A stretch of 64,000 nt of DNA from a virus. Taxonomy: Duplodnaviria; Caudoviricetes. The stretch covers positions 6,058 to 70,057 of IMG/VR virus record IMGVR_UViG_3300017791_000077. The stretch is one strand, 5' to 3'. The notes beneath the pieces were generated by a model that was given only the letters and a program-made list of their open reading frames with translations, ran no database searches and was not told where the DNA came from. A program made the translations under genes and the position numbers. Of this stretch, positions 1 to 64,000 are shown piece by piece. How positions within the stretch are numbered: the first letter of the stretch is position 1; each line of letters starts with the position of its first letter.

Positions 1-483
1 CACGGCGGCAACGTGCATCGCCACGGCTGGCCGACAGAGGATCGGGACTGGTCGCTTGATACGTCGAAAACGATTCAGGAACTCGACATCGAGAGGCGTG
101 AGCGAGAGCAGAAGCCACGCGAGCCGATCTGCTGTCCGAAGTGTGGCGCCATGCGGGACTGCGGGCCGAAATGCACGAATTGCGGACACGAGCATAAGCG
201 CACGGGACTCAAGGTCCGAATGTCGGACGGCACACTCGCCGAGATCAAGCGGAGCAAGCCCAAGCGGCAAGTGAGCGACAGGCAGAAGACGTGGATGAGC
301 ATTCTGGCGGCCTGCGCCTACCGCAATCTGCCGTGCTCCTCCGCGACGGCGATTTACCATCGGCAGTTCAACGAGTGGCCAGATAAGGATGGAGTTTCGC
401 CGATCCCGCCGTGGGAGAAGCGTGGGCTGCTCGTGCGGAATGTGTATCCCAATTTCATCAGACCCAGGAAGGCAAAAGCATGA
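1..483 (+). CDS. Superfamily II helicase, C-terminal part with Zn finger (5'-truncated by window)
   Basis: Frame open from base 1: HGGNVHRHG motif followed by CPKCG..CTNCG, typical of YejH-like phage helicases. Confidence 0.7.
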   Translation, partial: HGGNVHRHGWPTEDRDWSLDTSKTIQELDIERREREQKPREPICCPKCGAMRDCGPKCTNCGHEHKRTGLKVRMSDGTLAEIKRSKPKRQVSDRQKTWMSILAACAYRNLPCSSATAIYHRQFNEWPDKDGVSPIPPWEKRGLLVRNVYPNFIRPRKAKA

Positions 484-668
484 CTGCGACCCTGCGTCCC
501 AGTGACATTGCGACGGTCCCACCGATCGCCAAAGCCAACGAAATGGAAGAGGCTGCCACGCTGCTGAAGCGCTGGCGCAAGGCTCTCGATGAGGGGCCGC
601 TGTCTGTGGAGTGGAAGAAGTGGCTGCTCAATTCGCTTCTGGCGGGGCTGGAGCCGGAGTCCGAATAA
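480..668 (+). CDS. Hypothetical protein
   Basis: ATGA overlap with upstream stop; 62 aa. Confidence 0.6.
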   Translation: MTATLRPSDIATVPPIAKANEMEEAATLLKRWRKALDEGPLSVEWKKWLLNSLLAGLEPESE

Positions 669-919
669 TGTGCCAGCAGTGCGTTGATGCCTGTCGCCGA
701 CACTTCCCGGAAATATCGGATCAAGAGATTGGCAATTTCCTTTTTGGATTCACGGCATTCCCGTTTGCCGACCCTGAGCATTTGGAAAAGCAACTTGCAG
801 CGATGGCGAGGCGGCGCGACCGTGGAGAAATGATTACCGACGATCCTGAATTCGACGTGATCGCCGACGACGAAGCTGTGTCGGAGCTTGAGAAACTGAA
901 AACGGATGATTGGTCATGA
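668..919 (+). CDS. Hypothetical protein
   Basis: TAATG coupling; MCQQCVDAC start. Confidence 0.6.
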   Translation: MCQQCVDACRRHFPEISDQEIGNFLFGFTAFPFADPEHLEKQLAAMARRRDRGEMITDDPEFDVIADDEAVSELEKLKTDDWS

Positions 920-1236
920 ACATCGTCGAATGCCATCCCCGCGGCTGCAACATCGCGCATCCAGAACCAGACGAGCGGCTGCACCTCGTGACGCACGACT
1001 TCGACCTCAATGCGCTCTGCGGCGCGGAGGTGGCGCGGCTATGCCGGTTCATCAGGTTCACGGAGTTCGGGAGGCCGACGAGTGAGTTCGAGTGGTGTCC
1101 TGAGTGCGCTGAGAAGCTGGCGTACAGGGGAGTCGGGCAGAGCGAGTACAGCAGGATTCGGTGGCAGAGGGTGCTTGAGAAACGAAAGGCGACCGCTTGC
1201 CATGCCCGACACGAACGGAATCGCAGATCTCAATGA
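916..1236 (+). CDS. Hypothetical protein, Cys/His-rich
   Basis: ATGA coupling; CPEC motif. Confidence 0.6.
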   Translation: MNIVECHPRGCNIAHPEPDERLHLVTHDFDLNALCGAEVARLCRFIRFTEFGRPTSEFEWCPECAEKLAYRGVGQSEYSRIRWQRVLEKRKATACHARHERNRRSQ

Positions 1237-1444
1237 GTTCTTTCGACGCCACGGATGGCCGAAGACTCGCGAAGAATTCATCCGTGCGAAAGAGGCCGTC
1301 GAGTCAGCGGAAGTGAAAGCAAATCACGAGCGGCGGTGCTTTGAGTTGCGGCTGCACCTCAAGGCGGCAGACGCGATGCTGAAGGCTGGGAGGTTTGACG
1401 AGGCGGTGGCACGAGTGCGGCAGGCGATAGGAGGGGAGAAATGA
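1202..1444 (+). CDS. Hypothetical protein
   Basis: ORF with helical, charged composition, coupled to next gene. Confidence 0.55.
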   Translation: MPDTNGIADLNEFFRRHGWPKTREEFIRAKEAVESAEVKANHERRCFELRLHLKAADAMLKAGRFDEAVARVRQAIGGEK

Positions 1445-1681
1445 GCGAAAAAGTCAACGAGTTAAAACGCATCTACGGCCTACTGAAAAATCCGAAGTCT
1501 GCTGACGATGCAACTGAGTCCAGCCGCGCATATACGCGAGGATGGCTTGAGGGACGCGCTTTTGAGATCACTACCGACATGGATCAGCATCCAGAATTCT
1601 GGGAAGGCCGTCCATGCAACTGCTACGAATGCCAGGACGCCGTGGCCGATTACACCGGATGACGCGGCGGCAGGCGATAGG
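1417..1681 (+). repeat. 15-bp direct repeat GCGGCAGGCGATAGG flanking gene 1441-1662
   Basis: Exact copies at 1417-1431 and 1667-1681. Confidence 0.85.
1441..1662 (+). CDS. Hypothetical protein
   Basis: RBS GGAGGGGAG, ATGA overlap; C-terminal CNCYEC. Confidence 0.7.
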   Translation: MSEKVNELKRIYGLLKNPKSADDATESSRAYTRGWLEGRAFEITTDMDQHPEFWEGRPCNCYECQDAVADYTG

Positions 1682-1712
1682 GACACAAACACAGTAATAA
1701 GGGGAAATCAAC

Positions 1713-2006
1713 ATGACGCCGGACGAGAGAAAAGCTGAACTTGAGCGATGCCGCCTGCCAGTGACGAACACGCCCGCGCCAAAGATCTTTCTGGACGCAC
1801 TGGATACCGCCTGCGAGTCGTTTTGCGACACAGAAGAACGATGGCGAATTGCGGCGCGCGTAACCGGAAAGCACACAGCCCCGAGCCAATGGGTTTGGTG
1901 GTATGCCGATGCGCGAAGATTCGATTCGGATACGCACGACGAGAAGTTCCGCGGATTGATGGGCGCCGTGAACGGCTGCTGCGCGTGCCAGCTCAACACG
2001 ACATGA
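1713..2006 (+). CDS. Hypothetical protein
   Basis: RBS AAGGGG; 97 aa. Confidence 0.6.
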   Translation: MTPDERKAELERCRLPVTNTPAPKIFLDALDTACESFCDTEERWRIAARVTGKHTAPSQWVWWYADARRFDSDTHDEKFRGLMGAVNGCCACQLNTT

Positions 2007-2221
2007 TCACCGACGACGACCGGAAAGCCTATGACGCCGCGTTTGCCGCGGCCGTGGCGGCGTGGCGCGGGGAAGGCTCGCCGGACTTTTTGACAGCCTG
2101 CCATTTCTTCGGGCTCGGTTGCGCCGCCGGTGCCGAAATGATGAACCAAAAGCTGAATGGAATGGTCGATCGCGCTGGGCCGCCGGCCAGAATCACCCTC
2201 CATGGCCCCGGCAAAGAATGA
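2003..2221 (+). CDS. Hypothetical protein
   Basis: ATGA coupling; MITDDDRKAY. Confidence 0.6.
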   Translation: MITDDDRKAYDAAFAAAVAAWRGEGSPDFLTACHFFGLGCAAGAEMMNQKLNGMVDRAGPPARITLHGPGKE

Positions 2222-2237
2222 GAAAGAGTCAGCGCGC

Positions 2238-2558
2238 ATGTCAGTGACGAAAGCAGCAGAGCACGCTTTGGAATTCGTCAGGCGCCGCCCCAAGTGGAAG
2301 CGCATCTGTGACATGCGGGATGGCGAATCTGACGCGCTCTATTTTGATTTCGCCAGTCTGCCGAAATCCGAGCAGCGTCTGTGGGGAAGCGAAGAGGCGT
2401 GGCGCGAGTTAGCGATTCGGCCCTGCCGCGTCGACTTCGGTTTTGTGGATGAGCTTGGCGGATTTCACCGGCGCCGGCTGCCGCCTTCGCCGCTCAATCT
2501 GATGATGGTTTTCATGGTCGCCGGCCGGCGCGGCCGGTTCAACTTCGAAGGCCGTTGA
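2238..2558 (+). CDS. Hypothetical protein
   Basis: MSVTKAAEH start; globular composition. Confidence 0.6.
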   Translation: MSVTKAAEHALEFVRRRPKWKRICDMRDGESDALYFDFASLPKSEQRLWGSEEAWRELAIRPCRVDFGFVDELGGFHRRRLPPSPLNLMMVFMVAGRRGRFNFEGR

Positions 2559-2574
2559 GGGGAAATCAGCGCAG

Positions 2575-2697
2575 ATGAAACAGGTCACGCGAACGTGCAA
2601 ATCGTGCAAGGGCGCAGGCGGGAAACTGCTTCACGGTGCATGGGGCAGGCCGTCGATCTGCCAGAAATGCAAAGGCAAAGGAACGATACGGAAATAA
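2575..2697 (+). CDS. 40-aa DnaJ-type zinc-finger mini-protein (not in ORF track)
   Basis: MKQVTRTCKSCKGAG...CQKCKGKG: two CxxCxGxG motifs; RBS GAGGGG. Confidence 0.65.
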   Translation: MKQVTRTCKSCKGAGGKLLHGAWGRPSICQKCKGKGTIRK

Positions 2698-2851
2698 CAC
2701 AACCGGGTGGATGCGTGAGGAAACGTATAGGGATAGGGTAGCGCTGCTCGACGTGTCGCGCTGACACCTGCCCTGACCAGCGAATTGGCGGGAGCGCGAG
2801 AAATTCCCAGGCTCTGCACCCGCCCGGTATCTAACTGAGGATCAACACGAC

Positions 2852-3796
2852 ATGGGACGAGAACTTAAACGGGTGTCGATGGGATTCATGTGGCCGCTGG
2901 GCAAGACATGGGAAGGCTACGTCAATCCGTGGTATCGCTTTCGATTCGACTGCCCGACCTGCGGAGGAACCGGGTGTTCGCCGGAGGCGAATCGGTTCAA
3001 GGATGAGTGGTATGGAAATGTGGAGTTCGATCCTGTCGCCTATGGATCATCCCCCGTGCTGACAATCGACAGCCCGATTCTGCGCGACAGTATCGTCCAA
3101 AAACTGAAGCGTTCCGCAGAAGTCGCAAAGGCGGACGGCAAGCCGGATTACTGGACGGAAGGCGGACGCATTCCGTTTGATTCGGCCGTGGAGCGTGAGA
3201 TTAGGCGCATGTTCGCGCATCAGAGAATTCAGTGGATGCACCAGTTGTCCCAGCCGGACGTTGACGCCCTCGTGGCAGCGAATCGGCTCGTCGATCTAAC
3301 GCACGATTGCATTCAGGGAAAGGGCTGGGTCAAGCGCGAACCGTTCGTAGTTCCCACCGCCGAAGCCGTTAACGCTTGGAGCTTCTTCGGAATGGGGCAT
3401 GACTCGGTAAATCAGTGGGTCTGCGTCGAGGCCCGCTGCGAACGATTAGGGGTGGGGCACACATGCGTTCGCTGCGACGGCAATGGTGATTTCTGGGAGC
3501 CAGAGGAGATGAAAGATAAAGCCGGGAATTGGGAGCGAATCGAACCGCCCGAAGGCGACGGCTGGCAGCTTTGGCAAACGACCAGCGAGGGCGGCCCGAT
3601 AAGCCCGGTGTTCAGCACGCCGAAAGAACTTGCGGATTGGTGCGCTCCGAATGCCACCGTTTTTGGCAGCGAGAAAACGACGCGCGAAAACTGGCTCAAG
3701 ATGTTTGAGACGGAATCGGGAGTTGAGGCGGGATCGTTTTTCATCCGCCATGGCGAATATGTCGGAACGGTTATCAACGGGCCCGACGCGCGCTGA
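2852..3796 (+). CDS. Conserved phage protein with DnaJ-type Zn-finger motifs
   Basis: RBS GAGGA; MGRELKRV..F.WP..K.W.GY.NP N-terminus, CPTCGGTG, CVRCDGNG, WQLWQTTSEGGPISPVF. Confidence 0.85.
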   Translation: MGRELKRVSMGFMWPLGKTWEGYVNPWYRFRFDCPTCGGTGCSPEANRFKDEWYGNVEFDPVAYGSSPVLTIDSPILRDSIVQKLKRSAEVAKADGKPDYWTEGGRIPFDSAVEREIRRMFAHQRIQWMHQLSQPDVDALVAANRLVDLTHDCIQGKGWVKREPFVVPTAEAVNAWSFFGMGHDSVNQWVCVEARCERLGVGHTCVRCDGNGDFWEPEEMKDKAGNWERIEPPEGDGWQLWQTTSEGGPISPVFSTPKELADWCAPNATVFGSEKTTRENWLKMFETESGVEAGSFFIRHGEYVGTVINGPDAR

Positions 3797-3829
3797 CAAG
3801 GAATCAACACCACATGAAGCGCGGCACGA

Positions 3830-4438
3830 ATGAAAGGAGATGAGGGAATGAAAATCGACATGATGCCGTTCTGTGACCCTGATTCGACGTATTACGGAAT
3901 CAATAGGCCGTGGCGAATCGGCGACATGCTATTTGCAACCGACACGCGGCTTGCGGTTGCCTGTGCGCCGGAGCTTTACGGCGGAGAAATCGCCGACGCT
4001 AAAGATGAGCGCAGGAGGCCGAAGGTAAACGAAGTTCTTGAGCCGGCGCTTTCGATTCAGAAATGGAACGATATGCCGTTCGTCAAGGAGTGCCGCGCCT
4101 GCGGTAGCACTGGTCGCGTGAAGGTGACATGCTCCGAATGCTTCGGAAGCGGGACCGTCACGTGCAACATGGAGCACGAGCATGATTGCGATATGTGCGA
4201 CGAAGAGGGGGAAGAGATTTCAGACTGCAAGCACTGCCCCCCCGAGTTTGGAGTCGGAAATAGGAAGATTGCGTCGTGGATTCTCAGGAGAATCTTGCGC
4301 CTGCCGAACGTCAAATGGGCCGTAACGACTGACGACTGCAATCAGATTGTGTTCGTGAAATTCGATGGCGGATATGGCGCGATGATGCCGATCCAGCAGG
4401 AGGTTCGAGAGAAGATTAAGTCGGGGGCGTGTCGATGA
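3830..4438 (+). CDS. Beta-clamp-like fragment with inserted DnaJ-type Zn finger (tentative)
   Basis: FATDTRLAV resembles DnaN ATDGHRLA; C-terminal GGYGAMMP; CRACGSTG, CSECFGSG, CDMC, CKHC. Confidence 0.55.
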   Translation: MKGDEGMKIDMMPFCDPDSTYYGINRPWRIGDMLFATDTRLAVACAPELYGGEIADAKDERRRPKVNEVLEPALSIQKWNDMPFVKECRACGSTGRVKVTCSECFGSGTVTCNMEHEHDCDMCDEEGEEISDCKHCPPEFGVGNRKIASWILRRILRLPNVKWAVTTDDCNQIVFVKFDGGYGAMMPIQQEVREKIKSGACR

Positions 4439-4704
4439 AGCGCACCACGCCACTCCGTCGAACGCGGCTCAAACGCCGGAGAGCGACCCCGCGAGCCTGC
4501 AACTGCTTGCCACAGGCCCAGGAGGCATTGAGCCAACATAACACGAAGATAGTCACGCATTTCCTGATGAGCTTCGCGACTGGTAAGGGCCGGATGAGCA
4601 ATCCTTCAGTCGCCACGGAAAAGATCAACTCGAAATCGCGGATACGGCCGAAAGTTGTGTTCTGTAGCTACTGTCCGTTCTGCGGAAAGAAGTACCCCGA
4701 ATGA
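4435..4704 (+). CDS. Hypothetical protein, basic N-terminus, CNC...CPFCG Zn site
   Basis: ORF coupled on both sides. Confidence 0.7.
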   Translation: MKRTTPLRRTRLKRRRATPRACNCLPQAQEALSQHNTKIVTHFLMSFATGKGRMSNPSVATEKINSKSRIRPKVVFCSYCPFCGKKYPE

Positions 4705-4746
4705 AACGCACCGCACCGCGCCGCAAGAGACGGACCCCGCGAGCCT
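4485..4746 (+). repeat. 14-bp direct repeat GACCCCGCGAGCCT in the 5' ends of two consecutive genes
   Basis: Copies at 4485-4498 and 4733-4746; both proteins start MKRT.P.R..R..TPRA. Confidence 0.85.
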
Positions 4747-5171
4747 ACGTCGATGAGGGGTTGCGCTGGGCTTATCGTGAGATGAACCCTGAAGACGAAT
4801 GGGCGGCTGTCCTGAATTTCTCTCCGGCGATGACGCGGGACCACTGGATGCTGGAGCAAGTCCATCACCTGTTTACCAACCCGCGCCGCGACCTGTGGTC
4901 AAACTTCATCACGCTATCGGCAGAATCGCACGCATGGGCACACGCGCACCTGGACGAAAGCCGCGTCCTGTCGCTGCTGGTAAAGCTCCGTAAAGACGAA
5001 CTCGACCTCGCAGAAATGAACCTCTGCCGGGGCATCACACGCGAGGGCCACACGCTCCGGGACTGGGTTGAATCATTGGATTTCAGGGGACCGAAGGCGT
5101 GGATGCTGAGGTATCGGGACGAGACGCTTTGTCGGTTGAAGGGATTGGAGGAGGAGCTTGGCGCTGTCTGA
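4701..5171 (+). CDS. HNH-like protein (lacking the Zn cysteines)
   Basis: VHHL...NFITLSAESHAWAH resembles HNH HH...NLxxLCxxCH. Confidence 0.5.
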   Translation: MKRTAPRRKRRTPRAYVDEGLRWAYREMNPEDEWAAVLNFSPAMTRDHWMLEQVHHLFTNPRRDLWSNFITLSAESHAWAHAHLDESRVLSLLVKLRKDELDLAEMNLCRGITREGHTLRDWVESLDFRGPKAWMLRYRDETLCRLKGLEEELGAV

Positions 5172-5532
5172 ATTGCCGACGTGCGGATCGCTCTACAAGA
5201 AAGCCATCGAGGCGTGCCCCGATTCGTTCCATGCCGGCTTCATGTGTGGGCAGGCAGAGAAGGTCTACTCGGGGGCGTGCGCGGCGTTTATGACGAAGCC
5301 GCCGCAAGAGGAGCAGGAAGAGGCGATGCAGATTGCCGAGCAACTAGCGGCGATTTACGGGCTTTGGAGACGGAGACACGACCGCGAAATTTGGCTGTTC
5401 ATGCCGAGCGCCGTTGTCGAGGTTGAAGAGATGATGAAGCTCGAAATTAATTCGACAGAATATCACCGACGCAGGGCAATCCTCTGCGGAATTAAAGACA
5501 TCGACGAAAGGTTCCATGAGCGATTCAAATGA
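5158..5532 (+). CDS. Hypothetical protein
   Basis: RBS GGAGGAGGAG; 124 aa. Confidence 0.7.
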   Translation: MALSELPTCGSLYKKAIEACPDSFHAGFMCGQAEKVYSGACAAFMTKPPQEEQEEAMQIAEQLAAIYGLWRRRHDREIWLFMPSAVVEVEEMMKLEINSTEYHRRRAILCGIKDIDERFHERFK

Positions 5533-6532
5533 ACCAGTCCACATCATCAGTCTCGGGGCCGGCGTCCAGAGCAGCACAATGGCGCTCATGGCGGCTGCTG
5601 GAGAGATTCAGCCAATGCCTGTCGCGGCAATCTTCGCGGACACCCAGGCCGAGCCAGAGAGCGTCTATCGGTGGCTGGACTGGCTCGAAGATCAATTGCC
5701 GTTCCCGGTGCATCGCGTGACGAAAGGAAATTTGAGTGCCGATTCTATAGTGATGAAGGTCTCAAAAGACGGACGCAGCTACATCAAAACAACCCTGCCA
5801 TACTTCACGCTTTCCGATGGAGGAGAACAGGGAAAGGTTCAGCATCGCAGTTGCACAGCAGACTACAAAATCGAACCCATAATCAAGACCGTCCGTAGGA
5901 TTGTAAATCCACGACTTGGCGTCTGGCGCAGGAAGCATCGCGGCGCGCTAAAGCAGCTTTACGCATGGAAAATTGCCAAAAACAAACCGCCATATCCGCA
6001 CGATGCTTGGCGGGAGTGTCAGTCCGATGCACTCGTTATTCAGTGGATCGGCATTTCACTCGACGAGTCGCGCCGAATGAAGGAAAGCCGCGAGCCGTGG
6101 GCAAAGCACCACTGGCCGCTAATTGACGAGCGAATGAACCGCCGGCAGTGCCTCGAATGGATGAAGGAGCACGGATTCCCGGAGCCACCGCGTTCGGCGT
6201 GTGTATTCTGCCCGTTCCACGACAATAAGGAATGGCGTCGATTGCAGACTGAGGAGCCGCAGGAATTCGAGAAGGCCGTGCAGTTCGAGAAGGCCGTGCA
6301 GTTCGAGAAGGCCGTGCAGTTCGAGAAGGCGCACACGGATAACTTCGCCAGCACGCCGTTCCTGCACCGCTCCTGTAAGCCGCTCGACACAATCGACTTC
6401 CGCAGCGACATCGAGCGCGGCCAGAAGGTTTTGAGGGAGCGGCATGAGCACGAGACGAAAAATCCTCGATTACTGGACCGAAGTGAAGCGCGTCGTGGGC
6501 GATCAGGTGAAGGTCACGACCTGCTGCTGTAA
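5516..6532 (+). CDS. PAPS-reductase-like (adenine nucleotide alpha-hydrolase family) protein
   Basis: ISLGAGVQSS PP-loop, FADT, CTADYKIEPI, WIGIS.DE..R, WPLI, RSACVFCPF. Confidence 0.85.
   Translation: MSDSNEPVHIISLGAGVQSSTMALMAAAGEIQPMPVAAIFADTQAEPESVYRWLDWLEDQLPFPVHRVTKGNLSADSIVMKVSKDGRSYIKTTLPYFTLSDGGEQGKVQHRSCTADYKIEPIIKTVRRIVNPRLGVWRRKHRGALKQLYAWKIAKNKPPYPHDAWRECQSDALVIQWIGISLDESRRMKESREPWAKHHWPLIDERMNRRQCLEWMKEHGFPEPPRSACVFCPFHDNKEWRRLQTEEPQEFEKAVQFEKAVQFEKAVQFEKAHTDNFASTPFLHRSCKPLDTIDFRSDIERGQKVLRERHEHETKNPRLLDRSEARRGRSGEGHDLLL
6266..6330 (+). repeat. 18-bp tandem repeat TTCGAGAAGGCCGTGCAG (about 3.6 copies; FEKAVQ)
   Basis: Perfect in-frame tandem copies. Confidence 0.95.
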
Positions 6533-6620
6533 GCGGCCGGGGGAATCGGCGCGTGATTGCTCGCTCGTCTCCGGGAACAAGACGCGGTGTCGGTGTAACT
6601 GCCACAGGAAGAAAGCATGA
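6444..6620 (+). CDS. 58-aa Cys-rich protein (not in ORF track)
   Basis: RBS GAGGGAG; MSTRRKILDYW...CCC...C...CRCNCH; ATGA overlap with rusA. Confidence 0.65.
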   Translation: MSTRRKILDYWTEVKRVVGDQVKVTTCCCKRPGESARDCSLVSGNKTRCRCNCHRKKA

Positions 6621-7102
6621 TCCGATTTGATGTCCCAGGCCGGCCCCAGCCCCGCGGCAGCAAGCGAGCCTTTCTCCTGAAGACCGGACGGACCATCGTG
6701 ACGGACGATAACCCGAAGTCGAAGTCGTGGATGGAAGTAATCCAGGTGACGGCGCTGAACGCGATGAATGAGGACGGTCGCGGCACTTGGAGGGCGAAGC
6801 TCTTGGACGGCCCGATCCGCCTCGAAGTGGCGTTTTATTTCGCGCGTCCGAAGGGGCATTTCGGGAAGCGCGGATTGAAGCCGAGCGCCCCGGTTCATCA
6901 CACGACGCGGCCCGACACGACGAAGCTCCTGCGCGGGCTGGAGGACGCACTGAAGGGCATCTGCTGGCGAGACGATTCGCAGGTGTGTTCGCAGACAGCC
7001 ACGAAGGAATACGGCGATTACAATCATTCTGTGGTGACGATTGTGGAGTTGCCGGAGATTGGTTTGCGTGACGGGGCGGTCGAGCTTGAGGAGCAGGCGT
7101 GA
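6617..7102 (+). CDS. rusA: RusA-family Holliday junction resolvase
   Basis: VPG.PQPRGSK; RPDTTKLLRGLEDALKGICWRDDSQV. Confidence 0.93.
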   Translation: MIRFDVPGRPQPRGSKRAFLLKTGRTIVTDDNPKSKSWMEVIQVTALNAMNEDGRGTWRAKLLDGPIRLEVAFYFARPKGHFGKRGLKPSAPVHHTTRPDTTKLLRGLEDALKGICWRDDSQVCSQTATKEYGDYNHSVVTIVELPEIGLRDGAVELEEQA

Positions 7103-7463
7103 AAAAACGATGGTGGGTTGTTTGTGATTGGGGAGATTGCCGCGACTCACACGGTCCATACTCGTATTGCGGCGCGATTTGGAATTCCGTGAAGCTGAAG
7201 ACGGCCCTGTTCTTCGACGACGTTCTTATTTGGATTGAGAGAGATTGAAACAGCAGAAACGCATCAAATTCCCTCCACCTCCCGAAGTGCCGTGGGACGT
7301 ATTCATCCTCGCTCTGGCGCAGGCGCACGACCGGGGGATGAACGAATCAGAAAAGAGCGCCAGAGCCAAGGCGCGGCGACAAGCGAAGAAACGACAGGCA
7401 ACCCACAAGGCGTCGTGACGACCGTGGGACACCGAAGCAGAAGAGACCGAAGAAAGCGAAACC

Positions 7464-7835
7464 ATGAAAACGATAAGAATTCTATGCGAACATGGATGGC
7501 GTGAACGGCCAGCAATCCCGATCGAAGGAACTCCGTTTGCGCTCGTTCCCGAGTTCAACGAAAGGTTCAGTATTACGCATGTTCCCTCTGGGCGGGCGCT
7601 GTTCCCAGAAGTGTTTGACACAGAGGAATTCGTGACTGAGAGCGATGGGCGGCGCGTCGTAGCGGCGGTGATGAAGATAATCCCTCAGAAGGCACTAAAG
7701 GCAAAGGACGATAAGGGATTTTCAAAGCACGCTCCGCGAGGGTGTCGGGACTGGCTCGAAAAGATCGTGCTGACAGGAAAGTACGTCGCGCCGCGGTTCC
7801 TGGCGAGACCGAAGAAAGCGAGGAAGCGGCGATGA
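7464..7835 (+). CDS. Hypothetical protein
   Basis: 123-aa ORF; SITHVPSG motif seen in many phage proteins. Confidence 0.7.
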   Translation: MKTIRILCEHGWRERPAIPIEGTPFALVPEFNERFSITHVPSGRALFPEVFDTEEFVTESDGRRVVAAVMKIIPQKALKAKDDKGFSKHAPRGCRDWLEKIVLTGKYVAPRFLARPKKARKRR

Positions 7836-8431
7836 GCGATGAATGGAGACGCGCGATACCGATGCCGCTGCCCGAAGAGAATCAGCAAGTCGAGTGGGAT
7901 TACGGCAACGGCAAGGTCGAGCGCGGGACATTCTCTAAAAGCTGGTTCCATTACGAGAACGGCACGGCGTCCTGCCACTACTCAAATGTGCGCGGCTGGC
8001 GTCCGCTGCCGCATCCGAAAGCCGAGCTGCCGGAGTTCGTGAAAGCGCAGGTCGTTGATGAACGGTTCGGAGACAAGGGATTCGTCTATGTCCGCGACCT
8101 TCTCGCCATGTTCGACACCACCAAAATCCCTCACCTCGCGGTAGTCGAGAAGCCTCCCGAAGAAGACGAACTTCCGAAATACAAGGAGCATCTGCGGGCG
8201 CTCGCGGAGGAACTTAATGCGAAGCTGAAAGAATTGAACGCTGTTCGGGCGCAACTGAAAGCCGAGAGAGAGCACGTGAAATCGCGGCTGATGATATGCG
8301 GCGAGAATGTGGCGAAATGGGCCGCAACAGTGAACGCGCCTGCGACTCAGCTCGTCATTGACGATTGGGAAAAAGCGAAACATGAATACCGCGCTCTCAC
8401 CCAGTCGTCCGATGCCCAGGAGACACAATGA
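7832..8431 (+). CDS. Hypothetical protein with C-terminal coiled coil
   Basis: ATGA coupling; heptad-rich C-terminus. Confidence 0.65.
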   Translation: MSDEWRRAIPMPLPEENQQVEWDYGNGKVERGTFSKSWFHYENGTASCHYSNVRGWRPLPHPKAELPEFVKAQVVDERFGDKGFVYVRDLLAMFDTTKIPHLAVVEKPPEEDELPKYKEHLRALAEELNAKLKELNAVRAQLKAEREHVKSRLMICGENVAKWAATVNAPATQLVIDDWEKAKHEYRALTQSSDAQETQ

Positions 8432-8700
8432 AGGTAATTGCAAAAGCACACAAGGGAAAGCCACACGCCCTTGAACTCATTCGAGAAGAGGACGGCGTTT
8501 CTATCGTGACCGGCAGCGATGAAAAGCATTCCATAGGCTATCCGACTCGGGACATTTTCGTTTACGACGATGCGACGTTCAGAGCGCTCGGGCTCGCCTA
8601 TGAGTCTGGCGATCCAGAATATATCCGCGCGGCTTGGGGAAAAGCGCAACGATTCATTTTTAGAAAGGCGGCTGCCCAGGAGAACGCCGATGCCCGCTGA
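8428..8700 (+). CDS. Hypothetical protein
   Basis: RBS AGGAGA; 90 aa. Confidence 0.7.
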   Translation: MKVIAKAHKGKPHALELIREEDGVSIVTGSDEKHSIGYPTRDIFVYDDATFRALGLAYESGDPEYIRAAWGKAQRFIFRKAAAQENADAR

Positions 8701-8927
8701 CTGGATTGACGGAATCTTCAAAGATGACCGCCTCAACTTTTATACAAGCATCGAGCTTATGTCGCATGTCATCCGCGAGCACTTCTGGAAAGCGGCGCTG
8801 TGCCCTATATGCGATGGAGAGGGGCAGGTTCACATGAAGGGATACTCCGCGGACTGCCCTGACTGCCACGGCCGCGGCTTCATCCTCCCCGAAACAAGAC
8901 AAGGAGATCAGGCCGATGCCCGCTGAC
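8686..8927 (+). repeat. 16-bp direct repeat GCCGATGCCCGCTGAC at two consecutive gene junctions
   Basis: Copies at 8686-8701 and 8912-8927, each holding ATG and an overlapping TGA. Confidence 0.9.
8690..8926 (+). CDS. DnaJ-type Zn-finger small protein
   Basis: RBS AGGAG; CPICDGEG, CPDCHGRG. Confidence 0.7.
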   Translation: MPADWIDGIFKDDRLNFYTSIELMSHVIREHFWKAALCPICDGEGQVHMKGYSADCPDCHGRGFILPETRQGDQADAR

Positions 8928-9461
8928 CAGAGCGACAAGCCGAGCGAGTGCCCGAAGTGCCCAAACTGCGGATTTCTAATCGTTGGTCCGCTGGCATTTG
9001 AAGACGCGACGACACTGAGAGAATTTCAAGAGGCCGAAGAGAAGCCGTATTGGGACGCGAAGGTGGCCGAGTTGGAACGCGAGAACACCTTGCTCTGGGA
9101 AATGCTACACGTCAGCATCCCAGTTGAGCGATTGTCCGATCCGAAATGGAAAAACAGATACCAGAAGTGGACCAACTCCGACATCGCCGCCCGGCTGCGA
9201 ATTGAAGAAACGAAAGGGGGAGTGATGAAAGCGAAAGATCAATTCAGCCTGAAGCATCGACGGGCGGCAAAATCTCTGCACGAAGAATATTCCACGCGGC
9301 CGTGGTTTCAGGCTGTGGGACTGGGAGAGAAAGACGGGAAGCCTGCTCTGTATCTTTACCTCCTGCGAAACTCGAAAGAAGCAAAAGAGATCACCGAGTA
9401 TTCGGGATTCCCGGTCATCGCCGAGAAGATCGGTCCAATCATGCCGCTAGGGAGCTATTAA
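8916..9461 (+). CDS. Hypothetical protein (CPKCPNCG N-terminus; possible internal start MKAKDQF)
   Basis: RBS AAGGAG; internal AAAGGGGGAG-spaced ATG near 9225. Confidence 0.6.
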   Translation: MPADQSDKPSECPKCPNCGFLIVGPLAFEDATTLREFQEAEEKPYWDAKVAELERENTLLWEMLHVSIPVERLSDPKWKNRYQKWTNSDIAARLRIEETKGGVMKAKDQFSLKHRRAAKSLHEEYSTRPWFQAVGLGEKDGKPALYLYLLRNSKEAKEITEYSGFPVIAEKIGPIMPLGSY

Positions 9462-9890
9462 ATGGAAACCTGCGAACATGGAAATCCGTGGGACGATTGC
9501 GAAGCCTGCTCAAATGCACCGACGACGAGCGACCCGTTTCTCCTGAGAAAAGTTTCCGAACTCCCAGCATCCCTGCCAGCCCTGTCAAAGCTCGTCGAGT
9601 TGCGGGAACGGACGACGCCGTGGTACGTGCGCAAAGCCGTAAGTCTGAATGACTCGGTTTCGTATTTCGTCACTGCCGTGCCGCCGGAACACGAGTGCTG
9701 GAGCGAAGCCAGCCTGTCCGCATGGGGCAATGTCGGCGTATGGACCGATCACGGCTTGACGACGAAAGAGATTGCCGAGGAGATTGTTGCCGCCCACAAC
9801 GACCTCCAGAAGGTGCTGGAGAAATCAGAGGAGCAATCCGCGACCATCGAGCGGCTTCGGCAACTGTTGAGGCAACAATCCACCGACTGA
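9462..9890 (+). CDS. Hypothetical protein
   Basis: RBS GGGAG; CEHG..C..C N-terminus; C-terminal coiled coil. Confidence 0.7.
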   Translation: METCEHGNPWDDCEACSNAPTTSDPFLLRKVSELPASLPALSKLVELRERTTPWYVRKAVSLNDSVSYFVTAVPPEHECWSEASLSAWGNVGVWTDHGLTTKEIAEEIVAAHNDLQKVLEKSEEQSATIERLRQLLRQQSTD

Positions 9891-9905
9891 CGCAAAGGAG
9901 CAGCC

Positions 9906-10094
9906 ATGAAACGCGCAAAGCGACTGCCGACGGCGAAGATTCTGCGGGAGTTCAAGGCCGGAAATAGCGTTCGCGAGATAACGCAGGTGGAATGGTTCGA
10001 TGACATTTACATGACATGGCATGAGCGATTCGAGAGAGTCGAAGCCGTGATCCGCCGCGCCATGATCCTCCAGTCGAAAGCGAGCAAGCCATGA
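9906..10094 (+). CDS. Small basic, possibly HTH-like protein
   Basis: RBS AAGGAG; ILREFKAGNSVREI. Confidence 0.6.
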   Translation: MKRAKRLPTAKILREFKAGNSVREITQVEWFDDIYMTWHERFERVEAVIRRAMILQSKASKP

Positions 10095-10152
10095 CCGAGG
10101 CATTTCAGAATTCATAACGCCAATGCCCGCCCGGCGCACGGAAGGAGCGACG

Positions 10153-10314
10153 ATGCCACGAATCGTGAAGACCCCACGGAGCGGGGACGTGTTGATAATC
10201 GGCGACGTGGTTATCAAGTGCCGCAAGCCGAAACGCAGGCGGGCGCGGCTCGCCATGACGATCAATACGCCGGCCGGAATCGAAGTGCGGCGCGTGCGGA
10301 AAAGTCGGTCTTGA
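10153..10314 (+). CDS. CsrA/RsmA-like RNA-binding protein
   Basis: RBS AAGGAG; 53 aa; RSGDVLIIGD.V.I....R..MTINTPAGIEVRR parallels CsrA RRVGETLMIGD...VRIGVNAPKEVSVHR. Confidence 0.6.
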   Translation: MPRIVKTPRSGDVLIIGDVVIKCRKPKRRRARLAMTINTPAGIEVRRVRKSRS

Positions 10315-10339
10315 CAGCGCGCGTTCCATCCTACAGAAT
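10311..10339 (+). promoter_or_regulatory. Sigma70-type promoter for the late + strand module
   Basis: TTGACA-17 bp-CAGAAT. Confidence 0.6.
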
Positions 10340-10408
10340 GCGGAACATCGGGCCATTAAGGTCCAGCGAATTAGCGGCATAAAGTCGCGCCACCTGCAAT
10401 CGGTATCC

Positions 10409-10480
10409 AGCCCGGCGGGGATTCGCCCTAACACTCTCGCATGAGAGTCTTGGGGTGAACCTACCGCCGGGTTTGCGTTT
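10409..10480 (+). ncRNA. Long hairpin in 5' leader (attenuator/terminator-like)
   Basis: AGCCCGGCGG/CCGCCGGGTT, GG.TTCGCCCT/GGGGTGAACC, ACTCTC-GCAT-GAGAGT nested; followed by TTTGCGTTTT. Confidence 0.55.
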
Positions 10481-10537
10481 TACCGCCTCCCCGGTCGAGT
10501 CAACACGATTCCCGGATTCAGCGAGGAACAATGGGCC

Positions 10538-10828
10538 GTGACCATCGACAACTGGATAACGATTGGAGTGTTCGCTGCCTCAGTCGTAGCGAACGCATTT
10601 CTCGTGGGAAGGAAGTCGGGGGAACTGGGGAGCAAGATCGAAGTCATGGCGGCTGAAATCAACGGCCGGTTCGACGTGATGGAAGAAGAAAACGTGCATT
10701 GCCAGAAAGACCGCCACGGGATGCGGAACGTGATGCAGTTGCAGCAGGGCGAGCTTCAGGACCACGGCAAGAAGCTCGCGATTCTGCTCGACAGACGGGA
10801 CCACAGACGAGGGAACGAAGATGAGTGA
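10538..10828 (+). CDS. Single-pass membrane protein with coiled coil (lysis-cassette-like)
   Basis: N-terminal hydrophobic helix WITIGVFAASVVANAFLVG; RBS GAGGA. Confidence 0.7.
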   Translation: MTIDNWITIGVFAASVVANAFLVGRKSGELGSKIEVMAAEINGRFDVMEEENVHCQKDRHGMRNVMQLQQGELQDHGKKLAILLDRRDHRRGNEDE

Positions 10829-11075
10829 GCCGCAGGGAAGCCCTCAATGGCGCGTGTCGCTCGACGAGTTTCTGAACGCTCTCGTGCCGGCCGGGGAGTG
10901 GTTCGTCGGGACGTTCGCAGGCGTGTTCGGCCTGGGCCTGTTGCAGTCGCAGCACCCCGATCTGAAGACGCTGTTCACGACCTCGCTGACGGCGGCCGTG
11001 GGAGGGTTGTTCGTGAGGGTCGGGAGGATTTATGGCTCGAATACTCTCAACGGGAAGCCCCCGACTGGCTCATAG
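10821..11075 (+). CDS. Holin-like protein with 2 predicted TM segments
   Basis: 84 aa; FVGTFAGVFGLGLL and LFTTSLTAAVGGLFVRVG. Confidence 0.55.
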   Translation: MSEPQGSPQWRVSLDEFLNALVPAGEWFVGTFAGVFGLGLLQSQHPDLKTLFTTSLTAAVGGLFVRVGRIYGSNTLNGKPPTGS

Positions 11076-11220
11076 AGGCGCGGCGGAAATTCAGGGAGAC
11101 GGGTCGTTCCGTGAGCGTGAGAGTCGAGCCGGTGGGATGGGAGTTGCGGACCAGCGTTTTGATTGCTCTGGCGGGACCGAAGAAGAAGCGAGTCGGGAAC
11201 TACAAGAAGTGGGGCAAGCG

Positions 11221-11514
11221 GTGAACGTGAATCTGCCACTGGAAGAACTCGTCAGGGCGGAGGTCAAGAAGGTGATGCCACAGGAAACGGTCGGAAGCCT
11301 TCGAGTGCGATGTATCGTCGCCTTTATCGGAATCGTAGTCGGCATTGTGGCATTCGACCATTCGCTGCGAGTCAGAATAGACCGCCTCGAATCCATCGTC
11401 GCCAAAGACCGCGAGTTCGCGCACGGCGCCGCCGAATCGCTCGGCCCCGTCGTCCAGATCCAGCCCCGCGCGGCGACTGAGCCGCTTCCGCCACCGCAGG
11501 AGGGACAGCCGTGA
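11221..11514 (+). CDS. Single-pass membrane protein (inner-spanin-like topology)
   Basis: CIVAFIGIVVGIVAF TM then coiled coil and Pro-rich tail. Confidence 0.6.
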   Translation: MNVNLPLEELVRAEVKKVMPQETVGSLRVRCIVAFIGIVVGIVAFDHSLRVRIDRLESIVAKDREFAHGAAESLGPVVQIQPRAATEPLPPPQEGQP

Positions 11515-11747
11515 AAGAAGCTGGCTGCCTGATTGGCGTCGTGTTCTCCGCGCTTATCGGAATTGGCGCATTCCTCAGTTGGATCGACGGCATTCAACAC
11601 CGCAAGGCGATTCCTGAAGGAGCGGCGGCGTTCGCGGCCGGCGCGTCTGATTCAGCCAATCCGTATCAAGGCGCGAGAGGGATGATTGGCGCTTCGAAGG
11701 GATGGCTTGAGGGCTATTTAGCCGCGAAAAGCGAGGCGTCGAAATGA
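11511..11747 (+). CDS. Membrane protein with Rmf-like C-terminal motif
   Basis: TM LIGVVFSALIGIGAFLSW; G..A..AG....NPY......W.EG. Confidence 0.6.
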   Translation: MKEAGCLIGVVFSALIGIGAFLSWIDGIQHRKAIPEGAAAFAAGASDSANPYQGARGMIGASKGWLEGYLAAKSEASK

Positions 11748-12064
11748 AAACCTTCCACGCGCTCGCTGTCCTCGCGCACTGCTATCTGGCAGGCGTCACG
11801 CTCAACCGTGGTGAAGTCACGCCACCTCCGCCGAAAGCCACGATCATCGTCTACGCATCGAAGTCGTGCCGCCCCTGCTATCGGATGCACGCGGAGACGA
11901 AGGGGCACACGGAATACGACTTTCGGTACGTCTACACGGATCATCCTCGGTGGGTCCGGTCTGTGCCGATGCAGGTATGGAGCGGAGCCGACGGGAAGCG
12001 GTATTTCACGACCGGATGGGATGACTTCGAGACGTGGGAGCGAAGCTGGAGGGCGACGCAGTGA
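11744..12064 (+). CDS. Secreted thioredoxin/glutaredoxin-fold protein
   Basis: Signal-like N-terminus; IIVYASKSCRPC CxxC after a beta strand; RSVPM cis-Pro-like loop. Confidence 0.75.
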   Translation: MKTFHALAVLAHCYLAGVTLNRGEVTPPPPKATIIVYASKSCRPCYRMHAETKGHTEYDFRYVYTDHPRWVRSVPMQVWSGADGKRYFTTGWDDFETWERSWRATQ

Positions 12065-13482
12065 CCGCCGAAGAACGCGCCGAATCCGACCCCCTCAGGC
12101 AAGCGCAGATGATTAACTCCCGCCTCCGCGCAGAACGAAACGAAGCCATCTTCGAGCTACGCGCCCAGACGAAGCTGCACATCGCCATCGCTGTCGCAGC
12201 CGGGATTGCGCTGTGCGTGGCAAGCTACTGCGCCGGGTCGTGGCAGAAGCCGCAACAGCACGTAATGCCGGATTTCGTGAACCTGCCGTACAAGCCGGCT
12301 GTTGCGGCCGGCGAAATGCCATCCCACACGCTCGCCACGGTGCTGATGTACAACACCGCCAGCCAGTTCGACAACAAGCCCTGCTGGTGCTCGGCGACGA
12401 TCATCGACGAAAACGGCCTCGGAATCGGCTGCGGGCACTGCTTCAAGGGAAATATCGGCAATAAGTTCTGGGTCTACCGGCCGGACGGAAAGGCCATTGT
12501 GGCGACCCTTCTCGGGCACGAGCCGGTGGGCGGAACATCCGGCGACCTGTCGCTCTTTCAGGTGAAGAAGCGCGACGTTCTGGCGTTCGCGCCGTTGTGG
12601 GAAAAGACCGGCGAGCAGCCAAAAACTGTTGATGTGATCGGCTATCCGCGCGGCGATGGCCCGAAGCATCTGACGCTCGGGGCGCCGGCATCATCAACCG
12701 GGAGCGCGTGGCTCTACAGTGTTCTTGACGGGCGAATCATTCCCGGAAATTCCGGCTCGGGAGTTTTTGCGGACGGTAAATTGTGCGGTGTTATCAGCGG
12801 CTGGAGCGAAGAGAACCAGAAGCACTTCGCGCGTACGGGATGCACCTACGAGTACCTCGCAGCATTCGTCGCCAAGCACAAAGGCAAGATGAAATGCCCT
12901 GACTGCGAACAGGACGATATGAGCGCGCCGCCTCCAGCGGACGACGACTCTCCGCCGATTCCTGCGCCCGACTGGAAGCCCAACCCGCAGGGCAAGCTCC
13001 CGGTCCCGCCGAAGACTGCGCAGAACGAAAAGCACCGCCCCTTCCCCGAAGACCTGAACCGCATCTGGAAGCGCGTCGAAGCCATCGAAGCGTTGCAGAA
13101 GCACGAGCACGCCGAAGACGCGGAGGTCATCAGACTGAAAGCCGAATTCACCGAACTCCAGCGTGAAATCGACGAACTGAAGCTCGGACAGCCCGGCGCA
13201 CCTCCGGCACCGCAACCGGGACCACCAGGACTGAGCGCGGCGGATGTACAGAAGCTGATTGACAGGGCCATTGCCGGTCTGGCCTCCGGTCAAGGCGCGC
13301 GGGGTCAGCCGGGGCCGGACGGCCAGCCGGGTCCGCGTGGCGACAAAGGACCGACAGGCGACAAGGGGCCACCAGGTGATGCGGCCGATTTCGAGAAATA
13401 TGTGACCGAGGTAGAGGCGATCAAGACGTTCATCAAGAACCTCACTGGATCGAAGGTGACGGTTCCTGTCGTGCAGAAGTAA
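12061..13482 (+). CDS. Membrane-anchored trypsin-like serine protease with coiled coil and collagen-like repeats
   Basis: TM segment; GCGHC (His), GDLSLF (Asp), GNSGSG (Ser); about 10 Gly-X-Y triplets near the C-terminus. Confidence 0.85.
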   Translation: MTAEERAESDPLRQAQMINSRLRAERNEAIFELRAQTKLHIAIAVAAGIALCVASYCAGSWQKPQQHVMPDFVNLPYKPAVAAGEMPSHTLATVLMYNTASQFDNKPCWCSATIIDENGLGIGCGHCFKGNIGNKFWVYRPDGKAIVATLLGHEPVGGTSGDLSLFQVKKRDVLAFAPLWEKTGEQPKTVDVIGYPRGDGPKHLTLGAPASSTGSAWLYSVLDGRIIPGNSGSGVFADGKLCGVISGWSEENQKHFARTGCTYEYLAAFVAKHKGKMKCPDCEQDDMSAPPPADDDSPPIPAPDWKPNPQGKLPVPPKTAQNEKHRPFPEDLNRIWKRVEAIEALQKHEHAEDAEVIRLKAEFTELQREIDELKLGQPGAPPAPQPGPPGLSAADVQKLIDRAIAGLASGQGARGQPGPDGQPGPRGDKGPTGDKGPPGDAADFEKYVTEVEAIKTFIKNLTGSKVTVPVVQK

Positions 13483-13538
13483 GCCGCGGCGTGTGGCTGC
13501 GGACATTTTCGTTTGACCCCGATATGGGAGAGTGAGTC

Positions 13539-13781
13539 ATGGCTTTGGATGCAACACTCGTTGCGGAACTTGACAAGCACTGGGCGACCGGGAACCAGAA
13601 CATGAGCAACGGCGCCAGCGCCGGTTCTGAGACCCTGCGCCGCGTGATGGACCTCGCCGGCACGGCCCTCTCGGCTGCGGCCAGCAACGTCCTGCTTCTT
13701 TCGTCTCTGCCCGATCAGGGCATGGCCGCGAAGCTGGCGTATGACACCCCGCGCTCGTCACAGGACACCGTGACGAAGTAG
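13539..13781 (+). CDS. Hypothetical protein
   Basis: RBS GGGAGAG; 80 aa, Ala/Ser-rich. Confidence 0.7.
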   Translation: MALDATLVAELDKHWATGNQNMSNGASAGSETLRRVMDLAGTALSAAASNVLLLSSLPDQGMAAKLAYDTPRSSQDTVTK

Positions 13782-13816
13782 TCAACCCGACACCTTTTTG
13801 AAAGGCATCTGACCCC

Positions 13817-14077
13817 ATGCCTGATCCAATCCAACCCGCAGCGTCGCCGATTCCGACGACGCCTGCGGATCGTCTTAAGGGCTGCATCAAGGTTCTGACG
13901 GGCCTGAAGGCCGACAACAACGCCAAGACGGACATCGCGTTCGTCGTGAGCGAATGCCTCGACCTCATGCTCATCGTTCAGAATCTCGCCGCCTTTGCGT
14001 GCAGCACCAAAGTTGACGGTCCTCCGCCAGTTGAAGAACCACCGAAAACTGAGCCTGCGACGGTGACAAAGCAATGA
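13817..14077 (+). CDS. Hypothetical protein
   Basis: 86-aa ORF coupled to the next gene. Confidence 0.65.
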   Translation: MPDPIQPAASPIPTTPADRLKGCIKVLTGLKADNNAKTDIAFVVSECLDLMLIVQNLAAFACSTKVDGPPPVEEPPKTEPATVTKQ

Positions 14078-14394
14078 GCGATAAGCCCGTCGATCAGAGA
14101 CTCGGCGACGTTGCCGACAGGCTGAAAGTCACGCTGCTGGCGCTGCCTGCATTCAGGCCCCCCGGTGGCGAGCAAGCCCTGGCGTTTGACGCTGTTGTGT
14201 CCGACCTGGTTGACACGCTTGTCGAGATTGCACAGGCCGCGGCGATTGACGAACGGTCGCTGATCTTGGCGCAGGACCTGAGCAAGATGCAGCAGGAGGA
14301 CGTGGCGGCAGCGCAGAAATCCCGCGAGCAGCACGACGCGGCCATGCTGGAGATCGTCGGCAACCTCCCTTTTGTGAGGCGATTGGCATCGTGA
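14074..14394 (+). CDS. Hypothetical helical protein
   Basis: ATGA coupling. Confidence 0.7.
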   Translation: MSDKPVDQRLGDVADRLKVTLLALPAFRPPGGEQALAFDAVVSDLVDTLVEIAQAAAIDERSLILAQDLSKMQQEDVAAAQKSREQHDAAMLEIVGNLPFVRRLAS

Positions 14395-14870
14395 CCAACG
14401 GACAGCAATTGACTCCCGACATGGCGCAGACGAAAGACGACCTGTTTCTCGTTGAAGTCGATGCACAGCGCAAGCTGAAAGCCATGCAGCTCCAGAACTA
14501 CGCCAACGCCTGCGGTCAGACGGGAATTCCGCCGATGGGACCACTCCGCGTGACGAACAACTACCTGCCGCCTGATCCGCCTCCCGCGCCAGCGCCTGCC
14601 CCTGCAACCCAGGCATCGCCGCAGCCGCAGGACACGACTCCGCAGGCTTCTGGCGGATTGAGCACGCTCGCCAAAGTCGGTATCGCCGCCGCCGCACTGG
14701 CGATTCCCGGCGCAGGCGCAGCAGGACTCGGACTTGGCGCGCTAGGGACGTGGCTGGCGAACAGGTCCAGCGCTCCAGCGACAGCGCCAGCTCCGGTGAA
14801 TGGGCAGGTGACGATCGGCATTGGGCCAGATGGAAAGCTGTTCGACCCGAATGCGGGAGCCGCCAAGTAA
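14391..14870 (+). CDS. Pro-rich membrane protein
   Basis: GTGA coupling; hydrophobic VGIAAAALAIPGAGAAGLGLGALG segment. Confidence 0.7.
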   Translation: MTNGQQLTPDMAQTKDDLFLVEVDAQRKLKAMQLQNYANACGQTGIPPMGPLRVTNNYLPPDPPPAPAPAPATQASPQPQDTTPQASGGLSTLAKVGIAAAALAIPGAGAAGLGLGALGTWLANRSSAPATAPAPVNGQVTIGIGPDGKLFDPNAGAAK

Positions 14871-15319
14871 TGGATACGACTCCTCCCGCCGCCTCCCACC
14901 TCGACCAGCGCTTCGCCGACATCGCCGTCTGCCTCGCCGAGCAGGACCAGACCATCTCGGATCTGAAGAACCAGCTCGTGGCGCAGGAAAGCCGGATTCA
15001 TGTTCTCGAAAAGGACATGGAGGAATTCGATAAGCGGTTCGCCGCATGTGTTCTGGCTGACATTACCACGGCTAAGGCAATCGACGAAGAGCGAGCGCGT
15101 CTCGACTGGCTAACCCAGCGCTGGGACGACGTGTACTGCTTCCTCCGCTCTCAGGGCTTCCGCTCCAGCGAGAGCAAGGAGCCAGACGCGCCGCATAGCC
15201 GCGGCATCCCGCTGCACGGAGGCCCGATCGGCACAGCGATCATCGCCGACATGTACGAAGTCCCGGAACCGAAGCGCGAGAGCCACGAAGTTGACCCCGT
15301 AACAGGACACGCTCCATGA
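14870..15319 (+). CDS. Coiled-coil hypothetical protein
   Basis: TAATG coupling. Confidence 0.65.
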   Translation: MDTTPPAASHLDQRFADIAVCLAEQDQTISDLKNQLVAQESRIHVLEKDMEEFDKRFAACVLADITTAKAIDEERARLDWLTQRWDDVYCFLRSQGFRSSESKEPDAPHSRGIPLHGGPIGTAIIADMYEVPEPKRESHEVDPVTGHAP

Positions 15320-15480
15320 AGCCCAAGCACAGCCCCATCGACCGTATCACCGTCCAGGCGAAGCAGGTCGCCGTGCAACTGATCTTGCAGCGCGACGCCC
15401 AAGCCACGCACACGCCCTCTGTGGATGAACTGATTGAGGATTCCGAGAAGCTGTTCCAGTGGCTGAAGGAGCGCGAGTGA
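15316..15480 (+). CDS. 54-aa hypothetical protein (not in ORF track)
   Basis: ATGA/GTGA coupling on both sides. Confidence 0.6.
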   Translation: MKPKHSPIDRITVQAKQVAVQLILQRDAQATHTPSVDELIEDSEKLFQWLKERE

Positions 15481-15848
15481 GCACGATTCCAGAAGACGCC
15501 CAGATGACGATCGCCGCGCACATGAATATCGCGGCCGATACAACGGTTTTCGACCACGATCTGCGGGCCGCGAGCGGTGCGCTGTGGGCGAAATACTACC
15601 GCTGCCAGCCATATAATCAGCTTTTCGGCGTCGCTCCGGCAGCAACCGATGCCGACATCAGGCAGCGTGCGGCAGTTGCCGTTGCCGTGACGGATTACAA
15701 CGCTCTGGTTCTCGACCCGTTCTGCGCAGCGCATCCGGTCGGAGATCCGCTTCGCAGCGCCGCCACAATGAACCCGATGATCGCTGAATTTCACGCTTTC
15801 GTGAACGACAGGCTCGCGTCGATGGGGCTGAGTCCGTTCTATCACTAA
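15477..15848 (+). CDS. Hypothetical protein
   Basis: RBS AAGGAG before GTG. Confidence 0.7.
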   Translation: MSTIPEDAQMTIAAHMNIAADTTVFDHDLRAASGALWAKYYRCQPYNQLFGVAPAATDADIRQRAAVAVAVTDYNALVLDPFCAAHPVGDPLRSAATMNPMIAEFHAFVNDRLASMGLSPFYH

Positions 15849-15856
15849 GGCAAACA

Positions 15857-16198
15857 ATGAGCAGCATCTCCGCGTGGTTCAACTACTTCCTCAGCCGCTT
15901 CACGCGGGACGAGGCGCAGGAAACATCGCTCGCGGCTCAGGTCGCGGCGCTCAAGGCAATCGTTATTTCTCAAGGAACTGCACTCACTTCTTTACAAGGA
16001 AAGGTGAACAAAATGTCCGATGTTCTCGACACCGTAAAGGCCGATTTCGAGTCCTACAAGGGGCTCGTCGATTCGACGCTGCAAGGCTTGAAAGACAAGG
16101 TTGCATCGCTGCTCGCCGGCCAGCTCGACCCTGCCAAAGCGCAGGCGATCGACGACGAAATCAACGCCGCGAAAGCCGCCCTTAACCCCACTCCGTGA
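15857..16198 (+). CDS. Coiled-coil protein
   Basis: Heptad pattern; possible internal start MSDVLD. Confidence 0.7.
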   Translation: MSSISAWFNYFLSRFTRDEAQETSLAAQVAALKAIVISQGTALTSLQGKVNKMSDVLDTVKADFESYKGLVDSTLQGLKDKVASLLAGQLDPAKAQAIDDEINAAKAALNPTP

Positions 16199-16205
16199 TT
16201 CCCAA

Positions 16206-16328
16206 GACGGGAGCCGCCGGCAGTTTGCATTGATGCAGTTCGCCTACCTCCTTGGGCCTGACCGGCGGCATATTTTCATCCGTCACCCCTCCCGCTGAAT
16301 CAGCCATGCGCGGCCTTCGGCGGGAGGG
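16206..16328 (+). other. Two large intergenic stem-loops
   Basis: GCCGCCGG/CCGGCGGC with GACGG/CCGTC; 13-bp CCCTCCCGCTGAA/TTCGGCGGGAGGG. Confidence 0.6.
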
Positions 16329-16349
16329 ATAAATAGAGCCACGATTGAT

Positions 16350-16529
16350 GTGCCAACGAACGAAACCAAACCCGGCAAGTTCAAAATCAGATTGTGCGCC
16401 GCTTGCGGCTACCGAGAAAGCATGGACGGGCTCGACCGCTGCGAATCCTGTCACGAAGAAGAAGTCGCGCGGCAGTGGAGAGAGGAACGGATCGTCGAGA
16501 AATATGCCCCCAAAAAAGAGACCGAATAG
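16350..16529 (+). CDS. 59-aa Zn-finger protein (not in ORF track)
   Basis: GTG start; CAACG...CESCH. Confidence 0.6.
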   Translation: MPTNETKPGKFKIRLCAACGYRESMDGLDRCESCHEEEVARQWREERIVEKYAPKKETE

Positions 16530-16701
16530 CTACGGCAACGTGGCTGTCCCCGATCCGACACCGGAAGAAATCCAGGCCGGATGTGCGGCGATTCGGGATA
16601 CATGGCCACCGAATGTGGAGAACAATCGGCGCGTGGGATGCAAGGTCATGCCCGTGCAGGTGACGAGGGTGAGAGACCCGCAGTTAGTGAGAGCGGAATA
16701 A
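16504..16701 (+). CDS. Small hypothetical protein (DPTPEEI..C..I...W motif)
   Basis: C-terminal half of track ORF 16345-16701; RBS GAGAGGA. Confidence 0.6.
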   Translation: MPPKKRPNSYGNVAVPDPTPEEIQAGCAAIRDTWPPNVENNRRVGCKVMPVQVTRVRDPQLVRAE

Positions 16702-16720
16702 CCGAAAGGATTCGTGACGT

Positions 16721-17050
16721 ATGGCAGTAGTCAAAATCGGCAGCAACAACCCTCTTCTCAGCACGCGGGCGAACCTCGACTTCTACATCGGCGCGAAGAT
16801 CACCGCCTTGAAGGTCGCCCTCCGCGAGGCGCACAACGCGAAACTTCTCGTGGACCAGGTGGCAGACGCTGACCTCTTGGCGCTGGGATATGGGGACGGG
16901 AACAACGGCACGGCCAATGAGATCGGCTATCTGCGCTCCGCACTTCTGGCCTGCGAAGACCTCGACAAAATCCATCTTGGGCAGACGCCGACAAAGACGC
17001 TTCCCTACGTCTACGAAAACGACCTGAAATATGCCTGCCAGAGCCAATGA
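16721..17050 (+). CDS. Hypothetical, probably virion-associated protein
   Basis: 109 aa, upstream of the Gly-rich gene. Confidence 0.7.
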   Translation: MAVVKIGSNNPLLSTRANLDFYIGAKITALKVALREAHNAKLLVDQVADADLLALGYGDGNNGTANEIGYLRSALLACEDLDKIHLGQTPTKTLPYVYENDLKYACQSQ

Positions 17051-17289
17051 AGATCGCTGTCATTTACGACACCACGACCGGACTTATCACCGAAGTGCGC
17101 GGCCCATCGAGTGACGAAGAATGGTTCGCCTACCCCTTTATGCTCGACAACATTCCGCTCCTGCCGGGGACGGCCAAGCAAATCTACGACCGCTCGTTTT
17201 TCACCATGACCGACATCCCCACACTTCAGGCCGAGATCGACCGCTTGACCGGGCTTCGTCCCACCGCTCCAGATGGGATTACCTACTAA
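17047..17289 (+). CDS. Tail-fibre-assembly-like small protein (tentative)
   Basis: MKIAVIYDTTTGLITEV start; precedes the Gly-rich fibre gene. Confidence 0.55.
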   Translation: MKIAVIYDTTTGLITEVRGPSSDEEWFAYPFMLDNIPLLPGTAKQIYDRSFFTMTDIPTLQAEIDRLTGLRPTAPDGITY

Positions 17290-18257
17290 TGGCGTTCGCC
17301 TTCATTGTTAGTGGAACGAGCTGGGCGGGAGCCGCAACGGACGGTTCGAACATCACCGTCGAAGCCATTGGCGGCGGGGGAGGCGGATCAAGGGGCGGCG
17401 GTGCAAATGTCGGGCTGGGCGGCGGCGGCGGGGCCTATGCGACCAAATCTGTGGCCTATACGTCGAACTCGACTGTGAACGGCATCACGATTGGAGCTGG
17501 AGGCGGGGATGCGACTGCCGGCACGGACACAATCTGGAACACAAACGTCGTCATCGCCAAAGGCGGCGGCGCGCCGGCGGACAACGGCGGGACGGCGGGC
17601 GCAGGAGGCGCAGCCGCAAGCTGTACTCCCTCGACGGGCGCGTTCTCTGGTGGCAACGGAGGCGCGGTGGGTTCGAACACTGCGACTGGTGCCGGCGGCG
17701 GCGGTGCTGCGGGGCCGGCAGGGGCCGGATCAAACGGGGGCACCGGCGGCGGGAACGCCACGACGAATACCGGCGGAGGTGGTGGTGGGAACGGCGGCGG
17801 CAGCACGACAGCCGGCCAGAATGCCGGGGCGTCGGCGACCGGCGGAACAGCGAAGGACGGCACGGCCGGCGGGGCGACGGGTGTGCCGGGAGGCACCGGG
17901 ACCGCGGGAACCGCCGGCACGCACGGCGCTGGCGGCGGCGGCGGCGGCGACTCAACCACCGCCGGCGTGACGGGCGGCAAGGGCGGAGACGGCGGTACAG
18001 GCAATGAATGGGATGCGACTCATGGTTCCGGAGGCGGTGGCGGCGGCGGGGGCGCTCCTGGCGCTACTGGGACAGGCGGAGCGGGCGGCGCAGGCGGATT
18101 GTACGGCGGCGGAGGCGGCGGTGGTGGCGAACTTGCCGCTGGGACGAATTCAGGCACAGGCGGCACGGGCGGGAACGGAATTATCGTGGTGACATATACG
18201 CCGGGTGGTGGGGCGAGCCGGCAGCAGACGCTTACACTTTTGGGGATGGGGGCCTGA
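17289..18257 (+). CDS. Glycine-rich (polyglycine-II-like) fibre/spike protein
   Basis: TAATG start MAFAFIV; GGGGG/GG.G repeats; VEAIGGGGGG and GGNGIIVVTY caps. Confidence 0.8.
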   Translation: MAFAFIVSGTSWAGAATDGSNITVEAIGGGGGGSRGGGANVGLGGGGGAYATKSVAYTSNSTVNGITIGAGGGDATAGTDTIWNTNVVIAKGGGAPADNGGTAGAGGAAASCTPSTGAFSGGNGGAVGSNTATGAGGGGAAGPAGAGSNGGTGGGNATTNTGGGGGGNGGGSTTAGQNAGASATGGTAKDGTAGGATGVPGGTGTAGTAGTHGAGGGGGGDSTTAGVTGGKGGDGGTGNEWDATHGSGGGGGGGGAPGATGTGGAGGAGGLYGGGGGGGGELAAGTNSGTGGTGGNGIIVVTYTPGGGASRQQTLTLLGMGA

Positions 18258-19381
18258 TGTCGAATAACACGGTGTTGTCAACGAACGTCGGCACGGGCGA
18301 TACCATCAACTGCACCGATTGCACGACGTTCACTGCGATCTCGACGACCGGCAAAATCCCCGGCTCGCTGATCTTCACATCAACAGCAACAAACGTAGCG
18401 CCGGCCGCCGTCATCGACACACGGCCCCTTCCGGTTTGCGTTCGCAGTTCGACCGGCACGACGCTCGGCGACGCCACAACTCCGCTTCAGGTATCGCTGG
18501 CGAACACCGCGTCAAACTCCACAGCCGTTCACACGATCGTCGATTCCGGGACCGTAACGACCGTCTCGACAGTCACCGCGGTCACAACTGTTTCGACTGT
18601 CACGAGCCTTACCCAGTTCAATGGGAACGCGATCACCACGGGCAACGGTGTCTCAGGAACAGGCGCCCTGCGCGTCACGCTCGCCTCCGATTCGACGGGG
18701 CAGGTGGCGATTGCTTCAGGAACCGTGACAACCGTTTCGACGGTGACGAATCTGTCGCAGATGAACGGCGCGGCGATCGCCATGAACACGGGTGTCCGAG
18801 CGGCAGGCGTCCAGCGCGTGACGATCTGCACGGACGACATCGTTCCGGCCTCGCAGAGCGGGACATGGAACATCGGCACGGTGACAACGGTCACGACCTG
18901 CTCGACCGTCACTTCACTGACGCAGTTCAATGGCAACGCGATTACGACGGGGAACGGAGTCTCTGGGACAGGCGTGTTGCGGGTGACGCTGGCGAGCGAT
19001 TCGACTGGCACGCTGGGCGTCGTGGCGCAGACGACTGGAGGCGCGACCGCGGGGCACATCCTGTCGGCGGCGTCGAATAACGCCACGAACATCAAGGCGT
19101 CCGCCGGCACGCTGTACGGCGTCACGGTCATCAACACGACGGCGACGATTTACTACCTGAAGTTCTACAATGTCTCGGGCACTCCAGTCCCTGCTTCGGA
19201 TACCGTCGTGTGGAACATTCCCGTGCCAGCGAACACTTCCGGCGCGGGCGTCACCATCCCGATTCCGGCGTGCGGAATCGCGTTTGGGACGGGCATCGGA
19301 CTGGCCCTTGTGGCGAACCAGAGCGACACCGACAACACGAACGCGGCGACAGGCGTGACGATCAACTATGCCTATAAATAA
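18257..19381 (+). CDS. Thr/Ser/Val-rich repeat virion protein with C-terminal beta-sandwich
   Basis: Duplicated TVTTVSTVTSLTQFNGNAITTGNGVSGTG.LRVTLASDSTG; NIKASAGTLYGVTVIN...YYLKFYN. Confidence 0.8.
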   Translation: MSNNTVLSTNVGTGDTINCTDCTTFTAISTTGKIPGSLIFTSTATNVAPAAVIDTRPLPVCVRSSTGTTLGDATTPLQVSLANTASNSTAVHTIVDSGTVTTVSTVTAVTTVSTVTSLTQFNGNAITTGNGVSGTGALRVTLASDSTGQVAIASGTVTTVSTVTNLSQMNGAAIAMNTGVRAAGVQRVTICTDDIVPASQSGTWNIGTVTTVTTCSTVTSLTQFNGNAITTGNGVSGTGVLRVTLASDSTGTLGVVAQTTGGATAGHILSAASNNATNIKASAGTLYGVTVINTTATIYYLKFYNVSGTPVPASDTVVWNIPVPANTSGAGVTIPIPACGIAFGTGIGLALVANQSDTDNTNAATGVTINYAYK

Positions 19382-19631
19382 CGACGAGAATCCGATCCGC
19401 CTGCGATTTGTCGAGACCGTCACGACCAAGCTAGACGGCTCGCAGCAGACGACAGGCTCAGTGATCGACGCCGACAGCGGGCGCGCGATTGCGGGCTTTG
19501 TCGGGGCGACGACGCAACTCTCGGCATCAGGTCGCGTCTTGATGCTTCAGGTGGACCGCTTCGGCCACGAGGTCCGCGAGAAGAAAGAAGTCGTGAACGT
19601 GGCGGACGAAGAACCGGCAATATCAAACTAG
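19368..19631 (+). CDS. Hypothetical protein
   Basis: 87-aa ORF in operon. Confidence 0.65.
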   Translation: MPINNDENPIRLRFVETVTTKLDGSQQTTGSVIDADSGRAIAGFVGATTQLSASGRVLMLQVDRFGHEVREKKEVVNVADEEPAISN

Positions 19632-19640
19632 GAGATACAC

Positions 19641-19874
19641 ATGTCAGAGGCAGTCAAGGAACCCACCGCAGAAGAAGCCGAAGTCGCGAGTCGCACGGTG
19701 CAGTCGGACGCGATTGAAGCCTGCTATCAGAACGTCCACCGGCTCTACCAGCAGATTACGCTCCTGCACCAGTCGCGCAATTCGGCCGAGCAGGAACATC
19801 TCGACGCCATCAAAAGCACGGCGAAGGTTCTCCGCGCTGCTGCCGACAAGAGTTGCGAAGCCGCAGGAATGTGA
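19641..19874 (+). CDS. Hypothetical helical protein
   Basis: RBS AGGAGA. Confidence 0.7.
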   Translation: MSEAVKEPTAEEAEVASRTVQSDAIEACYQNVHRLYQQITLLHQSRNSAEQEHLDAIKSTAKVLRAAADKSCEAAGM

Positions 19875-20041
19875 TGGGCGCAATAATCCTTCTGTTCTTC
19901 AACGGCGGCGGTCCCGTGGCGACATCGCTCACCTCCGGTCCATTCTACATCCCCGCCTCCACGCAGACCGTAGACACGTACCGCTCACGAGTCGAGACGG
20001 TTGACACGTATCGCAGTTCGACGGATGATCGGACGCAATGA
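19874..20041 (+). CDS. Small hypothetical protein with TVDTYRS duplication
   Basis: TGATG coupling. Confidence 0.55.
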   Translation: MGAIILLFFNGGGPVATSLTSGPFYIPASTQTVDTYRSRVETVDTYRSSTDDRTQ

Positions 20042-20445
20042 CCATGAACGAATGCCCGACGTGCCATCGTGACCGCAAGCCGACAGACGAATCGTGCTGG
20101 TGGTGCGGGATGCAGTACATGGCTGAATCGCCCAGCGAGCCGGCTGTCTCGGCGCAGTGGAAGGAGTGGTATAAGATCGTGGCGGCCGCGCAAGCGAAGA
20201 TTGTGGCCGAACAGCAGCGATGGAAGGACTCAATCAAGGTGACGGCAGATGTGCCCATCAGGCTCCCGCAGCATCCTCCAGAGATGCCAGCAGGGACTTA
20301 TTTCCGCCGCGTTGGAGCCAACGAGGCGCATACGCTAAACAGCGAAGGATACACGCTAGTCGCCTACGATCCGCTGCACCTCATTTACACATGGGCGAAG
20401 GTGCCGGACAAAACGGTTGTCAACGGAATCGCCTATTACACATGA
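20038..20445 (+). CDS. Hypothetical protein with N-terminal Zn finger
   Basis: CPTC...CWWC. Confidence 0.7.
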   Translation: MTMNECPTCHRDRKPTDESCWWCGMQYMAESPSEPAVSAQWKEWYKIVAAAQAKIVAEQQRWKDSIKVTADVPIRLPQHPPEMPAGTYFRRVGANEAHTLNSEGYTLVAYDPLHLIYTWAKVPDKTVVNGIAYYT

Positions 20446-20864
20446 GCCAGACGCGCCGTTCATTCTTCGGGAGCCTTGCGGCATTCGTGGCTGCGCCGCT
20501 GGCGTGGCGTCCGAAGTTCATTCTCGGCGGACAGCGCGCCGCAAAGACGCTTTCGAGCGCGACTGCGACCACTGCATCGACGGTGGCAGAACTCTTACCT
20601 CCGACAGCGGTGATATGGCAGGGCAGCCTGGAGCGGGTCGTGGATCTGGCGGGCGCGTTCCCGGAAGTTCACGAGATCATTGTCGGGGAGAGCTATTTTT
20701 CAGGCGGACCGCCTGATTTCCGAGACGGTCATCTTCTTGTCCGCGGCGAGCGGTACGACTTTGCTGGCTACGACATCACGAATCGCAGAGTCAGGTTCCG
20801 GCGTGCTGCTTCTTCTTCCGCTCAGACGAACCTCCGTTGCGTTCCCCGTGTCGCAGATGTATAA
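20442..20864 (+). CDS. Twin-arginine (Tat) signal-containing protein
   Basis: MSQTRRSFFGSLAAFVAAPLA. Confidence 0.7.
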   Translation: MSQTRRSFFGSLAAFVAAPLAWRPKFILGGQRAAKTLSSATATTASTVAELLPPTAVIWQGSLERVVDLAGAFPEVHEIIVGESYFSGGPPDFRDGHLLVRGERYDFAGYDITNRRVRFRRAASSSAQTNLRCVPRVADV

Positions 20865-20873
20865 ATCGTATTG

Positions 20874-20967
20874 AGGATTTCGAGAGTCGCTGTGGTGTAG
20901 ATTAGAGTTACTTCTTGCTAAAGAAAAGACACTCTAGTCGCCGTTTCCCAGCGTCTCTCGAAATCTT
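20874..20967 (+). ncRNA. Y-RNA/YrlA-like structured RNA upstream of Ro60
   Basis: 13-bp AGGATTTCGAGAG/CTCTCGAAATCTT plus CGCTG/CAGCG terminal stem; GATTAGAGT/ACTCTAGTC; TTCTT-GCTA-AAGAA; adjacent to TROVE gene. Confidence 0.6.
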
Positions 20968-20988
20968 CTTGCCTTTCAGGAGATGGCA

Positions 20989-22362
20989 ATGGTCGCGGTC
21001 AATAAAAGGGCCACGTCTCGCTCTGAGGAGCGTCTGGCCGGCGGATTCGGGAACCTCGCAGCGAAGCAGGACGCCGAAGCTCATCTTCGCCGATGCGTAC
21101 TGACTTGCCTGTTGTGGGAAGACAACGCCTACATCGACGGCGTGTCGGTCGCGCAGGACATTGCTGCTCTGATCCCCAGCGTGCCGCCGCAGACGGTCTC
21201 AGAAATTGCCGTGGAAGCGCGCTACGAACAGAAGCTCCGGCATGTTCCGCTGTTCATCTGCCGTGAAATGGCGCGGCACGAGAGCCACAAGCATCTCGTC
21301 GCCACCACCCTGTCAGAAGTCATCAACCGTCCCGACGAGATGACCGAGTTTGTTTCGCTCTACTGGAAGGACGGCAAGCAGCCGCTGTCCGCGCAGGCGA
21401 AGCGGGGGCTGGCCGATGCGTTCGTGAAGTTCAACGAATACCAGTTAGCGAAATACAACCGGAAGAAAGACGTGTCGCTGAGGGACGTTCTGCGGCTCTG
21501 CCATCCGAAGCCGAAGGACGCCGCGCAGGCCGACCTGTGGAAGCGGCTGCTGACGGACAAGCTCGACGTGCCCGATACGTGGGAGGTCGGGATTTCTGCG
21601 GCCAAGTCGGATCAGGAAAAGAAGGCAGTCTGGGAGCGGCTGATCGAGACGAAGAAGCTCGGCGCGTTCGCGTTCCTGAAGAACCTGCGCAACATGATTG
21701 CGACTGACGTGACGCCTTCCGTGATCCGCGAGGGGCTGCTGAATCTCAACAAAGAAATGCTGCTGCCGATCGACTTCCTGAAGGCCGAGAAGTACGCCTC
21801 CGACTACTCACGGGAGCTTGAGCGGGCGATGCTCGACTGCACCGCTCAGTGGGACAAGCTGCCGGGCAAGACGGTTCTGATCGTTGACGTTTCCGGTTCG
21901 ATGGGAACCAAGCTGTCCAGCAAAGCGGAGTTCTCGCGGATGGATGCGGCGGCGGCGATGGCGGTGCTCACCGCCGAGATTTGCGAGTCTGTGTCGATCT
22001 ATGCGACGGCCGGCAGCGACTGGAAACGAGAGCACCAGACGGCAAAGGTGCGGCCGTACCACGGATTCGCGCTCTCGAAGGAAATTCTAGACCATGCTCG
22101 CGCGCTTGGCGGCGGCGGAATCTTCACCCGTCAGTGCCTCGAATATGTCAGGGAGCAGGAGCAAGAAACCCCGGATCGAATCATCGTCTTCAGCGATAGC
22201 CAGGACTGCGATCTCAAGGGCACTCTGCCGCAACCGTTCGGGCACCGCAACTACATCGTGGACATCTCAAGCCACCGCAACGGCGTAAATTACAAAGGCG
22301 TGTGGAGCGCTGAGATTTCCGGCTGGTCGGAGCGGTTCCTGAATTTTATTGCGCACCAATAG
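20989..22362 (+). CDS. rsr: Ro60/TROVE-domain ribonucleoprotein (TROVE plus vWA)
   Basis: LRRCVLTCLLWED, EYQLAKYNR, LRDVLRLCHPKP, DTWEV..S, LKNLRNM, vWA MIDAS DVSGSM, IVFSDSQ; AGGAG is 6 nt before ATG 20989. Confidence 0.92.
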   Translation: MVAVNKRATSRSEERLAGGFGNLAAKQDAEAHLRRCVLTCLLWEDNAYIDGVSVAQDIAALIPSVPPQTVSEIAVEARYEQKLRHVPLFICREMARHESHKHLVATTLSEVINRPDEMTEFVSLYWKDGKQPLSAQAKRGLADAFVKFNEYQLAKYNRKKDVSLRDVLRLCHPKPKDAAQADLWKRLLTDKLDVPDTWEVGISAAKSDQEKKAVWERLIETKKLGAFAFLKNLRNMIATDVTPSVIREGLLNLNKEMLLPIDFLKAEKYASDYSRELERAMLDCTAQWDKLPGKTVLIVDVSGSMGTKLSSKAEFSRMDAAAAMAVLTAEICESVSIYATAGSDWKREHQTAKVRPYHGFALSKEILDHARALGGGGIFTRQCLEYVREQEQETPDRIIVFSDSQDCDLKGTLPQPFGHRNYIVDISSHRNGVNYKGVWSAEISGWSERFLNFIAHQ

Positions 22363-25300
22363 GTCGCTTCTTCCTCCGCTTCGCCTCTTCCGCAGCGCGT
22401 TTCTTGATCGCCATCAGGGCTTGCATGCGCTTCCGCGTTATCTCGTCGATCTCCAGCGGCAAGCCCGTCCTTTGGTCCTTCTTGACGTACACGTCGGTCG
22501 ATGAGCCGATGTTCGGATCTTCGCGCAGAAGCTCTTGAAGCATCTTCGATTCGGCCATTCGCTGCTGACGTTCCATTCCGCCAGACGTGTCGCTGATTCG
22601 CAGCCCGGTTCCGAGATTCAGCGCAGTGACCCACGGTTCCTTGCGCCCCCCGAACAGCTTCATGTCTTCCAATTGCCGCTCTGACGTGGCGAGACGTGCG
22701 CCCGGCGAGTTGTGGATGATCTGGTTCAGGAGCACGTTCTTGGTCGGATGCTGGAACGACTCTTCAACCGGACGCCCCGTGAACGTGTTGATGCCTGTGG
22801 CTGTTTCGAGCGGGCCTTTCACGAGCGGGTTCGTCTGCGAGATGAACTTCTGCCCGGTGCGCTTCACGGTGCCCAGTGCTGTCGGGCCTTTGACGAACAG
22901 ATCCGCGAACTGATCCGTGGGCAATCCGAGTCCCGAGAGGTAGCGGTCGCCGCCCAAGTTGACCGACATGCCTTCCCCGACGTAGGGAGGCACGAATTCG
23001 TCTTTGGAGCGGCCGGTGTTCGAGGCGCGGATCGTTTGGGCTGTGACGCCGCCGGGACGCTCCGCGACTTGCTGGAGCATGACGGGGATGATTTTCCGTT
23101 GCCACGTGTAGAACGGGACCAGTCGCTTCATAACCTCTTTTTCGAACGGGGCGAGTTCATCATACGAGACTTGAAGCTGCCGCACTTTAGCAGCGGCCTC
23201 TTCCGCCCCCATTCCGAGCTTCTTTCGGAGGTAAAGATACATCGGCACGCGGTTCATAAACTCGACCTGCCGGTTCAACTCTCCACCGATCTGCGCCGGC
23301 GTGGCGAGTGCGGTCACAGCGGCTTTCACCGGCTTGGAGCGCGCGACTCGCGTATCAGCGAGCAACCCCGGCCCGAGTCCGAAACCTTCCTCTTTCGCTT
23401 TGGCAAATCCGCCCTTCACGTTCTGCAACATGCCGGCAGGAGTCAACGGGTTGGGCGTGTTCTTCAGCGACCATCCGAGTTCCGTTCCGAGGGCACCGAT
23501 GTCGGTCTGGTCATAGACGCGGTGGGCGGCCAGTTCTTCCAGCAGGTCACGGAACGATCCGGGATTCTTCAGCATCTGATGCGCGTCGCGGACGGCCTGC
23601 ACGTACGCGCCCAAGTGCTTGATGTCGGGGATCTCGTTCGAGGCGATGTTCATCCACTGGCCGCTCGCCAGGTTCCGCGCAGCGAATGCAGGCCACGGCA
23701 GCGTGACGTTCTGCTTGAACCACTTCGTCATGCCGTCAACGTGATCCAGCGTGGCTTTCAGCCATTCCGGCTTCTGGCTCTTTTTGGTCATCGCGAGCAC
23801 GGCGTTCGCCACGTCCGGCGCGACTCCCATGCCCTGCGGGACAGCGCCGAAGCGTTTAGCGAATCCCTCCATCGCCGTCTGTGGATTCATGCCGGCGTCT
23901 TTGAACAGGGTCGCCAGATCGACGCCTCCAGGCACGAGAGAGTTCTTGATCGTCTCGTGAGTCGCCCGCATTCTCCCGACGCTGCTCGCAAGTTCTGTCC
24001 CGTATTTGTAGGCGTCGTGGGAAAACTGACCGTACAGTTCGTTGCCGGTTTTATTGAAGAACTGAACGGCCTTGTTGCGCGAGATGAGGTGTTCAGCGAG
24101 GTCGTGGCCGAACTGAAGCGGCGTCTCGGCGGTGCCTTTCAGCGTCTCGGCGGCAGTCAGCGCTGCCTCTTTCGCGGCTGCATCCGCTTTGCGAAGCTGC
24201 GGCCCGAGCTTGCGTTTCATGCCGGGGTTGGCCGCCAGAGATTCCTGCAACTGCGTGAACTTCGCAATCGCCTCGTCGGCCGCTGCCTTCGTGCGCGTGA
24301 TCGCTTCCCCGTGTCGGGATTCGGCGGCCGTCTTCAGGAACGACCCGTACTCGTTGGCGAGGTGCTGCGCCAGATGCGGCACAACGTCGCCACCCTTAGC
24401 AGCCTCTTTGGTCATCAAGGCTACAGTCGGATCTCGATACACGTCGCTGATGATCGTCTCGGGCAGGAACTTCGTCGGCACGACGCGGGCTTTGGCGCTA
24501 TCGACGGTCCCGCGGTAGGCGTGCGTTTCGATCGCCTCCTGTCCTTTCGGGTGCATGTACCGCGGGGCGTGCTTCATGCTCTCGGTCTGGTGCATCGCGG
24601 CTGAGTTGCCGCCGAGATCGAGGAATTCGTTCCAGAGATTGTCCGTCGTCGCGCCCCAATCGCTGACTGCTTTCTGGAGCGCTTCCGCTGTCTGCCCGTG
24701 ATACGGCAGTTGATGGCGCGCAAAAGCGTGTGTCGGCTTCATGCCCTCCGCTGTGGCTCGTGCGACCTTCTCGAACGTCTGGGGAAGGTTCTCAGGGATC
24801 GGGATGCTGTCCTTGCCGAACGTCGTGGCGTAGGCGTTGCGGATGTCTTCCAGACTGCCGGCCAGCTTCGACCAGTCTTTGATCGCTTCCGGGCGGGCGA
24901 CTGCCTGTGCGGCCGTCTGTGCCTCCCCGAGCTTCTGCCCGGCAGCGCTGAGCTGCCCCTTCACCCGGTAGTCGAACAGCGCCTTCCGCCCCCGGTTCAG
25001 CGCCTCCATCCCCGGAATCGCCATCAGGGCTTTGCCGGGAGCTTCCGCGATCTTCAGAGCCGTGGCAGACTTGGCAATCTCGGGGACGTATTTCCCGCTC
25101 ACTCCCAGAAGCCCTAGCGGCCCCGTGGTGAGGCCGAAAGCCGCTTTGGCACCCTTCCCTGCTTTGGCGACGTATTTGCCCGCTGCAAGCGGTCCCAGGA
25201 GGTATGAGAGGGGGTCTGTCGCCACCTCGACGCCGAATCCTGCCACGTCCCCCAGCGCGTCTGGCAGGTCCGCGAATCCCGGCTTGTTCTTCGCCAGTCC

Positions 25301-25615
25301 CGCGTGCTGCTCCAGCAAGTCGCGTCCCGACACGGATTCCGCTGGATCGGTGAGGCCCATCGCGTCGGAGAACGGAATCAGGTTCGCCAGTTCCTTCGGC
25401 TTGCCGGCCAATAGCCCGCGGAAGGCGCGGCCGGGCTTGTCGAGTGTTTCCCCCAGGTACTGGAGGCCGCTCGTGCCGGTCGAGAGCACGTCAGAGAGGA
25501 GCGACTTTTCTTCGGCGGGGTCGAGCGGCGGGAAGGCGGCTTTGCGCTTCTGGCCGGGGATGCGCGGCATCCGCAGGCGGCGGTGGATTTCCGCTTCAGG
25601 ATCGAAGTCGAACAT
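22346..25615 (-). CDS. Large internal virion / DNA-ejection protein (large polyvalent-type C-terminal region)
   Basis: 1089 aa, Ala/Lys-rich helical; AARNLASG, VPFYTWQRK motifs; last gene of the tail module. Confidence 0.7.
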   Translation of the reverse strand: MFDFDPEAEIHRRLRMPRIPGQKRKAAFPPLDPAEEKSLLSDVLSTGTSGLQYLGETLDKPGRAFRGLLAGKPKELANLIPFSDAMGLTDPAESVSGRDLLEQHAGLAKNKPGFADLPDALGDVAGFGVEVATDPLSYLLGPLAAGKYVAKAGKGAKAAFGLTTGPLGLLGVSGKYVPEIAKSATALKIAEAPGKALMAIPGMEALNRGRKALFDYRVKGQLSAAGQKLGEAQTAAQAVARPEAIKDWSKLAGSLEDIRNAYATTFGKDSIPIPENLPQTFEKVARATAEGMKPTHAFARHQLPYHGQTAEALQKAVSDWGATTDNLWNEFLDLGGNSAAMHQTESMKHAPRYMHPKGQEAIETHAYRGTVDSAKARVVPTKFLPETIISDVYRDPTVALMTKEAAKGGDVVPHLAQHLANEYGSFLKTAAESRHGEAITRTKAAADEAIAKFTQLQESLAANPGMKRKLGPQLRKADAAAKEAALTAAETLKGTAETPLQFGHDLAEHLISRNKAVQFFNKTGNELYGQFSHDAYKYGTELASSVGRMRATHETIKNSLVPGGVDLATLFKDAGMNPQTAMEGFAKRFGAVPQGMGVAPDVANAVLAMTKKSQKPEWLKATLDHVDGMTKWFKQNVTLPWPAFAARNLASGQWMNIASNEIPDIKHLGAYVQAVRDAHQMLKNPGSFRDLLEELAAHRVYDQTDIGALGTELGWSLKNTPNPLTPAGMLQNVKGGFAKAKEEGFGLGPGLLADTRVARSKPVKAAVTALATPAQIGGELNRQVEFMNRVPMYLYLRKKLGMGAEEAAAKVRQLQVSYDELAPFEKEVMKRLVPFYTWQRKIIPVMLQQVAERPGGVTAQTIRASNTGRSKDEFVPPYVGEGMSVNLGGDRYLSGLGLPTDQFADLFVKGPTALGTVKRTGQKFISQTNPLVKGPLETATGINTFTGRPVEESFQHPTKNVLLNQIIHNSPGARLATSERQLEDMKLFGGRKEPWVTALNLGTGLRISDTSGGMERQQRMAESKMLQELLREDPNIGSSTDVYVKKDQRTGLPLEIDEITRKRMQALMAIKKRAAEEAKRRKKRPIGAQ

Positions 25616-26490
25616 CAGTAGGGACCGCCGAAGGCTCCGGCCGGCAACTTGCTTCGCTCAAGGAATTTCAGGAACCGGGCGATCGGGTTCTCGCTCATGT
25701 CGCCTGTCGCCGCCCCGCTATACGGGTTCATCGACATCGGGCCACCGCCGGCGGGGTGCCGCACGACTCCCGGCGCGATCTGGACGCTTCCCGGAGGCAA
25801 CTGAGCAGGCGGCGCGCCCGGAGGCGCGGCCTGTCCGCCCTGATCCTGTGTCATCTGCTGGCGGATCGCGTCGGCCATCGCATTGTGGTAATTCGCCTGT
25901 GCGGATTGTGCGGGATTGGCGCCGTGCATGGCCTGCATGAGAGCCACCTGCGGGGCGACCTGCGTCATGTTGATGGCGTTCATTGCGGCCAGTCGCCGTG
26001 CAAACCGCGCGTCGTTCTGGCTCTGGCGAGTCGGCCGCTGGATGCCCTTGCTCGCCATGTCTGCGGCACGGGCACGAGCAGCTTCCGGTTGTGTCTGGCC
26101 GTTGGCGTCTTTGGAGTTTCGGCGGTTCTCGTAGTTCTCCTTCATCAACTCCCGCATCCGCAGCACCATGCCGGGATCGCCCGATGAAGTAACGGTCGAG
26201 CGCCCCTGGTCGCCGTGCCGGTTGCCGCCCGTGAGTTTCATCTTGCCCATCTCGGCTTTGCGGGCCACATCGAAAGCCGTGTCGCCTTCCGGTGCCGGAC
26301 CTGCCGGCAACTGGTTCAGCACCACGCCGTTCCCGCCTGCGCCGAAGCGCTGGTAGTCGTTCATTTTCGCTGCTGCGATTCGTGCCGCCAGTTGCCCCTG
26401 ATCGGGAGACGCGGGCATGTCGAATTGCGCGTTGGCGTTGCGGGCGAGCTGCCGCAGGATTTCACGACGGCGGATTTCTTCAGGAGTCAT
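25615..26490 (-). CDS. Putative ejection (internal virion) protein, Gln/Ala/Gly-rich
   Basis: Position and composition. Confidence 0.65.
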   Translation of the reverse strand: MTPEEIRRREILRQLARNANAQFDMPASPDQGQLAARIAAAKMNDYQRFGAGGNGVVLNQLPAGPAPEGDTAFDVARKAEMGKMKLTGGNRHGDQGRSTVTSSGDPGMVLRMRELMKENYENRRNSKDANGQTQPEAARARAADMASKGIQRPTRQSQNDARFARRLAAMNAINMTQVAPQVALMQAMHGANPAQSAQANYHNAMADAIRQQMTQDQGGQAAPPGAPPAQLPPGSVQIAPGVVRHPAGGGPMSMNPYSGAATGDMSENPIARFLKFLERSKLPAGAFGGPY

Positions 26491-26500
26491 TCAATTCACC

Positions 26501-27787
26501 CTACGAGATAAGGCCGCCGAGGAGGCCGAGGTTCGCCAGTTGCTGCCGCAGCAAGCGGTCCTGCTGCGCGTTGTATTGCGAGAGGCCGAGCTGCGCTGCC
26601 GTGTCGGATTGCTGCGCGTTCTGGCCTGCCGCGCCGAGGTTCCATTGAAGATCAGCGTTCGTGAGTTCGGGGCTTTCCGCTTGCAGAAGTTGCTCCTGAA
26701 TACCCGGAGGCAACCCGCCTGTGGTGTCAAAACCCCGCGAGGCCAGCCCCTGCTGCATCTGGTTGCCGATCGAAGCGTAGCGCTTGTTGATCTGGTTTTG
26801 CGACTGGTTGATCGACCGCTGCAAGAGGAGCGGGTTGATGACCTGCGACTGCGGAATTGGAGGCGCGCCATTTGACGACGCGGTGGGATTCATCGGGTCG
26901 CCGCCACCTGCGATTGCTCCGGACTGGCCGGGGTTGTTCCCGATGCCGACGCCTCCGACTCCGCCCGATCCCATGAGCTGCTTGAAGAGGGCCAGCTTGT
27001 CCTGCCCGAGTCCCACCTGCGCCATCGCCGGAGCGTTGACTGCGTTCTGGAGCGGAATCGAGTTGGCGATCTGCGCCTTGAGCCCGGCGAGTGTCTGATC
27101 GGCCCCGTACTTCGTTCCGGCCAGTTGATTCGCGGAGACGCCCATTGCTGCCGCAAGCTGATCGGCCGCCTGCGTCATGCCCACGTCTTTCTGGAGGCCC
27201 GCGACGCCGAGTTGTGCGCCGGCGTTGATGTTGGCGACCGGGACTTGCTGCGACGCGGCGAACTTGGCTGCGTCTGCCGCGGCCTGGGCGGCGCCGATCT
27301 GGCCCTGCATTCCGAACTGGGCCGCGCCGATCTGGCCTTGCGCGCCGGCCTGTGCGGCTCCGACCTGCCCTTGCTTCTGTGCGAGCGCGACAGCCTGTGC
27401 CGTCAGTGAATCGAGCCCAGATGTATTGCCTCCGCCCGTGCCACCGTAGGGATTGGTGTAGCCCCCCGAAAGCATATTCATCGGGGTGCCGATCCACGAA
27501 TCCGGGTAGCCCATGCCTCCCGATGGGTCGTAGTACCACGGCTGTTGTGGCGGATTGGCGTTGTAGGCTTGCTTCGCTTTGTAATCCGACAACTGGGAGG
27601 CCGTCAGCGGCGCACCAGCGTTTTTGGCGACCGTGCCGCTCTGATTGATTCCGGGGTCGAATCCGCTCAGTCCCGGATTGTCGATCGGGGCGGTAAGAGC
27701 ATCGCCAGTCCCGTCGTTAGGCGTCATTCCCGCCGTAACAATGCCAGCGTAGTACGGCAGTGCCGTTGGACCCATCAAACCGCTCAT
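26501..27787 (-). CDS. Putative ejection/pilot protein, Gly/Ala/Gln-rich
   Basis: Start MSGLMG with RBS GAGAGG; low-complexity composition. Confidence 0.65.
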   Translation of the reverse strand: MSGLMGPTALPYYAGIVTAGMTPNDGTGDALTAPIDNPGLSGFDPGINQSGTVAKNAGAPLTASQLSDYKAKQAYNANPPQQPWYYDPSGGMGYPDSWIGTPMNMLSGGYTNPYGGTGGGNTSGLDSLTAQAVALAQKQGQVGAAQAGAQGQIGAAQFGMQGQIGAAQAAADAAKFAASQQVPVANINAGAQLGVAGLQKDVGMTQAADQLAAAMGVSANQLAGTKYGADQTLAGLKAQIANSIPLQNAVNAPAMAQVGLGQDKLALFKQLMGSGGVGGVGIGNNPGQSGAIAGGGDPMNPTASSNGAPPIPQSQVINPLLLQRSINQSQNQINKRYASIGNQMQQGLASRGFDTTGGLPPGIQEQLLQAESPELTNADLQWNLGAAGQNAQQSDTAAQLGLSQYNAQQDRLLRQQLANLGLLGGLIS

Positions 27788-27846
27788 CGTCGCCTCTCTT
27801 TCGAGGAAGGGCGACGGGATCATCTCCGCCTACAATTGTCGCACGT

Positions 27847-28149
27847 TTACGGCTCTTTTTCCAGACGGCTTTCACACGTCCCGCAATACCGCGTGGAAGT
27901 CCCTCTCATCAAGACGCACCGCTGGAACAGGTCGCACTGGTAGACCTTGACCTGCACCCGCTTTCCGTTCTGGGCGCACGTCCCGCACTCCATCGTGTCG
28001 ATCTGGTCGTGTCGGTAGATGCAGGCTGTGCCGGGAGGCTGCTGGCGTCCTTCCCAGATCGCGAGATACGCTTGGCGCGTCTCTTCCGGGAGGCCGCTCG
28101 TGCCCTCACAGATGGACCGCATTCTTCCGACCAGCTTCGTGCAATCCAT
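27847..28149 (-). CDS. Cys-rich hypothetical protein
   Basis: TAATG coupling; C..., CGTC, C...C, CGTC. Confidence 0.65.
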   Translation of the reverse strand: MDCTKLVGRMRSICEGTSGLPEETRQAYLAIWEGRQQPPGTACIYRHDQIDTMECGTCAQNGKRVQVKVYQCDLFQRCVLMRGTSTRYCGTCESRLEKEP

Positions 28150-28487
28150 TACACCGGCCCCAGCCCGTACCATATCGAGCCGCTGATCGTGCCGGCGCCA
28201 GTCTGCGTGAGGGTGAATTTCGCGTTCGCTGGAAGCGTGAAGCGGGGCCGCATGTCTGGCAGCATGTCGAGGTCGAGAGGAACCCCGGCCACGAGCGTCC
28301 GCGCTCCTTCAAGCGCGGTCGGCCCCGTTCCCTGATTGAACTGCAAGGTGAGGGTCGCAGAGGCTTGGAGGTTGATCGCGTAGATCAAATAGTTCTGCCC
28401 GGCCACGGCCGCCAGAACGTCGGTGCTCGACGTGATGTTGACGGAAAGCTGCGAGAACGGGTAGGTGATCGCGTTAAGACTCGCCAT
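28149..28487 (-). CDS. Small beta-sandwich virion protein (paralog A)
   Basis: MASLN..., DVLAA, IYA.N, EGART...GVPL.L, SGSIWY.LGPV shared with next gene. Confidence 0.8.
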   Translation of the reverse strand: MASLNAITYPFSQLSVNITSSTDVLAAVAGQNYLIYAINLQASATLTLQFNQGTGPTALEGARTLVAGVPLDLDMLPDMRPRFTLPANAKFTLTQTGAGTISGSIWYGLGPV

Positions 28488-28505
28488 GACTGAAATCCCC
28501 TTCGA

Positions 28506-28841
28506 TTAGACTGGTCCCAACGTGTACCATATTGATCCGCTCGTCTGGGCCGTCCCGCTGAGCGTGATGTTGAATGCTTCCCCCAGCCCGCACACGTAGC
28601 GCGGCCTGATGTCTGGGAATTCCTTGAGGTTGAGCGGCACGCCAGTCGCCATCGTCCGCGCTCCCTCGAACGCCGTGGTGCCATGCTTGAAGGTCACTGT
28701 TCCGGCCGCAGCGGAACTGATGTTCAGGGCGTAGATGCGGTACTGCTGTGTGGCGGATGGAGCAGCCAGAACATCAGTGCTCGCGGCGATGTCCACTTTT
28801 GCCTGCAACCAGGGGTGGCCGGCTTCGTTCAGGCTCGCCAT
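28506..28841 (-). CDS. Small beta-sandwich virion protein (paralog B)
   Basis: Clear tandem paralog of 28149-28487; RBS AAAGGA. Confidence 0.8.
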   Translation of the reverse strand: MASLNEAGHPWLQAKVDIAASTDVLAAPSATQQYRIYALNISSAAAGTVTFKHGTTAFEGARTMATGVPLNLKEFPDIRPRYVCGLGEAFNITLSGTAQTSGSIWYTLGPV

Positions 28842-28866
28842 ATTTGAATCCTTTCAGGGTCGTAAC

Positions 28867-28895
28867 TTGACTTTCGATTATACCGCGCCCATGAT
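28867..28895 (+). promoter_or_regulatory. Sigma70-type promoter for the + strand moron
   Basis: TTGACT-17 bp-CATGAT. Confidence 0.55.
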
Positions 28896-28912
28896 GGGGA
28901 GGGAGATGACTT

Positions 28913-29092
28913 ATGGTCGAGTTCCGATGCCTCAACTGCAACGGTTTGTTCGACGTGAAGTTCTGGTGGGAACTCCCTACAGAGGTCGAGTGCCCGCACT
29001 GCCACTCCCGCTTTGAAACCGACTGGGATGAAGGCGAAGACAGCGGCTGCTGCTGGCTCGCCGGTCCTGTCCACACAGGAGACAAACGATGA
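28913..29092 (+). CDS. 59-aa Zn-ribbon protein (not in ORF track)
   Basis: RBS GGAGGGAG; CLNC...CPHC, acidic tail; ATGA overlap. Confidence 0.7.
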   Translation: MVEFRCLNCNGLFDVKFWWELPTEVECPHCHSRFETDWDEGEDSGCCWLAGPVHTGDKR

Positions 29093-29355
29093 AACGCCTG
29101 CTGCTCGCTGTCGCCGTTCTCGCGTGCTGCTCTCTCGCCCGTGCTGACAACTTCTACGTCTACTCGCGTGGTCAGACGTATCTGGGGAGCTACAATTCCT
29201 CCGGCGGCTACATGATCGGCCCGCAGCTCCAGATAACGCAGTGGGGCGGTCGTCCGCTGTACGTCCAGCAGCCACAGCAGTACGTGCCTCCGGGATATTA
29301 CACGTATCCGCAGCCGTATTATCGGCCGCAGCCTGTGTTTCGATGGGGGTGGTGA
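29089..29355 (+). CDS. Secreted Tyr/Gln/Pro/Gly-rich small protein
   Basis: Signal peptide MKRLLLAVAVLACCSLARA; RBS AGGAGA. Confidence 0.8.
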   Translation: MKRLLLAVAVLACCSLARADNFYVYSRGQTYLGSYNSSGGYMIGPQLQITQWGGRPLYVQQPQQYVPPGYYTYPQPYYRPQPVFRWGW

Positions 29356-29564
29356 TGTCTCGCCTCGATAAAACTCTGGGCGTTTCGTTTGCTGCGATTA
29401 TGGTTCTCGTGCTTTCCGTGGCCTTCGTGCGCGGGATGTACAAAGGCCAGTGCCCGACGTGCGGCGGGATCTGCGTCAATGCGCAGGGGTCGTCCGTCTT
29501 TTCGGATGACTGGTCGTCGCAGTGTCTGAATTGTGGCAGCATTTACGCCAAGCCTAAGAGGTAA
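29355..29564 (+). CDS. Membrane-anchored Zn-finger protein
   Basis: TM LGVSFAAIMVLVLSVAFV; CPTCG...CLNCG. Confidence 0.7.
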   Translation: MSRLDKTLGVSFAAIMVLVLSVAFVRGMYKGQCPTCGGICVNAQGSSVFSDDWSSQCLNCGSIYAKPKR

Positions 29565-30006
29565 TCGTGATGTCCATGCCGGATGGGCCGGGACCGCAGC
29601 AGCCTCCGAGTGTTCCCGCCGTGCTGAACGTGATGTTGAGCGGATCGCACGCGCAGGATGTCGGCACAAGTCCGGTCACTGTGGCGCAGGAATCCGAGAA
29701 CGTGAGCGCCATCCGCAACCCGTGACAGTCCGTTCCAGCGCACGTGAGCGTGAATGTGATGTCGTCGCCGCATGAGCCGAACGGCGCTGTTCCAACCCAC
29801 GCATTGGTCCCGTTCCCGACGAGCGCAGTCGTGTCTCCGGGTTGGCCGCATTCGCAGAAAAAACTCGGAACCCACGTGCATTGCACCGTCGCGTTGTAGT
29901 CGAACGTCGGGCAGCAGGGCGTGCCGCAGCAACTTGGGCACGGGTCGCCGCAGCCGCACAGGTCGGTCAGACTGAAAGATCCCAGATCGACATTGACGGT
30001 GCCCAT
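29554..30006 (-). CDS. Cys-rich tail-associated protein
   Basis: TGATG coupling; CGCGDPCPSCCGTPCC. Confidence 0.7.
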   Translation of the reverse strand: MGTVNVDLGSFSLTDLCGCGDPCPSCCGTPCCPTFDYNATVQCTWVPSFFCECGQPGDTTALVGNGTNAWVGTAPFGSCGDDITFTLTCAGTDCHGLRMALTFSDSCATVTGLVPTSCACDPLNITFSTAGTLGGCCGPGPSGMDITITS

Positions 30007-30554
30007 CAGAAACTTGCCACCCCATTCGTGAATGTGATGGTCCGCGTCGTGAGCGTGAGCGTCACTGTGGCCGTACAACCGGAGACGCTGACCGAACCTG
30101 AAACGCCCGTCACCACGTCGATCGAACCGCTGGTCCCGCTGCCCAGAATGTTCGTGATGTTCGTAATGTTCTCGGTGACGTTCGTGATATTGTTGATCGT
30201 CTCTTCCGTGATGTTGTTCACGTTGTTGACGTTCGTGATCTGTTCCGTGACGGTGTTGTACGTGTTGTTCGATTCATCGACGTACTGGATCAGCTCGTTG
30301 ATGTTCGTGGTCGAGAACCGCTTGCGGAAAATCTTGATCGCCGGGCCGTTCTGCGGGGCCACCAGCTCCAGCGTGTCGGGCATCGTGATCGGGTCTTGCT
30401 GCTTCAACCCGGCGAGGAATTCATCCGCAAAATCTTGGACTCCGGGATCGTGCAATTCCCCGTCCGAGAGCTTGTCGGAGTTCACCGGATAGCCGAAGTG
30501 CGTGCGCTTGAGGCGCTGCACCAGGGCGGTTGTAATCGCGTAGAGACCGGCCAT
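30006..30554 (-). CDS. Tail-associated protein with Asn/Thr/Ile repeats
   Basis: NITEETINNITNVTENITNIT; operon position. Confidence 0.7.
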   Translation of the reverse strand: MAGLYAITTALVQRLKRTHFGYPVNSDKLSDGELHDPGVQDFADEFLAGLKQQDPITMPDTLELVAPQNGPAIKIFRKRFSTTNINELIQYVDESNNTYNTVTEQITNVNNVNNITEETINNITNVTENITNITNILGSGTSGSIDVVTGVSGSVSVSGCTATVTLTLTTRTITFTNGVASF

Positions 30555-32978
30555 TTACTCGATTTCGTCCAGCGAGAGATTCAGGATGTTCAACTGATCC
30601 GCGTTCGTGCAGCCGTCGAGTTCGATCGAGATGAACCGCGGCCCATCCGTAGCGAACTCCCGCATCCCCGGAATCCGTTGCCGCACGTAGCCGTTCGATT
30701 TCGTCGAGTCGATCGAGATGTCCGTCGCCGGATCGTTCATCAGCACCGCCATTCCGTTCCCGTCCGCCAGAGTGTGGACCGGAGTGAAGTCGTCTTTCGC
30801 CGTCTTGCTCATGTCCAGATAGACGCGGGCGTAGATCGGCGTGGAGGTCGTGGTGGGCGAGAACTGCACGGAGAGCGCCCGCTGCATTTCAGTCTGGCCC
30901 TCGACGAACTGCTGCCATCCCGAGCGCCACTTCCACTGAATCCCGCCCAACTGATAGGTGCTGGTGGTATCGGGTCGCGTGCTCCACGGGCGGTCGAAGT
31001 TGAGCCGCGTGCCTGATTGTGACACGATGCGCCGCGACTGCCATTTCCCGGTCCCGCCGATGATGACAATCTCCTGCCCAGCCAGTCCCGTCTGGAACGT
31101 GGCGTTGGAGTCGATGATCCAGTCGTAGCCCGACGACGTGACGGTCCCCTGCACTGTCCCAACCGTGGGATCGACGGCATCCAGTGTGCTCTGGTGCAGC
31201 GCCATGATCCGCTTGGCGTCGGTTCCAAGAAACACCTGCGGCTTGCCGTTCAGGCGTCCCAGACACGAGGCGCCGATCGGGAAGCGGTACATTTCGATCC
31301 ACCAGCGCTTGAGCCGGATCGAGTAGCAGACGGCGTGGTACGGGGCATAACCTCCCGCCAGCACGACGAACCAGCGGACGGTCGTTTCGCCGGGATCGTA
31401 GACCGCGTGAAACGATTTGCGGGCCGCCCAGTTGATCTTGTATGGGCCGCTCTGGCGGTTCCTGAACAGGTCGTTGACAGCCGGAGTCGAGATGTCGATC
31501 AGGTCATTGCCAACGAACTGCCAGAAGCCCAGCGTGTCCATCCCGTAGACGACGTTATCGACCTTCACCCACGAGCGGTTATTGATGCAGCCCCGCGACG
31601 CTGCGAGGACCGCTTCCCCATCATTGAGCGGATCTTCCACGAAGCTGAAGCGGTAGATGCGATTCTCGAACAGGATGTACAGCCACGCATGATGCTGCAT
31701 GAGGCCCGTGATTTCCCCCGCGCCGGGGTCTTTCGCCAGCGGCAGGGAATTCGTCAGGGGCCATGCTTCCGGCTGCGAGGGAGGCGTCCAGTAGATCGTG
31801 AACCGTTCGGCCGGGCCGTTCGTGATCGAGTAGTAGGCGTACTGATCGGTGTTGCCGGTGTAGACCTCCGTGAGTGTGAGGCTGGTCTGACTCTGCACGC
31901 CGTCGATGGTGTAGCGCTTGTCGCCACCCACGACTTCGAGGAAGCGACCGGGGAACGTCAACTGGCCCCATTCCGTGCCGAGGCCCGTCACGCCCTTCGA
32001 GCCGTTTGTGACGACGACGGCGCCTTCCGAATAATTCTCGTTCCCGGCTGCAAACACCCGCCCGAGACAGGGAGCCACAAACTTCTTGCTGTTGAGCGGG
32101 ATCGACTTATCGACCAGCGTTTCGCCGTTCACGTCGGTCAGCGATACGTCCGTCACCAGCGAGGCGTCGTCCGTCTGAGAGTTGAACGTTGTGCTCGTGA
32201 GGTCCGTAGTGTCGATGTCGATGAAGAATACCGACGTATCGCCGTCTTTGTTCCGCAGAATCTGCCGGCGCGTGACCTTCGTTTCCGTCGAGACCGCCAC
32301 GTTCGAGTAGGTGATCTGCTGCACGCCCGTTGTGGCTGTGCCGCCGGAATTGTACGTGCCCGATCCGAGCGAGGCCACGCCGCCGCCCAGGTACAGCGCG
32401 GCTGTAGTCGGCGTCTGCATGATGACCTGAAAGATGCCGTTGGCCGCGAGGTTCCCCAGCACTCCCGTAACCTTGATGATCTGCCCGGTACCCCAGCCCG
32501 GCGCTGCCGATAGCGTGAGCACGATGGGTGAAGCGTTCGTGGCTCCGGTGATCGTGGCGAAGGTCGTGGAGTTCGTGACGTAGGGGTCGCTGATCGGGGA
32601 AAGGCTCGAAAGGTTCCCCGAGCGGTCCACGAACCGCACGTAGCACTGGAACGTGCCCACAATGTTTCCCGAGCCCGTTCCAGTCATCGCAGGTTGCGCC
32701 AGCGGGGGCTTGACGCCGGCAGTCTCTGTGACGCCTACGGAGGGATCGAAGCGGAGGGGCTTGTCGATGCCGTTCCAGATTTGCACCGTGCCGTCCGGTG
32801 CTTCGATGTAGGTATCAGCGAAGCGGCGGTAATGGGATTGCGTCGGTACGACCGGCGGGACTGTGCTGTTCGACCGGAAGGCGCGGACGCCTACCGTCTG
32901 GCGCGAGAGGGCGCGGCGCTTCTTGCGCCGCTTCTGCGCCTGAATCGCGGTGTATAGCTTCAACGGATTCCCGGCCAT
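30555..32978 (-). CDS. Podovirus tail nozzle / tubular protein B-like
   Basis: 807 aa beta-rich; GEITGL...LYILFENRIYR, GCINNRS propeller-like motifs; FCCH-like ITGATNASPIVLT insert. Confidence 0.7.
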   Translation of the reverse strand: MAGNPLKLYTAIQAQKRRKKRRALSRQTVGVRAFRSNSTVPPVVPTQSHYRRFADTYIEAPDGTVQIWNGIDKPLRFDPSVGVTETAGVKPPLAQPAMTGTGSGNIVGTFQCYVRFVDRSGNLSSLSPISDPYVTNSTTFATITGATNASPIVLTLSAAPGWGTGQIIKVTGVLGNLAANGIFQVIMQTPTTAALYLGGGVASLGSGTYNSGGTATTGVQQITYSNVAVSTETKVTRRQILRNKDGDTSVFFIDIDTTDLTSTTFNSQTDDASLVTDVSLTDVNGETLVDKSIPLNSKKFVAPCLGRVFAAGNENYSEGAVVVTNGSKGVTGLGTEWGQLTFPGRFLEVVGGDKRYTIDGVQSQTSLTLTEVYTGNTDQYAYYSITNGPAERFTIYWTPPSQPEAWPLTNSLPLAKDPGAGEITGLMQHHAWLYILFENRIYRFSFVEDPLNDGEAVLAASRGCINNRSWVKVDNVVYGMDTLGFWQFVGNDLIDISTPAVNDLFRNRQSGPYKINWAARKSFHAVYDPGETTVRWFVVLAGGYAPYHAVCYSIRLKRWWIEMYRFPIGASCLGRLNGKPQVFLGTDAKRIMALHQSTLDAVDPTVGTVQGTVTSSGYDWIIDSNATFQTGLAGQEIVIIGGTGKWQSRRIVSQSGTRLNFDRPWSTRPDTTSTYQLGGIQWKWRSGWQQFVEGQTEMQRALSVQFSPTTTSTPIYARVYLDMSKTAKDDFTPVHTLADGNGMAVLMNDPATDISIDSTKSNGYVRQRIPGMREFATDGPRFISIELDGCTNADQLNILNLSLDEIE

Positions 32979-33430
32979 TATTCCTCACAGGTCGCAGTCA
33001 CGCCGATGTGCGTCGTGGCCGTCAGGGTTCCCGGAGTCGCCCGAATGCCGATGCGCGTTCCGCCCACCACGGGAATCGGAGGATCGAGGTACAGCGGAAT
33101 CCACGACTGCTCGTTGTAGAACCCTGTCCAGAGAATGTTCCCCGCGGTCGGTTCTCCAGTCGCCGTCTTCTGCGCTGTGGTCTGGAGCGTTTCCGAGTCC
33201 GACGAGCAGAGCTTGATCGGCGTCAGGGCCGACATGGTGCCGGCCGATGATTGCACGAGGATGTCGATCTGGATGCCCGGATCGGTCGGCGTGATACCGT
33301 CCGAAGACACGTCGATCTTTCGGATGAGTGCCCGCGTGTTCGTCGCCGCCACGAGCTGGACGATGGTTTTCGCGGTGGACGCGGTGAGCGCCACTGAACC
33401 GGACTGAGCGGTAAATCCTACGCCTGCCAT
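32978..33430 (-). CDS. Beta-sandwich virion protein
   Basis: RBS GGGAAAGGA; Thr/Ala-rich beta composition. Confidence 0.75.
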   Translation of the reverse strand: MAGVGFTAQSGSVALTASTAKTIVQLVAATNTRALIRKIDVSSDGITPTDPGIQIDILVQSSAGTMSALTPIKLCSSDSETLQTTAQKTATGEPTAGNILWTGFYNEQSWIPLYLDPPIPVVGGTRIGIRATPGTLTATTHIGVTATCEE

Positions 33431-33447
33431 GATTCAAAATCCTTTCC

Positions 33448-33897
33448 CTAGACGTTAGGCCCACGATTAAGCGAGACCTGCCCGCCATCGGTCGTGAACA
33501 AAATCCAATCCTGTCCGCTCCCAGGGCGGTCCAAAAAGAACGCCGAATTCACCATCCCGTTCGCATCCCCTCCCGCCGTCACCTCGAACGTCCCCTGCGC
33601 GGATTTCGCTGTGCCGCTTGTCTGATAGTCGAACCGCACGTAGTAGAGGCCGGCACTGAAGGCGCTCGTGAGCATCTGCATGTAGCGGAATAGGCCCGTC
33701 GCGGTGTAGCGCTCCAGCGGCGGAAGGCTCTTGCTGACGACTGGCGAGCCGCCACCCTGCGCATAGATTTTCATCGTCGGCGCGGCGTCGGGCGCGGTCG
33801 GTGCGCCAGCGGTGCTCGTACACTGGACGTACAGCGGAATCTCCGTCCCCAGCGGCTTGCGTCCGAAGTATTCGTGGAAGGTGCTGTTGCGGTCCAT
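33448..33897 (-). CDS. Ig-like/BppU-like virion protein
   Basis: TGLFRY, AGLYYVRFDY, GTFEV. Confidence 0.65.
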   Translation of the reverse strand: MDRNSTFHEYFGRKPLGTEIPLYVQCTSTAGAPTAPDAAPTMKIYAQGGGSPVVSKSLPPLERYTATGLFRYMQMLTSAFSAGLYYVRFDYQTSGTAKSAQGTFEVTAGGDANGMVNSAFFLDRPGSGQDWILFTTDGGQVSLNRGPNV

Positions 33898-33899
33898 CG

Positions 33900-34223
33900 T
33901 CAGACAACCATGAAGGACAACTCGTCGCAGTATTGGGCGCTGCTGATCGCGTAGGCGCAGCGAACGTGGTAAATGTTCCCGGCCGCGAAGTTATTTCCGA
34001 CTGTGATCTGAAGCCCCGTCGCCTGATAGAGTCCGGTCTGTGAATCCACTGGCGTCACGCTGAATGAGCCAGTGAGCAGCGCTGACGTTCCGGACGGAGA
34101 GTAGATGCGGTATGTGATTGCGTTCGAGTCCGCCGCGACTGGCGTGCGCGACGAGTTTGTGGTCGTCAGCATCAGGGCGAACGTCGTTGTGCCAATGGGA
34201 ACCTGTGCGTAAAAAATGGCTAT
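33900..34223 (-). CDS. Ig-like virion protein, paralog of 33448-33897 (start uncertain: ATA 34223, ATT 34217 or ATG 34172)
   Basis: TGLYQ, AGNIYHVR parallel the paralog; similarity extends upstream of the first ATG. Confidence 0.6.
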   Translation of the reverse strand: MAIFYAQVPIGTTTFALMLTTTNSSRTPVAADSNAITYRIYSPSGTSALLTGSFSVTPVDSQTGLYQATGLQITVGNNFAAGNIYHVRCAYAISSAQYCDELSFMVV

Positions 34224-34396
34224 TTCCTCCCCATCTTCTTGCGATCTCTGGTCCGCGCCGAGTGGTAATCTTCGCCCTTCGTGTTGGCGTATCGGGCGCG
34301 TACTGAAGCGAGCGCTTTTGCGTGGCTCGTGCTGTGTCCGACGACCTTTCCGGTGTCGGCCCGCACGATGTCATTCCCGACTGCTTTCCACGGCAT
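34220..34396 (-). CDS. 58-aa basic protein (not in ORF track)
   Basis: RBS GAGGTG; MPWKAVG...ARYAN...RKKMGRK. Confidence 0.7.
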   Translation of the reverse strand: MPWKAVGNDIVRADTGKVVGHSTSHAKALASVRARYANTKGEDYHSARTRDRKKMGRK

Positions 34397-34404
34397 AATT
34401 CACC

Positions 34405-34587
34405 TCAACTTGACGAGTCGAAGATAACGAGGCGCATCCCGTCGCGGGGTGTCAGTTGCCCTGCGGTGTCAGATTTGAGATTCACCTGATCCTGGCCTGT
34501 CCCCGGCGGCAGGTCGTGCGAATCCGATTGCAGGCTGATGCCGGGGAAGTCGCGCATTTCGAGTGTCTTGCGGGGTTGCTCGCTCAC
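34405..34587 (-). CDS. Small tail-associated protein
   Basis: F.GI......LP.G......N....G.L..R.G pattern typical of nozzle N-terminal modules. Confidence 0.6.
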   Translation of the reverse strand: MSEQPRKTLEMRDFPGISLQSDSHDLPPGTGQDQVNLKSDTAGQLTPRDGMRLVIFDSSS

Positions 34588-35729
34588 GATGTCGCATTCG
34601 TAATGTCGTAGTATTGCGGGACTCGACGCCAGAACCGGACGCCTTCCGGCTTGCGGTCGAACGAGCGGTTGTCGGCTTCCATCGCCTGCTGAAGCGCTGC
34701 CTGATACACCTGATTCAAGGCCGGCACGTCAGCCCGTCTCTGGATCGTTCCCAGTTCCATCTCGCACTTGCGCAGGAAGGCCGAGTACATCGCCCCGGAT
34801 TCGATGTCGATCGGGTCGCTGATCTCGTATTTGGCTGCCGAAGAAATGTCGGAGTCGAACGCCTGATCCACGCCGATGCCCGTGGCACTTGTGTACGACG
34901 TGATGATCCGCTGATTCACGAAGGGGTTCGAGCCATCCGTTCCTGTGGGGACTGCGGTCGCTGTGCCCTGCCGGATGACGCAGCCGATCATGGCGCTCGT
35001 GAACACCGTCGAGGCCCCGGTGACGGTCGTTCCGCTAGAGGTGATCGTCCCCGTGGTGTACGACGGCGTGAGCAATGGACGCGGCCGGCGGTGGTACATG
35101 TAGTCGTACTGGTAGACCGCGTCGGGCGGCAGATACAGGCGGATCGCCATCGTTCCCACGTAATGCGGGTCGCTGGTGATCGTGTAGTAGCGCGGCAGCG
35201 TGGGCATCGTGTTGTAGAGCCGCATCGCCACGAAGTCGTTCGGCTCCATGTATTCGAGCGTGATGTTCCGGCTGGAGTCCTTGATCGTGCCGATTTCGAG
35301 GAAGTCCACGGGCAGGGGATACGTGTCCCGCCACAGCCGGTAGCTCGTTCCGGCCGCGATGTCTGCGCCGGGGTTGTTGTTCACCGAGAGCGTGATCTGT
35401 GTGTCGCTGTCGCGGGAGGCGACGGGGTACTCGACGCCCGATGCCTGAAACGTGCCGAACGCCGCCCATGACGGGAACGTGCCGCTGTCGAGCGTGATGG
35501 CGCGCGTCGAGTTCGTGTAGGTGATCGTGCCGGTGCTGTAGTAGGCGACCGTGCTCAATCGCCCACGGCCGATGAAGTAGTTCCAGCGGCGGGTGTTGGC
35601 GATGTCCCGGTAGGCCGATTCGACGGCACGGCGGACCTTGCGGAGCGTCTGCGCGTCGGTCGTGGCGCTGCCGCACCAGTCAAGGAGGCTGGCTTGAACG
35701 TCGCTGGCGGTGTAGAGGGAGGTCAGCAT
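34584..35729 (-). CDS. Head-tail adaptor / tail tubular protein A-like
   Basis: RAVESAYRDIAN..RW, YPLPVDFLEI, PRYYTI, IRLYLPPDAVY. Confidence 0.75.
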   Translation of the reverse strand: MLTSLYTASDVQASLLDWCGSATTDAQTLRKVRRAVESAYRDIANTRRWNYFIGRGRLSTVAYYSTGTITYTNSTRAITLDSGTFPSWAAFGTFQASGVEYPVASRDSDTQITLSVNNNPGADIAAGTSYRLWRDTYPLPVDFLEIGTIKDSSRNITLEYMEPNDFVAMRLYNTMPTLPRYYTITSDPHYVGTMAIRLYLPPDAVYQYDYMYHRRPRPLLTPSYTTGTITSSGTTVTGASTVFTSAMIGCVIRQGTATAVPTGTDGSNPFVNQRIITSYTSATGIGVDQAFDSDISSAAKYEISDPIDIESGAMYSAFLRKCEMELGTIQRRADVPALNQVYQAALQQAMEADNRSFDRKPEGVRFWRRVPQYYDITNATS

Positions 35730-35817
35730 CGGTCACTTTCCAGCTTGCGTTCTCCGTGTAATCGCCTAAGATTGCGCATCTGGAATCCGCAACCATTTCC
35801 TCTCAGAGAGTCGCGCA

Positions 35818-36459
35818 ATGAAAATGCCAGCCCACAGAAATTTCCAGAATATTTTGGGGCATCAATTCGGGCGGCTGACCGTCGTGGAATTCGCGGGGAA
35901 GGCAGAATACGGCTATCGGTGGAAATGTCTGTGCAATTGTGGCGGGACCGTAACGACCTACGGAAACACGCTGAAGAAAGGCCACTGCAAGAGCTGCGGC
36001 TGTCTTGGAAAAGAAGTCTGGAAGCAGTCGAACTCGACGCATGGCATGACGCTGCGCCCTGAATACTACGTTTGGCACGCAATGCGCGCTCGTTGCCGCA
36101 GGAAGACTCACAAGGCGTACCCCGACTATGGCGGCCGAGGAATTTCTGTCTGTGAACGATGGAATTCATTTGAAAACTTTTACGCCGATATGGGCAGTAG
36201 GCCGTCCGTGAAACACACTCTGGATCGAATAGACAACGCTGGTAACTACGATCCCAAAAATTGCCGGTGGGCATTGATGACCGCACAAAACGGGAACAGG
36301 CGAATAAGTCTGATTTTAACGCTCCGCGGTAAGTCGATGTGGCTCGCTGAATGGTCCCGTGTGCTTGGCGTCACGCGAGGCCGTATTAGTTATTGGATGA
36401 AAAAGGGCAAATCATTCGAGGAGGTGGTTGCCAAATTGGCTCCCCATTACGAATCGTGA
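35818..36459 (+). CDS. HNH homing endonuclease (free-standing, antisense to the structural operon)
   Basis: WKCLCNCG, YGGRGISVCERW..FENFYADMG, TLDRIDNAGNYDPKNCRW. Confidence 0.92.
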   Translation: MKMPAHRNFQNILGHQFGRLTVVEFAGKAEYGYRWKCLCNCGGTVTTYGNTLKKGHCKSCGCLGKEVWKQSNSTHGMTLRPEYYVWHAMRARCRRKTHKAYPDYGGRGISVCERWNSFENFYADMGSRPSVKHTLDRIDNAGNYDPKNCRWALMTAQNGNRRISLILTLRGKSMWLAEWSRVLGVTRGRISYWMKKGKSFEEVVAKLAPHYES

Positions 36460-37052
36460 ATATCCTTGAAGTTGCTATCCACCTTGAACGGCTTTATTGA
36501 TTTTGATTTTCTCCTACCGTGGATGGCCGTCACCATTTCCTTCAGTTCCTGCGGATGCTTCAGGGCCAGCGAAGGATCTTTCTGGACGTACTCTTTCGTC
36601 AGCCGATTCACGATGTCGGGGGCCAGGTCCACGGGCTTCGGCGGGGGTCCGACGACGCCTTCGTGATTGACTCCGCCCACGCCTGAACCGCTGCGGACAG
36701 TCAGGTTGCGGCGCTTCACGGTGTCGATGTAGTCCTGCTGTGTGGCGCACCATGCTCCGGGATCAGCGGGGCCGCGGCCGTCCGCCAATCCGCCGTAGTA
36801 GCGCTTGCCGTCTACGGCGATTCCCGCCCGCTTCGCCATACCGACGATTTCTTCCTGCTGCCAGACGGGGTGATCGTCAAGTCCGTGGTGGCGGAAGCCT
36901 ACGTCAGCCAGAAAGGCGCGTTCTGATCCCACCATGATCGGGGCTTGGCGCGAGGCGCACATTTCAGCGAAGCGATCGGCGCGCCGGGCCTCCTCTTCTG
37001 GAGTGAAGGGAGGCTCCCAGCGTCCGTTGACGAATTGACGGGTGATGTTCAT
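36447..37052 (-). CDS. Hypothetical protein
   Basis: 201-aa ORF; ATGA coupling. Confidence 0.75.
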   Translation of the reverse strand: MNITRQFVNGRWEPPFTPEEEARRADRFAEMCASRQAPIMVGSERAFLADVGFRHHGLDDHPVWQQEEIVGMAKRAGIAVDGKRYYGGLADGRGPADPGAWCATQQDYIDTVKRRNLTVRSGSGVGGVNHEGVVGPPPKPVDLAPDIVNRLTKEYVQKDPSLALKHPQELKEMVTAIHGRRKSKSIKPFKVDSNFKDIHDS

Positions 37053-37207
37053 TTCGACTTCCTGTCATTCTCTCGCGCGTTGCGGATCAGAGATTCAGCG
37101 AAGGCGTCGTTGACGATCCGTGTCTTGCGTTTCATCTGGCGGTTGTGCGCAGTCCAGTGCTTGCCGTCGTGCGTCCATTTGATCCCGCCCGCGTAGATCG
37201 TCTTCAC
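37049..37207 (-). CDS. Small basic protein
   Basis: GTGA overlap; MKTIYAGG... Confidence 0.6.
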   Translation of the reverse strand: MKTIYAGGIKWTHDGKHWTAHNRQMKRKTRIVNDAFAESLIRNARENDRKSK

Positions 37208-37401
37208 TTCGATGCTCCTGCCATCGCTTCCAGTTTTCCGTTGAACTCCGCTTCCAGATATTCCAGCCTGTGCCGACACCGCTCGCAGCCTTCCAGATGA
37301 TCGGTCAGCCACGCGAGTTCGTGATCGGGCAGCTTCCCCGTGAGATAGCCGCCTACCACGGTCCCCATCGTGAAGGTCAGACAGTCGCGGGGGTCGCTCA
37401 C
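37204..37401 (-). CDS. zf-HC2 (anti-sigma-type) zinc-finger mini-protein
   Basis: YL.G.L...E......HLEGCERC. Confidence 0.7.
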   Translation of the reverse strand: MSDPRDCLTFTMGTVVGGYLTGKLPDHELAWLTDHLEGCERCRHRLEYLEAEFNGKLEAMAGASK

Positions 37402-39830
37402 TTCTTGGCCCCCTTCGGCTTGGCTTTCGCCTGCTGTTTCTGCATCGTCATCTTGGCCTTGTGCGCCTCCTTGTCGTGCGCCAGTTGAGCCTTGTTCGAC
37501 AGTGCCTGATGCTGCATGTCGAGGTGCCCCATCTGGAGCTTCTGCGCGCCGAGCGCCTGTTCGGTCTTGAGTTTCATCCCCAGTTGAAGCTGCTGCGCCT
37601 GAAGGTCGGCTCCGAGCGCCTGCCGCTCCATCTGCATCTCTTCCTGCCGGGCCTGCGCGTCCAGTTCCATCTCAGCGCGCTTGGCCGCAATCTCCATTTC
37701 CATCTTGCGGATTTCGAGTTGCAGCTTCGTCTGGGACTCCTGCATCCGCGCCTGCGCGTCCTGCTGTTTCAGTTGCGAGTCGAGCTGCATCTTCTGCTGC
37801 TCAAGCTGCCCCTTCTGCTGGAGCGCCTGAATCTCGGCCTGCACCTTCTGGAGTTCAGGCGGCGGAGGCGGTGGAGGAGGTTGCGGCAACAGGAACTTCT
37901 TGGGCTCGATGTCGAACGCCTTGCACCACTGCTCGATGAAGGCGTTGACCGTCTGGACGCTGTTCTTCTGCGTGACCTCGACTTGCAGGAACGGCATCCA
38001 CGTCTGGAGCGCCTGATTGATGTTGTCCTGCATCGTCTCTTTGTTCGGCTTGCGTGTCGAACCGGCCTCGACGCGATAGTTGTACTCGCGCGAGACCTTA
38101 TTCACGTCGCCGCTCATCACCAGTTGCGCCCACAACTGCGTCCCCCGCTGCCCCAGAATCGGCATCACCGAATCCGGTTCCAGGAGCCACCGGCAGGCCA
38201 TCGCCTCTTTACGGGCAATCAGGCTCATCGTGTCTTCGACTTTGTTCGCCATGTCATCCGGGCGGATGTTCATGTTCCCTTGTTTGGCGTGCGCTTCAGC
38301 CGCCGAACGCATCCCGCCCGGTGTCCCGTAGGCCAGTTCGCTCAATCCCGTCGCCTGCTCGAAGTAGTGCGAGATGGCATCAATGACCTTCCAGATTTCG
38401 CCGGAGAGGTCGGGCACCTGAAGGAACTGCACGAGTTTCGAGACATCGGGGGAAGTTCCACCGCCGATCGACGACGACGAGATTTCGAGGATCTCGAAGT
38501 CTTTCCCGGAGAGCAGCCGATTGCGGACCTCATCCTCGACCGACTTCATGCACGCTGCCACCGTTCGGCAGCTCGTGCGGATGCGGTTGGCGAGGAAGCT
38601 CATTGTCCAGTTGAGGAACTTGAGGTATCCCAGCGCCGGCTTGATGTGGCTCATCGGCCACGGGTTGTTCGGGACTTCGTGGAAGGCCAGCATCGTCATC
38701 GGCCACTGTCCATCCGCCCAGAACGGGATCGGCCATTGACACGACTGGAACAGCGTTTCACGCAACTGGTCGGCCTGTTCGGCGTCCGGTTCGGTGAACA
38801 GTTCCTCCACGTCTTCCTGCTTCAGATTCACCGGGAAGGGGATCTTGTCGGCCACGACGATGTAGGCGTTCTGGCCCAGCGAATCGAGAAAATCTTCGAT
38901 CTCCTCGACGCCCTTCATCCCCGCCAGCTTTTCGCCCATCCCCATCTTGGAATAGACTTTGTAGTAGGTGATGAGGTCGTTCGTTTTGCCAATCTTCCGC
39001 TTCTTGTTCCACTCTTCGTTTTCGGTGCTCTCGCCCTGCGCCGTGGCGGATTCGCTCGTGCCCAGCCGTTCGTCGAGGAAGTCCCGGTCGAGGTCGTAGT
39101 CTTCTGCGAATTTCCAGACGGGATGCGTGCATCTGCGGGCGACCCACAGCGCTTCGTCGATCGTCTCCGCGTCGGGATCGACGATCAGGTTGTCGATCGT
39201 GTCGTAGAACGAACCGATGAGCGTCGGCCCGGTGTCGTAATTCTGGAAGGATTCCGTCCACAGGATGCCGGCGCCCTTGATGAGCGCTTCGTCGATCATC
39301 CGTCGCGAATGCTTGTACTTCTCGTTCTCCCGCTGGAGGTAATCCAGCATGTAGTTCAGGAGGGTCGCCGTGAGCTTGTTCTGCCCATCGGCTGGATCGG
39401 GCGGGAACAGGCTCTGCGGATCGAATGGCGTCCCGTTCTGCTGCGCCTGCATCTGTGCCTGCTGGAGCGCTTCGGGAGGCACGAGCGTCATCAGGAGGTC
39501 GATGGGCAGGTCCAGCGTCTTGGGTTCGACGACGATCGCCGGGTTGCGGTGGTAGAGCGCCGGGCCGAACAGTTGCACGACCTCTGCCACCTTCCCGACC
39601 ACCATGCGGAACTTCGGCGCCGGGAAGGCTTCGTCGTCGGGGTTGTGGACCTGCCCCTTCCGCTCCGACCACATCAGGTCGTTCAGTTCTTTCCCACACT
39701 CGTAGAACTTCATGGCCTCTTCGGCCTGTTCCCCGAAGTGCGCGTACTTGAACTGCTCGCCTTTCTGGATCTTGGCAATCCAGCCTTTGACGATCGGATT
39801 CAGCGGATATTCCGAGGTGAAACCGGACAT
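37398..39830 (-). CDS. Portal protein with long Gln-rich C-terminal coiled coil
   Basis: 810 aa, follows TerL; YRVEAGST..PNK; P22-like barrel-type tail. Confidence 0.8.
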   Translation of the reverse strand: MSGFTSEYPLNPIVKGWIAKIQKGEQFKYAHFGEQAEEAMKFYECGKELNDLMWSERKGQVHNPDDEAFPAPKFRMVVGKVAEVVQLFGPALYHRNPAIVVEPKTLDLPIDLLMTLVPPEALQQAQMQAQQNGTPFDPQSLFPPDPADGQNKLTATLLNYMLDYLQRENEKYKHSRRMIDEALIKGAGILWTESFQNYDTGPTLIGSFYDTIDNLIVDPDAETIDEALWVARRCTHPVWKFAEDYDLDRDFLDERLGTSESATAQGESTENEEWNKKRKIGKTNDLITYYKVYSKMGMGEKLAGMKGVEEIEDFLDSLGQNAYIVVADKIPFPVNLKQEDVEELFTEPDAEQADQLRETLFQSCQWPIPFWADGQWPMTMLAFHEVPNNPWPMSHIKPALGYLKFLNWTMSFLANRIRTSCRTVAACMKSVEDEVRNRLLSGKDFEILEISSSSIGGGTSPDVSKLVQFLQVPDLSGEIWKVIDAISHYFEQATGLSELAYGTPGGMRSAAEAHAKQGNMNIRPDDMANKVEDTMSLIARKEAMACRWLLEPDSVMPILGQRGTQLWAQLVMSGDVNKVSREYNYRVEAGSTRKPNKETMQDNINQALQTWMPFLQVEVTQKNSVQTVNAFIEQWCKAFDIEPKKFLLPQPPPPPPPPELQKVQAEIQALQQKGQLEQQKMQLDSQLKQQDAQARMQESQTKLQLEIRKMEMEIAAKRAEMELDAQARQEEMQMERQALGADLQAQQLQLGMKLKTEQALGAQKLQMGHLDMQHQALSNKAQLAHDKEAHKAKMTMQKQQAKAKPKGAKK

Positions 39831-40519
39831 TATTTACGCTTGACCCAGCCATGTTCGACCGTGAAACCGTTGTCCAGAGTCAGCAGCATCTCGACCTCAT
39901 CCACGCCGTATCCCAGGACGCGGGCGATGTCCCCCTTCCGCATGGCCCGGCCTTCCATCGCGTTCGTGATCCGGTCAGCCGTCAAAGGCTCCTTGATGTT
40001 CCCGCCTTCGATCGTCTGGCTTTGGCCGACGCCGATGCCGACGTGCTTCAATCCCACGTCCGCGGGAGTGATGTGCGGCGCATCGTGCGGCACGACCGCT
40101 TCCAGAACCGCCTGCTCGGCCGACGACTCGTCGATCCGCGTGTCTTCGGGGCGGATTCCAAGCCCGTCTTCGATCTTCTCCAGACGGCGCTTGAGGGCGT
40201 TCAGGCCGGTCTCGAACCGATCCTCGAACGAGCGCAGGAGGTTGTGAACGTCGCCCGCGTACTTGAACTTCGGGTGTTCCGCCCATCCGCCGTAAGCGCG
40301 GATGTTGCGGTTCTCCTTCAGAACCGGGTCGCTGACGTGATGGACTTCCTGCCGCATGCGCATGGCACCGGCGATCGTCACCACGTCAATCACCCGCCCG
40401 TCCACCGACTTGACGATGGCGAATTCCGGGGACTGGCTGGTGTTGGCGTCGCAGTACCACAGCACGGGGTCGCCGGGCTTGACATCGGGAATCTCGATTC
40501 CCTGAACGGTAATTGGCAT
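39830..40519 (-). CDS. Hypothetical protein with C-terminal HTH-like segment
   Basis: RBS AGGAGA before MPITVQG; RKGDIARVLG. Confidence 0.7.
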   Translation of the reverse strand: MPITVQGIEIPDVKPGDPVLWYCDANTSQSPEFAIVKSVDGRVIDVVTIAGAMRMRQEVHHVSDPVLKENRNIRAYGGWAEHPKFKYAGDVHNLLRSFEDRFETGLNALKRRLEKIEDGLGIRPEDTRIDESSAEQAVLEAVVPHDAPHITPADVGLKHVGIGVGQSQTIEGGNIKEPLTADRITNAMEGRAMRKGDIARVLGYGVDEVEMLLTLDNGFTVEHGWVKRK

Positions 40520-40524
40520 GTTCT

Positions 40525-42270
40525 CTATCTCCTGGTTGACGAAAATGATGGGCCGCAGATCACGTAATCGCGGCGTGGTTTCCCGCGCAGCTTCTTCTCC
40601 AGATACTTCAGCACGTTGCTCTTGCGGTCGGGGCCGGCTTTCGGCACGACGTAGGGCATTCCGTGCAGCACGCCGTAACGCAGGGCATCCGGGCCGTGCG
40701 AATAGCGCTTGTGGTCGGGAATGTCGGTCGCCCGGCCTTTGTCGATCTTGTTCTTGTACTTGCTCATCTCCGTGATGAACTGATCGCAGATGGCGAACAC
40801 CTGGAGCTTTGGCGTCCCGGCGAAGTCTTCGCGGTCCCAGAGCCACGAGCGGACTTGCGACACGCCGTCCTTGATCGGGCTGGAGTGCTCGTTCCCGGTC
40901 CCGCCCATTGCGATGAATCCGCTGCCGGTTTCGATGCTGCGGAGGCCGCGCTTCTGCATCTCTTCGGCGTACTGCTGGCCGATGTTCTTTCCCGACATTT
41001 CCGTGCGCTGCGAACCGTGCGCGTCGATGATGAACGCCTGAAAGAAATGGCCTTGCAGCTTGTTGTAAATCTTGTCCACGAACCCTTTGGCGTCGCACTG
41101 GTGGGCGTACACTTCGTCGTAGACGTAGACGTGCGGAGGACCGTTTTTGGGAGGCACGGCGAAGAACAGCGCCGCCACGTTGGCGTAGCCGGGGTCGAGA
41201 CACAGGTAGCGTGCCCATTCACGGGGCACGACGAACGGCTCGACGACGTGCTTGCGCTTGCTGAAGTTCGGGTAGACGAGGTGCGAGGTGATGAGGAATT
41301 CCCCCAGCACGCGGACACGGTATTCGTCGGGATCGAATGAGGCTTTGTGCCGGAACAGTTCTTTGGCGGCCGGCGGCAAAAACGGGTTGTCGTCCATCGT
41401 GACGTGGAACTCGCTTACCCGCGGGATCGCTTCGTTGCGCTCCTCTTCAGCCCGCTCGTGGAGCTTCCACAACTGCTCAGTGGCGGCCTGCGGAGTGGCG
41501 GACCAGAAGAACCGGCCGTTGCGGTCGATGAGACGGGCTGACGATTCGTCGTACCATGAGCCGCCGGTTTTGCTTTCGTATATTTCTTCGTCGAAGCAAG
41601 ATACGTCTACATCGACACCTTCCATCGGTCGTCCGGCCGACGTGAAGAACAGGATCTCCCAGCCATTGGTGAGCGTGATTTTTTTGGGCTGGAACAGCCC
41701 CTTGTCTTCCCAAGCAATGGCCTGAATCATCCTCTTGGGGATCAGGGGCAGGGCTTTGGTGCGCTTGCATTCCCAGCCATCGACCCACGGGCGCCACGCG
41801 CGGTACATGCCCGTCTCTTTGTCCTTGACCATCTGGAACGCGCCGGGCTTCAGCAGTTTCGCGGCGAAGACTTCAGCGATCTTGATGCCGTCTTTGGCCA
41901 CACAGATTGCCCGACCGTCCGTCTTCGGGTAGTCCAGCCAGCGGTGCTGCCCGGTGACGGCCATTGCCAGTTCGGCCATCGTCGCCATCGTCTTCGAGCC
42001 GCGGTTGCCTCCCAGGATGATCCGTTCGGGCGACTGGCATTGATGGAAGGCGAGTTGCTTTGGCAGCGGCTCGTATAGTTTCAGCGCCTCGACGTGCTTG
42101 TAGGCTTTCTCGCGGAGCAGGAGCTGGAGCTTCTTCGCGGCCACAGGCGTCATGGCCTGCGGTTCGAGGTCGGGGCGCGTTTTCTGGAACTTCGCCCAGT
42201 AGCGCGCCTCGCGCTCTTTCATCTCCGACAGGCTGACCTGCCGTCCGTTAAGATTTAGCAGCGGCTCCAC
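40525..42270 (-). CDS. terL: Terminase large subunit
   Basis: QLAFH, GGNRGSKT Walker A, CFDEE Walker B, SATP, LDPG and DALRY nuclease motifs. Confidence 0.92.
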   Translation of the reverse strand: MEPLLNLNGRQVSLSEMKEREARYWAKFQKTRPDLEPQAMTPVAAKKLQLLLREKAYKHVEALKLYEPLPKQLAFHQCQSPERIILGGNRGSKTMATMAELAMAVTGQHRWLDYPKTDGRAICVAKDGIKIAEVFAAKLLKPGAFQMVKDKETGMYRAWRPWVDGWECKRTKALPLIPKRMIQAIAWEDKGLFQPKKITLTNGWEILFFTSAGRPMEGVDVDVSCFDEEIYESKTGGSWYDESSARLIDRNGRFFWSATPQAATEQLWKLHERAEEERNEAIPRVSEFHVTMDDNPFLPPAAKELFRHKASFDPDEYRVRVLGEFLITSHLVYPNFSKRKHVVEPFVVPREWARYLCLDPGYANVAALFFAVPPKNGPPHVYVYDEVYAHQCDAKGFVDKIYNKLQGHFFQAFIIDAHGSQRTEMSGKNIGQQYAEEMQKRGLRSIETGSGFIAMGGTGNEHSSPIKDGVSQVRSWLWDREDFAGTPKLQVFAICDQFITEMSKYKNKIDKGRATDIPDHKRYSHGPDALRYGVLHGMPYVVPKAGPDRKSNVLKYLEKKLRGKPRRDYVICGPSFSSTRR

Positions 42271-42607
42271 GGTCCAGTCCGTATTCGTTCTTCAAAATCG
42301 TGTCGATCATGTCTTCCGTCAGCTTGCTCACTTCGTCTTCCGTCAGTTCTCCGGCCATCTTTTCGTGCGCCTTCATGGCGTCGAACACCTTGCCGGCGAA
42401 CTCGGCTTTCGTCTTCGGTGATCCGGTTCGGATCTGTTCGGCCACGATCTTGGCGATTTCAGGGAGGCCGATTTCCTGAATGATGAGGTACAGCATGTCG
42501 GCCATGCGCGGCACTTTGCCGGCATCGGTCGCCGCCACGAACGCTTTCTCCGGCGTGGCGTTGGCCTTCCGCTCCTCCTGCGCGATGTCCTTTCGGCTGG
42601 CGGTCAT
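42248..42607 (-). CDS. Possible terminase small subunit
   Basis: Helical 119 aa immediately upstream of terL; positional evidence only. Confidence 0.4.
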   Translation of the reverse strand: MTASRKDIAQEERKANATPEKAFVAATDAGKVPRMADMLYLIIQEIGLPEIAKIVAEQIRTGSPKTKAEFAGKVFDAMKAHEKMAGELTEDEVSKLTEDMIDTILKNEYGLDRGAAAKS

Positions 42608-44601
42608 GTGCCCTCGAAGGTGCGGGTGTCGCTGGTGACAAAGATGCTGGGCTCACCCAGCCATTCCGCCTGTGTGGTGAATTCGCGTGTCCGCTCGTGA
42701 CGGGCTTCGATCGCGGGGACGACCGACTTGGGCTGGATCAGGAGTTGGTCCAGCCCCTTCTTGGCGATCCACATATTCCCCTGATTCACGACCTCCCATC
42801 CGAAGCATTCCGTCACTGCGCGTCGCACTCCGGGGAAGCAGAAGTTGAAGTCGTGCCCGCACATGATTCCCTTGTGTCGCAGGAACGGCCACCACGCCGT
42901 TATGTCGGCAAGACACCCCTCGTAGGAATGATCGGCGTCAACAAAGATCAGGTCGATGGGGGCGCCATTCGCGGCCCAGTCCTTCGCACCGCTCAGCGTG
43001 TCGGTGCGCCACGACGCAATCTGCGGAAAGCGGGCGGTGTTCTTTTTGAACTCCGCGTAGGCGTCGAACTCTTTTGCCACCTTCCGCTGGATCGGATTCC
43101 CGCCGTTGAAGTGATCCACGCACACGATCTCGAACTCGCAGAGCTGTTCGGCGACCTCCGCCATCGCAATCGCGCTGTGTCCCACCCACGATCCAAGCTC
43201 AACGATCCTCAGCGTGCGTTCCTCGACACAGGCATCCATCGCTCGCGCGTAGACGATCTCCTTCAGGAACTTGATGTCCGCTTCGTCGGTGTTGTGCGTC
43301 TCCTTGAAGGCGTTCGGCTTGCCGTCCTCGACCTCCAGTGTGTCCGCCATGCGCGGATCGTCGGGATGCAGGATGACCGCTGGACGGGAGGTGTCGATCG
43401 TGCCGCCGTTCAGCTTGTACATCGCTTCCTGCGGCGTCTTCCAATCCATCTTGTCGGCAGAACAGAACTCGTTTTCTTTCGGTTCGATCGTCTTGCCGTT
43501 GACGAAGTCGTCGAACGTGTCGTAGACGTTGCCATTCGATTCGGCGACTTGATGGCCGACTTTCGCCTGCGGTTCGAGGCGCGGATCGTCGGGCCTCATG
43601 ATCGCAACCATATTGTCGTCGAGCCGCTGCGCTCGCGTTCTCGGCGCCTTCGGCTCGTCCACCGCGAACACCTTGTCGAAGTCACCGCCTCGCGCATCCT
43701 TCGGATGCACCGGCAGCTTCGGGTTGCGCTTGATGACGGTGCGCGTCATGCCTGAGCGCTGGCCGCGTTCTACGACGTTCTTGAGCGTCGAGGCGACCTG
43801 ATCGGCCTTAATCATCTCCGGCTTGCCGACGCACTTCGGTTTCCAGTGCCCGGCCCACGCATCCCAGTTGCAGAACACCGGGTTGTAGCCGTGCTCCAGA
43901 ATCCCGTTGAGCGACAGATCGCGGAAGAACACGCAATCTTCGGTCGATGACTTCTCGGCGCGAACGCCCGGCTTCGGCTGGTTGCACGCGGGGCAGTTCA
44001 CCCCGTCGCCGCGGTACTCGTAGTAGAAGTACGGCGGCGTCAGGAAATCGAAGCACCGCATGTCGATCATGCACAGTCCCGTGGGACCGGACGAGCACTC
44101 CTGAAAGCCTGTCTGGACGCTGGCCTCTTCCCGTTCGTACCGCGCCTGCTTGAATTGCGCATCGGGATGATGGCTGTCGCGGTTCACCCAACGGAACACG
44201 TAGACGATCTCTCCGCCGCCCTGAGTCGGATGCGACGGGGGGCCGCAGTACGGCGCCACGATCGCGACCGGGCCTTTGTCGTAGTGGTTGTAGAGGAAGT
44301 CGAAGCTGGACTCGAAGAACGGCTTGCCTTCCGGGTAAAGGTCGGGGGCCTGGTCGGAATCGACCATCACCAGCACGTCGAGTTCACCCTGCTTCGCCCA
44401 TTCGACCGCGGCATTGCGGGTCATAATGATGGGCGTGTCGGTGAAATCCGTCGAGTAAAGATCCTCGATCCGCTCATCTTTCTTGGCGGCGAGAATGGCC
44501 TTGACGGCCCACTTGCGGATGTCGGGGTGTTCGGCGGCGATGCCACCGTTCGACCCGTAATTGAAGAAAGCGATCCCTACTTTCAGTTTTCTCGGCTGCA
44601 T
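42604..44601 (-). CDS. Glycosyltransferase (GT-A-like) fused to class I SAM methyltransferase
   Basis: RN.AV, VMVDSD (DxD), TGLCMID, EDC.F..D; C-terminal VELGSWVGHS, CVDHF, IDLIFVDADHSYE, GHDF. Confidence 0.85.
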   Translation of the reverse strand: MQPRKLKVGIAFFNYGSNGGIAAEHPDIRKWAVKAILAAKKDERIEDLYSTDFTDTPIIMTRNAAVEWAKQGELDVLVMVDSDQAPDLYPEGKPFFESSFDFLYNHYDKGPVAIVAPYCGPPSHPTQGGGEIVYVFRWVNRDSHHPDAQFKQARYEREEASVQTGFQECSSGPTGLCMIDMRCFDFLTPPYFYYEYRGDGVNCPACNQPKPGVRAEKSSTEDCVFFRDLSLNGILEHGYNPVFCNWDAWAGHWKPKCVGKPEMIKADQVASTLKNVVERGQRSGMTRTVIKRNPKLPVHPKDARGGDFDKVFAVDEPKAPRTRAQRLDDNMVAIMRPDDPRLEPQAKVGHQVAESNGNVYDTFDDFVNGKTIEPKENEFCSADKMDWKTPQEAMYKLNGGTIDTSRPAVILHPDDPRMADTLEVEDGKPNAFKETHNTDEADIKFLKEIVYARAMDACVEERTLRIVELGSWVGHSAIAMAEVAEQLCEFEIVCVDHFNGGNPIQRKVAKEFDAYAEFKKNTARFPQIASWRTDTLSGAKDWAANGAPIDLIFVDADHSYEGCLADITAWWPFLRHKGIMCGHDFNFCFPGVRRAVTECFGWEVVNQGNMWIAKKGLDQLLIQPKSVVPAIEARHERTREFTTQAEWLGEPSIFVTSDTRTFEGT

Positions 44602-44670
44602 CGTCGATCATCTCCTGAATGATTTGAAATGCCTGATTGAAACGCGGTTAGAAAGACCCTCCTGAAGTCC

Positions 44671-45474
44671 CTAAACTCGTGCGCCCGGAACAAACCTCTG
44701 ATTGCCCATGTACTGCGCGCCGGTCGCGCTGATGTTCTGGCCGACCTGGTTGCCGTTCTGGTCGAACTGGGCCGGATTGATCTGCGGCATGAACTGCGTG
44801 CTCATGCCCGACTGCGGCGGCGGCTGCTGCCAGGGTTGCGTTGCTGACGACGGCAGGTTCTGCTGCATGTTGGCTTGCAGGTTGAAGGGTTGATAACCCA
44901 TCGCGCCGCCGGCACTCTGTGCGACCCGCTGCTGAAGATAGTTGTGTCCCTGAGCCACGGCTGCCGGGTCCATCGCCTGAGACGGAATCAGGTTGTCGCC
45001 CGTGTTCTGCATGTAGCCCGTCCACCCGAGGGAGTTGTTCCCCATCGGCTGGGTTCCGGGCTGACTCGCCGCAGTAAACGGGTTGCCGCTGAAAGAGCTG
45101 CCGCCGCCCAGCGTCGTCCCGCCGTTCTGTCCGAAACCGTTCATGGGGGACATGAAGTTGATCGGGGGCTGGCGAGGGCCACCGGCATTCGCATTGCCGG
45201 GGATCATGTTCGGCATCTGCGACGGCATGTTCCCGTACTGCACGCTCAATTGATTCGTGCGTGGATCAGTCAGGCCGCCCGTGTACGGATTCAGACGAAC
45301 GCCGGTCTGGCGCCCAGCGGCCCAACCCTGTCCGGGAGAGCCAAAGGGGTTGCCCCCGAAGGCCCCCGGTCGCTGTCCAAGTTGTCCGAAGCTGCCGTAC
45401 ATGCTTGTTCCAATAACCCGCCGGAGGGCCGAAACCCTCCGACGGGCAGGAGATGATCCCGTCGCCGGAATCAT
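44671..45474 (-). CDS. Gly/Gln/Asn/Pro/Met-rich low-complexity protein (start may be 45402)
   Basis: Almost no charged residues over most of its length. Confidence 0.65.
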   Translation of the reverse strand: MIPATGSSPARRRVSALRRVIGTSMYGSFGQLGQRPGAFGGNPFGSPGQGWAAGRQTGVRLNPYTGGLTDPRTNQLSVQYGNMPSQMPNMIPGNANAGGPRQPPINFMSPMNGFGQNGGTTLGGGSSFSGNPFTAASQPGTQPMGNNSLGWTGYMQNTGDNLIPSQAMDPAAVAQGHNYLQQRVAQSAGGAMGYQPFNLQANMQQNLPSSATQPWQQPPPQSGMSTQFMPQINPAQFDQNGNQVGQNISATGAQYMGNQRFVPGARV

Positions 45475-45482
45475 TGACGCGG

Positions 45483-46061
45483 TTATGCGGTTGTGACTGT
45501 GATTTCGACGCTGCTCAGTTCGATCGTGGTGGACGCCGCTGTGGTCGCCGTGAGGAGCAGGTAGTAAACTGTCCCCGACGCCACGACTTCCGTGAGTCCC
45601 GTTGTGCTCTGGCTGCTGGCTGTGGCTGCGCTGACGGAAACCTGCGTGGCGTTGGCGACACTGGCGTCAGTGCCATTCGCTCCAGCCGCCACGGTGATTT
45701 TGCGGAGGTTCGCATCCAGCGTGACGGCGCCGCCGGCTGAGTTGATCGAGGCGAACGTCGCAAAGCCGGTGATCGTGTCGCCGACATGCAGCCCGTCGAT
45801 CCGCATGACCAGCGTGCAGGCAGTCTGCGAGGCGGCAACCGTGGCGATGGTGCCGAGGTTGTTCGTGGCACCCACAGTCCAGCCGGAGGTTGTTCCGGCT
45901 TTGGCGTGAGCGACGGCTTTGGTGACAAACCCCGTGCGGACCTGGCCGCCGCATGTCAGGCTGTCGCTGCCGAAGTTTCCGTTCAGGCGCGTGACGATTT
46001 CCGAGCGAATTCCTTCGCCCAGAAGGTTCAGTCGTTCCGCACTGGATTCGCTGAGGGCCAT
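45483..46061 (-). CDS. Virion decoration-like beta protein
   Basis: Thr/Ala-rich beta composition downstream of capsid genes. Confidence 0.7.
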   Translation of the reverse strand: MALSESSAERLNLLGEGIRSEIVTRLNGNFGSDSLTCGGQVRTGFVTKAVAHAKAGTTSGWTVGATNNLGTIATVAASQTACTLVMRIDGLHVGDTITGFATFASINSAGGAVTLDANLRKITVAAGANGTDASVANATQVSVSAATASSQSTTGLTEVVASGTVYYLLLTATTAASTTIELSSVEITVTTA

Positions 46062-46631
46062 CTATGCCACCACGTGCTTGACACCACTGAGGTAGTCAAT
46101 CCCAAGCTGGAGGCCGTTGACGGTATCCTGCATGTGGCCGATGCCGACGTTGCAGGTGTTGCAAAGGAGGCCGCGAACCTTGCCGGTCGCATGGTCGTGA
46201 TCGACGACGAATTTCTTCGGCACTCGCCCGCAGCAGGCACACGAGCCATTCTGTTCGTCGAGCATTCGGTCGAAATCTTCGGGCGTCATGCGGTACTTCG
46301 TGACGAGCAGGTTGCGGCGCTGGATTTTGCGGAGTCGTGGAAGGTCGGTCGATTTGTATTTTTCGTACTGAGTTTTCCTCGCAGCGAGCCTTGAAGCTCG
46401 ATAGGTGGAATCAGTCCGATAGAGTTCCTTGCGCTTCTGCTGGCTTTTCTTTAATTGCTCGGCCACACGATCAGGGTTGCGCCGGCGGTTGTCGGCCACC
46501 TTTTCCGCCATGCACTTCTTGCAGTAGCGCGGAGTCCCGCCGCTGCGACTAAACTCACGCAGTTGCTTCTCGACTCCGCAGCACCGGCACGCTTTGACTT
46601 GCTCGGGGTTGTCCCACGGCTTTGTCTTCAA
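46062..46631 (-). CDS. Endonuclease VII-family HNH homing endonuclease
   Basis: CRCCG...CKKC; QNGSCACCG, VVDHDHATGKVRGLLCNTCN. Confidence 0.92.
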   Translation of the reverse strand: MKTKPWDNPEQVKACRCCGVEKQLREFSRSGGTPRYCKKCMAEKVADNRRRNPDRVAEQLKKSQQKRKELYRTDSTYRASRLAARKTQYEKYKSTDLPRLRKIQRRNLLVTKYRMTPEDFDRMLDEQNGSCACCGRVPKKFVVDHDHATGKVRGLLCNTCNVGIGHMQDTVNGLQLGIDYLSGVKHVVA

Positions 46632-46646
46632 CGTAACCCCTTGCTA

Positions 46647-47288
46647 CTAAAGACGATAGTTCACGAAGCAGAGCTTAGTCACGTTGGTATTCGCAGTGGT
46701 CGAGGCAGAGCACGCCACGCCGACGCGGTTCTGGATCTGGTTCCCCAGAAGCGCCGTGGCACCCGTCAAGTCCTGCGCCGAGACGCGGCCTGCCGTGGTG
46801 GCCCCGGAGGTCGCAGCCGTGAGGGCCACGAGCACCGAACCGGCCGAGAACACGTCTTCCGCGTTCGCCGCCAGCGAGGTCATCACCGACGCCGGCCCGG
46901 AGACCGTGATGTAGAACAGGTCGTTGATGGGCACGCCCGTCGAGACCACAAACTCATCGACCGGGAACCCTTCGGCGGCCGTGGTGGTCGTATACCCGTC
47001 CACCTGCTTGCCGTACTTGGTCAATTTGAAGCTGACCAGGAAGCCGGGGAGCAGGAGGCCGGTGGTTGTTCCACCAGAGCCGGAGACGCACACGTTCCGC
47101 ACAACGCGGACGCGCTTGATCTCGGTCGAGTTGGAGAAGGCGCGGGGCTTGGCCAGCGTGCCCGAATAGTCGAGGTCGAGAACGTCGAATTCGCGACCCT
47201 CCCATTCCACGCCGGAGGTCGAGTCGGTCGTACCGCCGTTGAAGAACGTCGAGCCGATTGCGAACGGCATGTCATCGCTTGAAGGCAT
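46647..47288 (-). CDS. Capsid decoration/cement-like protein
   Basis: Directly after the major capsid gene; DLFYITVSGP motif. Confidence 0.6.
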   Translation of the reverse strand: MPSSDDMPFAIGSTFFNGGTTDSTSGVEWEGREFDVLDLDYSGTLAKPRAFSNSTEIKRVRVVRNVCVSGSGGTTTGLLLPGFLVSFKLTKYGKQVDGYTTTTAAEGFPVDEFVVSTGVPINDLFYITVSGPASVMTSLAANAEDVFSAGSVLVALTAATSGATTAGRVSAQDLTGATALLGNQIQNRVGVACSASTTANTNVTKLCFVNYRL

Positions 47289-47305
47289 CGAAAAACCCTT
47301 TCAGA

Positions 47306-48433
47306 TCAGGCCGCGATTGTGATGAGTTTCATGAACTTGCGGGGCGTCAGGAACTTCACCTGTCCCACGAAGTCCACGATCAGGTGCCATGCGTTGTTGA
47401 GGTCGTCGAACTTCGGACCCCGCACGTCAAACAGATCGTCCTGCCACGACAGGAGTTCCATGTTGTCCAGGTTGAAGCCGTACCCGACAGCGCCGGGGAC
47501 GCCGTATTCCCAGGTGATCTCGCAGCCGTCCTGCTGGATCACTTCCTCGAAGCCCATCGCGCGGAGCGAGTAGTTCGAGTTGATCCAGGCGTGCTCTTTC
47601 GAGTCCTGCTTGTCGAGGAACTGCCGGTAGAGGTCGCGGTCCAGAATGATCTTCTTGACCGCCTTCTGGCTGTTGTCGTAGCGCTGCATGTGCGTGATCG
47701 CATAGCGCGTCGCCTTGAGGCAGTTCGAGGCCCAGTCGTTCGCGGCGCCCGACCACGCGGTCGAGTTGTAGCAGACGATCGTGGGGGCGAAGAAGTCGTA
47801 GGACAGCGTGCCGTGCCCGGCGGGCCAGGTGGTCGCCAGGGCCGACTGCGAGGTCCACGATCCGCCGTAGGTGCCCAGGTCGGTCGTGATGTTGGCATAG
47901 GTCTGGTGAGGCGAGCCCACGACATCGGCCGCGTTGGCTGAGCGCTGCGCACCGGACGAAATGGTGATGGTTCCGTTGGTCGCCATCATGGTCTCGATGC
48001 CGGAGATTCGCGCCCCGTTGCCGGAAGCGGTCGAATCGACGTACAACTCTTCGCCGAACTGCCGCTTGATGTTGCGCGAAGACCGCGTGACCATGTTCTT
48101 GAAGTAGTCAACGATCTGGCTCGGCCCCTTCGCGTTCTTCAGTTGCTCACGCTTGGTCATCACGTCGGCGACCGTGTAGCCCTGAATGTCGAGGAAGCAC
48201 TGCTTGTAGGCGTCCTGCCGCTGCGGCGTGATCGCCTGCTCGCCGTTGTTCGTCTGGAGCGGGATTTCGCGGTACTCAACGTCCCAGCGAACGCCGTCGC
48301 CTGTGACCCCGTAGGTGATCCGCCCCATCTTGTCGAGGAGCGCCATCAGGATCTGGTTGGCGTAGAGTTCCGCCTGAACGCCCTTGATGTACTTGGCGAT
48401 CGTCGTGTTGGTGAGACGTGCCCATTCAGACAT
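47306..48433 (-). CDS. Major capsid protein (HK97-fold, probable)
   Basis: 375 aa after an acidic scaffold-like gene; RBS AAAGGA; capsid-like composition. Confidence 0.75.
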   Translation of the reverse strand: MSEWARLTNTTIAKYIKGVQAELYANQILMALLDKMGRITYGVTGDGVRWDVEYREIPLQTNNGEQAITPQRQDAYKQCFLDIQGYTVADVMTKREQLKNAKGPSQIVDYFKNMVTRSSRNIKRQFGEELYVDSTASGNGARISGIETMMATNGTITISSGAQRSANAADVVGSPHQTYANITTDLGTYGGSWTSQSALATTWPAGHGTLSYDFFAPTIVCYNSTAWSGAANDWASNCLKATRYAITHMQRYDNSQKAVKKIILDRDLYRQFLDKQDSKEHAWINSNYSLRAMGFEEVIQQDGCEITWEYGVPGAVGYGFNLDNMELLSWQDDLFDVRGPKFDDLNNAWHLIVDFVGQVKFLTPRKFMKLITIAA

Positions 48434-48453
48434 GTTCCGGTCCTTTCAGGAGT

Positions 48454-49467
48454 TCAGTTCTGCCAGTCTTCAGGTGGCAGAGCAGCGATGTTTTCTTTCA
48501 ACAGTTCCCACGGATCGCGCTTGTCGTTCTGCGACGGAGTTTTCCGGGTTTTCTTCGGTTGCGTGCCGCTCCTGTTCGGCAAGCGTGCGGCCCGGTGCAG
48601 GAAAGCGTTTTTCTTCTCGGCGTCAGTCTTCGGTTGGCCCTGCGTCGCCGCGTCGGCTTCCACCTTCTGGCGGTAGAGCGTGGCGTCGATAACCTGCTCG
48701 GCGTACTGGATCGGGTCGGGGAGTCGCATCTGGAGCGCCTGCACGTAGGCGTTGTTCCAGAGGTTCCCGGCCTGACTGAGCTGGCCGTATTCGTTGTACA
48801 GCCACTCGCGGTTGGCGTTCTCGAATGTCTTGAGGGCAGTCTGCTGGCGGTCCTGCGCGAGAGCGTGCTGGACGATCTGCCATGTGTCTTTCTGCCAGTC
48901 AGGCTGAAAGAGTGACTTGATCGAAGCGGGGTCGGAGAAGAATTTCTCTTGCGCGGAGTCGCGCCACGCCACCCACTTGCGATAGTCATCGACGACGTTC
49001 GGCATGGCGCCGGGCTTGGGAATCAGGTTCCCGTTCTCGTCCGTCGTGATCTGGTCGATGAGGCGGCGGTCGAACTGCGGGGCGTCTCCCCACGGCAGCT
49101 TCGGTCGCTCCGGCTCCTGCTGGACAGGAGGCCGCTGCTGCTGCATCGCGATCTGATTCTGCTGGTAGAGGATGCCGGCGTACTCGCGGTAGCGCTGGGC
49201 TTCCGCCGCCTGCGCCTGCATCGCCCGGTACGTCCTCTGGAATTCCTGCGGGTCTTCGGGAAGTCCCTCGATCCCATGCTGCTTCCAGACTTCACCGAGT
49301 CCTGCCGGCTGCTCCTCGATCTCTTCTTCGGCGACTTCCTCAACCGCCTCTTCGACGGGAGTGTCGTCAGTCGCTTCGGGAGCGGGAGTCTCGGCCGGTT
49401 CCTCCGCAGCATCAGCCGCGGCGCCGGAAGGCGCGAAGACTCGCCAGAGTTCATCCTTGAAAAGCAT
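48454..49467 (-). CDS. Capsid scaffolding protein (probable)
   Basis: Acidic low-complexity N-terminus, helical Gln-rich core, basic C-terminus; upstream of capsid gene. Confidence 0.7.
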   Translation of the reverse strand: MLFKDELWRVFAPSGAAADAAEEPAETPAPEATDDTPVEEAVEEVAEEEIEEQPAGLGEVWKQHGIEGLPEDPQEFQRTYRAMQAQAAEAQRYREYAGILYQQNQIAMQQQRPPVQQEPERPKLPWGDAPQFDRRLIDQITTDENGNLIPKPGAMPNVVDDYRKWVAWRDSAQEKFFSDPASIKSLFQPDWQKDTWQIVQHALAQDRQQTALKTFENANREWLYNEYGQLSQAGNLWNNAYVQALQMRLPDPIQYAEQVIDATLYRQKVEADAATQGQPKTDAEKKNAFLHRAARLPNRSGTQPKKTRKTPSQNDKRDPWELLKENIAALPPEDWQN

Positions 49468-49523
49468 TGTTCGCTCTCCGTGCGACGGTTCCTGAATCTC
49501 CTATCTTCGATAATGGACTGGTC

Positions 49524-49551
49524 TTCACATCTTGCGAACAGGAAGTATGAT
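49524..49551 (+). promoter_or_regulatory. Possible promoter in the divergent junction
   Basis: TTCACA-16 bp-TATGAT. Confidence 0.4.
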
Positions 49552-49600
49552 GAAGTCTGGGCAGTTCGTACTTTCTGGTAAGAATGGGAAGCAGTCAGGG

Positions 49601-49831
49601 ATGACGACCAACGGGCACGACTTCGCGCAGGAACCCAAGATTCTGCTCAAGTGCGTGCCGACGCTGGAAATCGACGGCGTGGCCGTGTTCTCGCGGCGCC
49701 CGAGCATCAAAAAGATCAAGCGCTGGGCGAACAGCGGCTACTACGGCGTCAAGCTGGAGGCCAGCCGCGAGGGCAATGACGTGTTCACGTCAGCCGCGGC
49801 CGTCAAAAGATTTCTGGAGGCGATCCAGTGA
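49601..49831 (+). CDS. DUF1580-like winged-HTH protein
   Basis: PSIKKIKRWANSG..GVKLE...G..VFTSAAAVKRFL matches my recollection of the planctomycete DUF1580 pattern. Confidence 0.65.
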   Translation: MTTNGHDFAQEPKILLKCVPTLEIDGVAVFSRRPSIKKIKRWANSGYYGVKLEASREGNDVFTSAAAVKRFLEAIQ

Positions 49832-50133
49832 CCCCTATCGCCGTCGGCGGTATTTGCCATAAATGCGGATGGGTACAGCAAGCGACCTTTGGTCCGATTT
49901 CAGAACACAAATGTCAGGAGAATAAGATGACCGAATCCCCCGAACGCATCGCCGCCTGCCTCCACTTCTGCAAGGAACTCCCCACGAATTTCCTGCAAGT
50001 ACGGCAGGCGTTCTGCGCACCACAGACCGATGATGACCCCGGCGTGATCGTCGGCCGAGGCACAATCGTCAACGAGATCAATCACATCTACGCGGGTGTG
50101 GTGGCGGTTGTCAGAAAGAGAATGGAGAAATGA
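49828..50133 (+). CDS. Hypothetical protein
   Basis: GTGA coupling; CHKCG. Confidence 0.6.
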   Translation: MTPIAVGGICHKCGWVQQATFGPISEHKCQENKMTESPERIAACLHFCKELPTNFLQVRQAFCAPQTDDDPGVIVGRGTIVNEINHIYAGVVAVVRKRMEK

Positions 50134-50134
50134 C

Positions 50135-50323
50135 ATGGCGAAGAAATTCATCGCGAAAATGCACCTGAAGAAAGGCGCGCTTCACGAGCAAATGGGGATA
50201 CCGCAGGGGCAGAAGATTCCCGCTGCGAAGCTCGCTGCTGCCGCGAAGAAGCCGGGCGTCGAAGGCAAGCGCGCTCGCCTTGCTGAAGCGTTCCGCAAAA
50301 TGGACCGCAAGAAGTTGAAGTGA
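50135..50323 (+). CDS. Small, highly basic conserved phage protein
   Basis: KKGALH..MG.P.G.KIPAAKL..AAK......KRARLA. Confidence 0.8.
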   Translation: MAKKFIAKMHLKKGALHEQMGIPQGQKIPAAKLAAAAKKPGVEGKRARLAEAFRKMDRKKLK

Positions 50324-50324
50324 C

Positions 50325-50636
50325 TTGCCGCGCAGAAAACCGGGTGCCAAGCGAACGTCAAGGGCGTTCCGCAGGATCAAGACTGAAGGCGAGCAAGTGC
50401 GGTATGCGCTGCGCCTCAGCGATGAAGAATTGCGGAAGTTCAAAAAGCGGGCGTTCTATCAGCATCTCACTCTTCCGGCGTGGGTCAGAAAGTGCTGCCA
50501 TTTCTACATTGAGACAGGCTTCAACCATTCTGTGAAATTGCGGAACCAGCGTAAGAACGAGCAGCTTCAGCGGATTTCGTCCCTGATCTGGGGCGTCGTG
50601 GCGAAGCGGTTCGAGGAATACGGGGAGATTGAATGA
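50325..50636 (+). CDS. Ribbon-helix-helix-like DNA-binding protein
   Basis: YALRLSDEELRKFKKRA...LTLPAWVR. Confidence 0.6.
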   Translation: MPRRKPGAKRTSRAFRRIKTEGEQVRYALRLSDEELRKFKKRAFYQHLTLPAWVRKCCHFYIETGFNHSVKLRNQRKNEQLQRISSLIWGVVAKRFEEYGEIE

Positions 50637-50745
50637 CCCGCGCCATGCGCCCACCCCTTTGTGATGCGCTCCTGTTCTGGACGCTCTGCGCTTCGTCGGG
50701 GTTGACCACTACGATGGAGTTCCTGCGAGACAGGAGGGCGAGGGC

Positions 50746-51084
50746 GTGACACTTACGGCATCACCTGAAACCGATCTGGCTGTGGCGAAGGCGTGCGGGA
50801 TAATCGCGGCAATTGTCTCACCAGAAGCGGGTTGCCATCACGTTGAGGAGATGACAACGGAATGGACGTGGCGCGGCCTGGGAAACAGGTTCCGCCCCTC
50901 CACCGACCTTAACGACGCCTTCATGGCGGCTGAGAAGCACCCCTGGACTGACAAAATCGTTGTCCAACGAACCAAGAATCTCGATTGGTACGCAAACATC
51001 GGCGGCTCTTACGAGTATGCGGAAACGCCTGCGCTTGCGATTTGCGCCGCAATCCTGAAGCTTGCGGAGACCAAATCAGCTTAA
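50746..51084 (+). CDS. NinX/DUF2591-like phage protein
   Basis: D..VAKACG, FRPSTDLNDA, AETPALAICAAIL. Confidence 0.75.
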   Translation: MTLTASPETDLAVAKACGIIAAIVSPEAGCHHVEEMTTEWTWRGLGNRFRPSTDLNDAFMAAEKHPWTDKIVVQRTKNLDWYANIGGSYEYAETPALAICAAILKLAETKSA

Positions 51085-51239
51085 GCCCCGCTCGTACACT
51101 ACGCTGGCGTCAAGGGTTATGCCGTCGCGTCCAGCTTATGACCAAAGTGGTTCGTGTTTCCGGGAAGCGAATGATCGAGTCCGAAGGGCTGTGAAGCGGC
51201 CAGCCACGATCATCGTGAAACGGCAGCGGGTTACAAATC

Positions 51240-51533
51240 ATGTGCGACGAAGAACCTGATTACGCATGGCTCGCCAAGCACGATCCGAAGGGGTTGCGCC
51301 TGCTGGTTGAGTATTGGGGCGCGCAGGCAGAACACAACGCGACGATCTGGCGTGCGCTTCAGAACTCCGATGTCAAATTCGAGTTCAACTTCAGCGCTGC
51401 CCCGCGTGAGGAGTCGCCAACGCAGAAGGCTGTCAGCGAGGCTTACGGCAGACTGGTTTCGCATTCCTGCCGGAACCTGATGAAGATGCTCGACAAGCCC
51501 AAACGTCGGAAGAAGCGCCGAAAACCCGTGTAG
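51240..51533 (+). CDS. Hypothetical protein
   Basis: 97-aa ORF, basic tail. Confidence 0.6.
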   Translation: MCDEEPDYAWLAKHDPKGLRLLVEYWGAQAEHNATIWRALQNSDVKFEFNFSAAPREESPTQKAVSEAYGRLVSHSCRNLMKMLDKPKRRKKRRKPV

Positions 51534-51596
51534 ACCTCCCATTCCAGCCCGCTAAAATACCCCTTAGAGGCAGCATGAACGCTGGAGGGGAGCAGG

Positions 51597-52109
51597 GTGG
51601 CTCGGCCGTCAATAGAGAGCGACTGCCATTTTCTCACGGAAGCCTACGTCCTGGCCCGTGAATGTTCGCCCGACCCCAGTTCTCAGAACGCGGCACTCCT
51701 CGTCAATCACGACGGGATTGTTGTCGCTTCGGCGGTGAACAGGTTCCCGGATGGCGTTGATTTCCTTCAGGAACGCTCCGTTGCGCCGCTGAAATACCAC
51801 TTCTTCGAGCACGCCGAGAGAAACGTAATCTACGACGCGGCCCGGCGCGGTGTGCCGACGTTCGGGCTGGCGATGTACTGCCCGTGGGCCGCCTGTTCGG
51901 ATTGCGCGAGAGCCATCATTCAGGCGGGAATTGCGGTGCTCGTGCGGCATCAGTGCCCCGGCGCCAGCAACGGCAAATGGACTGAATCGCTGGCAATGGC
52001 CGAACGGATGCTGCATGAAGCTGGCGTCGTCGTGCGGACGATAAGCCGCAAGCTCGACCCGTCGAACACGCTGTCTGTCCGACGCTCGGGGGAGCTGATC
52101 TTCCCATGA
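51597..52109 (+). CDS. dCMP deaminase-family protein
   Basis: HAERN and CPWAACSDCARAIIQAGI Zn motifs. Confidence 0.9.
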   Translation: MARPSIESDCHFLTEAYVLARECSPDPSSQNAALLVNHDGIVVASAVNRFPDGVDFLQERSVAPLKYHFFEHAERNVIYDAARRGVPTFGLAMYCPWAACSDCARAIIQAGIAVLVRHQCPGASNGKWTESLAMAERMLHEAGVVVRTISRKLDPSNTLSVRRSGELIFP

Positions 52110-52498
52110 GCAAACCCTGCGTGCGTCTCACCGTTAATCGCGGCGTCGCCAAAGACGTTGGTCGCCGTCTCCGTGCCTTCGTAGAGGCTCTTATCGAAGT
52201 CATCGAGATCAGACACCGGCTGATGGTTTCGATCGTTCCCGGCGTCGTCGTCTGCCACGGTAAAAGCAAGACTTCGGGATTCGGGGTTTTCGATTCCGTG
52301 AACATCAGGATCTTCATCGCCGGCATTCCATTGCCGCGTAGCGAGATGACGCGGGCCGAATGGATCCGGAACGCGAAGCACACGATCGCCCATGAATTTG
52401 CCCATTACGAACAGTTCCGTGATGGCCGGAGATTGACGGAGCGTGGCGTTGAGTCGCGTGCCAGAAAGCTCGTCCGCATGGTGGAGTCCGCATCGTGA
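52106..52498 (+). CDS. HExxH metallopeptidase-like protein
   Basis: TIAHEFAHYEQ...E..A. Confidence 0.65.
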   Translation: MSKPCVRLTVNRGVAKDVGRRLRAFVEALIEVIEIRHRLMVSIVPGVVVCHGKSKTSGFGVFDSVNIRIFIAGIPLPRSEMTRAEWIRNAKHTIAHEFAHYEQFRDGRRLTERGVESRARKLVRMVESAS

Positions 52499-53058
52499 TA
52501 ATCGGCTTCGGCCATCGCCGGCGCGTTGGGAAAGACACATCTGCGAAGATGCTCTTGATCGCGCTGGAGAACAAGGGATGGACGTGCGAAATCCGCTCAT
52601 TCAGCACGAAGGTCAAATGGATTGCCGAGTGCATGTATCGCGTCGAAGGGCTCCGGGGCCCGGAGTTCTACGACGAGTTCCCGCACGCCCGCGAAGAGTT
52701 CCTGCCGATGGGCAAGACGCCGCGCCAGCTCTGGGAAGACGTGGGCACGATGGGCCGCCAAATCTGGGGCAGGACGTGGCTCAATCCCGTTCTGAGCCAC
52801 ATCAAATCCGACGTGCTCATTGTTCCCGACGTTCGCTGGCTGAACGAATGCGACGCGATTCTCGACCGCGGCGGCGAACTGTACCGGGTTGACCGGAAGC
52901 AGGCCGAACAAGTGAGCGGCAGCATGGACGACCGGCTGGCAACATTCGGCGCGTGGACGGGCGTCATCAAGAACCACGGCTCCCTGGACGACCTGTCGGG
53001 CATCATCAATTCTCTGGCAGAGCGGGTATCGGAAAGACTGGAGAGGAACCGTGGATGA
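52495..53058 (+). CDS. Deoxynucleoside monophosphate kinase
   Basis: IIGFGH...GKDT, SF...VK, TPRQLW..VGT.GR, IVPDVRW.NE. Confidence 0.88.
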   Translation: MIIGFGHRRRVGKDTSAKMLLIALENKGWTCEIRSFSTKVKWIAECMYRVEGLRGPEFYDEFPHAREEFLPMGKTPRQLWEDVGTMGRQIWGRTWLNPVLSHIKSDVLIVPDVRWLNECDAILDRGGELYRVDRKQAEQVSGSMDDRLATFGAWTGVIKNHGSLDDLSGIINSLAERVSERLERNRG

Positions 53059-53233
53059 CTGGGAGAGGCGTTACCGCGAACTTGCCGGCGCGATTTGGCT
53101 TCTGCCGCCAGAAGAATATCTGACGGATGAATTCGACATCGCTCAACACGTGGAGACGCTGGAAGAGGCGAAACGTAGTTGCGATGAGGCGCTTAAATTC
53201 CGAGATATTCAAGCTGACAGGATGAGCCAATGA
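53051..53233 (+). CDS. Small acidic hypothetical protein
   Basis: RBS GGAGAGGA; coupled. Confidence 0.6.
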   Translation: MDDWERRYRELAGAIWLLPPEEYLTDEFDIAQHVETLEEAKRSCDEALKFRDIQADRMSQ

Positions 53234-53373
53234 GCGGGCCACCGGACGTTTTGGTCAAGTTCGCCGACAGCATCTGGATTCAGTGCGCGACGGAGGCCGG
53301 TCCCTTCGAGGGCGGCGAATGGTCGGGCGACTGGGAAATCGACGAGGATGATTCGCTCGGGGACGAAGAATAA
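53230..53373 (+). CDS. 47-aa acidic peptide (not in ORF track)
   Basis: ATGA and TAATG coupling. Confidence 0.55.
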   Translation: MSGPPDVLVKFADSIWIQCATEAGPFEGGEWSGDWEIDEDDSLGDEE

Positions 53374-54242
53374 TGCCCAAGCGCTCGACGAGTCGCAAGC
53401 GGCCCATCAACAACATCGTCGTCATTTCGGACACGCATTGCGGGTGCAAGCTCGCCATCTGCCCGTCCGACATGCCCAAGCTCGACGAAGGCGGCGCCTA
53501 TCAGCCTTCCGAATTCCAGCGCAAAATCTACGCGATGTGGGAGGAATTCTGGGAGGTTCACGTCCCGGAAGCCACGCACGGCGAGCCTTATGTCGTGGTC
53601 CATAATGGCGACGCCATCGACGGGGTTCATCACAACTCGACCACGCAGATAACGCACAACCTGAACGATCAGCAGAAAATCGCCTACGCCCTGATGAAGC
53701 CGGTCGTCGAGAAGTGCGAGGGCCGCTACTACCACATCCGGGGCACCGAAGCGCACGTCGGGAAGTCCGCGGAACGCGAGGAAGCGCTTGCCGAACAGCT
53801 TGGCGCCGTCCCGAACCAAGAGGGCAACTTTGCCAGGTACGAACTCTGGATTCAGTGTGGCGACCAGCTCTGCCACACCCTGCACCACATCGGCACGACT
53901 GGCTCACAGGCTTACGAATCCACGGCGATTCACAAGGAACTCGTCGAGTCCTTCACGGAGGCCGGGCGGTGGGGGCGACGGCCGCCGGATCTCATCGTCC
54001 GCAGCCACCGGCACCGGGCGATCGAGACGAACATCCCGACCATCAACGGCAAGGCTCGGGCGGTTGTGACCCCCTGCTGGCAGGGCAAAACTCCCTTTGT
54101 CTGGAAGATCCCCGGCGGCCGGCTCTCGACCCCCCAGTTCGGCGGCCTGGTCATCCGCTATGCCCCGGAATCGAAGGTTCTGTTCCTGAGAGAGCGGGTC
54201 TGGTCGATCGACCGCAGCCCCACGGAGATCGTCTACGCATGA
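53373..54242 (+). CDS. Calcineurin-like metallophosphoesterase
   Basis: SDTH, NGDAIDG, GTEAH, HH, SHRH. Confidence 0.85.
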   Translation: MPKRSTSRKRPINNIVVISDTHCGCKLAICPSDMPKLDEGGAYQPSEFQRKIYAMWEEFWEVHVPEATHGEPYVVVHNGDAIDGVHHNSTTQITHNLNDQQKIAYALMKPVVEKCEGRYYHIRGTEAHVGKSAEREEALAEQLGAVPNQEGNFARYELWIQCGDQLCHTLHHIGTTGSQAYESTAIHKELVESFTEAGRWGRRPPDLIVRSHRHRAIETNIPTINGKARAVVTPCWQGKTPFVWKIPGGRLSTPQFGGLVIRYAPESKVLFLRERVWSIDRSPTEIVYA

Positions 54243-54499
54243 GCGCCAGGGAAATCACCCTCGAAGAACTGCTCACCGAGCAGATGCGGCTCGCCAAACG
54301 CGACGCTCCAGACATGGGCGGCATGACCTCGAATGAGCTGGCGAAAGCGAAGGGCATCTCTACGAAGCTGGCGTTGCGGCACCTCAAGGAAGCCGTCGAG
54401 GCCGGCACCGTGTTCTGCCGGTTCTGCCCGACCTTCGACATTGCCGGGCGCCGAACTGCCGTCCCCAAGTATTTCGTGGTGAAGAAGCCCAAGAAGTGA
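54239..54499 (+). CDS. HTH DNA-binding protein
   Basis: MTSNELAKAKGIS...A.RHLK..VEAG. Confidence 0.7.
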   Translation: MSAREITLEELLTEQMRLAKRDAPDMGGMTSNELAKAKGISTKLALRHLKEAVEAGTVFCRFCPTFDIAGRRTAVPKYFVVKKPKK

Positions 54500-54921
54500 C
54501 CGCGTTTGTGCTGCTCGCTGTTCTCACGGGACCGCCCCTTAATCAGCCCACCTTGACGCTCCGGATTCATTGCGGGCGCGACTTCTCGAGCCAGGTCATA
54601 AAGTCGGAACTCTCGAGACTCGAGCCATACTTCCTCGAGAAATGGCAGTTCATCGAGTCCCACTACAGGCTCGAGCTTGACGACGACGCGAACCTCGAGC
54701 CTACATACAGCATCGGACGGGGCGGCTCGAGAGAGCGCTTCCGTCCCGGCACATTCCGCTGTTCCGGAACTTTCATCCGCAGCCTTGAATCCCTGTGCGA
54801 ACTCGACCAGTGGGAACGGCGCCAAGGCGATTCCGGGACGTACATGCAGATTGACGGCTCGTGGGTGACGTTCACGGAGATTCACAAGCCTGTGCCGTAT
54901 CCGCCTGTGGACGAGCCGTGA
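54496..54921 (+). CDS. Putative secreted protein
   Basis: Signal-like MTAFVLLAVLTG. Confidence 0.6.
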   Translation: MTAFVLLAVLTGPPLNQPTLTLRIHCGRDFSSQVIKSELSRLEPYFLEKWQFIESHYRLELDDDANLEPTYSIGRGGSRERFRPGTFRCSGTFIRSLESLCELDQWERRQGDSGTYMQIDGSWVTFTEIHKPVPYPPVDEP

Positions 54922-54931
54922 GGCGGGAGGT

Positions 54932-55018
54932 ATGATTCGCCTGCACGACGAAATCCGCCAGCGATGGCGGCTATGCCTCGTGCTTCTGATGCTGCTGCTG
55001 CCGGGAAGGACCGGCTGA
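54932..55018 (+). CDS. 28-aa peptide with hydrophobic core
   Basis: MIRLHDEIRQRWRLCLVLLMLLLPGRTG; alternatively this sequence is a promoter (TGGACG-17-TATGAT). Confidence 0.35.
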   Translation: MIRLHDEIRQRWRLCLVLLMLLLPGRTG

Positions 55019-55134
55019 ACCACTAAGAATGCGGCTGGTGACGTGGATGCCTGACATCGGGCGTAACGATACGCGCCGGGCTGATGACCTGGGTAGTCGC
55101 ATTCAAGCCGGTATCAAGCCCGGCCAGCAGCATC
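54988..55134. ncRNA. Multi-stem, tRNA-like structured RNA candidate
   Basis: GATGCTGCTG/CAGCAGCATC closing stem; GAATGCGGCT/AGTCGCATTC; CCGGG-CTGATGA-CCTGG; GCCGG-TATCAAGC-CCGGC. Confidence 0.5.
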
Positions 55135-55205
55135 TTCTCTCAAACACACCCGCCGCACCGCTCCCGCAAGGTGACGTGCATCAAGGGCGGGTCTTTCTCT
55201 CAAAC
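55135..55205 (+). repeat. TTCTCTCAAAC direct repeat flanking a hairpin
   Basis: Copies at 55135-55145 and 55195-55205 around ACCCGCC...GGCGGGT. Confidence 0.7.
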
Positions 55206-55343
55206 TGCTCTTGAACTCCTGCGCCACGGGATACCGGCACCCCTTCCCTGCGTCGTCGTAGCTTGCGTGAGTCTCTGTGCTTTCGAGACTCGCTACGGAC
55301 AGATGAAGCCCGGTGTTTCGGAGATGCTTGTTTCGGCGTCGTT

Positions 55344-55703
55344 TCAGACAGCCTGCTCGTAAACCGGCGCTACCCGGTTGCGGTACTTGCGGCGGGTTTT
55401 AACTTTCGACACGATTGGGACCGGGACGTAGGGGTTTGCTGCGGATCGACTACCGCACCGTTGCCCGGAAAACCCCGTATGGGGAACCCACCTTTGCGCT
55501 TGAGCACCTGTCTCTCGTAGAGGTTTCAATACGATTGCCTCGCGGGGCGTCCTGCTCTCCGCGCCCGGTTCTTTTGGCGCTTCCACTGCGGCGGCGCAAT
55601 CCGTGCAAAGCTCCGGGGAACATAACGCACAACTCCTTAATTCCTCTTGAACTGAAGGAGGCGGGCGCAATAGAGAACCCGCCAAAAGATTCGCTTGCGA
55701 CAC
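55344..55703 (-). CDS. Possible Zn-finger protein
   Basis: CALC....CTDC; lone minus-strand ORF in a structured region. Confidence 0.3.
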   Translation of the reverse strand: MSQANLLAGSLLRPPPSVQEELRSCALCSPELCTDCAAAVEAPKEPGAESRTPREAIVLKPLRETGAQAQRWVPHTGFSGQRCGSRSAANPYVPVPIVSKVKTRRKYRNRVAPVYEQAV

Positions 55704-55785
55704 GACCCAGTGGCGGGTTCAATTTGCCCAAAGGAGGGCGGCACGGAAGGTGCTCTAACTTGAATCTTAACTGGGGCGTGTCGCA
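55696..55785. other. Inverted repeat / multi-branch stem
   Basis: TGCGACACG.CCCAGT / ACTGGG.CGTGTCGCA. Confidence 0.6.
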
Positions 55786-55814
55786 GATTCAATTCTGACG
55801 AGTTGCGGCAGGAC

Positions 55815-55843
55815 TTCAATAGCAGTTTCGAGGCGGGTACAAT
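55815..55843 (+). promoter_or_regulatory. Promoter candidate
   Basis: TTCAAT-AGCAGTTT..(17 bp)-TACAAT. Confidence 0.5.
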
Positions 55844-55866
55844 GGGCGGCGAAAGGAGAGCCGAAA

Positions 55867-56154
55867 ATGAGCATGAGCACGAACGTCATCGGATTCGCTC
55901 CACCAGACGACGACTGGCGCAAGATGAAAGCCGTTTGGGACGCCTGCACGATGGCGAAATTGCCGATCCCGCCGGAGGTCGATAAGTTCTTCAACGGCGA
56001 GGAACCAGATGATGTCGGAGTGAAGATTCCGCTCCGCTATCCGATGCACGAATCCGTTCGCGAATACTCTGCCGACATGCGCGAGGGCTTCGACATCGAC
56101 CTCTCGAAGCTGCCGAAACAGGTAAAGATTCTGCGGTTTTACAACAGCTTTTAG
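55867..56154 (+). CDS. Conserved phage hypothetical protein
   Basis: RBS AAGGAGAG; PPDDDWRKMKAVWDAC..A...IP.EV..FF. Confidence 0.8.
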   Translation: MSMSTNVIGFAPPDDDWRKMKAVWDACTMAKLPIPPEVDKFFNGEEPDDVGVKIPLRYPMHESVREYSADMREGFDIDLSKLPKQVKILRFYNSF

Positions 56155-56157
56155 ACC

Positions 56158-56346
56158 GTGAAAATCCACTTCGCCCAGCAGACTTACGAGCACGTCCTGC
56201 GGTCCCACGACAAGGCGCACCCCGACTGGAACGAGTCGAACGAAGGCCGCAAGCAGCGCAACAAAGCGCTCGCCAAACCAGCGGCGGCGATCTTCAAGGC
56301 GATTCGCGACGCACAGCCGAAGCCTGAGAATGACTTCCAGATTTGA
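56158..56346 (+). CDS. Hypothetical protein
   Basis: GTG start 3 nt after upstream stop. Confidence 0.55.
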   Translation: MKIHFAQQTYEHVLRSHDKAHPDWNESNEGRKQRNKALAKPAAAIFKAIRDAQPKPENDFQI

Positions 56347-56347
56347 G

Positions 56348-56376
56348 TTCCGTAGCAGTTTGCGGGATGCTAAACT
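56348..56376 (+). promoter_or_regulatory. Promoter candidate
   Basis: TTCCGT-AGCAGTTT..(17 bp)-TAAACT. Confidence 0.4.
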
Positions 56377-56382
56377 GCGGGC

Positions 56383-56697
56383 ATGAAACCGTGTGACGTT
56401 GACGGATGCGAAACACCTGATGTCGTTCCGAATCCCTGTTTCGTCTGCAAGAAATCCGCGTGCCGGAACCACACGAGAATCATCAGCGGACACAGGTTCG
56501 GCGATGGATTGTTCGTGGATGTGACGATTTTCGTGTGCCATGACTGCCTGAAGAACGAACTCACAGACGACCTGTGGCCGAAACGGTTCGAGGACGGCTG
56601 GAAGATCCTCGCGGACGTTTCGGCCTCACGAATGGCGCGGCACATGAAGCAGATCCGCGACGAACACCTCGCATCGAAGAGGAGGTTCAGTGCCTGA
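56383..56697 (+). CDS. Zn-finger (B-box/AN1-like) protein
   Basis: C...C, CFVC....C..H, CHDC. Confidence 0.7.
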   Translation: MKPCDVDGCETPDVVPNPCFVCKKSACRNHTRIISGHRFGDGLFVDVTIFVCHDCLKNELTDDLWPKRFEDGWKILADVSASRMARHMKQIRDEHLASKRRFSA

Positions 56698-57031
56698 AAT
56701 CACCCCCGAAAGCCATCGGTATGTCGGCATGTGGAGGCCGCCTCTGGAGAGCCTAACGCACAAGGATGTCCCGGTCGAGCAGTTGTTCTGCCCGTGCGGG
56801 GCTGCGGAATGGGAAGTGCGATGGGGAATCATCTGGCACCACAACGCGAAGATGTCACGGACCGAGCGCGTCACTGGAGAATTCAAGAGAGAGTTCGTGG
56901 ATCACTACCTCGCCGGCCACTTCGACACGCCCATCTACGAGCCAAAACCAATGCTGTCTGTGCAGTTCCCGACAGGCGCAAACTTCGACGACATAAAGGA
57001 TTCTGTATGCCCGACTGGCGACACCAAGTAA
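56690..57031 (+). CDS. Hypothetical protein
   Basis: RBS GAGGAGG; CPCG. Confidence 0.65.
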   Translation: MPEITPESHRYVGMWRPPLESLTHKDVPVEQLFCPCGAAEWEVRWGIIWHHNAKMSRTERVTGEFKREFVDHYLAGHFDTPIYEPKPMLSVQFPTGANFDDIKDSVCPTGDTK

Positions 57032-57255
57032 GCAGCGCTGAGTGGCGATGGCATCCGGTTCTCGGCGAGCACGGCTACATCGAGACGATTGAGGCCGCTA
57101 CGAAGCAGGACGATGGATCAACCGCGTTCCTAACGTTCGCAATTCTGGACCGCGGCGTCGGACATGACGTGGCCCGCGAGATCGTCGAGTCCCACAACGC
57201 GAGGCTGGCAGAGCGAGTTATCGCCAGTCTTGAACTCGACAAGCTGCATAGCTGA
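57007..57255 (+). CDS. Hypothetical protein
   Basis: A.EIVESHN motif; start uncertain. Confidence 0.5.
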   Translation: MPDWRHQVSSAEWRWHPVLGEHGYIETIEAATKQDDGSTAFLTFAILDRGVGHDVAREIVESHNARLAERVIASLELDKLHS

Positions 57256-57936
57256 AACCAGCTACGACGCTCTCCTGCATGCCCATCCACTCGCGCACAC
57301 CCGAACAGCCATCTCCACGCTCCCGACGCGCCAGTGAGGCGTATAGAGCGCTACGCAGCTTGCCAGAGTTGGAACCGGGTAAAACTCGCGGTGGAGGATA
57401 TACCTCTTAGCAGTCCAGCCTGGGGGGCCGGGCCCGGCGTCTCGGGCAGCCCGAGCCTTCCAGAAGCCGGCAGAATAGCCCATAATATGCGTGAAAACAA
57501 CGATTATTCAAGTCCCCCACACGGGACTTGACTTTCGCTCGTCTTACGCTGATGACTGGCAGTAAGTCATTGCAGCGTAGGGGGATGGCTCAGGATGTGG
57601 GGGGATTAGAGCTGGAAGAGAGGGAGAATTGCGGGGGAATGGCGTAGGATAGACCACCAGGGAGACCACCCCTCGCCTCTCCCCTTCCCTGCGGTCGTCG
57701 CCAGGATTGCGGCCGGATTCCTGGCTTCGATTCGTTTTCTCTCATTATATGTGCCATTTGCCAGTTTTCAACGCACCAGGATCGCATTAGACGCACTGCG
57801 AGGAGCCGGTACGGCTCAATTCCATACCCCTACGTCTGACGATTCGTTGCCTATTTCCAGAATAAGGCGTAATGTCTTAGCGCTTTTGATGACTTTGGCA
57901 CGATATTCTTACCTTAAGTAGATGTAGAGGCGACGA
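57256..57936. other. About 680-bp non-coding control region (terminus, origin or early promoters)
   Basis: No convincing ORF; hairpins TCAAGTCCC/GGGACTTGA and TACGCTG/CAGCGTA; G-run tract; AT-richer 3' part. Confidence 0.6.
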
Positions 57937-58026
57937 ATGAAAGTCGCCTGGAACTTGCCCCTGCTGACTGCCGGAACTTGCCAAATATCCTGCCAGTCAG
58001 CGCGTAATCTCTTGCAGGAGAGAATC

Positions 58027-58194
58027 ATGCACGTGCATTGTCAGAAGCTCGGAAGGCGCCCAGCAATCGACAAGCTCTATTGTTGCCGATACGGCCGGAT
58101 GATCGTCAATTGTGCGGGACAGGTCTATTGCGGAGGGACGCAGATTAGCCGCGCGTACGCCGCAAGGCAGCTCCTCGCATGGCGTAAAGCCTGA
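58027..58194 (+). CDS. Small early protein
   Basis: RBS AGGAGAG. Confidence 0.65.
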   Translation: MHVHCQKLGRRPAIDKLYCCRYGRMIVNCAGQVYCGGTQISRAYAARQLLAWRKA

Positions 58195-58283
58195 CGCGCC
58201 TACCTTACCGCTCATTCTCTGGGAGTGAGCGGACCTGTAGGCGTTTCCCGTCTGTTTACCCTCTGTTTTAAGGAACTTGCCCA

Positions 58284-58499
58284 ATGAAAACCGAGCAGAC
58301 ATTGATCGAACAGCTGGAATCTCTGGTTGACTCGAATTCCGTGGCCCGCGTGCTCGAATGCTTGTCGGATGTGTGCCACTTGAAGGCCCAGCACATCGAA
58401 GAAAACTGGCAGGATGAAGCGCTTGCAAAGCTCTGGACTAAGGCAGGCGTGAAGATCAATCAGCTCCAAGACCGCATCCATCGGGACTACGGCATCTGA
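58284..58499 (+). CDS. Small early protein
   Basis: AAGGAACTTGCCCA-ATG; L.E....K..H..ENWQD..LAK.W. Confidence 0.8.
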   Translation: MKTEQTLIEQLESLVDSNSVARVLECLSDVCHLKAQHIEENWQDEALAKLWTKAGVKINQLQDRIHRDYGI

Positions 58500-58582
58500 C
58501 GCGCCACCCGCCTCCCCTCTCGAATGTCGGGAGGGCTGGTATGGCGGCGTTTCATATCCTCTTGAATGAAGGGAACTTGCTG

Positions 58583-58792
58583 ATGGACCGTCAGACGTGG
58601 TTTACGATTGCGGTTTTCGTGGGCGCCGGCAAAGGCGACTACGGCAGCGAATGGGCTGTTGCGAAAGAGGGAAACATGAGCCGGCAGGCTGCCGAAGGAC
58701 TCTTGAATCAATTCGCCATGCAGTACCGATCGCGCCTCTTTCGCGGGAAGATGCTCGGTAAGCTGGTACGCGAAGCCGGGAGGGTAGCATGA
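58583..58792 (+). CDS. Small early protein
   Basis: AAGGGAACTTGCTG-ATG. Confidence 0.7.
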   Translation: MDRQTWFTIAVFVGAGKGDYGSEWAVAKEGNMSRQAAEGLLNQFAMQYRSRLFRGKMLGKLVREAGRVA

Positions 58793-59433
58793 CACTCGCC
58801 GACAAATACCGCCCGCGCTCCTGGTCCGATGTAGTCGGCCAACCCAAAGCGCTTGCCATAATCGAATCCCTGCGCAAGCGCGGTCTCGCCGGCCGGGCAG
58901 TCTGGATTGCCGGCAAGAGCGGGACCGGCAAGACGACGATTGCCGAATTGCTCGCAGCAGAGATTGCTCACGAGTGCTGCATTGAACGCTACACGGCCCG
59001 CACGATGACTCCGGCCGATGTGCTCGCCATACGCCGCGGTCTCGCGTTCAAGGGGATGGAACGCGGCGGCCGGGCTGTCATCGTGAATGAATCGCACGGA
59101 CTCAGGAGCGACACGGAAGAGACGTTGCTTGACGCTCTGGATAAAGATGCAATCCCGCCTCACGCGCTCTGGATCTTTACTACGACCGTCGATGGACAGG
59201 CTGAGTTTTGCTTCGATAACAATGACGCTTTGCCCCTGTTATCACGCTGTTTGCGCATTGATCTGGCGCAAAGGGACCTGGCGAAAGCCTTTGCCGAACG
59301 TGCCCGCGAGATTGCCCAGCTCGAAGGGTTGGACGGTCAACCGATCGAACGATACGTGAAGCTGGCGAATGAATGCAAATCGAACTTACGGGCCATGCTG
59401 TCGGCGATAGAGGGAGGGCGAATGTTGTCCTGA
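58789..59433 (+). CDS. Clamp-loader-clade AAA+ ATPase (DnaX/RFC/RarA-like, N-terminal module only)
   Basis: LADKYRPRSWSDVVGQ, GKSGTGKTT, IVNESH, FTTT, LLSRC, LRAML. Confidence 0.88.
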   Translation: MTLADKYRPRSWSDVVGQPKALAIIESLRKRGLAGRAVWIAGKSGTGKTTIAELLAAEIAHECCIERYTARTMTPADVLAIRRGLAFKGMERGGRAVIVNESHGLRSDTEETLLDALDKDAIPPHALWIFTTTVDGQAEFCFDNNDALPLLSRCLRIDLAQRDLAKAFAERAREIAQLEGLDGQPIERYVKLANECKSNLRAMLSAIEGGRMLS

Positions 59434-59511
59434 GTGTGCCCGACCACCCGGCCGTAACGTGCGGCCGGTCATCGGTTACACTTCCCGATGGTTCTTTCGA
59501 GGAGCTTGAAC

Positions 59512-59700
59512 ATGACTTACGTCTTGTGGGGAATGCCTTACTGGCTGGACAATCGAATCAAGATCATGGCTGGAACGCTGGCCGAATGCCGGAAGGCGAA
59601 AGAGCAGCGCGAACGCGAGCAATACCACGGGGCGGATGACGGTCCCGTATGGGTCGGATTGGCGATTCTGCCGAAAGGTGAATGTATCCCAGCTCGGTAA
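59512..59700 (+). CDS. Small early protein
   Basis: RBS GAGGAG. Confidence 0.7.
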   Translation: MTYVLWGMPYWLDNRIKIMAGTLAECRKAKEQREREQYHGADDGPVWVGLAILPKGECIPAR

Positions 59701-59717
59701 TTCCGCACGGATTTTTC

Positions 59718-59745
59718 TTGACAACGCCCCATCCTCAGATACGAT
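59718..59745 (+). promoter_or_regulatory. Sigma70-type promoter
   Basis: TTGACA-16 bp-TACGAT. Confidence 0.6.
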
Positions 59746-59889
59746 GACCAGCGTTGAGGAACTTGCCAAACATGGAACTTGCCCCCATCAACCCCGTATT
59801 TCTCACGCTGGCGCGGCTCTTGCGTAGTTCTGGCAAGTTCCGCGCAGGGCTGCTGCCAGCGTGAGATTATTTGAAAGGAACTTGCCCCA

Positions 59890-60117
59890 ATGACTTTGCA
59901 ATTTCTTCGCCCAGGCTCGCGCTTCCGCCTGACCGAAGCCCCCGCTGTGACAGGCACGCTGGTAAAGTGCTGCGAGGGCTGCGCCGTTGTCGAGCTGGAC
60001 GGCCAGGAGCGCGTTTGCGACTTCGAGACGATCAATCACGAATGGGTACGGATTGTGCGCTCAGGGAAGCGCAGGACCACGATAACGAAACTCGTAGAGA
60101 TTGAGAGGATAGCATGA
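59890..60117 (+). CDS. Small SH3-like beta protein
   Basis: AAGGAACTTGCCCCA-ATG; L.PG.RF......TG.LV......AVV. Confidence 0.75.
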   Translation: MTLQFLRPGSRFRLTEAPAVTGTLVKCCEGCAVVELDGQERVCDFETINHEWVRIVRSGKRRTTITKLVEIERIA

Positions 60118-60509
60118 CCACGACAGCGCGACTGCACGATCTGGCGAAGGGTTTGCGGATTACCGTCAAGTACGGGGCGAACCTCGATTACGAGAAGCAG
60201 GACGAATGGCAGCAGCGGGCGCACGGCTACCACTGCACGCTGAAATACAAAGGCCGGCAGTACTCGTTTGACTTCTGGCAGGGCGAGGCGATCACTGAAG
60301 AACCGACAGCCGAAGGCACGCTCGAATGCCTGCTGTCTGACGCGCAGGCCGGCTCTCAGGACTTCGAGGAGTTCTGCGGAGACATGGGATACGACACGGA
60401 TTCACGCAAGGCAGAACGAACGTGGAAGGCTTGCCAGAAGGTCAGCGAAGGGATGCAGCGGCTTCTGGGTGACGACTACGAGACGTTCCTGTATTCCGAT
60501 CGCAATTGA
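60114..60509 (+). CDS. Conserved phage early protein
   Basis: RQYSFDFWQG, P.....LECLLSDA, FEEFC.DMGYD.DSRKA...WKAC. Confidence 0.85.
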   Translation: MTTTARLHDLAKGLRITVKYGANLDYEKQDEWQQRAHGYHCTLKYKGRQYSFDFWQGEAITEEPTAEGTLECLLSDAQAGSQDFEEFCGDMGYDTDSRKAERTWKACQKVSEGMQRLLGDDYETFLYSDRN

Positions 60510-60615
60510 TCTGCCCCCTCCCGTTCCCCCGCGTGTGTGAGCCGCGGGGCGAGGAGCGTGCAGACGGAAACCACGGCAACCGATAACCGACAGCAATGAG
60601 AGGGAGTAAATAGGG

Positions 60616-60804
60616 ATGGCATCGACGCTCGACACACTGACGGCAGACTACATCGGCGACAACGCGACCGATGAGGATTTGGAGTTATTCAAGCGGGCGT
60701 GTCGGCTGAAGATGGAACGCAGCGACTTCAGCGAACAGGAAGCGATGGAATTCATTTTCAATGACGGCGATTGGCAGTCAGCGATTACCGCGATGGGCCT
60801 GTGA
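60616..60804 (+). CDS. Small acidic protein
   Basis: RBS GGGAG; 62 aa. Confidence 0.7.
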   Translation: MASTLDTLTADYIGDNATDEDLELFKRACRLKMERSDFSEQEAMEFIFNDGDWQSAITAMGL

Positions 60805-60853
60805 CCGTACCCCTGAGCTTTGCGACCAACCCCCACCCCCATCGGAGGCACCA

Positions 60854-61195
60854 ATGGCGACGGAAGCGAAGAAAATCGAGCGGATTGCAACGCCATTGCC
60901 GTGGAACATCGGCGGCACGTTCAATCCGGGAACCGACAACGAGTTTGTCAACATCTGGGGACCGACTCCCGCGGGAATGCAAAGCGGTGATACAGTTGCA
61001 AAAACCGTAAGGCCGGCGGATGCCGAACGCATTATTGCGGCAGTGAATGCCTTTGACGACTTGGTGGCGGCACTGAATCTTGCCGCAGACGAGCTTACCC
61101 ACGCGACATGGGCAAAAGGTGCCGATCAGCGCGGGCTGAAATACGCCATTGAGAAAGCCCGCGCCGCAATCGCCAAAGCGACGGCCACCCCCTGA
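60854..61195 (+). CDS. Conserved phage protein (TP.PW...ADA..I.AA.N..D.LV.AL family)
   Basis: RBS GGAGG; characteristic motif. Confidence 0.8.
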   Translation: MATEAKKIERIATPLPWNIGGTFNPGTDNEFVNIWGPTPAGMQSGDTVAKTVRPADAERIIAAVNAFDDLVAALNLAADELTHATWAKGADQRGLKYAIEKARAAIAKATATP

Positions 61196-61223
61196 CCCCT
61201 TCCCGGTGAAAGCGAGGAGCGAG

Positions 61224-61493
61224 ATGAGCACGCCAATTGTTACCGACTTCATTCGCAAGCTCGATAAGGGAGCGCAAGAGTACGCGCGAATGGTTCGCAA
61301 AACTCCTGTCGATTCGGACGAACGAGAAGCCGCGCTGGCTGGATCGCTATCAATCATGGTCCGCGAGGCCGTTGCCGCAGAACGCAAGCGCATCTTGGCA
61401 ATCTGCGCCGATCTAAAACGGCTGTATCGCTGCGATTGTCATGCTCCAATTGATGCGATTGCCGCCGCGATCCGCAGGGAGACCCAGCCGTGA
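61224..61493 (+). CDS. Hypothetical protein
   Basis: RBS GAGGAG; AAERKR...IC motif. Confidence 0.7.
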   Translation: MSTPIVTDFIRKLDKGAQEYARMVRKTPVDSDEREAALAGSLSIMVREAVAAERKRILAICADLKRLYRCDCHAPIDAIAAAIRRETQP

Positions 61494-61558
61494 CCACGAC
61501 CATCCTGATTACGCTCGTGCTGCTCCTGATGATGTGTGACCGCGGCGGTGCTCCATGA
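61490..61558 (+). CDS. 22-aa hydrophobic peptide
   Basis: GTGA coupling, RBS AGGGAG; MTTTILITLVLLLMMCDRGGAP. Confidence 0.45.
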   Translation: MTTTILITLVLLLMMCDRGGAP

Positions 61559-61663
61559 CGCTGCTTTGCGCCCTGATCTCCAAGATCGTCGAACTCGTGG
61601 ATAGAATGCTCGGGCACGAGAAGCCGGAACCCCGCGCGCCCGAGACAGACGACTGGCCATGAA

Positions 61664-62605
61664 CTACGCCGCCCGTGGCGGCTCGTCGGGTTGGCCCGGT
61701 CGGAACAGCAGGTCACTCGCCTGCTGCTGCCCGCTGATCTGCGGCACGCGATAATGCTGCTCGTAGATTCGGCGGGACGAATGCCGTAGAAGCGCCGTCG
61801 GGTCTCCTCCGGCCGCCTCTGCGAAACTCGCGCCCGTCCGCCGCATGCAGTGAAAGCTGTGCCAGCGATCAGTTGGCAATCCCCATTTCTCCCGGAGCAC
61901 GCGGTAGCGCGTATGCAGGTACTCGCCGCGCTTGTGCCAGGGGAACACGCAGTCATCCGTCGCGATGGCGTGCATTTCGCGCAATAGCGTGGTCGTGTCA
62001 GCGTGGAACTTGACGGTTGAATCTTCCTTGCGGCCTTTGCGGACTTCAGCCGGGAAATAACCGTAGGCCCGCGGCTGGTCCAAGTCCGTCACGCCGTCCC
62101 ATCGCAGGCGCCGGGCAGCGCCGATGCGCTCCAGGGAATCGTACATGACGCAGTGAAGGCCGGTCCACCACAACGAGGACGGCACGCCGCAGACGGTCCC
62201 ACGCTGCGCCGCGCACATCTTCCACAGCTCGTTGAGCTGGGCCTGCGTCCACCCGATCGGCGTGCGCTTCGGCTCGTGGAAGCTCGGCACGTCCGGCCAG
62301 GTCGAGACCACGCCCTTACGTGCCAGGAAGTTCCACAAGGCCACGAGCTGGTCCCGCGTCTTGTTGGCGGTCCTAGTGGATAAGCCGCGCTCGCCGACGA
62401 TCCATTCCATGCAGGCCATGACGGCGTTATCGCACAGATCCTGAATCGTCGGCTCGCGGCCAAGAAAGTCCCGGAAGTATGCGAACGTGAAGCCGTACAG
62501 TCGCACCGTCTCGGGACTTTTTCCGAAGAGTCTTTTGGGGCGATAGAGCAAATCGAAATGGGAACGAAGGGTCGAATCGAGTTTGCCGCTGGACGTGTCT
62601 TTCAT
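61664..62605 (-). CDS. int: Tyrosine recombinase / phage integrase
   Basis: RBS GGGAG; SAM-like N-domain (SPETVRLY), R (ERIG), K, FHCMRR, LRHS, Y (EQHY). Confidence 0.9.
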   Translation of the reverse strand: MKDTSSGKLDSTLRSHFDLLYRPKRLFGKSPETVRLYGFTFAYFRDFLGREPTIQDLCDNAVMACMEWIVGERGLSTRTANKTRDQLVALWNFLARKGVVSTWPDVPSFHEPKRTPIGWTQAQLNELWKMCAAQRGTVCGVPSSLWWTGLHCVMYDSLERIGAARRLRWDGVTDLDQPRAYGYFPAEVRKGRKEDSTVKFHADTTTLLREMHAIATDDCVFPWHKRGEYLHTRYRVLREKWGLPTDRWHSFHCMRRTGASFAEAAGGDPTALLRHSSRRIYEQHYRVPQISGQQQASDLLFRPGQPDEPPRAA

Positions 62606-62931
62606 GGCCGAACTCCCAAAGATTCGTGTCTTGTGGTGCAGCCGTCCCTGCGTAAGCGCGTCTCCTTCGCTCCTAGATTTCCGTTCTCGCTTCCGAATTT
62701 CCAGAGAGAAAAATCCCTCCTCGCACGCTTTCAAACTTTCCCGGCATGGAAAAATTGAATGCGAAAACTTTGCGGTTTGTGGTGTTCCCGTCCCGCTCGC
62801 AATCGTGTCCCCGCCAATAGATTTTTGCTGTGTTGCTGAGGGGAGTTGAGTTCGCCGCAGATGCGGGAAAGCCGCGAGGTTCCCGGCCAGATCAAGCTAC
62901 GTCTCTGGTTGCACATCTGCGGTTTTTGGTG

Positions 62932-62964
62932 TTGCAAATGTCACGACAATAAGCATAATCTAGG
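62932..62964 (+). promoter_or_regulatory. Promoter/operator 1 (TTGCAA-a-TGTCACGACA...CATAATCTAGG)
   Basis: -35/-10-like boxes with a quasi-palindrome in the spacer; near-duplicate at 63229. Confidence 0.6.
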
Positions 62965-62973
62965 GAGAGGCCC

Positions 62974-63189
62974 GTGGCAATCGAGGCAAACGTGAAAATG
63001 TTGACGACGACTGATGTGGCTGGACTGCTGGGCGTGAAGCCCGACACGGTGCGAAAGTATGTGCAACGAAAGCAAATCGTTCCGTTCCGCATGATCGGAA
63101 CCGCGCACCTGTTCAAAGAATCCGAGTGCAAGCGATTCGCCCGCGTGCGCCGCAAACGCGGAAACCCGCAGTTTTCCAACGGGAAATAG
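62974..63189 (+). CDS. Excisionase-like/MerR-type HTH (HTH_17) protein
   Basis: LTTTDVAGLLGVKPDTVRKYV....I...MIG..HLF; divergent from the integrase. Confidence 0.85.
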   Translation: MAIEANVKMLTTTDVAGLLGVKPDTVRKYVQRKQIVPFRMIGTAHLFKESECKRFARVRRKRGNPQFSNGK

Positions 63190-63228
63190 CGAGTTTTTAC
63201 AAATCCCGAAAATTCCGGGATTTTACTA

Positions 63229-63259
63229 TTGCAATTGTCACGACTATCGGTAATCTAGG
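63229..63259 (+). promoter_or_regulatory. Promoter/operator 2 (TTGCAA-t-TGTCACGACT...TAATCTAGG)
   Basis: Near-duplicate of 62932-62964. Confidence 0.55.
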
Positions 63260-63384
63260 CGTGCGTTGACTGACGGCTGCAAACCGGCTGGCAACGAAAG
63301 AATGACGTAGCAACCTCTTGGCTCTCTCTGAGCCCGGTTGCCAAACCCGGAACGAATCCCCAGCACTTCGCATGGAGGCACGCA

Positions 63385-63675
63385 ATGGGCGTTTTCTTTT
63401 GCCTGCGGATCGTTGACGACCCCCGCGCAGAGTCTTGGAGGTGGGACGACAGGGAGGAATGCTTCGTTCTCTTTCAAGAGCAGCTTCCACGCCGCGTCCA
63501 GAATCACTGCTTCCCGCACGACCTCACCCGCTCTGAAAAGGGCGAGATCGTGCGCGTCGGGGCGCTGGAGCACGACCATGCCTACCTGTACAGAGTGAGT
63601 CCCGACGGCGCGGAACATTGCGTTGCGGTGTGCGATCAGGGGTGTCTGCCAGTTCCATTCCACGAGGAGTTTTAG
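63385..63675 (+). CDS. Hypothetical protein
   Basis: RBS GGAGG; 96 aa. Confidence 0.7.
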
Positions 63676-63720
63676 AGAGCCGGTCGGGCAGCTTAGTACC
63701 CCTGCCCGGCCTTTTCGACG

Positions 63721-63754
63721 CTCCCGCGGTCATGGCCCGGCCGCGGGAGTTTTT
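63721..63754 (+). terminator. Intrinsic terminator
   Basis: CTCCCGCGG/CCGCGGGAG followed by TTTTT. Confidence 0.65.
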
Positions 63755-63773
63755 GACGAACGCAAGGAGAGCG

Positions 63774-64000
63774 ATGAAGCACGAAATCAAACATCTGGAC
63801 GGCAGGATTCTGTTCACGCACGACGGCGAGTGCTTTCGTGAATGCGTAGTCGCGGCGGTGAAGTACGGGGCGAACCTCTCCGGGGCGAACCTCTCCGGGG
63901 CGAACCTCTCCGGGGCGAACCTCTACGGGGCGAACCTCTCCGGGGCGAACCTCTCCGGGGCGAACCTCTCCGGGGCGAACCTCTACGGGGCGAACCTCTA
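63774..64000 (+). CDS. Pentapeptide-repeat protein (3'-truncated by window)
   Basis: RBS AAGGAGAG; [10 protein letters not shown]...[10 protein letters not shown] repeats. Confidence 0.9.
63867..64000 (+). repeat. 15-bp tandem repeat GGGGCGAACCTCT(C/A)C, at least 9 units
   Basis: Units encode S,S,S,Y,S,S,S,Y,(Y) at the fifth position. Confidence 0.97.

What the first reader, a model, noticed from the sequence alone, without database searches (positions are those of the whole stretch)
20874..20967. Y-RNA-like rod with a tRNA-like D-arm motif, fused as the leader of the Ro60 gene
The 94-nt element folds into an 18-bp interrupted terminal stem, a pyrimidine-rich internal loop, a 9-bp inner helix and an apical hairpin, ending about 20 nt before the start codon. 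GTGGTGTAG..AGAGTTACTTC resembles, from my recollection, the D-arm region of YrlA RNAs (GTAG/TTAC can pair), but the T-arm (GGTTCGA) is absent and replaced by a strand pairing with the D-loop. It may be a non-canonical Y RNA, or a cis element through which Ro60 autoregulates, with two alternative folds.
Basis: partly seen in the sequence, partly recalled or inferred. Interest (0 to 1): 0.78.

Follow-up and report, generated by a model that had tools for sequence, protein, structure and literature searches.

The report
Short Y RNA leading phage Ro60 gene
The 94-base hairpin in front of this phage's Ro60-like gene belongs to a large, conserved family of small RNAs that sit beside such genes in phages and bacteria, so it is most likely the protein's partner "Y RNA" in a short form lacking the usual tRNA-like part: an ordinary arrangement, though this short form is not yet catalogued.

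Summary
The hairpin is real: -44 kcal/mol, z -6.6. It lies 21 nt before the likely start of a TROVE+vWA (Ro60-like) gene in a complete 70-kb phage genome.

It is not a one-off. A covariance model built from 15 look-alikes upstream of homologous genes scores it 61.7 bits (E 3e-16). The same model finds more than 220 further copies in about 100 phage and bacterial Ro60 loci. All lie on the gene's strand and almost all upstream. In 106 aligned copies, all 15 base pairs show compensatory changes and 95.5% of cells are paired.

All copies share one "handle": stem, U-GG-YGWA-G, a 9-bp helix, UACUUC, then GCUUGUUCCC and stem. Longer copies carry a tRNA-like insert and hit Rfam YrlA below its threshold. 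The window's copy carries only a small hairpin there. It is the only such RNA in the genome, which has no YrlA and no tRNA match.

The proposed alternative fold has no covariation support.

Best reading: a short-form Y RNA, co-transcribed with Ro60 and bound by it. It is a new member of a known kind. Binding, processing and autoregulation are untested. This scan has noted similar Ro60 "handle" RNAs on other DNA.

The parts
20837..20865 (+). Candidate sigma-70-type promoter read by eye: TTGCGT (20837-20842), 17-nt spacer, TATAAA (20860-20865). This predicts a start at about 20872-20874, the base of the hairpin.
   Evidence: Sequence. It matches only 8 of 12 consensus positions and the scan tool did not call it. 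The geometry matches relatives, where consensus promoters end 6-8 nt before the first element (L015 12/12, L004 10/12 with TG, L021 11/12 with TG). Weak, inferred.
20874..20967 (+). The whole element: a 94-nt short-form Y-RNA-like hairpin.
   Evidence: Fold -44 kcal/mol, z -6.63. R1 match 20881-20963, 61.7 bits, E 3e-16. It is the only R1 match in the 70,057-bp virus.
20875..20892 (+). 5' strand of the terminal (closing) stem. It pairs with 20949-20966 and has a U20887/U20954 mismatch.
   Evidence: The four pairs next to the handle covary across the family. The orthologue L015:2406-2416 with 2473-2483 has an unrelated sequence that also pairs.
20893..20900 (+). 5' handle motif UGGUGUAG: bulged U, GG paired to C20947-C20948, unpaired UGUA, then G opening the inner helix. 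Probable Ro60 contact.
   Evidence: In 106 aligned members U is 106/106, GG 104/106, Y is U62/C44, G 105, W is A64/U34, A 100 and G 92. The 4-mer is UGAA in 39, CGAA in 19, UGUA in 15 and CGUA in 15. It corresponds to GNCGAAN0-1G of Chen 2014. CGAA point mutants weaken phiLo Ro60 binding 3-4 fold.
20900..20908 (+). 5' strand of the 9-bp inner helix. It pairs with 20931-20939.
   Evidence: All nine pairs have compensatory changes in the family.
20909..20914 (+). Invariant UACUUC at the top of the inner helix. With U20908 it forms the YUAY element.
   Evidence: U 106, A 104, C 105, U 103, U 105, C 102 of 106. YUAY begins the variable loop in YrlA.
20911..20928 (+). Apical mini-hairpin (CUUCUU / AAGA..AG). 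It occupies the place of the tRNA-like effector module of long forms.
   Evidence: Of 106 aligned members, 59 are 105 nt or shorter and none of these has a T-arm; of the 47 longer ones, 35 carry GGTTCRA.
20940..20949 (+). 3' handle strand GCCGUUUCCC (family consensus GCUUGUUCCC). GCCGUUU is unpaired; CC pairs with G20894-G20895; the last C pairs with G20892.
   Evidence: UU and CC are 102-106 of 106. The window differs from the consensus at three loop positions.
20978..20982 (+). Shine-Dalgarno AGGAG of the Ro60-like gene, 10 nt after the hairpin. No terminator lies between them.
   Evidence: Sequence. No terminator-like site in 20700-21100.
20989..22362 (+). Ro60-like gene (TROVE + vWA with DVSGS MIDAS motif; 457 aa from ATG 20989, or 459 aa from ATG 20983).
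   Evidence: Pfam TROVE E 8e-18, VWA_2 and vWA_Ro60 weak. phrog_850 'RNA-binding protein' E 2e-34. Full-length match to Thermus phage phiLo Ro60, PDB 9KOP/9L5Y, E 1e-13. Six of the eight basic residues shown to matter for RNA binding in phiLo Ro60 align with K or R here (low-identity alignment).

Best explanation
The element is a short-form Y RNA, the RNA partner of the phage's own Ro60-like protein.

Shown: it has the conserved two-helix handle found in every member of a large RNA family that lies beside this clade of Ro60 genes. The handle is: closing stem; bulged U; GG:CC; an internal loop with YGWA facing GCUUGUU; a 9-bp helix; UACUUC. Longer paralogues of the family carry a tRNA-like module and are recognisable as YrlA-type Y RNAs.

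Inferred: the RNA is made as the 5' end of the Ro60 transcript, from a weak promoter just upstream or by read-through, because no terminator separates it from the gene. Ro60 binds the handle, mainly its 5' strand, on the outer face of the protein ring. Host nucleases then trim the transcript to the protected hairpin, leaving an RNA of about 85-95 nt.

The RNA has no tRNA-like effector module. It therefore most likely acts as a stabiliser or gate of Ro60, or as a simple tether through its small pyrimidine/purine-rich apical hairpin to a host single-strand RNA-binding nuclease such as PNPase. That would redirect host RNA decay during infection.

While still part of the mRNA, the bound handle sits 10 nt from the ribosome-binding site. 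It could also damp Ro60 translation. That step is speculative.
For: Structure: (z -6.63).

Family membership: R1 gives 61.7 bits, E 3e-16.

Family reality:
- 15 of 15 pairs have compensatory changes.
- 93.8% and 95.5% of cells are paired. Covariation scores are 0.786 and 0.706, against at most 0.17 when partners are slid. A first alignment made independently of the model gave 12 of 15 compensatory pairs.

Linkage to Ro60:
- All 40 hits in 22 phage or MAG loci and all 184 hits in 77 bacterial loci are on the gene's strand. Almost all lie within 2.5 kb upstream.
- There is only one hit in the whole 70-kb virus.

Link to known Y RNAs:
- Long-form members in the same arrays hit Rfam RF02553 YrlA at 32-49 bits, E 7e-8 to 4e-3.
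- The handle column holds the published CGAA motif in 19 of 106 members and the window's UGUA in 15 of 106.
- UUAC equals YUAY.
- The Rfam YrlA consensus ends (GGCGAAUG-helix-CUAC ... helix-ACUUGUCGCC) have the same layout as the R1 consensus (compared by eye).

Orthologue: L015, with a protein 67% identical, has the same short element 15 nt before its gene. It shows compensatory changes and an unrelated but pairing closing stem.

Precedents:
- Short hairpin Y RNAs YrlB and Yrn2, and Y RNAs processed from one precursor upstream of rsr in M. smegmatis.
- Thermus phage phiLo Ro60 binds Y-like RNAs from its own genome and forms complexes with host PNPase.

Protein: homologous to phiLo Ro60 over its full length, with the basic RNA-binding patch largely kept.
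Against: - There is no direct evidence of a discrete RNA, of Ro60 binding or of processing. No public sequencing run could be listed.
- Rfam YrlA and Y_RNA models do not match the element at E<=10.
- The strict GNCGAAN0-1G motif is not met: GGUGUAG matches 5 of 7 positions. In phiLo, C-to-U and A-to-U changes in CGAA weakened binding 3-4 fold.
- The window's 3' handle strand departs from the consensus at three positions.
- The promoter is weak and was not called by the scan.
- No terminator defines a 3' end.
- The experimentally validated Y RNAs (Salmonella, Mycobacterium, Deinococcus, phiLo Yrl1 and Yrl2) could not be shown to match R1. Only phiLo was available, and there R1 matched a different, unreported site.
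Confidence: 0.75

Rival explanations
1. A purely cis-acting leader. The hairpin is never released. It serves as an autogenous operator, where Ro60 binds its own 5' UTR and blocks the ribosome-binding site 10 nt away. It may also act as a 5' stabilising hairpin for the Ro60 mRNA.
For: The element starts at about the predicted transcript start and ends 10 nt before the Shine-Dalgarno, with no terminator. It is the only copy in the genome. In several relatives the last element also abuts the ribosome-binding site; in L012 the GGAGG overlaps the closing stem.
Against: The same module occurs in arrays of two to six or more copies. It carries swappable inserts, including tRNA-like domains. It is sometimes found downstream of the gene (L008:4296-4445, crAss001 L026:3962-4059, phiLo L029:4016-4095). 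In L001 and L005 it is sometimes separated from the gene by a terminator-like hairpin with a U-run. That behaviour fits trans-acting RNA genes, not an operator. The two roles are not exclusive.
Confidence: 0.12
2. A decayed relic of a YrlA gene. It lost its tRNA-like module and is no longer functional, retained only as an untranslated spacer.
For: There is no tRNA-like domain. The handle departs from the consensus at the CGAA positions and at three positions of the 3' strand. Chen 2014 report at least one tRNA-like Y RNA per species.
Against: Short forms without a T-arm are the majority of strong hits (59 of 106) and keep both helices by compensatory change. The orthologous short element in L015 is conserved in position and structure despite very different base composition, 31% against 47% GC. 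The window's copy pairs perfectly in the inner helix and has an unusually long closing stem. UGUA is a common allowed variant, found in 15 of 106 members.
Confidence: 0.05
3. A structural element unrelated to Ro60. Candidates are an RNase III processing site, a transcription attenuator between the upstream gene and the TROVE gene, or the binding site of another phage protein.
For: A long, nearly perfect helix (12+5 bp) could be an RNase III substrate. The position is intergenic, with no strong promoter.
Against: The invariant loop sequences are not needed for a nuclease site or an attenuator. There is no U-run after the stem. Across about 100 loci from many phyla, with otherwise unrelated neighbours, the element co-occurs strictly with one protein family, the Ro60-like TROVE clade, and on the same strand.
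Confidence: 0.05

Closest known systems
YrlA-type bacterial and phage Y RNAs (Rfam RF02553; Chen et al. 2014, PMC4201824; Wang et al. 2018, 10.1101/312249)
   Same: Encoded next to a Ro60 orthologue, on the same strand and within 4 kb. The closing stem is formed by the 5' and 3' ends. Near the 5' end is a motif of the GNCGAA(N)G type, followed by a helix and YUAY. Long-form members of the window's family in other loci hit RF02553 below its threshold and carry T, acceptor-like and D arms in the YrlA order.
   Different: The window's RNA has no tRNA-like effector module; an 18-nt hairpin stands in its place. It does not match RF02553 at E<=10. Its motif is GGUGUAG, not GNCGAAG. In this family only GG pairs with the 3' strand, and YGWA is looped out opposite a conserved GCUUGUU. 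In the Rfam consensus GGCGA is drawn paired.
Short hairpin Y RNAs: S. Typhimurium YrlB, M. smegmatis YrlB, D. radiodurans Yrn2 (Chen et al. 2013 and 2014)
   Same: [quoted passage not shown] They are encoded beside rsr together with, or processed from the same precursor as, other Y RNAs. In M. smegmatis both lie upstream of rsr.
   Different: Those RNAs 'eluded bioinformatic discovery', and YrlB had detectable orthologues only within Salmonella. The window's RNA belongs to a sequence- and structure-conserved family detectable across many phyla. Those species also have a tRNA-like Y RNA; this phage has none. I could not fetch those loci to test them with R1.
Thermus phage phiLo Ro60 with Yrl1 and Yrl2 (Hu et al. 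2025, PMC12135203; PDB 9KOP, 9L5Y)
   Same: A phage-encoded Ro60 homologous to the window's protein (E 1e-13, full length). It binds stem-bulge-stem RNAs encoded by the phage itself next to the gene. A CGAA-type motif in the bulge contributes to affinity. The complex engages host PNPase.
   Different: R1 did not match the noncoding stretch upstream of the gene, where the paper places Yrl1 and Yrl2. It matched a site 7 nt downstream of phiLo Ro60 instead. The window's motif is UGUA, and no biochemical data exist for it.
Metazoan Y RNAs (Rfam RF00019) with Ro60
   Same: About 100 nt, with a terminal stem carrying the Ro60 site whose 5' strand resembles GGUCCGA, an internal loop, and a modular design.
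   Different: No match to RF00019. The metazoan RNAs are separate Pol III genes, not part of the Ro60 mRNA, and their loop sequences differ.

Membership tests
Handle family defined here (covariance model R1, built from 15 short elements upstream of homologous TROVE genes) | Significant match to the model over its full length | tested here: met
   Window 20881-20963 scores 61.7 bits, E 3e-16, over model positions 1-82. Caveat: the window's own sequence was one of the 15 used to build the model. The 14 others alone show the same motifs.
Handle family defined here (R1) | Two helices supported by compensatory changes, with invariant U-GG...G, UACUUC and UUCC(C) | tested here: met
   15 of 15 pairs are compensatory. 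The window carries every invariant base.
Handle family defined here (R1) | Same strand as, and close to, a Ro60-like TROVE gene | tested here: met
   The element ends 21 nt upstream of ATG 20989, on the + strand. All 224 family hits in other loci are on the gene's strand.
YrlA (Rfam RF02553; Chen 2014) | tRNA-like domain with T, acceptor-like and D arms | tested here: not met
   No GGTTCRANYCC in the window. No RF02553 or tRNA match in the whole virus at E<=1. ARAGORN finds none. No RF02553 hit in 20700-21100 at E<=10.
YrlA (Rfam RF02553; Chen 2014) | GNCGAAN0-1G motif near the 5' end | tested here: not met
   The window has GGUGUAG, matching 5 of 7 positions. The aligned column is CGAA in 19, UGAA in 39, UGUA in 15 and CGUA in 15 of 106 family members. 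The motif is therefore a tolerated variant within the family, not the strict consensus.
YrlA (Rfam RF02553; Chen 2014) | Within 4 kb of the Ro60 orthologue, on the same strand | tested here: met
YrlA (Rfam RF02553; Chen 2014) | Conserved YUAY after the first helix | tested here: met
   UUAC at 20908-20911.
Y RNA in the general sense (Ro60-bound ncRNA) | 80-130 nt, with a long stem formed by the 5' and 3' ends that holds the Ro60 site, and an internal loop | tested here: met
   94 nt, 19-bp interrupted stem, asymmetric 4/7 internal loop.
Y RNA in the general sense (Ro60-bound ncRNA) | Physically bound by Ro60 and stabilised by it; exists as a discrete small RNA | not testable with these tools
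   No RNA run could be listed. EMSA, RIP and Northern blots are needed.
Metazoan Y_RNA (RF00019) | Match to the Rfam model | tested here: not met
   No hit at gathering score or at E<=0.1 over the window, nor at E<=10 locally.

The most novel reading that the evidence does not exclude
This phage runs a minimal Ro60 particle. A single handle-only Y RNA with no effector (tRNA-like) module is embedded in the 5' UTR of the Ro60 mRNA and serves two roles. In cis it is an operator through which Ro60 sets its own translation. After trimming, it acts in trans as the gate or stabiliser of the protein. That would show the tRNA-like module is dispensable for Ro60 function in phages. It would also show that the conserved handle (UGG-YGWA-G / UACUUC / GCUUGUUCC), uncatalogued as far as I could find, is the true recognition unit across hundreds of bacterial and phage loci.
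Probability: 0.18. Interest if true: 0.6.

Novelty: new member of a known kind. Interest (0 to 1): 0.4.

Why it matters
Y RNAs beside bacterial and phage Ro60 genes are established, so the finding does not open a new category. It still has three uses.

- It shows that the short, non-tRNA-like Ro60 partner RNAs form a large family detectable by sequence and structure. The literature describes these RNAs as having escaped bioinformatic discovery. They share one handle with YrlA-type RNAs.
- The handle consensus across 106 members (YGWA tolerated; U, GG, UACUUC and UUCC invariant) gives concrete, testable determinants for Ro60 recognition.
- A complete phage genome with one handle-only Y RNA and no tRNA-like one is a very small natural system. 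It could be used to ask what a Y RNA does without an effector module, and whether a leader-embedded Y RNA feeds back on Ro60 synthesis.

Tried and rejected
- **Rfam over the whole window.** Gathering scores and E<=0.1 gave no hit. At E<=10 around the element only chance miRNA and ctRNA matches appeared.
- **tRNA-like parts.** ARAGORN found no tRNA or tmRNA in the window. The whole virus has no tRNA or YrlA match at E<=1. So no tRNA-like long form is hidden elsewhere.
Rejected on covariation.
- **Promoter and terminator scan of 20700-21100.** Nothing by the tool's criteria. The promoter I list is a by-eye 8/12 match, supported only by its position.
- **Public sequencing runs for 20500-22400.** None was listed, and no RNA holder was listed. 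Expression could not be examined and read laying was not used.
- **Testing R1 on experimentally validated Y RNAs.** Only Thermus phage phiLo could be fetched. R1 did not match the noncoding stretch upstream of the gene, where Yrl1 and Yrl2 are reported, and matched a site downstream of the gene instead. Loci of S. Typhimurium, M. smegmatis and D. radiodurans could not be fetched by name with these tools.
- **Literature that could not be read.** Supplementary tables of Chen 2014 are not held. The 2020 Annual Review by Sim et al. is not held.
- **My first regular-expression census of the family.** It was too strict or too loose and was replaced by the covariance model.
- **NCBIfam.** No hit for the Ro60-like protein or its neighbours.

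Full report
**1. The observation**

- The closing stem is 12+5+2 bp, interrupted by a U/U mismatch and a bulged U20893.
- An asymmetric internal loop has UGUA facing GCCGUUU.
- A 9-bp inner helix (20900-20908 with 20931-20939) carries a small apical hairpin.
- The energy is -44 kcal/mol against -21.3 +/- 3.4 for dinucleotide shuffles (z -6.63; 0 of 200 shuffles fold as well).
- The opposite strand folds less well, at -38.4.

The element is 46-47% G+C in a region of about 59% G+C. It sits in the 118-nt gap between a 214-aa ORF of unknown function (ending at 20864) and an ORF at 20983/20989-22362.

That downstream ORF is a TROVE+vWA protein:
- Pfam PF05731, E 8e-18.
- phrog_850 'RNA-binding protein', E 2e-34.
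- A full-length match to the crystallised Ro60 of Thermus phage phiLo, E 1e-13.

AGGAG at 20978-20982 favours ATG 20989 as the start.

The window is bases 6058-70057 of a 70,057-bp virus record rated 100% complete. It carries a portal gene and tail-fibre-like genes on the other strand.

**2. The element is one of a family**

I fetched 13 viral contigs and 8 species-genome contigs that encode homologues of the protein.

Upstream of nearly all of them the same words recur. GTGG(T/C)G(T/A)AG is followed by a variable helix strand and then GTTACTTC. Further on come the complementary helix strand and CG(C/T)TTGTTCCC. They often occur in two to five tandem copies.
- Some copies carry, between GTTACTTC and the returning strand, a T-arm (GGTTCGAATCC), a hairpin and a D-arm (GTAGCTCAGTTGGTAGAGC).
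- Others, like the window's, carry only a short hairpin there.

I aligned 15 short copies with MAFFT. RNAalifold predicted 15 pairs, and 12 of them showed compensatory changes.

A covariance model built from this alignment (R1) gave these results:
- It scores the window's element at 61.7 bits, E 3e-16. This is the only hit in the window and in the whole virus.
- It gives 40 hits at E<1e-5 in 22 sources.
- It gives 184 hits at E<1e-4 in 77 further bacterial Ro60 loci.
- Every hit is on the strand of the Ro60-like gene. Of the 45 hits I mapped, 42 are upstream and 3 just downstream.

On the 40-row and 106-row model alignments all 15 pairs have compensatory changes.
- Paired cells are 93.8% and 95.5%.
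- Covariation scores are 0.786 and 0.706, against at most 0.17 when partners are slid by 1-3 columns. No shuffle of 500 reaches the observed values.
- These alignments are fitted to the model. The MAFFT alignment made beforehand gave the same picture.

The closest relative is L015, whose protein is 67% identical.
- It has the orthologous short element 15 nt before its gene.
- One inner-helix pair is flipped A-U to U-A, two pairs change on one side, and the closing stem is unrelated in sequence but equally complementary.

**3. Anatomy of the shared handle**

Across 106 members the handle reads as follows:
- a closing stem, whose four proximal pairs covary;
- U (106/106);
- GG (104), paired to CC;
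- Y (U 62, C 44), G (105), W (A 64, U 34), A (100);
- G, opening a 9-bp covarying helix;
- UACUUC (102-106 each);
- a variable module;
- the returning helix strand;
- G-C-U-U-G-U-U-C-C-C;
- the closing stem.

The looped 4-mer is UGAA in 39 members, CGAA in 19, UGUA in 15 (including the window) and CGUA in 15.

The window carries every invariant base. It differs from the consensus at three positions of the 3' loop strand (GCCGUUU against GCUUGUU).

Of the 106 members, 59 are 105 nt or shorter and have no T-arm. Of the 47 longer ones, 35 carry GGTTCRA.

**4. Relation to known Y RNAs**

Chen et al. 2014 (PMC4201824) define YrlA RNAs by four features:
- proximity to Ro60, within 4 kb and on the same strand;
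- a GNCGAAN0-1G motif near the 5' end, thought to be the Ro60 contact;
- a YUAY that begins the variable loop;
- a tRNA-like domain.

They also report short hairpin Y RNAs (YrlB, Yrn2). Those have a small pyrimidine-rich loop and could not be found by homology. In M. smegmatis both Y RNAs lie upstream of rsr and come from one precursor.

Rfam holds YrlA as RF02553. Long-form members of the present family hit it at 32-49 bits, below its gathering score of 69. The printed alignment shows the score comes from the T, acceptor-like and D arms.

The ends of the Rfam consensus have the same layout as the R1 consensus. Rfam reads GGCGAAUG, helix, CUAC ... helix, ACUUGUCGCC. R1 reads UGGUGAAG, helix, UACUUC ... 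helix, CGCUUGUUCCC (my comparison by eye).

The window's element is therefore a YrlA-type Ro60-binding module without the tRNA-like effector module. It fails the YrlA membership test on the tRNA-like domain and on the strict motif. It does not match RF02553 or RF00019. It fits the general description of a Y RNA.

Hu et al. 2025 (PMC12135203) give a biochemical precedent in a phage. phiLo Ro60 binds stem-bulge-stem RNAs encoded next to its gene. Single changes in CGAA cost 3-4 fold in affinity. The RNP engages host PNPase.

The window's protein aligns with phiLo Ro60 over its whole length. It has K or R at six of the eight basic positions shown there to matter. This is a low-identity alignment, so the mapping is approximate.

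**5.

Right: it is a Y-RNA-like rod, there is no T-arm, it is the leader of the Ro60 gene, and structure is conserved among phage TROVE leaders.

Wrong: GTGGTGTAG...GTTACTTC is not a D-arm.
- The suggested GUAG/UUAC pairing is broken in 9 of 15 sequences at the U-A pair. It is no better than shuffles, 78.3% against 76.8%.
- I found no support for two alternative folds.

**6. How it is probably made and used (inferred)**

In three relatives a consensus sigma-70-type promoter ends 6-8 nt before the closing stem of the first element. These are L015 at 12/12, L004 at 10/12 with TG, and L021 at 11/12 with TG. There the RNA's 5' end is probably the transcript start.

At the same position the window has only TTGCGT-17-TATAAA (20837-20865). 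It matches 8 of 12 positions and the tool did not call it.

No terminator lies between the element and the gene in the window, L015, L004 or L021. Co-transcription with Ro60 and trimming to the protein-protected hairpin is therefore the simplest route, as in M. smegmatis.

The RNA has no effector module. I expect it to stabilise or gate Ro60, or to tether it through the small apical hairpin to a single-strand RNA-binding nuclease.

The handle lies 10 nt from the Shine-Dalgarno sequence, so feedback on translation is possible but untested.

**7. Distribution and novelty**

The protein clade has more than 522 loci in the species-genome collection. Many are in Acidobacteriota, including the cultured Granulicella rosea DSM 18704, and many carry arrays of R1 elements.

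Isolated phages also carry unannotated copies: Xanthomonas phage MET23-P3, Caulobacter phage CcrColossus, crAss001 and phiLo.

The window's phage is unusual only in having a single, handle-only copy and no tRNA-like one. Chen 2014 report at least one tRNA-like Y RNA per species.

I found no paper or Rfam family describing the short form as a family. Y RNAs next to phage Ro60 genes are published, so I class this as a new member of a known kind.

Earlier notes of this scan describe comparable Ro60 'handle' RNA sets in other phages. They did not change my reading.

No expression data could be obtained.

Noticed in passing
L029:4016-4095 (Thermus phage phiLo, MH673673.1): R1 matches a well-formed family member (22.9 bits, E 6e-6). 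It has an 11-bp closing stem, a 9-bp inner helix and a GUACUUC loop, with CCCA in place of YGWA. It starts 7 nt after the stop of the crystallised phiLo Ro60 gene and overlaps the start of annotated CDS phiLo_25. The published Yrl1 and Yrl2 are reported upstream of the gene, so this looks like a third, unreported Y-like RNA. R1 did not match the noncoding stretch upstream of the gene.
   Followed up: partly
L026:3962-4059 (Bacteroides phage crAss001, NC_049977.1): An R1 hit (27.8 bits, E 6e-7) lies 91 nt downstream of the TROVE gene gp96, which is 51% identical to the window's protein. It sits inside a roughly 900-nt stretch with no annotated feature. A second, weak hit lies at 4208-4287.
   Followed up: no
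L027:1841-2452 (Xanthomonas phage MET23-P3) and L028:1289-2410 (Caulobacter phage CcrColossus): Three and six unannotated R1 elements, short and long forms, fill the 'empty' gaps upstream of the TROVE genes of these isolated phages. In the Xanthomonas phages the gene is annotated only as a hypothetical protein.
   Followed up: partly
L065, L050, L100, L075, L081 and L090 (Granulicella rosea DSM 18704): Chromosomal Ro60-like genes of Acidobacteriota are preceded by arrays of up to six or seven R1 elements within 2.5 kb, all on the gene's strand. More than 522 loci of this protein clade exist in the species-genome collection.
   Followed up: partly
window 22346-25615 (-): A 1089-aa ORF with no Pfam, PHROG or NCBIfam match converges on the Ro60-like gene and overlaps its 3' end by 17 nt. 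The Ro60 gene is thus the last gene of the rightward block, at the point where AT skew changes sign (about 22 kb).
   Followed up: no
L002:2331-2685 and neighbouring positions: One related viral contig carries a tmRNA gene (79.7 bits) and at least six tRNA genes around its TROVE gene. It has only a weak R1 hit (16.4 bits at 2236-2328).
   Followed up: no
A1 columns 31 and 46 (window G20897 and C20911): The G of YGWA and the C of UUAC are G/C in 14 of 15 sequences and A/U in the one exception (L019a). This single joint change might hint at a tertiary contact or might be chance.
   Followed up: no

Follow-up and report, generated by a model that had tools for sequence, protein, structure and literature searches.

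A phage-specific ribosome-binding-site motif and its hairpin-loop complement: a candidate anti-Shine-Dalgarno RNA in a phage of the Caudoviricetes

The window analyzed here, a 64,000-nt stretch of DNA from an uncultured phage of the Caudoviricetes (W), contains a repeated 10-nt motif, M (GGAACTTGCC), that lies directly before several start codons and occurs once in reverse. The question raised by this locus is whether the reversed copy represents an antisense counterpart through which one RNA loop could address the ribosome-binding sites (RBSs) of a gene set, or whether the repeats are better explained as a local leader switch, as protein-binding sites in DNA or RNA, or as an RBS cassette spread by duplication.

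Placement of the motif among the early genes

A motif search of W locates exact copies of M on the + strand at 57950, 57973, 58272, 59758, 59774 and 59877, a 9/10 match on the same strand at 58572, and an exact copy on the − strand at 59832, which is the sole reverse complement in W; the orientation count is seven forward (one of them the 9/10 match) and one reverse. The exact motif is confined to the same seven places across the entire 70,057-bp virus record, and all copies, including the 9/10 match, fall within 57950-59886 of the complete 70-kb genome. The motif search and the whole-record count confirm the preliminary description of this DNA, which had reported seven exact copies and one 9/10 copy within 2 kb and had put the chance expectation at about 0.1, in agreement with the ~0.12 exact copies per 64 kb (both strands) given by a uniform model. 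When one mismatch is allowed, 21 matches are found compared with 4.6 ± 2.2 in dinucleotide shuffles, none of 100 shuffles reaching 21, and the remaining 13 one-mismatch matches are scattered and background-like.

Three of the forward copies constitute the Shine-Dalgarno (SD) sequence and spacer of a gene, namely those at 58272-58281 (gene 58284-58499, 71 aa), 58572-58581 (the 9/10 copy; gene 58583-58792) and 59877-59886 (gene 59890-60117, 75 aa). They end 2, 1 and 3 nt before the respective ATGs, which bears out the earlier statement that M forms the RBS-to-ATG spacer of these genes. The start of a clamp-loader-like AAA+ gene (58789-59433, + strand; Pfam RuvB_N/TIP49; PHROG clamp loader, E = 4e-24) overlaps the stop codon of gene 58583 in an ATGA, and because of this overlap the clamp-loader-like gene is probably translationally coupled to the motif-bearing gene. 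A cultured phage collection contained no DNA match to W, and its protein matches were distant and restricted to the clamp loader.

The other forward copies form two tandem pairs in 5′ leaders, 57950/57973 and 59758/59774. The first pair precedes a 55-aa, Cys-rich gene (58027-58194, + strand) that has its own GGAGAG RBS and no family match. RNAfold of 57921-58035 predicts a small hairpin (57928-57949) directly 5′ of the copy at 57950-57959, which is not part of an RBS and has a mean unpaired probability of 0.75, while the copy at 57973-57982 lies in the apical part of a predicted hairpin at 57963-58001. The complementarity of the latter copy to the antisense region reaches 15 nt with one bulge (−26 kcal/mol).

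The second leader and its hairpin

The second leader carries a sigma70-like promoter (TTGACA-16-TACGAT, 59718-59745, + strand) just upstream of its tandem pair, the two sense copies of which, 59758-59767 and 59774-59783, would lie at about +6 and +22 of the predicted transcript. They are followed by a long hairpin of 66 nt (59801-59866) and a U-rich tract. This hairpin comprises 27 pairs (3 G-U), has a predicted energy of −47 kcal/mol (z = −7.35), and folds 8.4 kcal/mol more stably from the + strand than from the − strand. The antisense copy of M, read as + strand RNA at 59832-59841, occupies the apical loop region (unpaired probability 0.71), with no start codon after it on the − strand. The RBS copy of gene 59890 completes an order of two sense copies, one antisense copy and one sense copy at an RBS, found at the same positions as previously described.

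Gene 59890-60117 and gene 60114-60509 (both + strand) likewise overlap in an ATGA. A homologue search with gene 59890 found only one outside the window; gene 60114 is a member of a widespread phage family, and its structural model has a pLDDT of 94.5, yet no match in the PDB (best TM about 0.25). Because an integrase gene is present at 61664-62734, W is by gene content a temperate phage, and its window contains no tRNA genes.

One explanation of this order is a cis-only switch in the leader (59752-59890): pairing of the antisense copy with the upstream tandem pair would leave the RBS free, and pairing with the RBS copy would block it. Such a switch would act on gene 59890 and its coupled genes alone, and the other M copies would be unrelated or incidental. 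It is consistent with the retention of the sense, antisense, sense-at-RBS order in four leaders, and with the longer pairing at the RBS copy than at the tandem copies in the relatives L016 and L099; in a third relative, L037, the minimum-energy prediction is a helix that pairs the antisense copy in cis with the RBS copy. The folds predicted for W, L016 and L099, on the other hand, keep the antisense in the loop of a hairpin of −35 to −47 kcal/mol, and in W cis pairing of this loop with the RBS copy would be difficult because the RBS copy sits 11 nt beyond the 24-bp stem. The alternative foldings proposed in the preliminary description were therefore recovered only in part, with antisense-RBS pairing in cis appearing in L037 alone and the fold of W keeping the loop; the either/or hairpin switch that it had drawn for W is not upheld by this fold. 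As the antisense stays in the apical loop, its pairing with a sense copy in W would be loop-to-strand, in a pseudoknot or in trans. A switch confined to the leader also fails to explain the four M copies of W located 1.2-1.9 kb upstream, as well as those relatives whose antisense hairpin follows the last early gene at a distance of 1-3 kb from 4-7 RBS copies. Overall, it is considered rather unlikely.

Joint change of motif and complement among relatives

The leader layout of W, with one or more sense copies, an antisense-loop hairpin and a sense RBS copy, is shared by three other phages with entirely different motifs. L016 contains GAAACATCAC at 6967/6979, its complement at 7032 and the RBS copy at 7073, preceding a homologue of gene 59890 with 41.9% identity. 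L099 contains GAGCTTCTCAC at 7843/7854, its complement at 7905 and the RBS copy at 7942, preceding another homologue of this gene (74% identity), and L037 contains GACGACTACCA at 2899, its complement at 2956 and the RBS copy at 2992. Promoter hexamers comparable to those of W were read by eye in the sequence of L016. A screen of 150 loci for the sense-antisense-sense order yielded 16 loci, among which the RBS-linked layout is found only in W, L016, L099 and L037; five candidates (L163, L168, L174, L182 and L066) were rejected as instances of the same system, as they look like DNA repeat arrays. In a MAFFT alignment of three leaders, the motifs are not in register.

In four more relatives, 4-7 early genes bear a private RBS motif, accompanied by one antisense copy in a hairpin loop that in three of the four lies at the 3′ end of the early genes. 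The combination of a private RBS motif with exactly one loop-borne antisense copy is found in L018, L034, L061 and L054/G005, and over 8 nt in L029; start-associated motifs on 4-7 genes each are present in L018, L034, L061, L023, L029 and L053. In L061 and L029, the anti-M structure comes after the stop codon of the last early gene and is followed by a terminator-like tail, while in L034 it ends the early genes and faces convergent genes. These positions are typical of what would be a small RNA derived from a 3′ untranslated region. Whole-record counts gave four exact and two near-exact forward copies and one reverse copy in G001, and six forward copies and one reverse copy in G002; in both, the copies are clustered and, as in W, share one orientation except for the single reverse copy, which is not tied to a gene start. 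No private motif was found in L110, L111, L112 or L114, and the system is for this reason, as far as these genomes indicate, patchy and dispensable among relatives.

In seven relatives, motif and antisense copy covary, the latter always in a hairpin loop, which brings the number of such phages to eight with W. The hairpin folds better from the gene-sense strand in seven of the eight phages, with 18 G-U pairs as opposed to 6 on the other strand. A chance reverse complement of a 10-11-mer is expected about 0.01 times per locus of 7-12 kb. Among loci with at least three start-associated identical 10-mers, the reverse complement was present in three true systems, and the reverse-only and complement-only controls matched in 0 of 3. 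Generic screens for a repeated 9-10-nt k-mer and its reverse complement were discarded, their control matches being almost as frequent as the real ones, which leaves the specific start-associated cases as the basis of the statistics; a pattern scan of IMG/VR for the tandem pair returned eight matches, all of them unrelated coding repeats.

The joint change of motif and anti-motif argues for RNA pairing, in support of the earlier RNA-level anti-SD reading. That reading had been staked on conservation of the motif in relatives; what is kept is the layout, while the motif sequence itself has changed. If M had no regulatory role, it would be an efficient RBS cassette multiplied by duplication, and the hairpin would be a terminator whose loop matches it by chance; the U-rich tail of the hairpin and the lack of a private motif in some relatives would be compatible with this. 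However, seven other phages would have had to arrive at the same coincidence, each with a different 9-11-mer and at an expectation of about 0.01-0.2 each, which makes this explanation highly improbable.

A DNA-operator role has also been considered, in which M would be an asymmetric site for a phage-specific DNA-binding repressor that blocks initiation or elongation at the promoter-proximal tandem pairs and intergenic sites, in the manner of L5 gp71 at the stoperators of Cluster A phages (PMC9262239). The tandem direct copies directly 3′ of the sigma70-like promoter would suit such a repressor, and M resembles stoperators in being a short, asymmetric, phage-specific site with almost all copies in one orientation relative to transcription, including intergenic ones. 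Stoperators are nevertheless protein-bound DNA sites distributed genome-wide, not tied to start codons and lacking a hairpin-displayed complement, whereas all M copies occur within 2 kb, RBS copies stay within 0-5 nt of start codons, and in eight phages a hairpin loop contains the sole inverted copy. At individual copies, complementarity also continues beyond the motif into its flanks (13 nt for the RBS copy of L016 and 12 nt for the RBS copies of L099), and the protein-site reading is disfavored because a protein site does not predict such flank-specific extension. The strand asymmetry of the fold with its G-U pairs also speaks against it, as does, weakly since other folds exist, the lack of an HTH_3-type repressor gene in the W genome. 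An operator is thus quite unlikely as a general account, although such a role could still apply to the tandem copies alone.

Recognition of M on mRNA by an RNA-binding protein, either a phage CsrA homologue or a RegA-like repressor, would assign the tandem copies the role of a sponge and the antisense a secondary one. The W genome encodes a true CsrA homologue (G000 1824-1979, E = 2e-12), as do the relatives L016 and L112, and the W motif begins with GGA, with some copies in hairpin loops. The open reading frame at 10123-10314, previously described as CsrA-like, has no Pfam match. GGA is absent from the motifs of L016, L037 and L054, even though L016 has a CsrA gene, and the CsrA-sponge idea of the preliminary description fares poorly in view of the tandem copies of L016 and L099, which lack GGA as well. 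Sponge RNAs of the CsrB/RsmZ type display many GGA motifs in loops, in contrast to the two tandem copies per leader observed here, and the covarying antisense copy would be left unexplained. Such a protein is accordingly judged very unlikely to be the reader of M.

Proposed mechanism and comparison with known systems

The preferred reading, to which a probability of about 0.65 is assigned, is that a hairpin RNA displaying anti-M pairs with M at the RBSs of several early genes and silences them coordinately. The promoter at 59718-59745 would direct a + strand transcript carrying the hairpin at 59801-59866, presumably as a stable RNA, whose exposed apical loop, the exact complement of M, could form 10 bp with it (about −16.5 kcal/mol) and block binding of the 30S subunit. 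The loop would act on the nearby downstream RBS of gene 59890 and, in trans, on those of genes 58284 and 58583; because stop and start codons overlap, its effect would extend to the clamp-loader-like gene and gene 60114. Further pairing could take place at the tandem copies outside RBSs, at the 5′ ends of the two leaders, which perhaps act as decoys that set a threshold or as entry sites from which decay or termination is triggered. Overall, the effect is inferred to be negative, a coordinated shut-down or immunity-like silencing of an early and replication gene set, as in P1 c4 and P4 CI.

Start-associated sequences (SAS) of Cluster K mycobacteriophages (Pope et al. 2011, PMC3203893), whose function is still called unknown (PMC11373665, PMC12699233), offer a close parallel. 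They are asymmetric motifs with an SD core and extending beyond it, located a few nt before the starts of non-structural genes and maintained in one orientation apart from a single reversed copy unlinked to a gene start. In W, too, one asymmetric motif with an SD core recurs near the starts of three such genes, and the pattern of one orientation plus a single reversed, unlinked copy is shared by W, G001, G002 and the Cluster K phage Anaya. The reversed SAS copy of Anaya lies in a 10-nt hairpin loop, the stems of which covary among nine Cluster K phages. In Amgine, the SAS is unchanged yet the homologous loop is degenerate, and the covariation test gave no support there, so the hairpin cannot be the whole explanation in Cluster K. 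The W motif also differs from the SAS consensus GGGATAGGAGCCC (the SAS class further includes extended 17-bp inverted repeats) and comes from a different host phylum; the 11-19 SAS copies are spread over half a genome, compared with three RBS and four leader copies within 2 kb in W, and one SAS is common to Cluster K phages, whereas each phage here has its own motif. W is, on these sequence comparisons, a system that works like SAS without being a member by sequence.

It is possible, if doubtful, that a private RBS motif and its loop complement constitute a general and easily re-coded phage module in which one small RNA silences early and replication genes, that such modules confer RNA-based immunity specificity, because motif and anti-motif differ between related phages, and that they include the missing partner of the Cluster K SAS. 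Should the pairing prove real, a single short RNA loop would control the translation of a chosen phage gene set through a private address in its RBSs that is re-coded jointly with its complement in related phages. This would extend the P1 c4/P4 CI principle from one target to a gene set, predict RNA-based immunity groups among otherwise similar temperate phages, and provide a concrete, testable mechanism for SAS, unexplained since 2011 in well-studied, genetically tractable mycobacteriophages, along with RBS and antisense-loop pairs that are orthogonal by nature and could serve in synthetic translational control.

In the immI region of P1 and P7, the c4 antisense RNA reportedly targets a1/b1, located upstream, and a2/b2, located at the icd RBS. 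This c4 RNA (Rfam C4, RF01695; Citron and Schuster 1990, as cited in PMC8198154) resembles the W element in that upstream target copies and an antisense RNA are joined on one transcript with a further target copy at the RBS of a short first gene (75 aa in W), the end of which overlaps the next gene, and in its phage-private specificity in a temperate phage. Unlike c4, W has a single 10-nt motif rather than two segments, a plain long hairpin as its antisense part, and several targets, since M also serves other RBSs and recurs in a further tandem pair 1.2-1.9 kb away. Target sites that flank the antisense, with the downstream one at an RBS, are found in W and equally in L016, L099 and L037. Over the whole window, Rfam gave no match at the gathering score, and relaxing the threshold to E ≤ 5 in 57000-60000 brought up no relevant family. 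The likeness to P1 c4 and P4 CI drawn in the preliminary description, as a similar layout with a different sequence, stands.

P4 immunity involves the CI RNA, which pairs with seqA upstream and seqC downstream (PMC4825925), and its untranslated leader, like that of W, consists of a complementary site, an antisense RNA and another complementary site. P4 silences replication genes, and in W the clamp-loader-like replication gene appears coupled to a motif-bearing gene. P4 acts through premature transcription termination and processes its RNA, and there is no homology between its element and that of W. In our reading, the W element, while not homologous to either system, would be an anti-Shine-Dalgarno RNA that follows the logic of P1 c4 and P4 CI.

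A private Shine-Dalgarno motif in the early region

The phage record, 70,057 bp in length and rated complete by CheckV (the window covers its bases 6058-70057), carries plus-strand genes from about 50 kb to the right end, which a circular genome would continue into the left end, and minus-strand genes, probably structural, at 22-49 kb. The phage is temperate, as indicated by an integrase gene (61664-62734, minus strand) and an HTH_17 excisionase-like gene (62974-63189); no relative was found among cultured phages at the DNA level. At its left end (G000:C1:1-100) the record repeats its opening 20 bases at position 75, which suggests a short tandem repeat there.

The 10-nt motif GGAACTTGCC (hereafter M), which provides a Shine-Dalgarno (SD) sequence plus spacer, is clustered as first described: exact plus-strand copies lie at 57950, 57973, 58272, 59758, 59774 and 59877, a single exact minus-strand copy at 59832, and an additional 9/10 copy at 58572. 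The rest of the whole genome contains no copy, and none of the dinucleotide shuffles matched the observed count. The proposed role of M as the ribosome-binding site (RBS) of three small genes is borne out, since the copies at 58272, 58572 and 59877 end 2, 1 and 3 nt before the respective ATGs and supply the SD. A sigma70-like promoter (59718-59745) precedes the pair 59758/59774, which lies 13 nt past its -10 hexamer. Gene 58027, whose own RBS is GGAGAG, has the pair 57950/57973 in its leader. Additionally, the RBS of gene 59512-59700 (59497-59511, GGAGCTTGAA) is a degenerate M that could pair with the antisense loop over 8 bp, one of them G-U; one RBS in the close relative L019 reads GGAGCTTGCC.

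Next to the motif-bearing genes lies a clamp-loader-like AAA+ gene (58789-59433), the only one of the putatively regulated genes with an assigned function. Its homologues number about 1,600 and in many cases lie on contigs of about 70 kb, one named source being a Planctomycetaceae single-cell assembly. Two gene pairs overlap by ATGA, 58583 with the clamp-loader-like gene and 59890 with gene 60114, the stop codon of the first gene running into the start codon of the second; blocking the RBS of the first would probably silence the coupled second gene too. Gene 60114 (60114-60509) encodes a 131-aa product belonging to a phage family that is widespread (114 protein clusters, 167 IMG/VR loci; PHROG 4273), and its fold, predicted with high confidence (pLDDT 94.5), had no significant match in the PDB.

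Other features accompany the motif-bearing genes. Many motif-bearing RBSs are preceded, at a distance of 0-12 nt, by a C/T-rich, TTACCCT-like element (58252-58262 here; also in related loci L034, L061 and L110, where the last reads TCCCATA). The element may enhance translation or act as a -10-like promoter element, in which case the motif would stand at the extreme 5' end of mRNAs with short leaders. Directly 5' of the first tandem pair, some 900 bp (57031-57937) hold no convincing gene and include a near-consensus minus-strand promoter (TTGAAA-16-TATAAT, 57771-57744); the related loci L016 and L099 have gene-free stretches of 1.3-1.5 kb at the equivalent place. The stretch may have a regulatory function, serve as an origin or hold further non-coding RNAs.

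Antisense copies in hairpin loops

The reversed copy at 59832 is not the RBS of a leftward gene, as no start codon follows it on the minus strand. A hairpin at 59801-59866 carries it in the apical part, where it is mostly unpaired (mean P 0.71). This hairpin has 27 pairs and a predicted energy of -47 kcal/mol (z = -7.35; all energies here are predictions), a stability reached by 0 of 200 shuffles. The plus-strand fold is better than the minus-strand fold by 8.4 kcal/mol because of G-U pairs. A U-rich tract lies 3' of the hairpin, and the RBS copy starts 11 nt past the stem. In the first leader, the copy at 57973 occupies the apical part of a second hairpin, and its complementarity to the antisense region reaches 15 nt with one bulge (-26 kcal/mol).

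Three related loci share this leader layout, the four positionally equivalent leaders using four different motifs. L016 (GAAACATCAC), whose AAA+ protein is 67% identical, has upstream sense copies at 6967 and 6979, an antisense copy at 7032, an RBS copy at 7073 (ATG at 7086) and a second tandem pair at 5751/5779. L099 (GAGCTTCTCAC) has sense copies at 7843 and 7854, an antisense copy at 7905, an RBS copy at 7942 and a further RBS copy at 8713. The gene that follows the leader shares 41.9% identity with gene 59890 in L016 and 74% in L099. Pairing with the RBS copy spans 13 nt in L016 and 12 nt in L099, and with the tandem copies 10 and 11 nt. A strong hairpin presents the antisense copy apically in these two and in the phage under study (z = -4.0 to -7.4). 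In L037 (GACGACTACCA; a single sense copy at 2899, antisense at 2956, RBS copy at 2992 overlapping the ATG, no others), an 8-bp hairpin displaying the antisense copy is predicted to compete with a 13-bp cis helix sequestering the RBS and AUG, the latter being the minimum-energy fold.

In other phages of the family, 4-7 early genes, the AAA+ gene often among them, share an SD-plus-spacer motif private to that phage, and its only antisense copy sits in a hairpin loop. The antisense copies lie at 9189 in L018 (GGAGGTGCGA, between two plus-strand genes), 7032 in L034 (GGAGTTGAGAC, a 12-pair stem with the loop inside the anti-motif), 5437 in L061 (GGAGCTTAGA), 34948 in L054 (G005 numbering; 9-nt core), and 6434 in L029 (8 nt, one mismatch). 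In the whole records of L034 (G001, 74.6 kb) and L061 (G002, 70.9 kb), the motif is confined to one 4-6 kb region, with four exact and two near-exact forward copies against one reverse in G001, and six against one in G002. The antisense structure in L061 and L029 is a three-way junction between the last early gene's stop codon and a terminator-like tail; a similar junction in L034 ends the early genes, opposite convergent genes. A small RNA derived from a 3' UTR would be placed in this way. Within one phage family, the antisense hairpin occurs in two alternative positions. The system is patchy among relatives: the RBSs of L110, L111, L112 and L114 are ordinary and varied.

Proposed RNA-RNA pairing and other explanations

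M and its reverse complement are read, from sequence and predicted folds, as an RNA-RNA pair in which an anti-SD loop and the ribosome would compete for the private address at the RBS. This reading rests on recurrence beyond chance and on a hairpin loop, flank extensions and strand asymmetry unlike those of a DNA-binding protein. Generic k-mer statistics are noisy. For a given 10-11-mer, about 0.01 reverse-complement matches are expected per locus, and chance does not account for the recurrence of such a match in hairpin loops of eight phages with eight different motifs. Predicted core duplexes range from -12 to -21 kcal/mol, and the gene-sense strand folds better in 7 of 8 hairpins (G-U pairs, 18 vs 6). 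Were the copies instead sites of a DNA-binding protein, a lone inverted site inside a hairpin loop would not be needed, and neither flank-specific extensions of complementarity nor strand-asymmetric stems would result.

It had also been proposed that the tandem copies sponge a CsrA-like protein. A true CsrA homologue is encoded outside the window, at the left end of the record (G000:C1:1824-1979; PF02599, E = 2e-12), and CsrA genes occur downstream of the equivalent region in L016 and L112. Sponging does not account for the system, since GGA is absent from the tandem copies of L016 and L099; the window ORF at 10123-10314, previously called CsrA-like, has no Pfam match. Under RNA-RNA pairing, the antisense loop may work in trans or form a pseudoknot in cis, or do both, and the U-rich tail may yield a discrete RNA of about 115 nt. 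The tandem copies may be decoys or entry sites, and may also bind a protein as operators.

Comparison with known systems

Cluster K mycobacteriophages carry a 13-bp start-associated sequence (SAS) whose role is still called unknown (PMC11373665, PMC12699233). In Anaya (JF704106), the lone reverse-orientation SAS lies in a 10-nt hairpin loop in the gp96-gp97 gap (L100:44850-44900; about 59850-59900 of the record), a region matched in 138 Cluster K records. Compensatory changes in an alignment of nine of these phages back both stems. Amgine has a degenerate loop but an unchanged SAS, so the hairpin cannot be the sole reader of SAS. Dense direct and inverted repeat arrays near gene-60114-family members in L182 (3959-4025), L163 (1676-1930) and L168 (3805-4040) look like DNA operators or iterons, a phenomenon different from the RBS-linked motif.

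The element order of phage P1 immI is a1/b1, c4, a2/b2-icd-ant. That of P4 is seqA, CI, seqC (PMC4825925). The suggested resemblance to P1 c4 and P4 CI in layout, with another sequence, holds: the leader studied here has the same order of elements, with a small first gene that overlaps the gene after it, and an Rfam search found no homology for the element. Unlike P1 immI and P4, this phage reuses its motif address on other genes.
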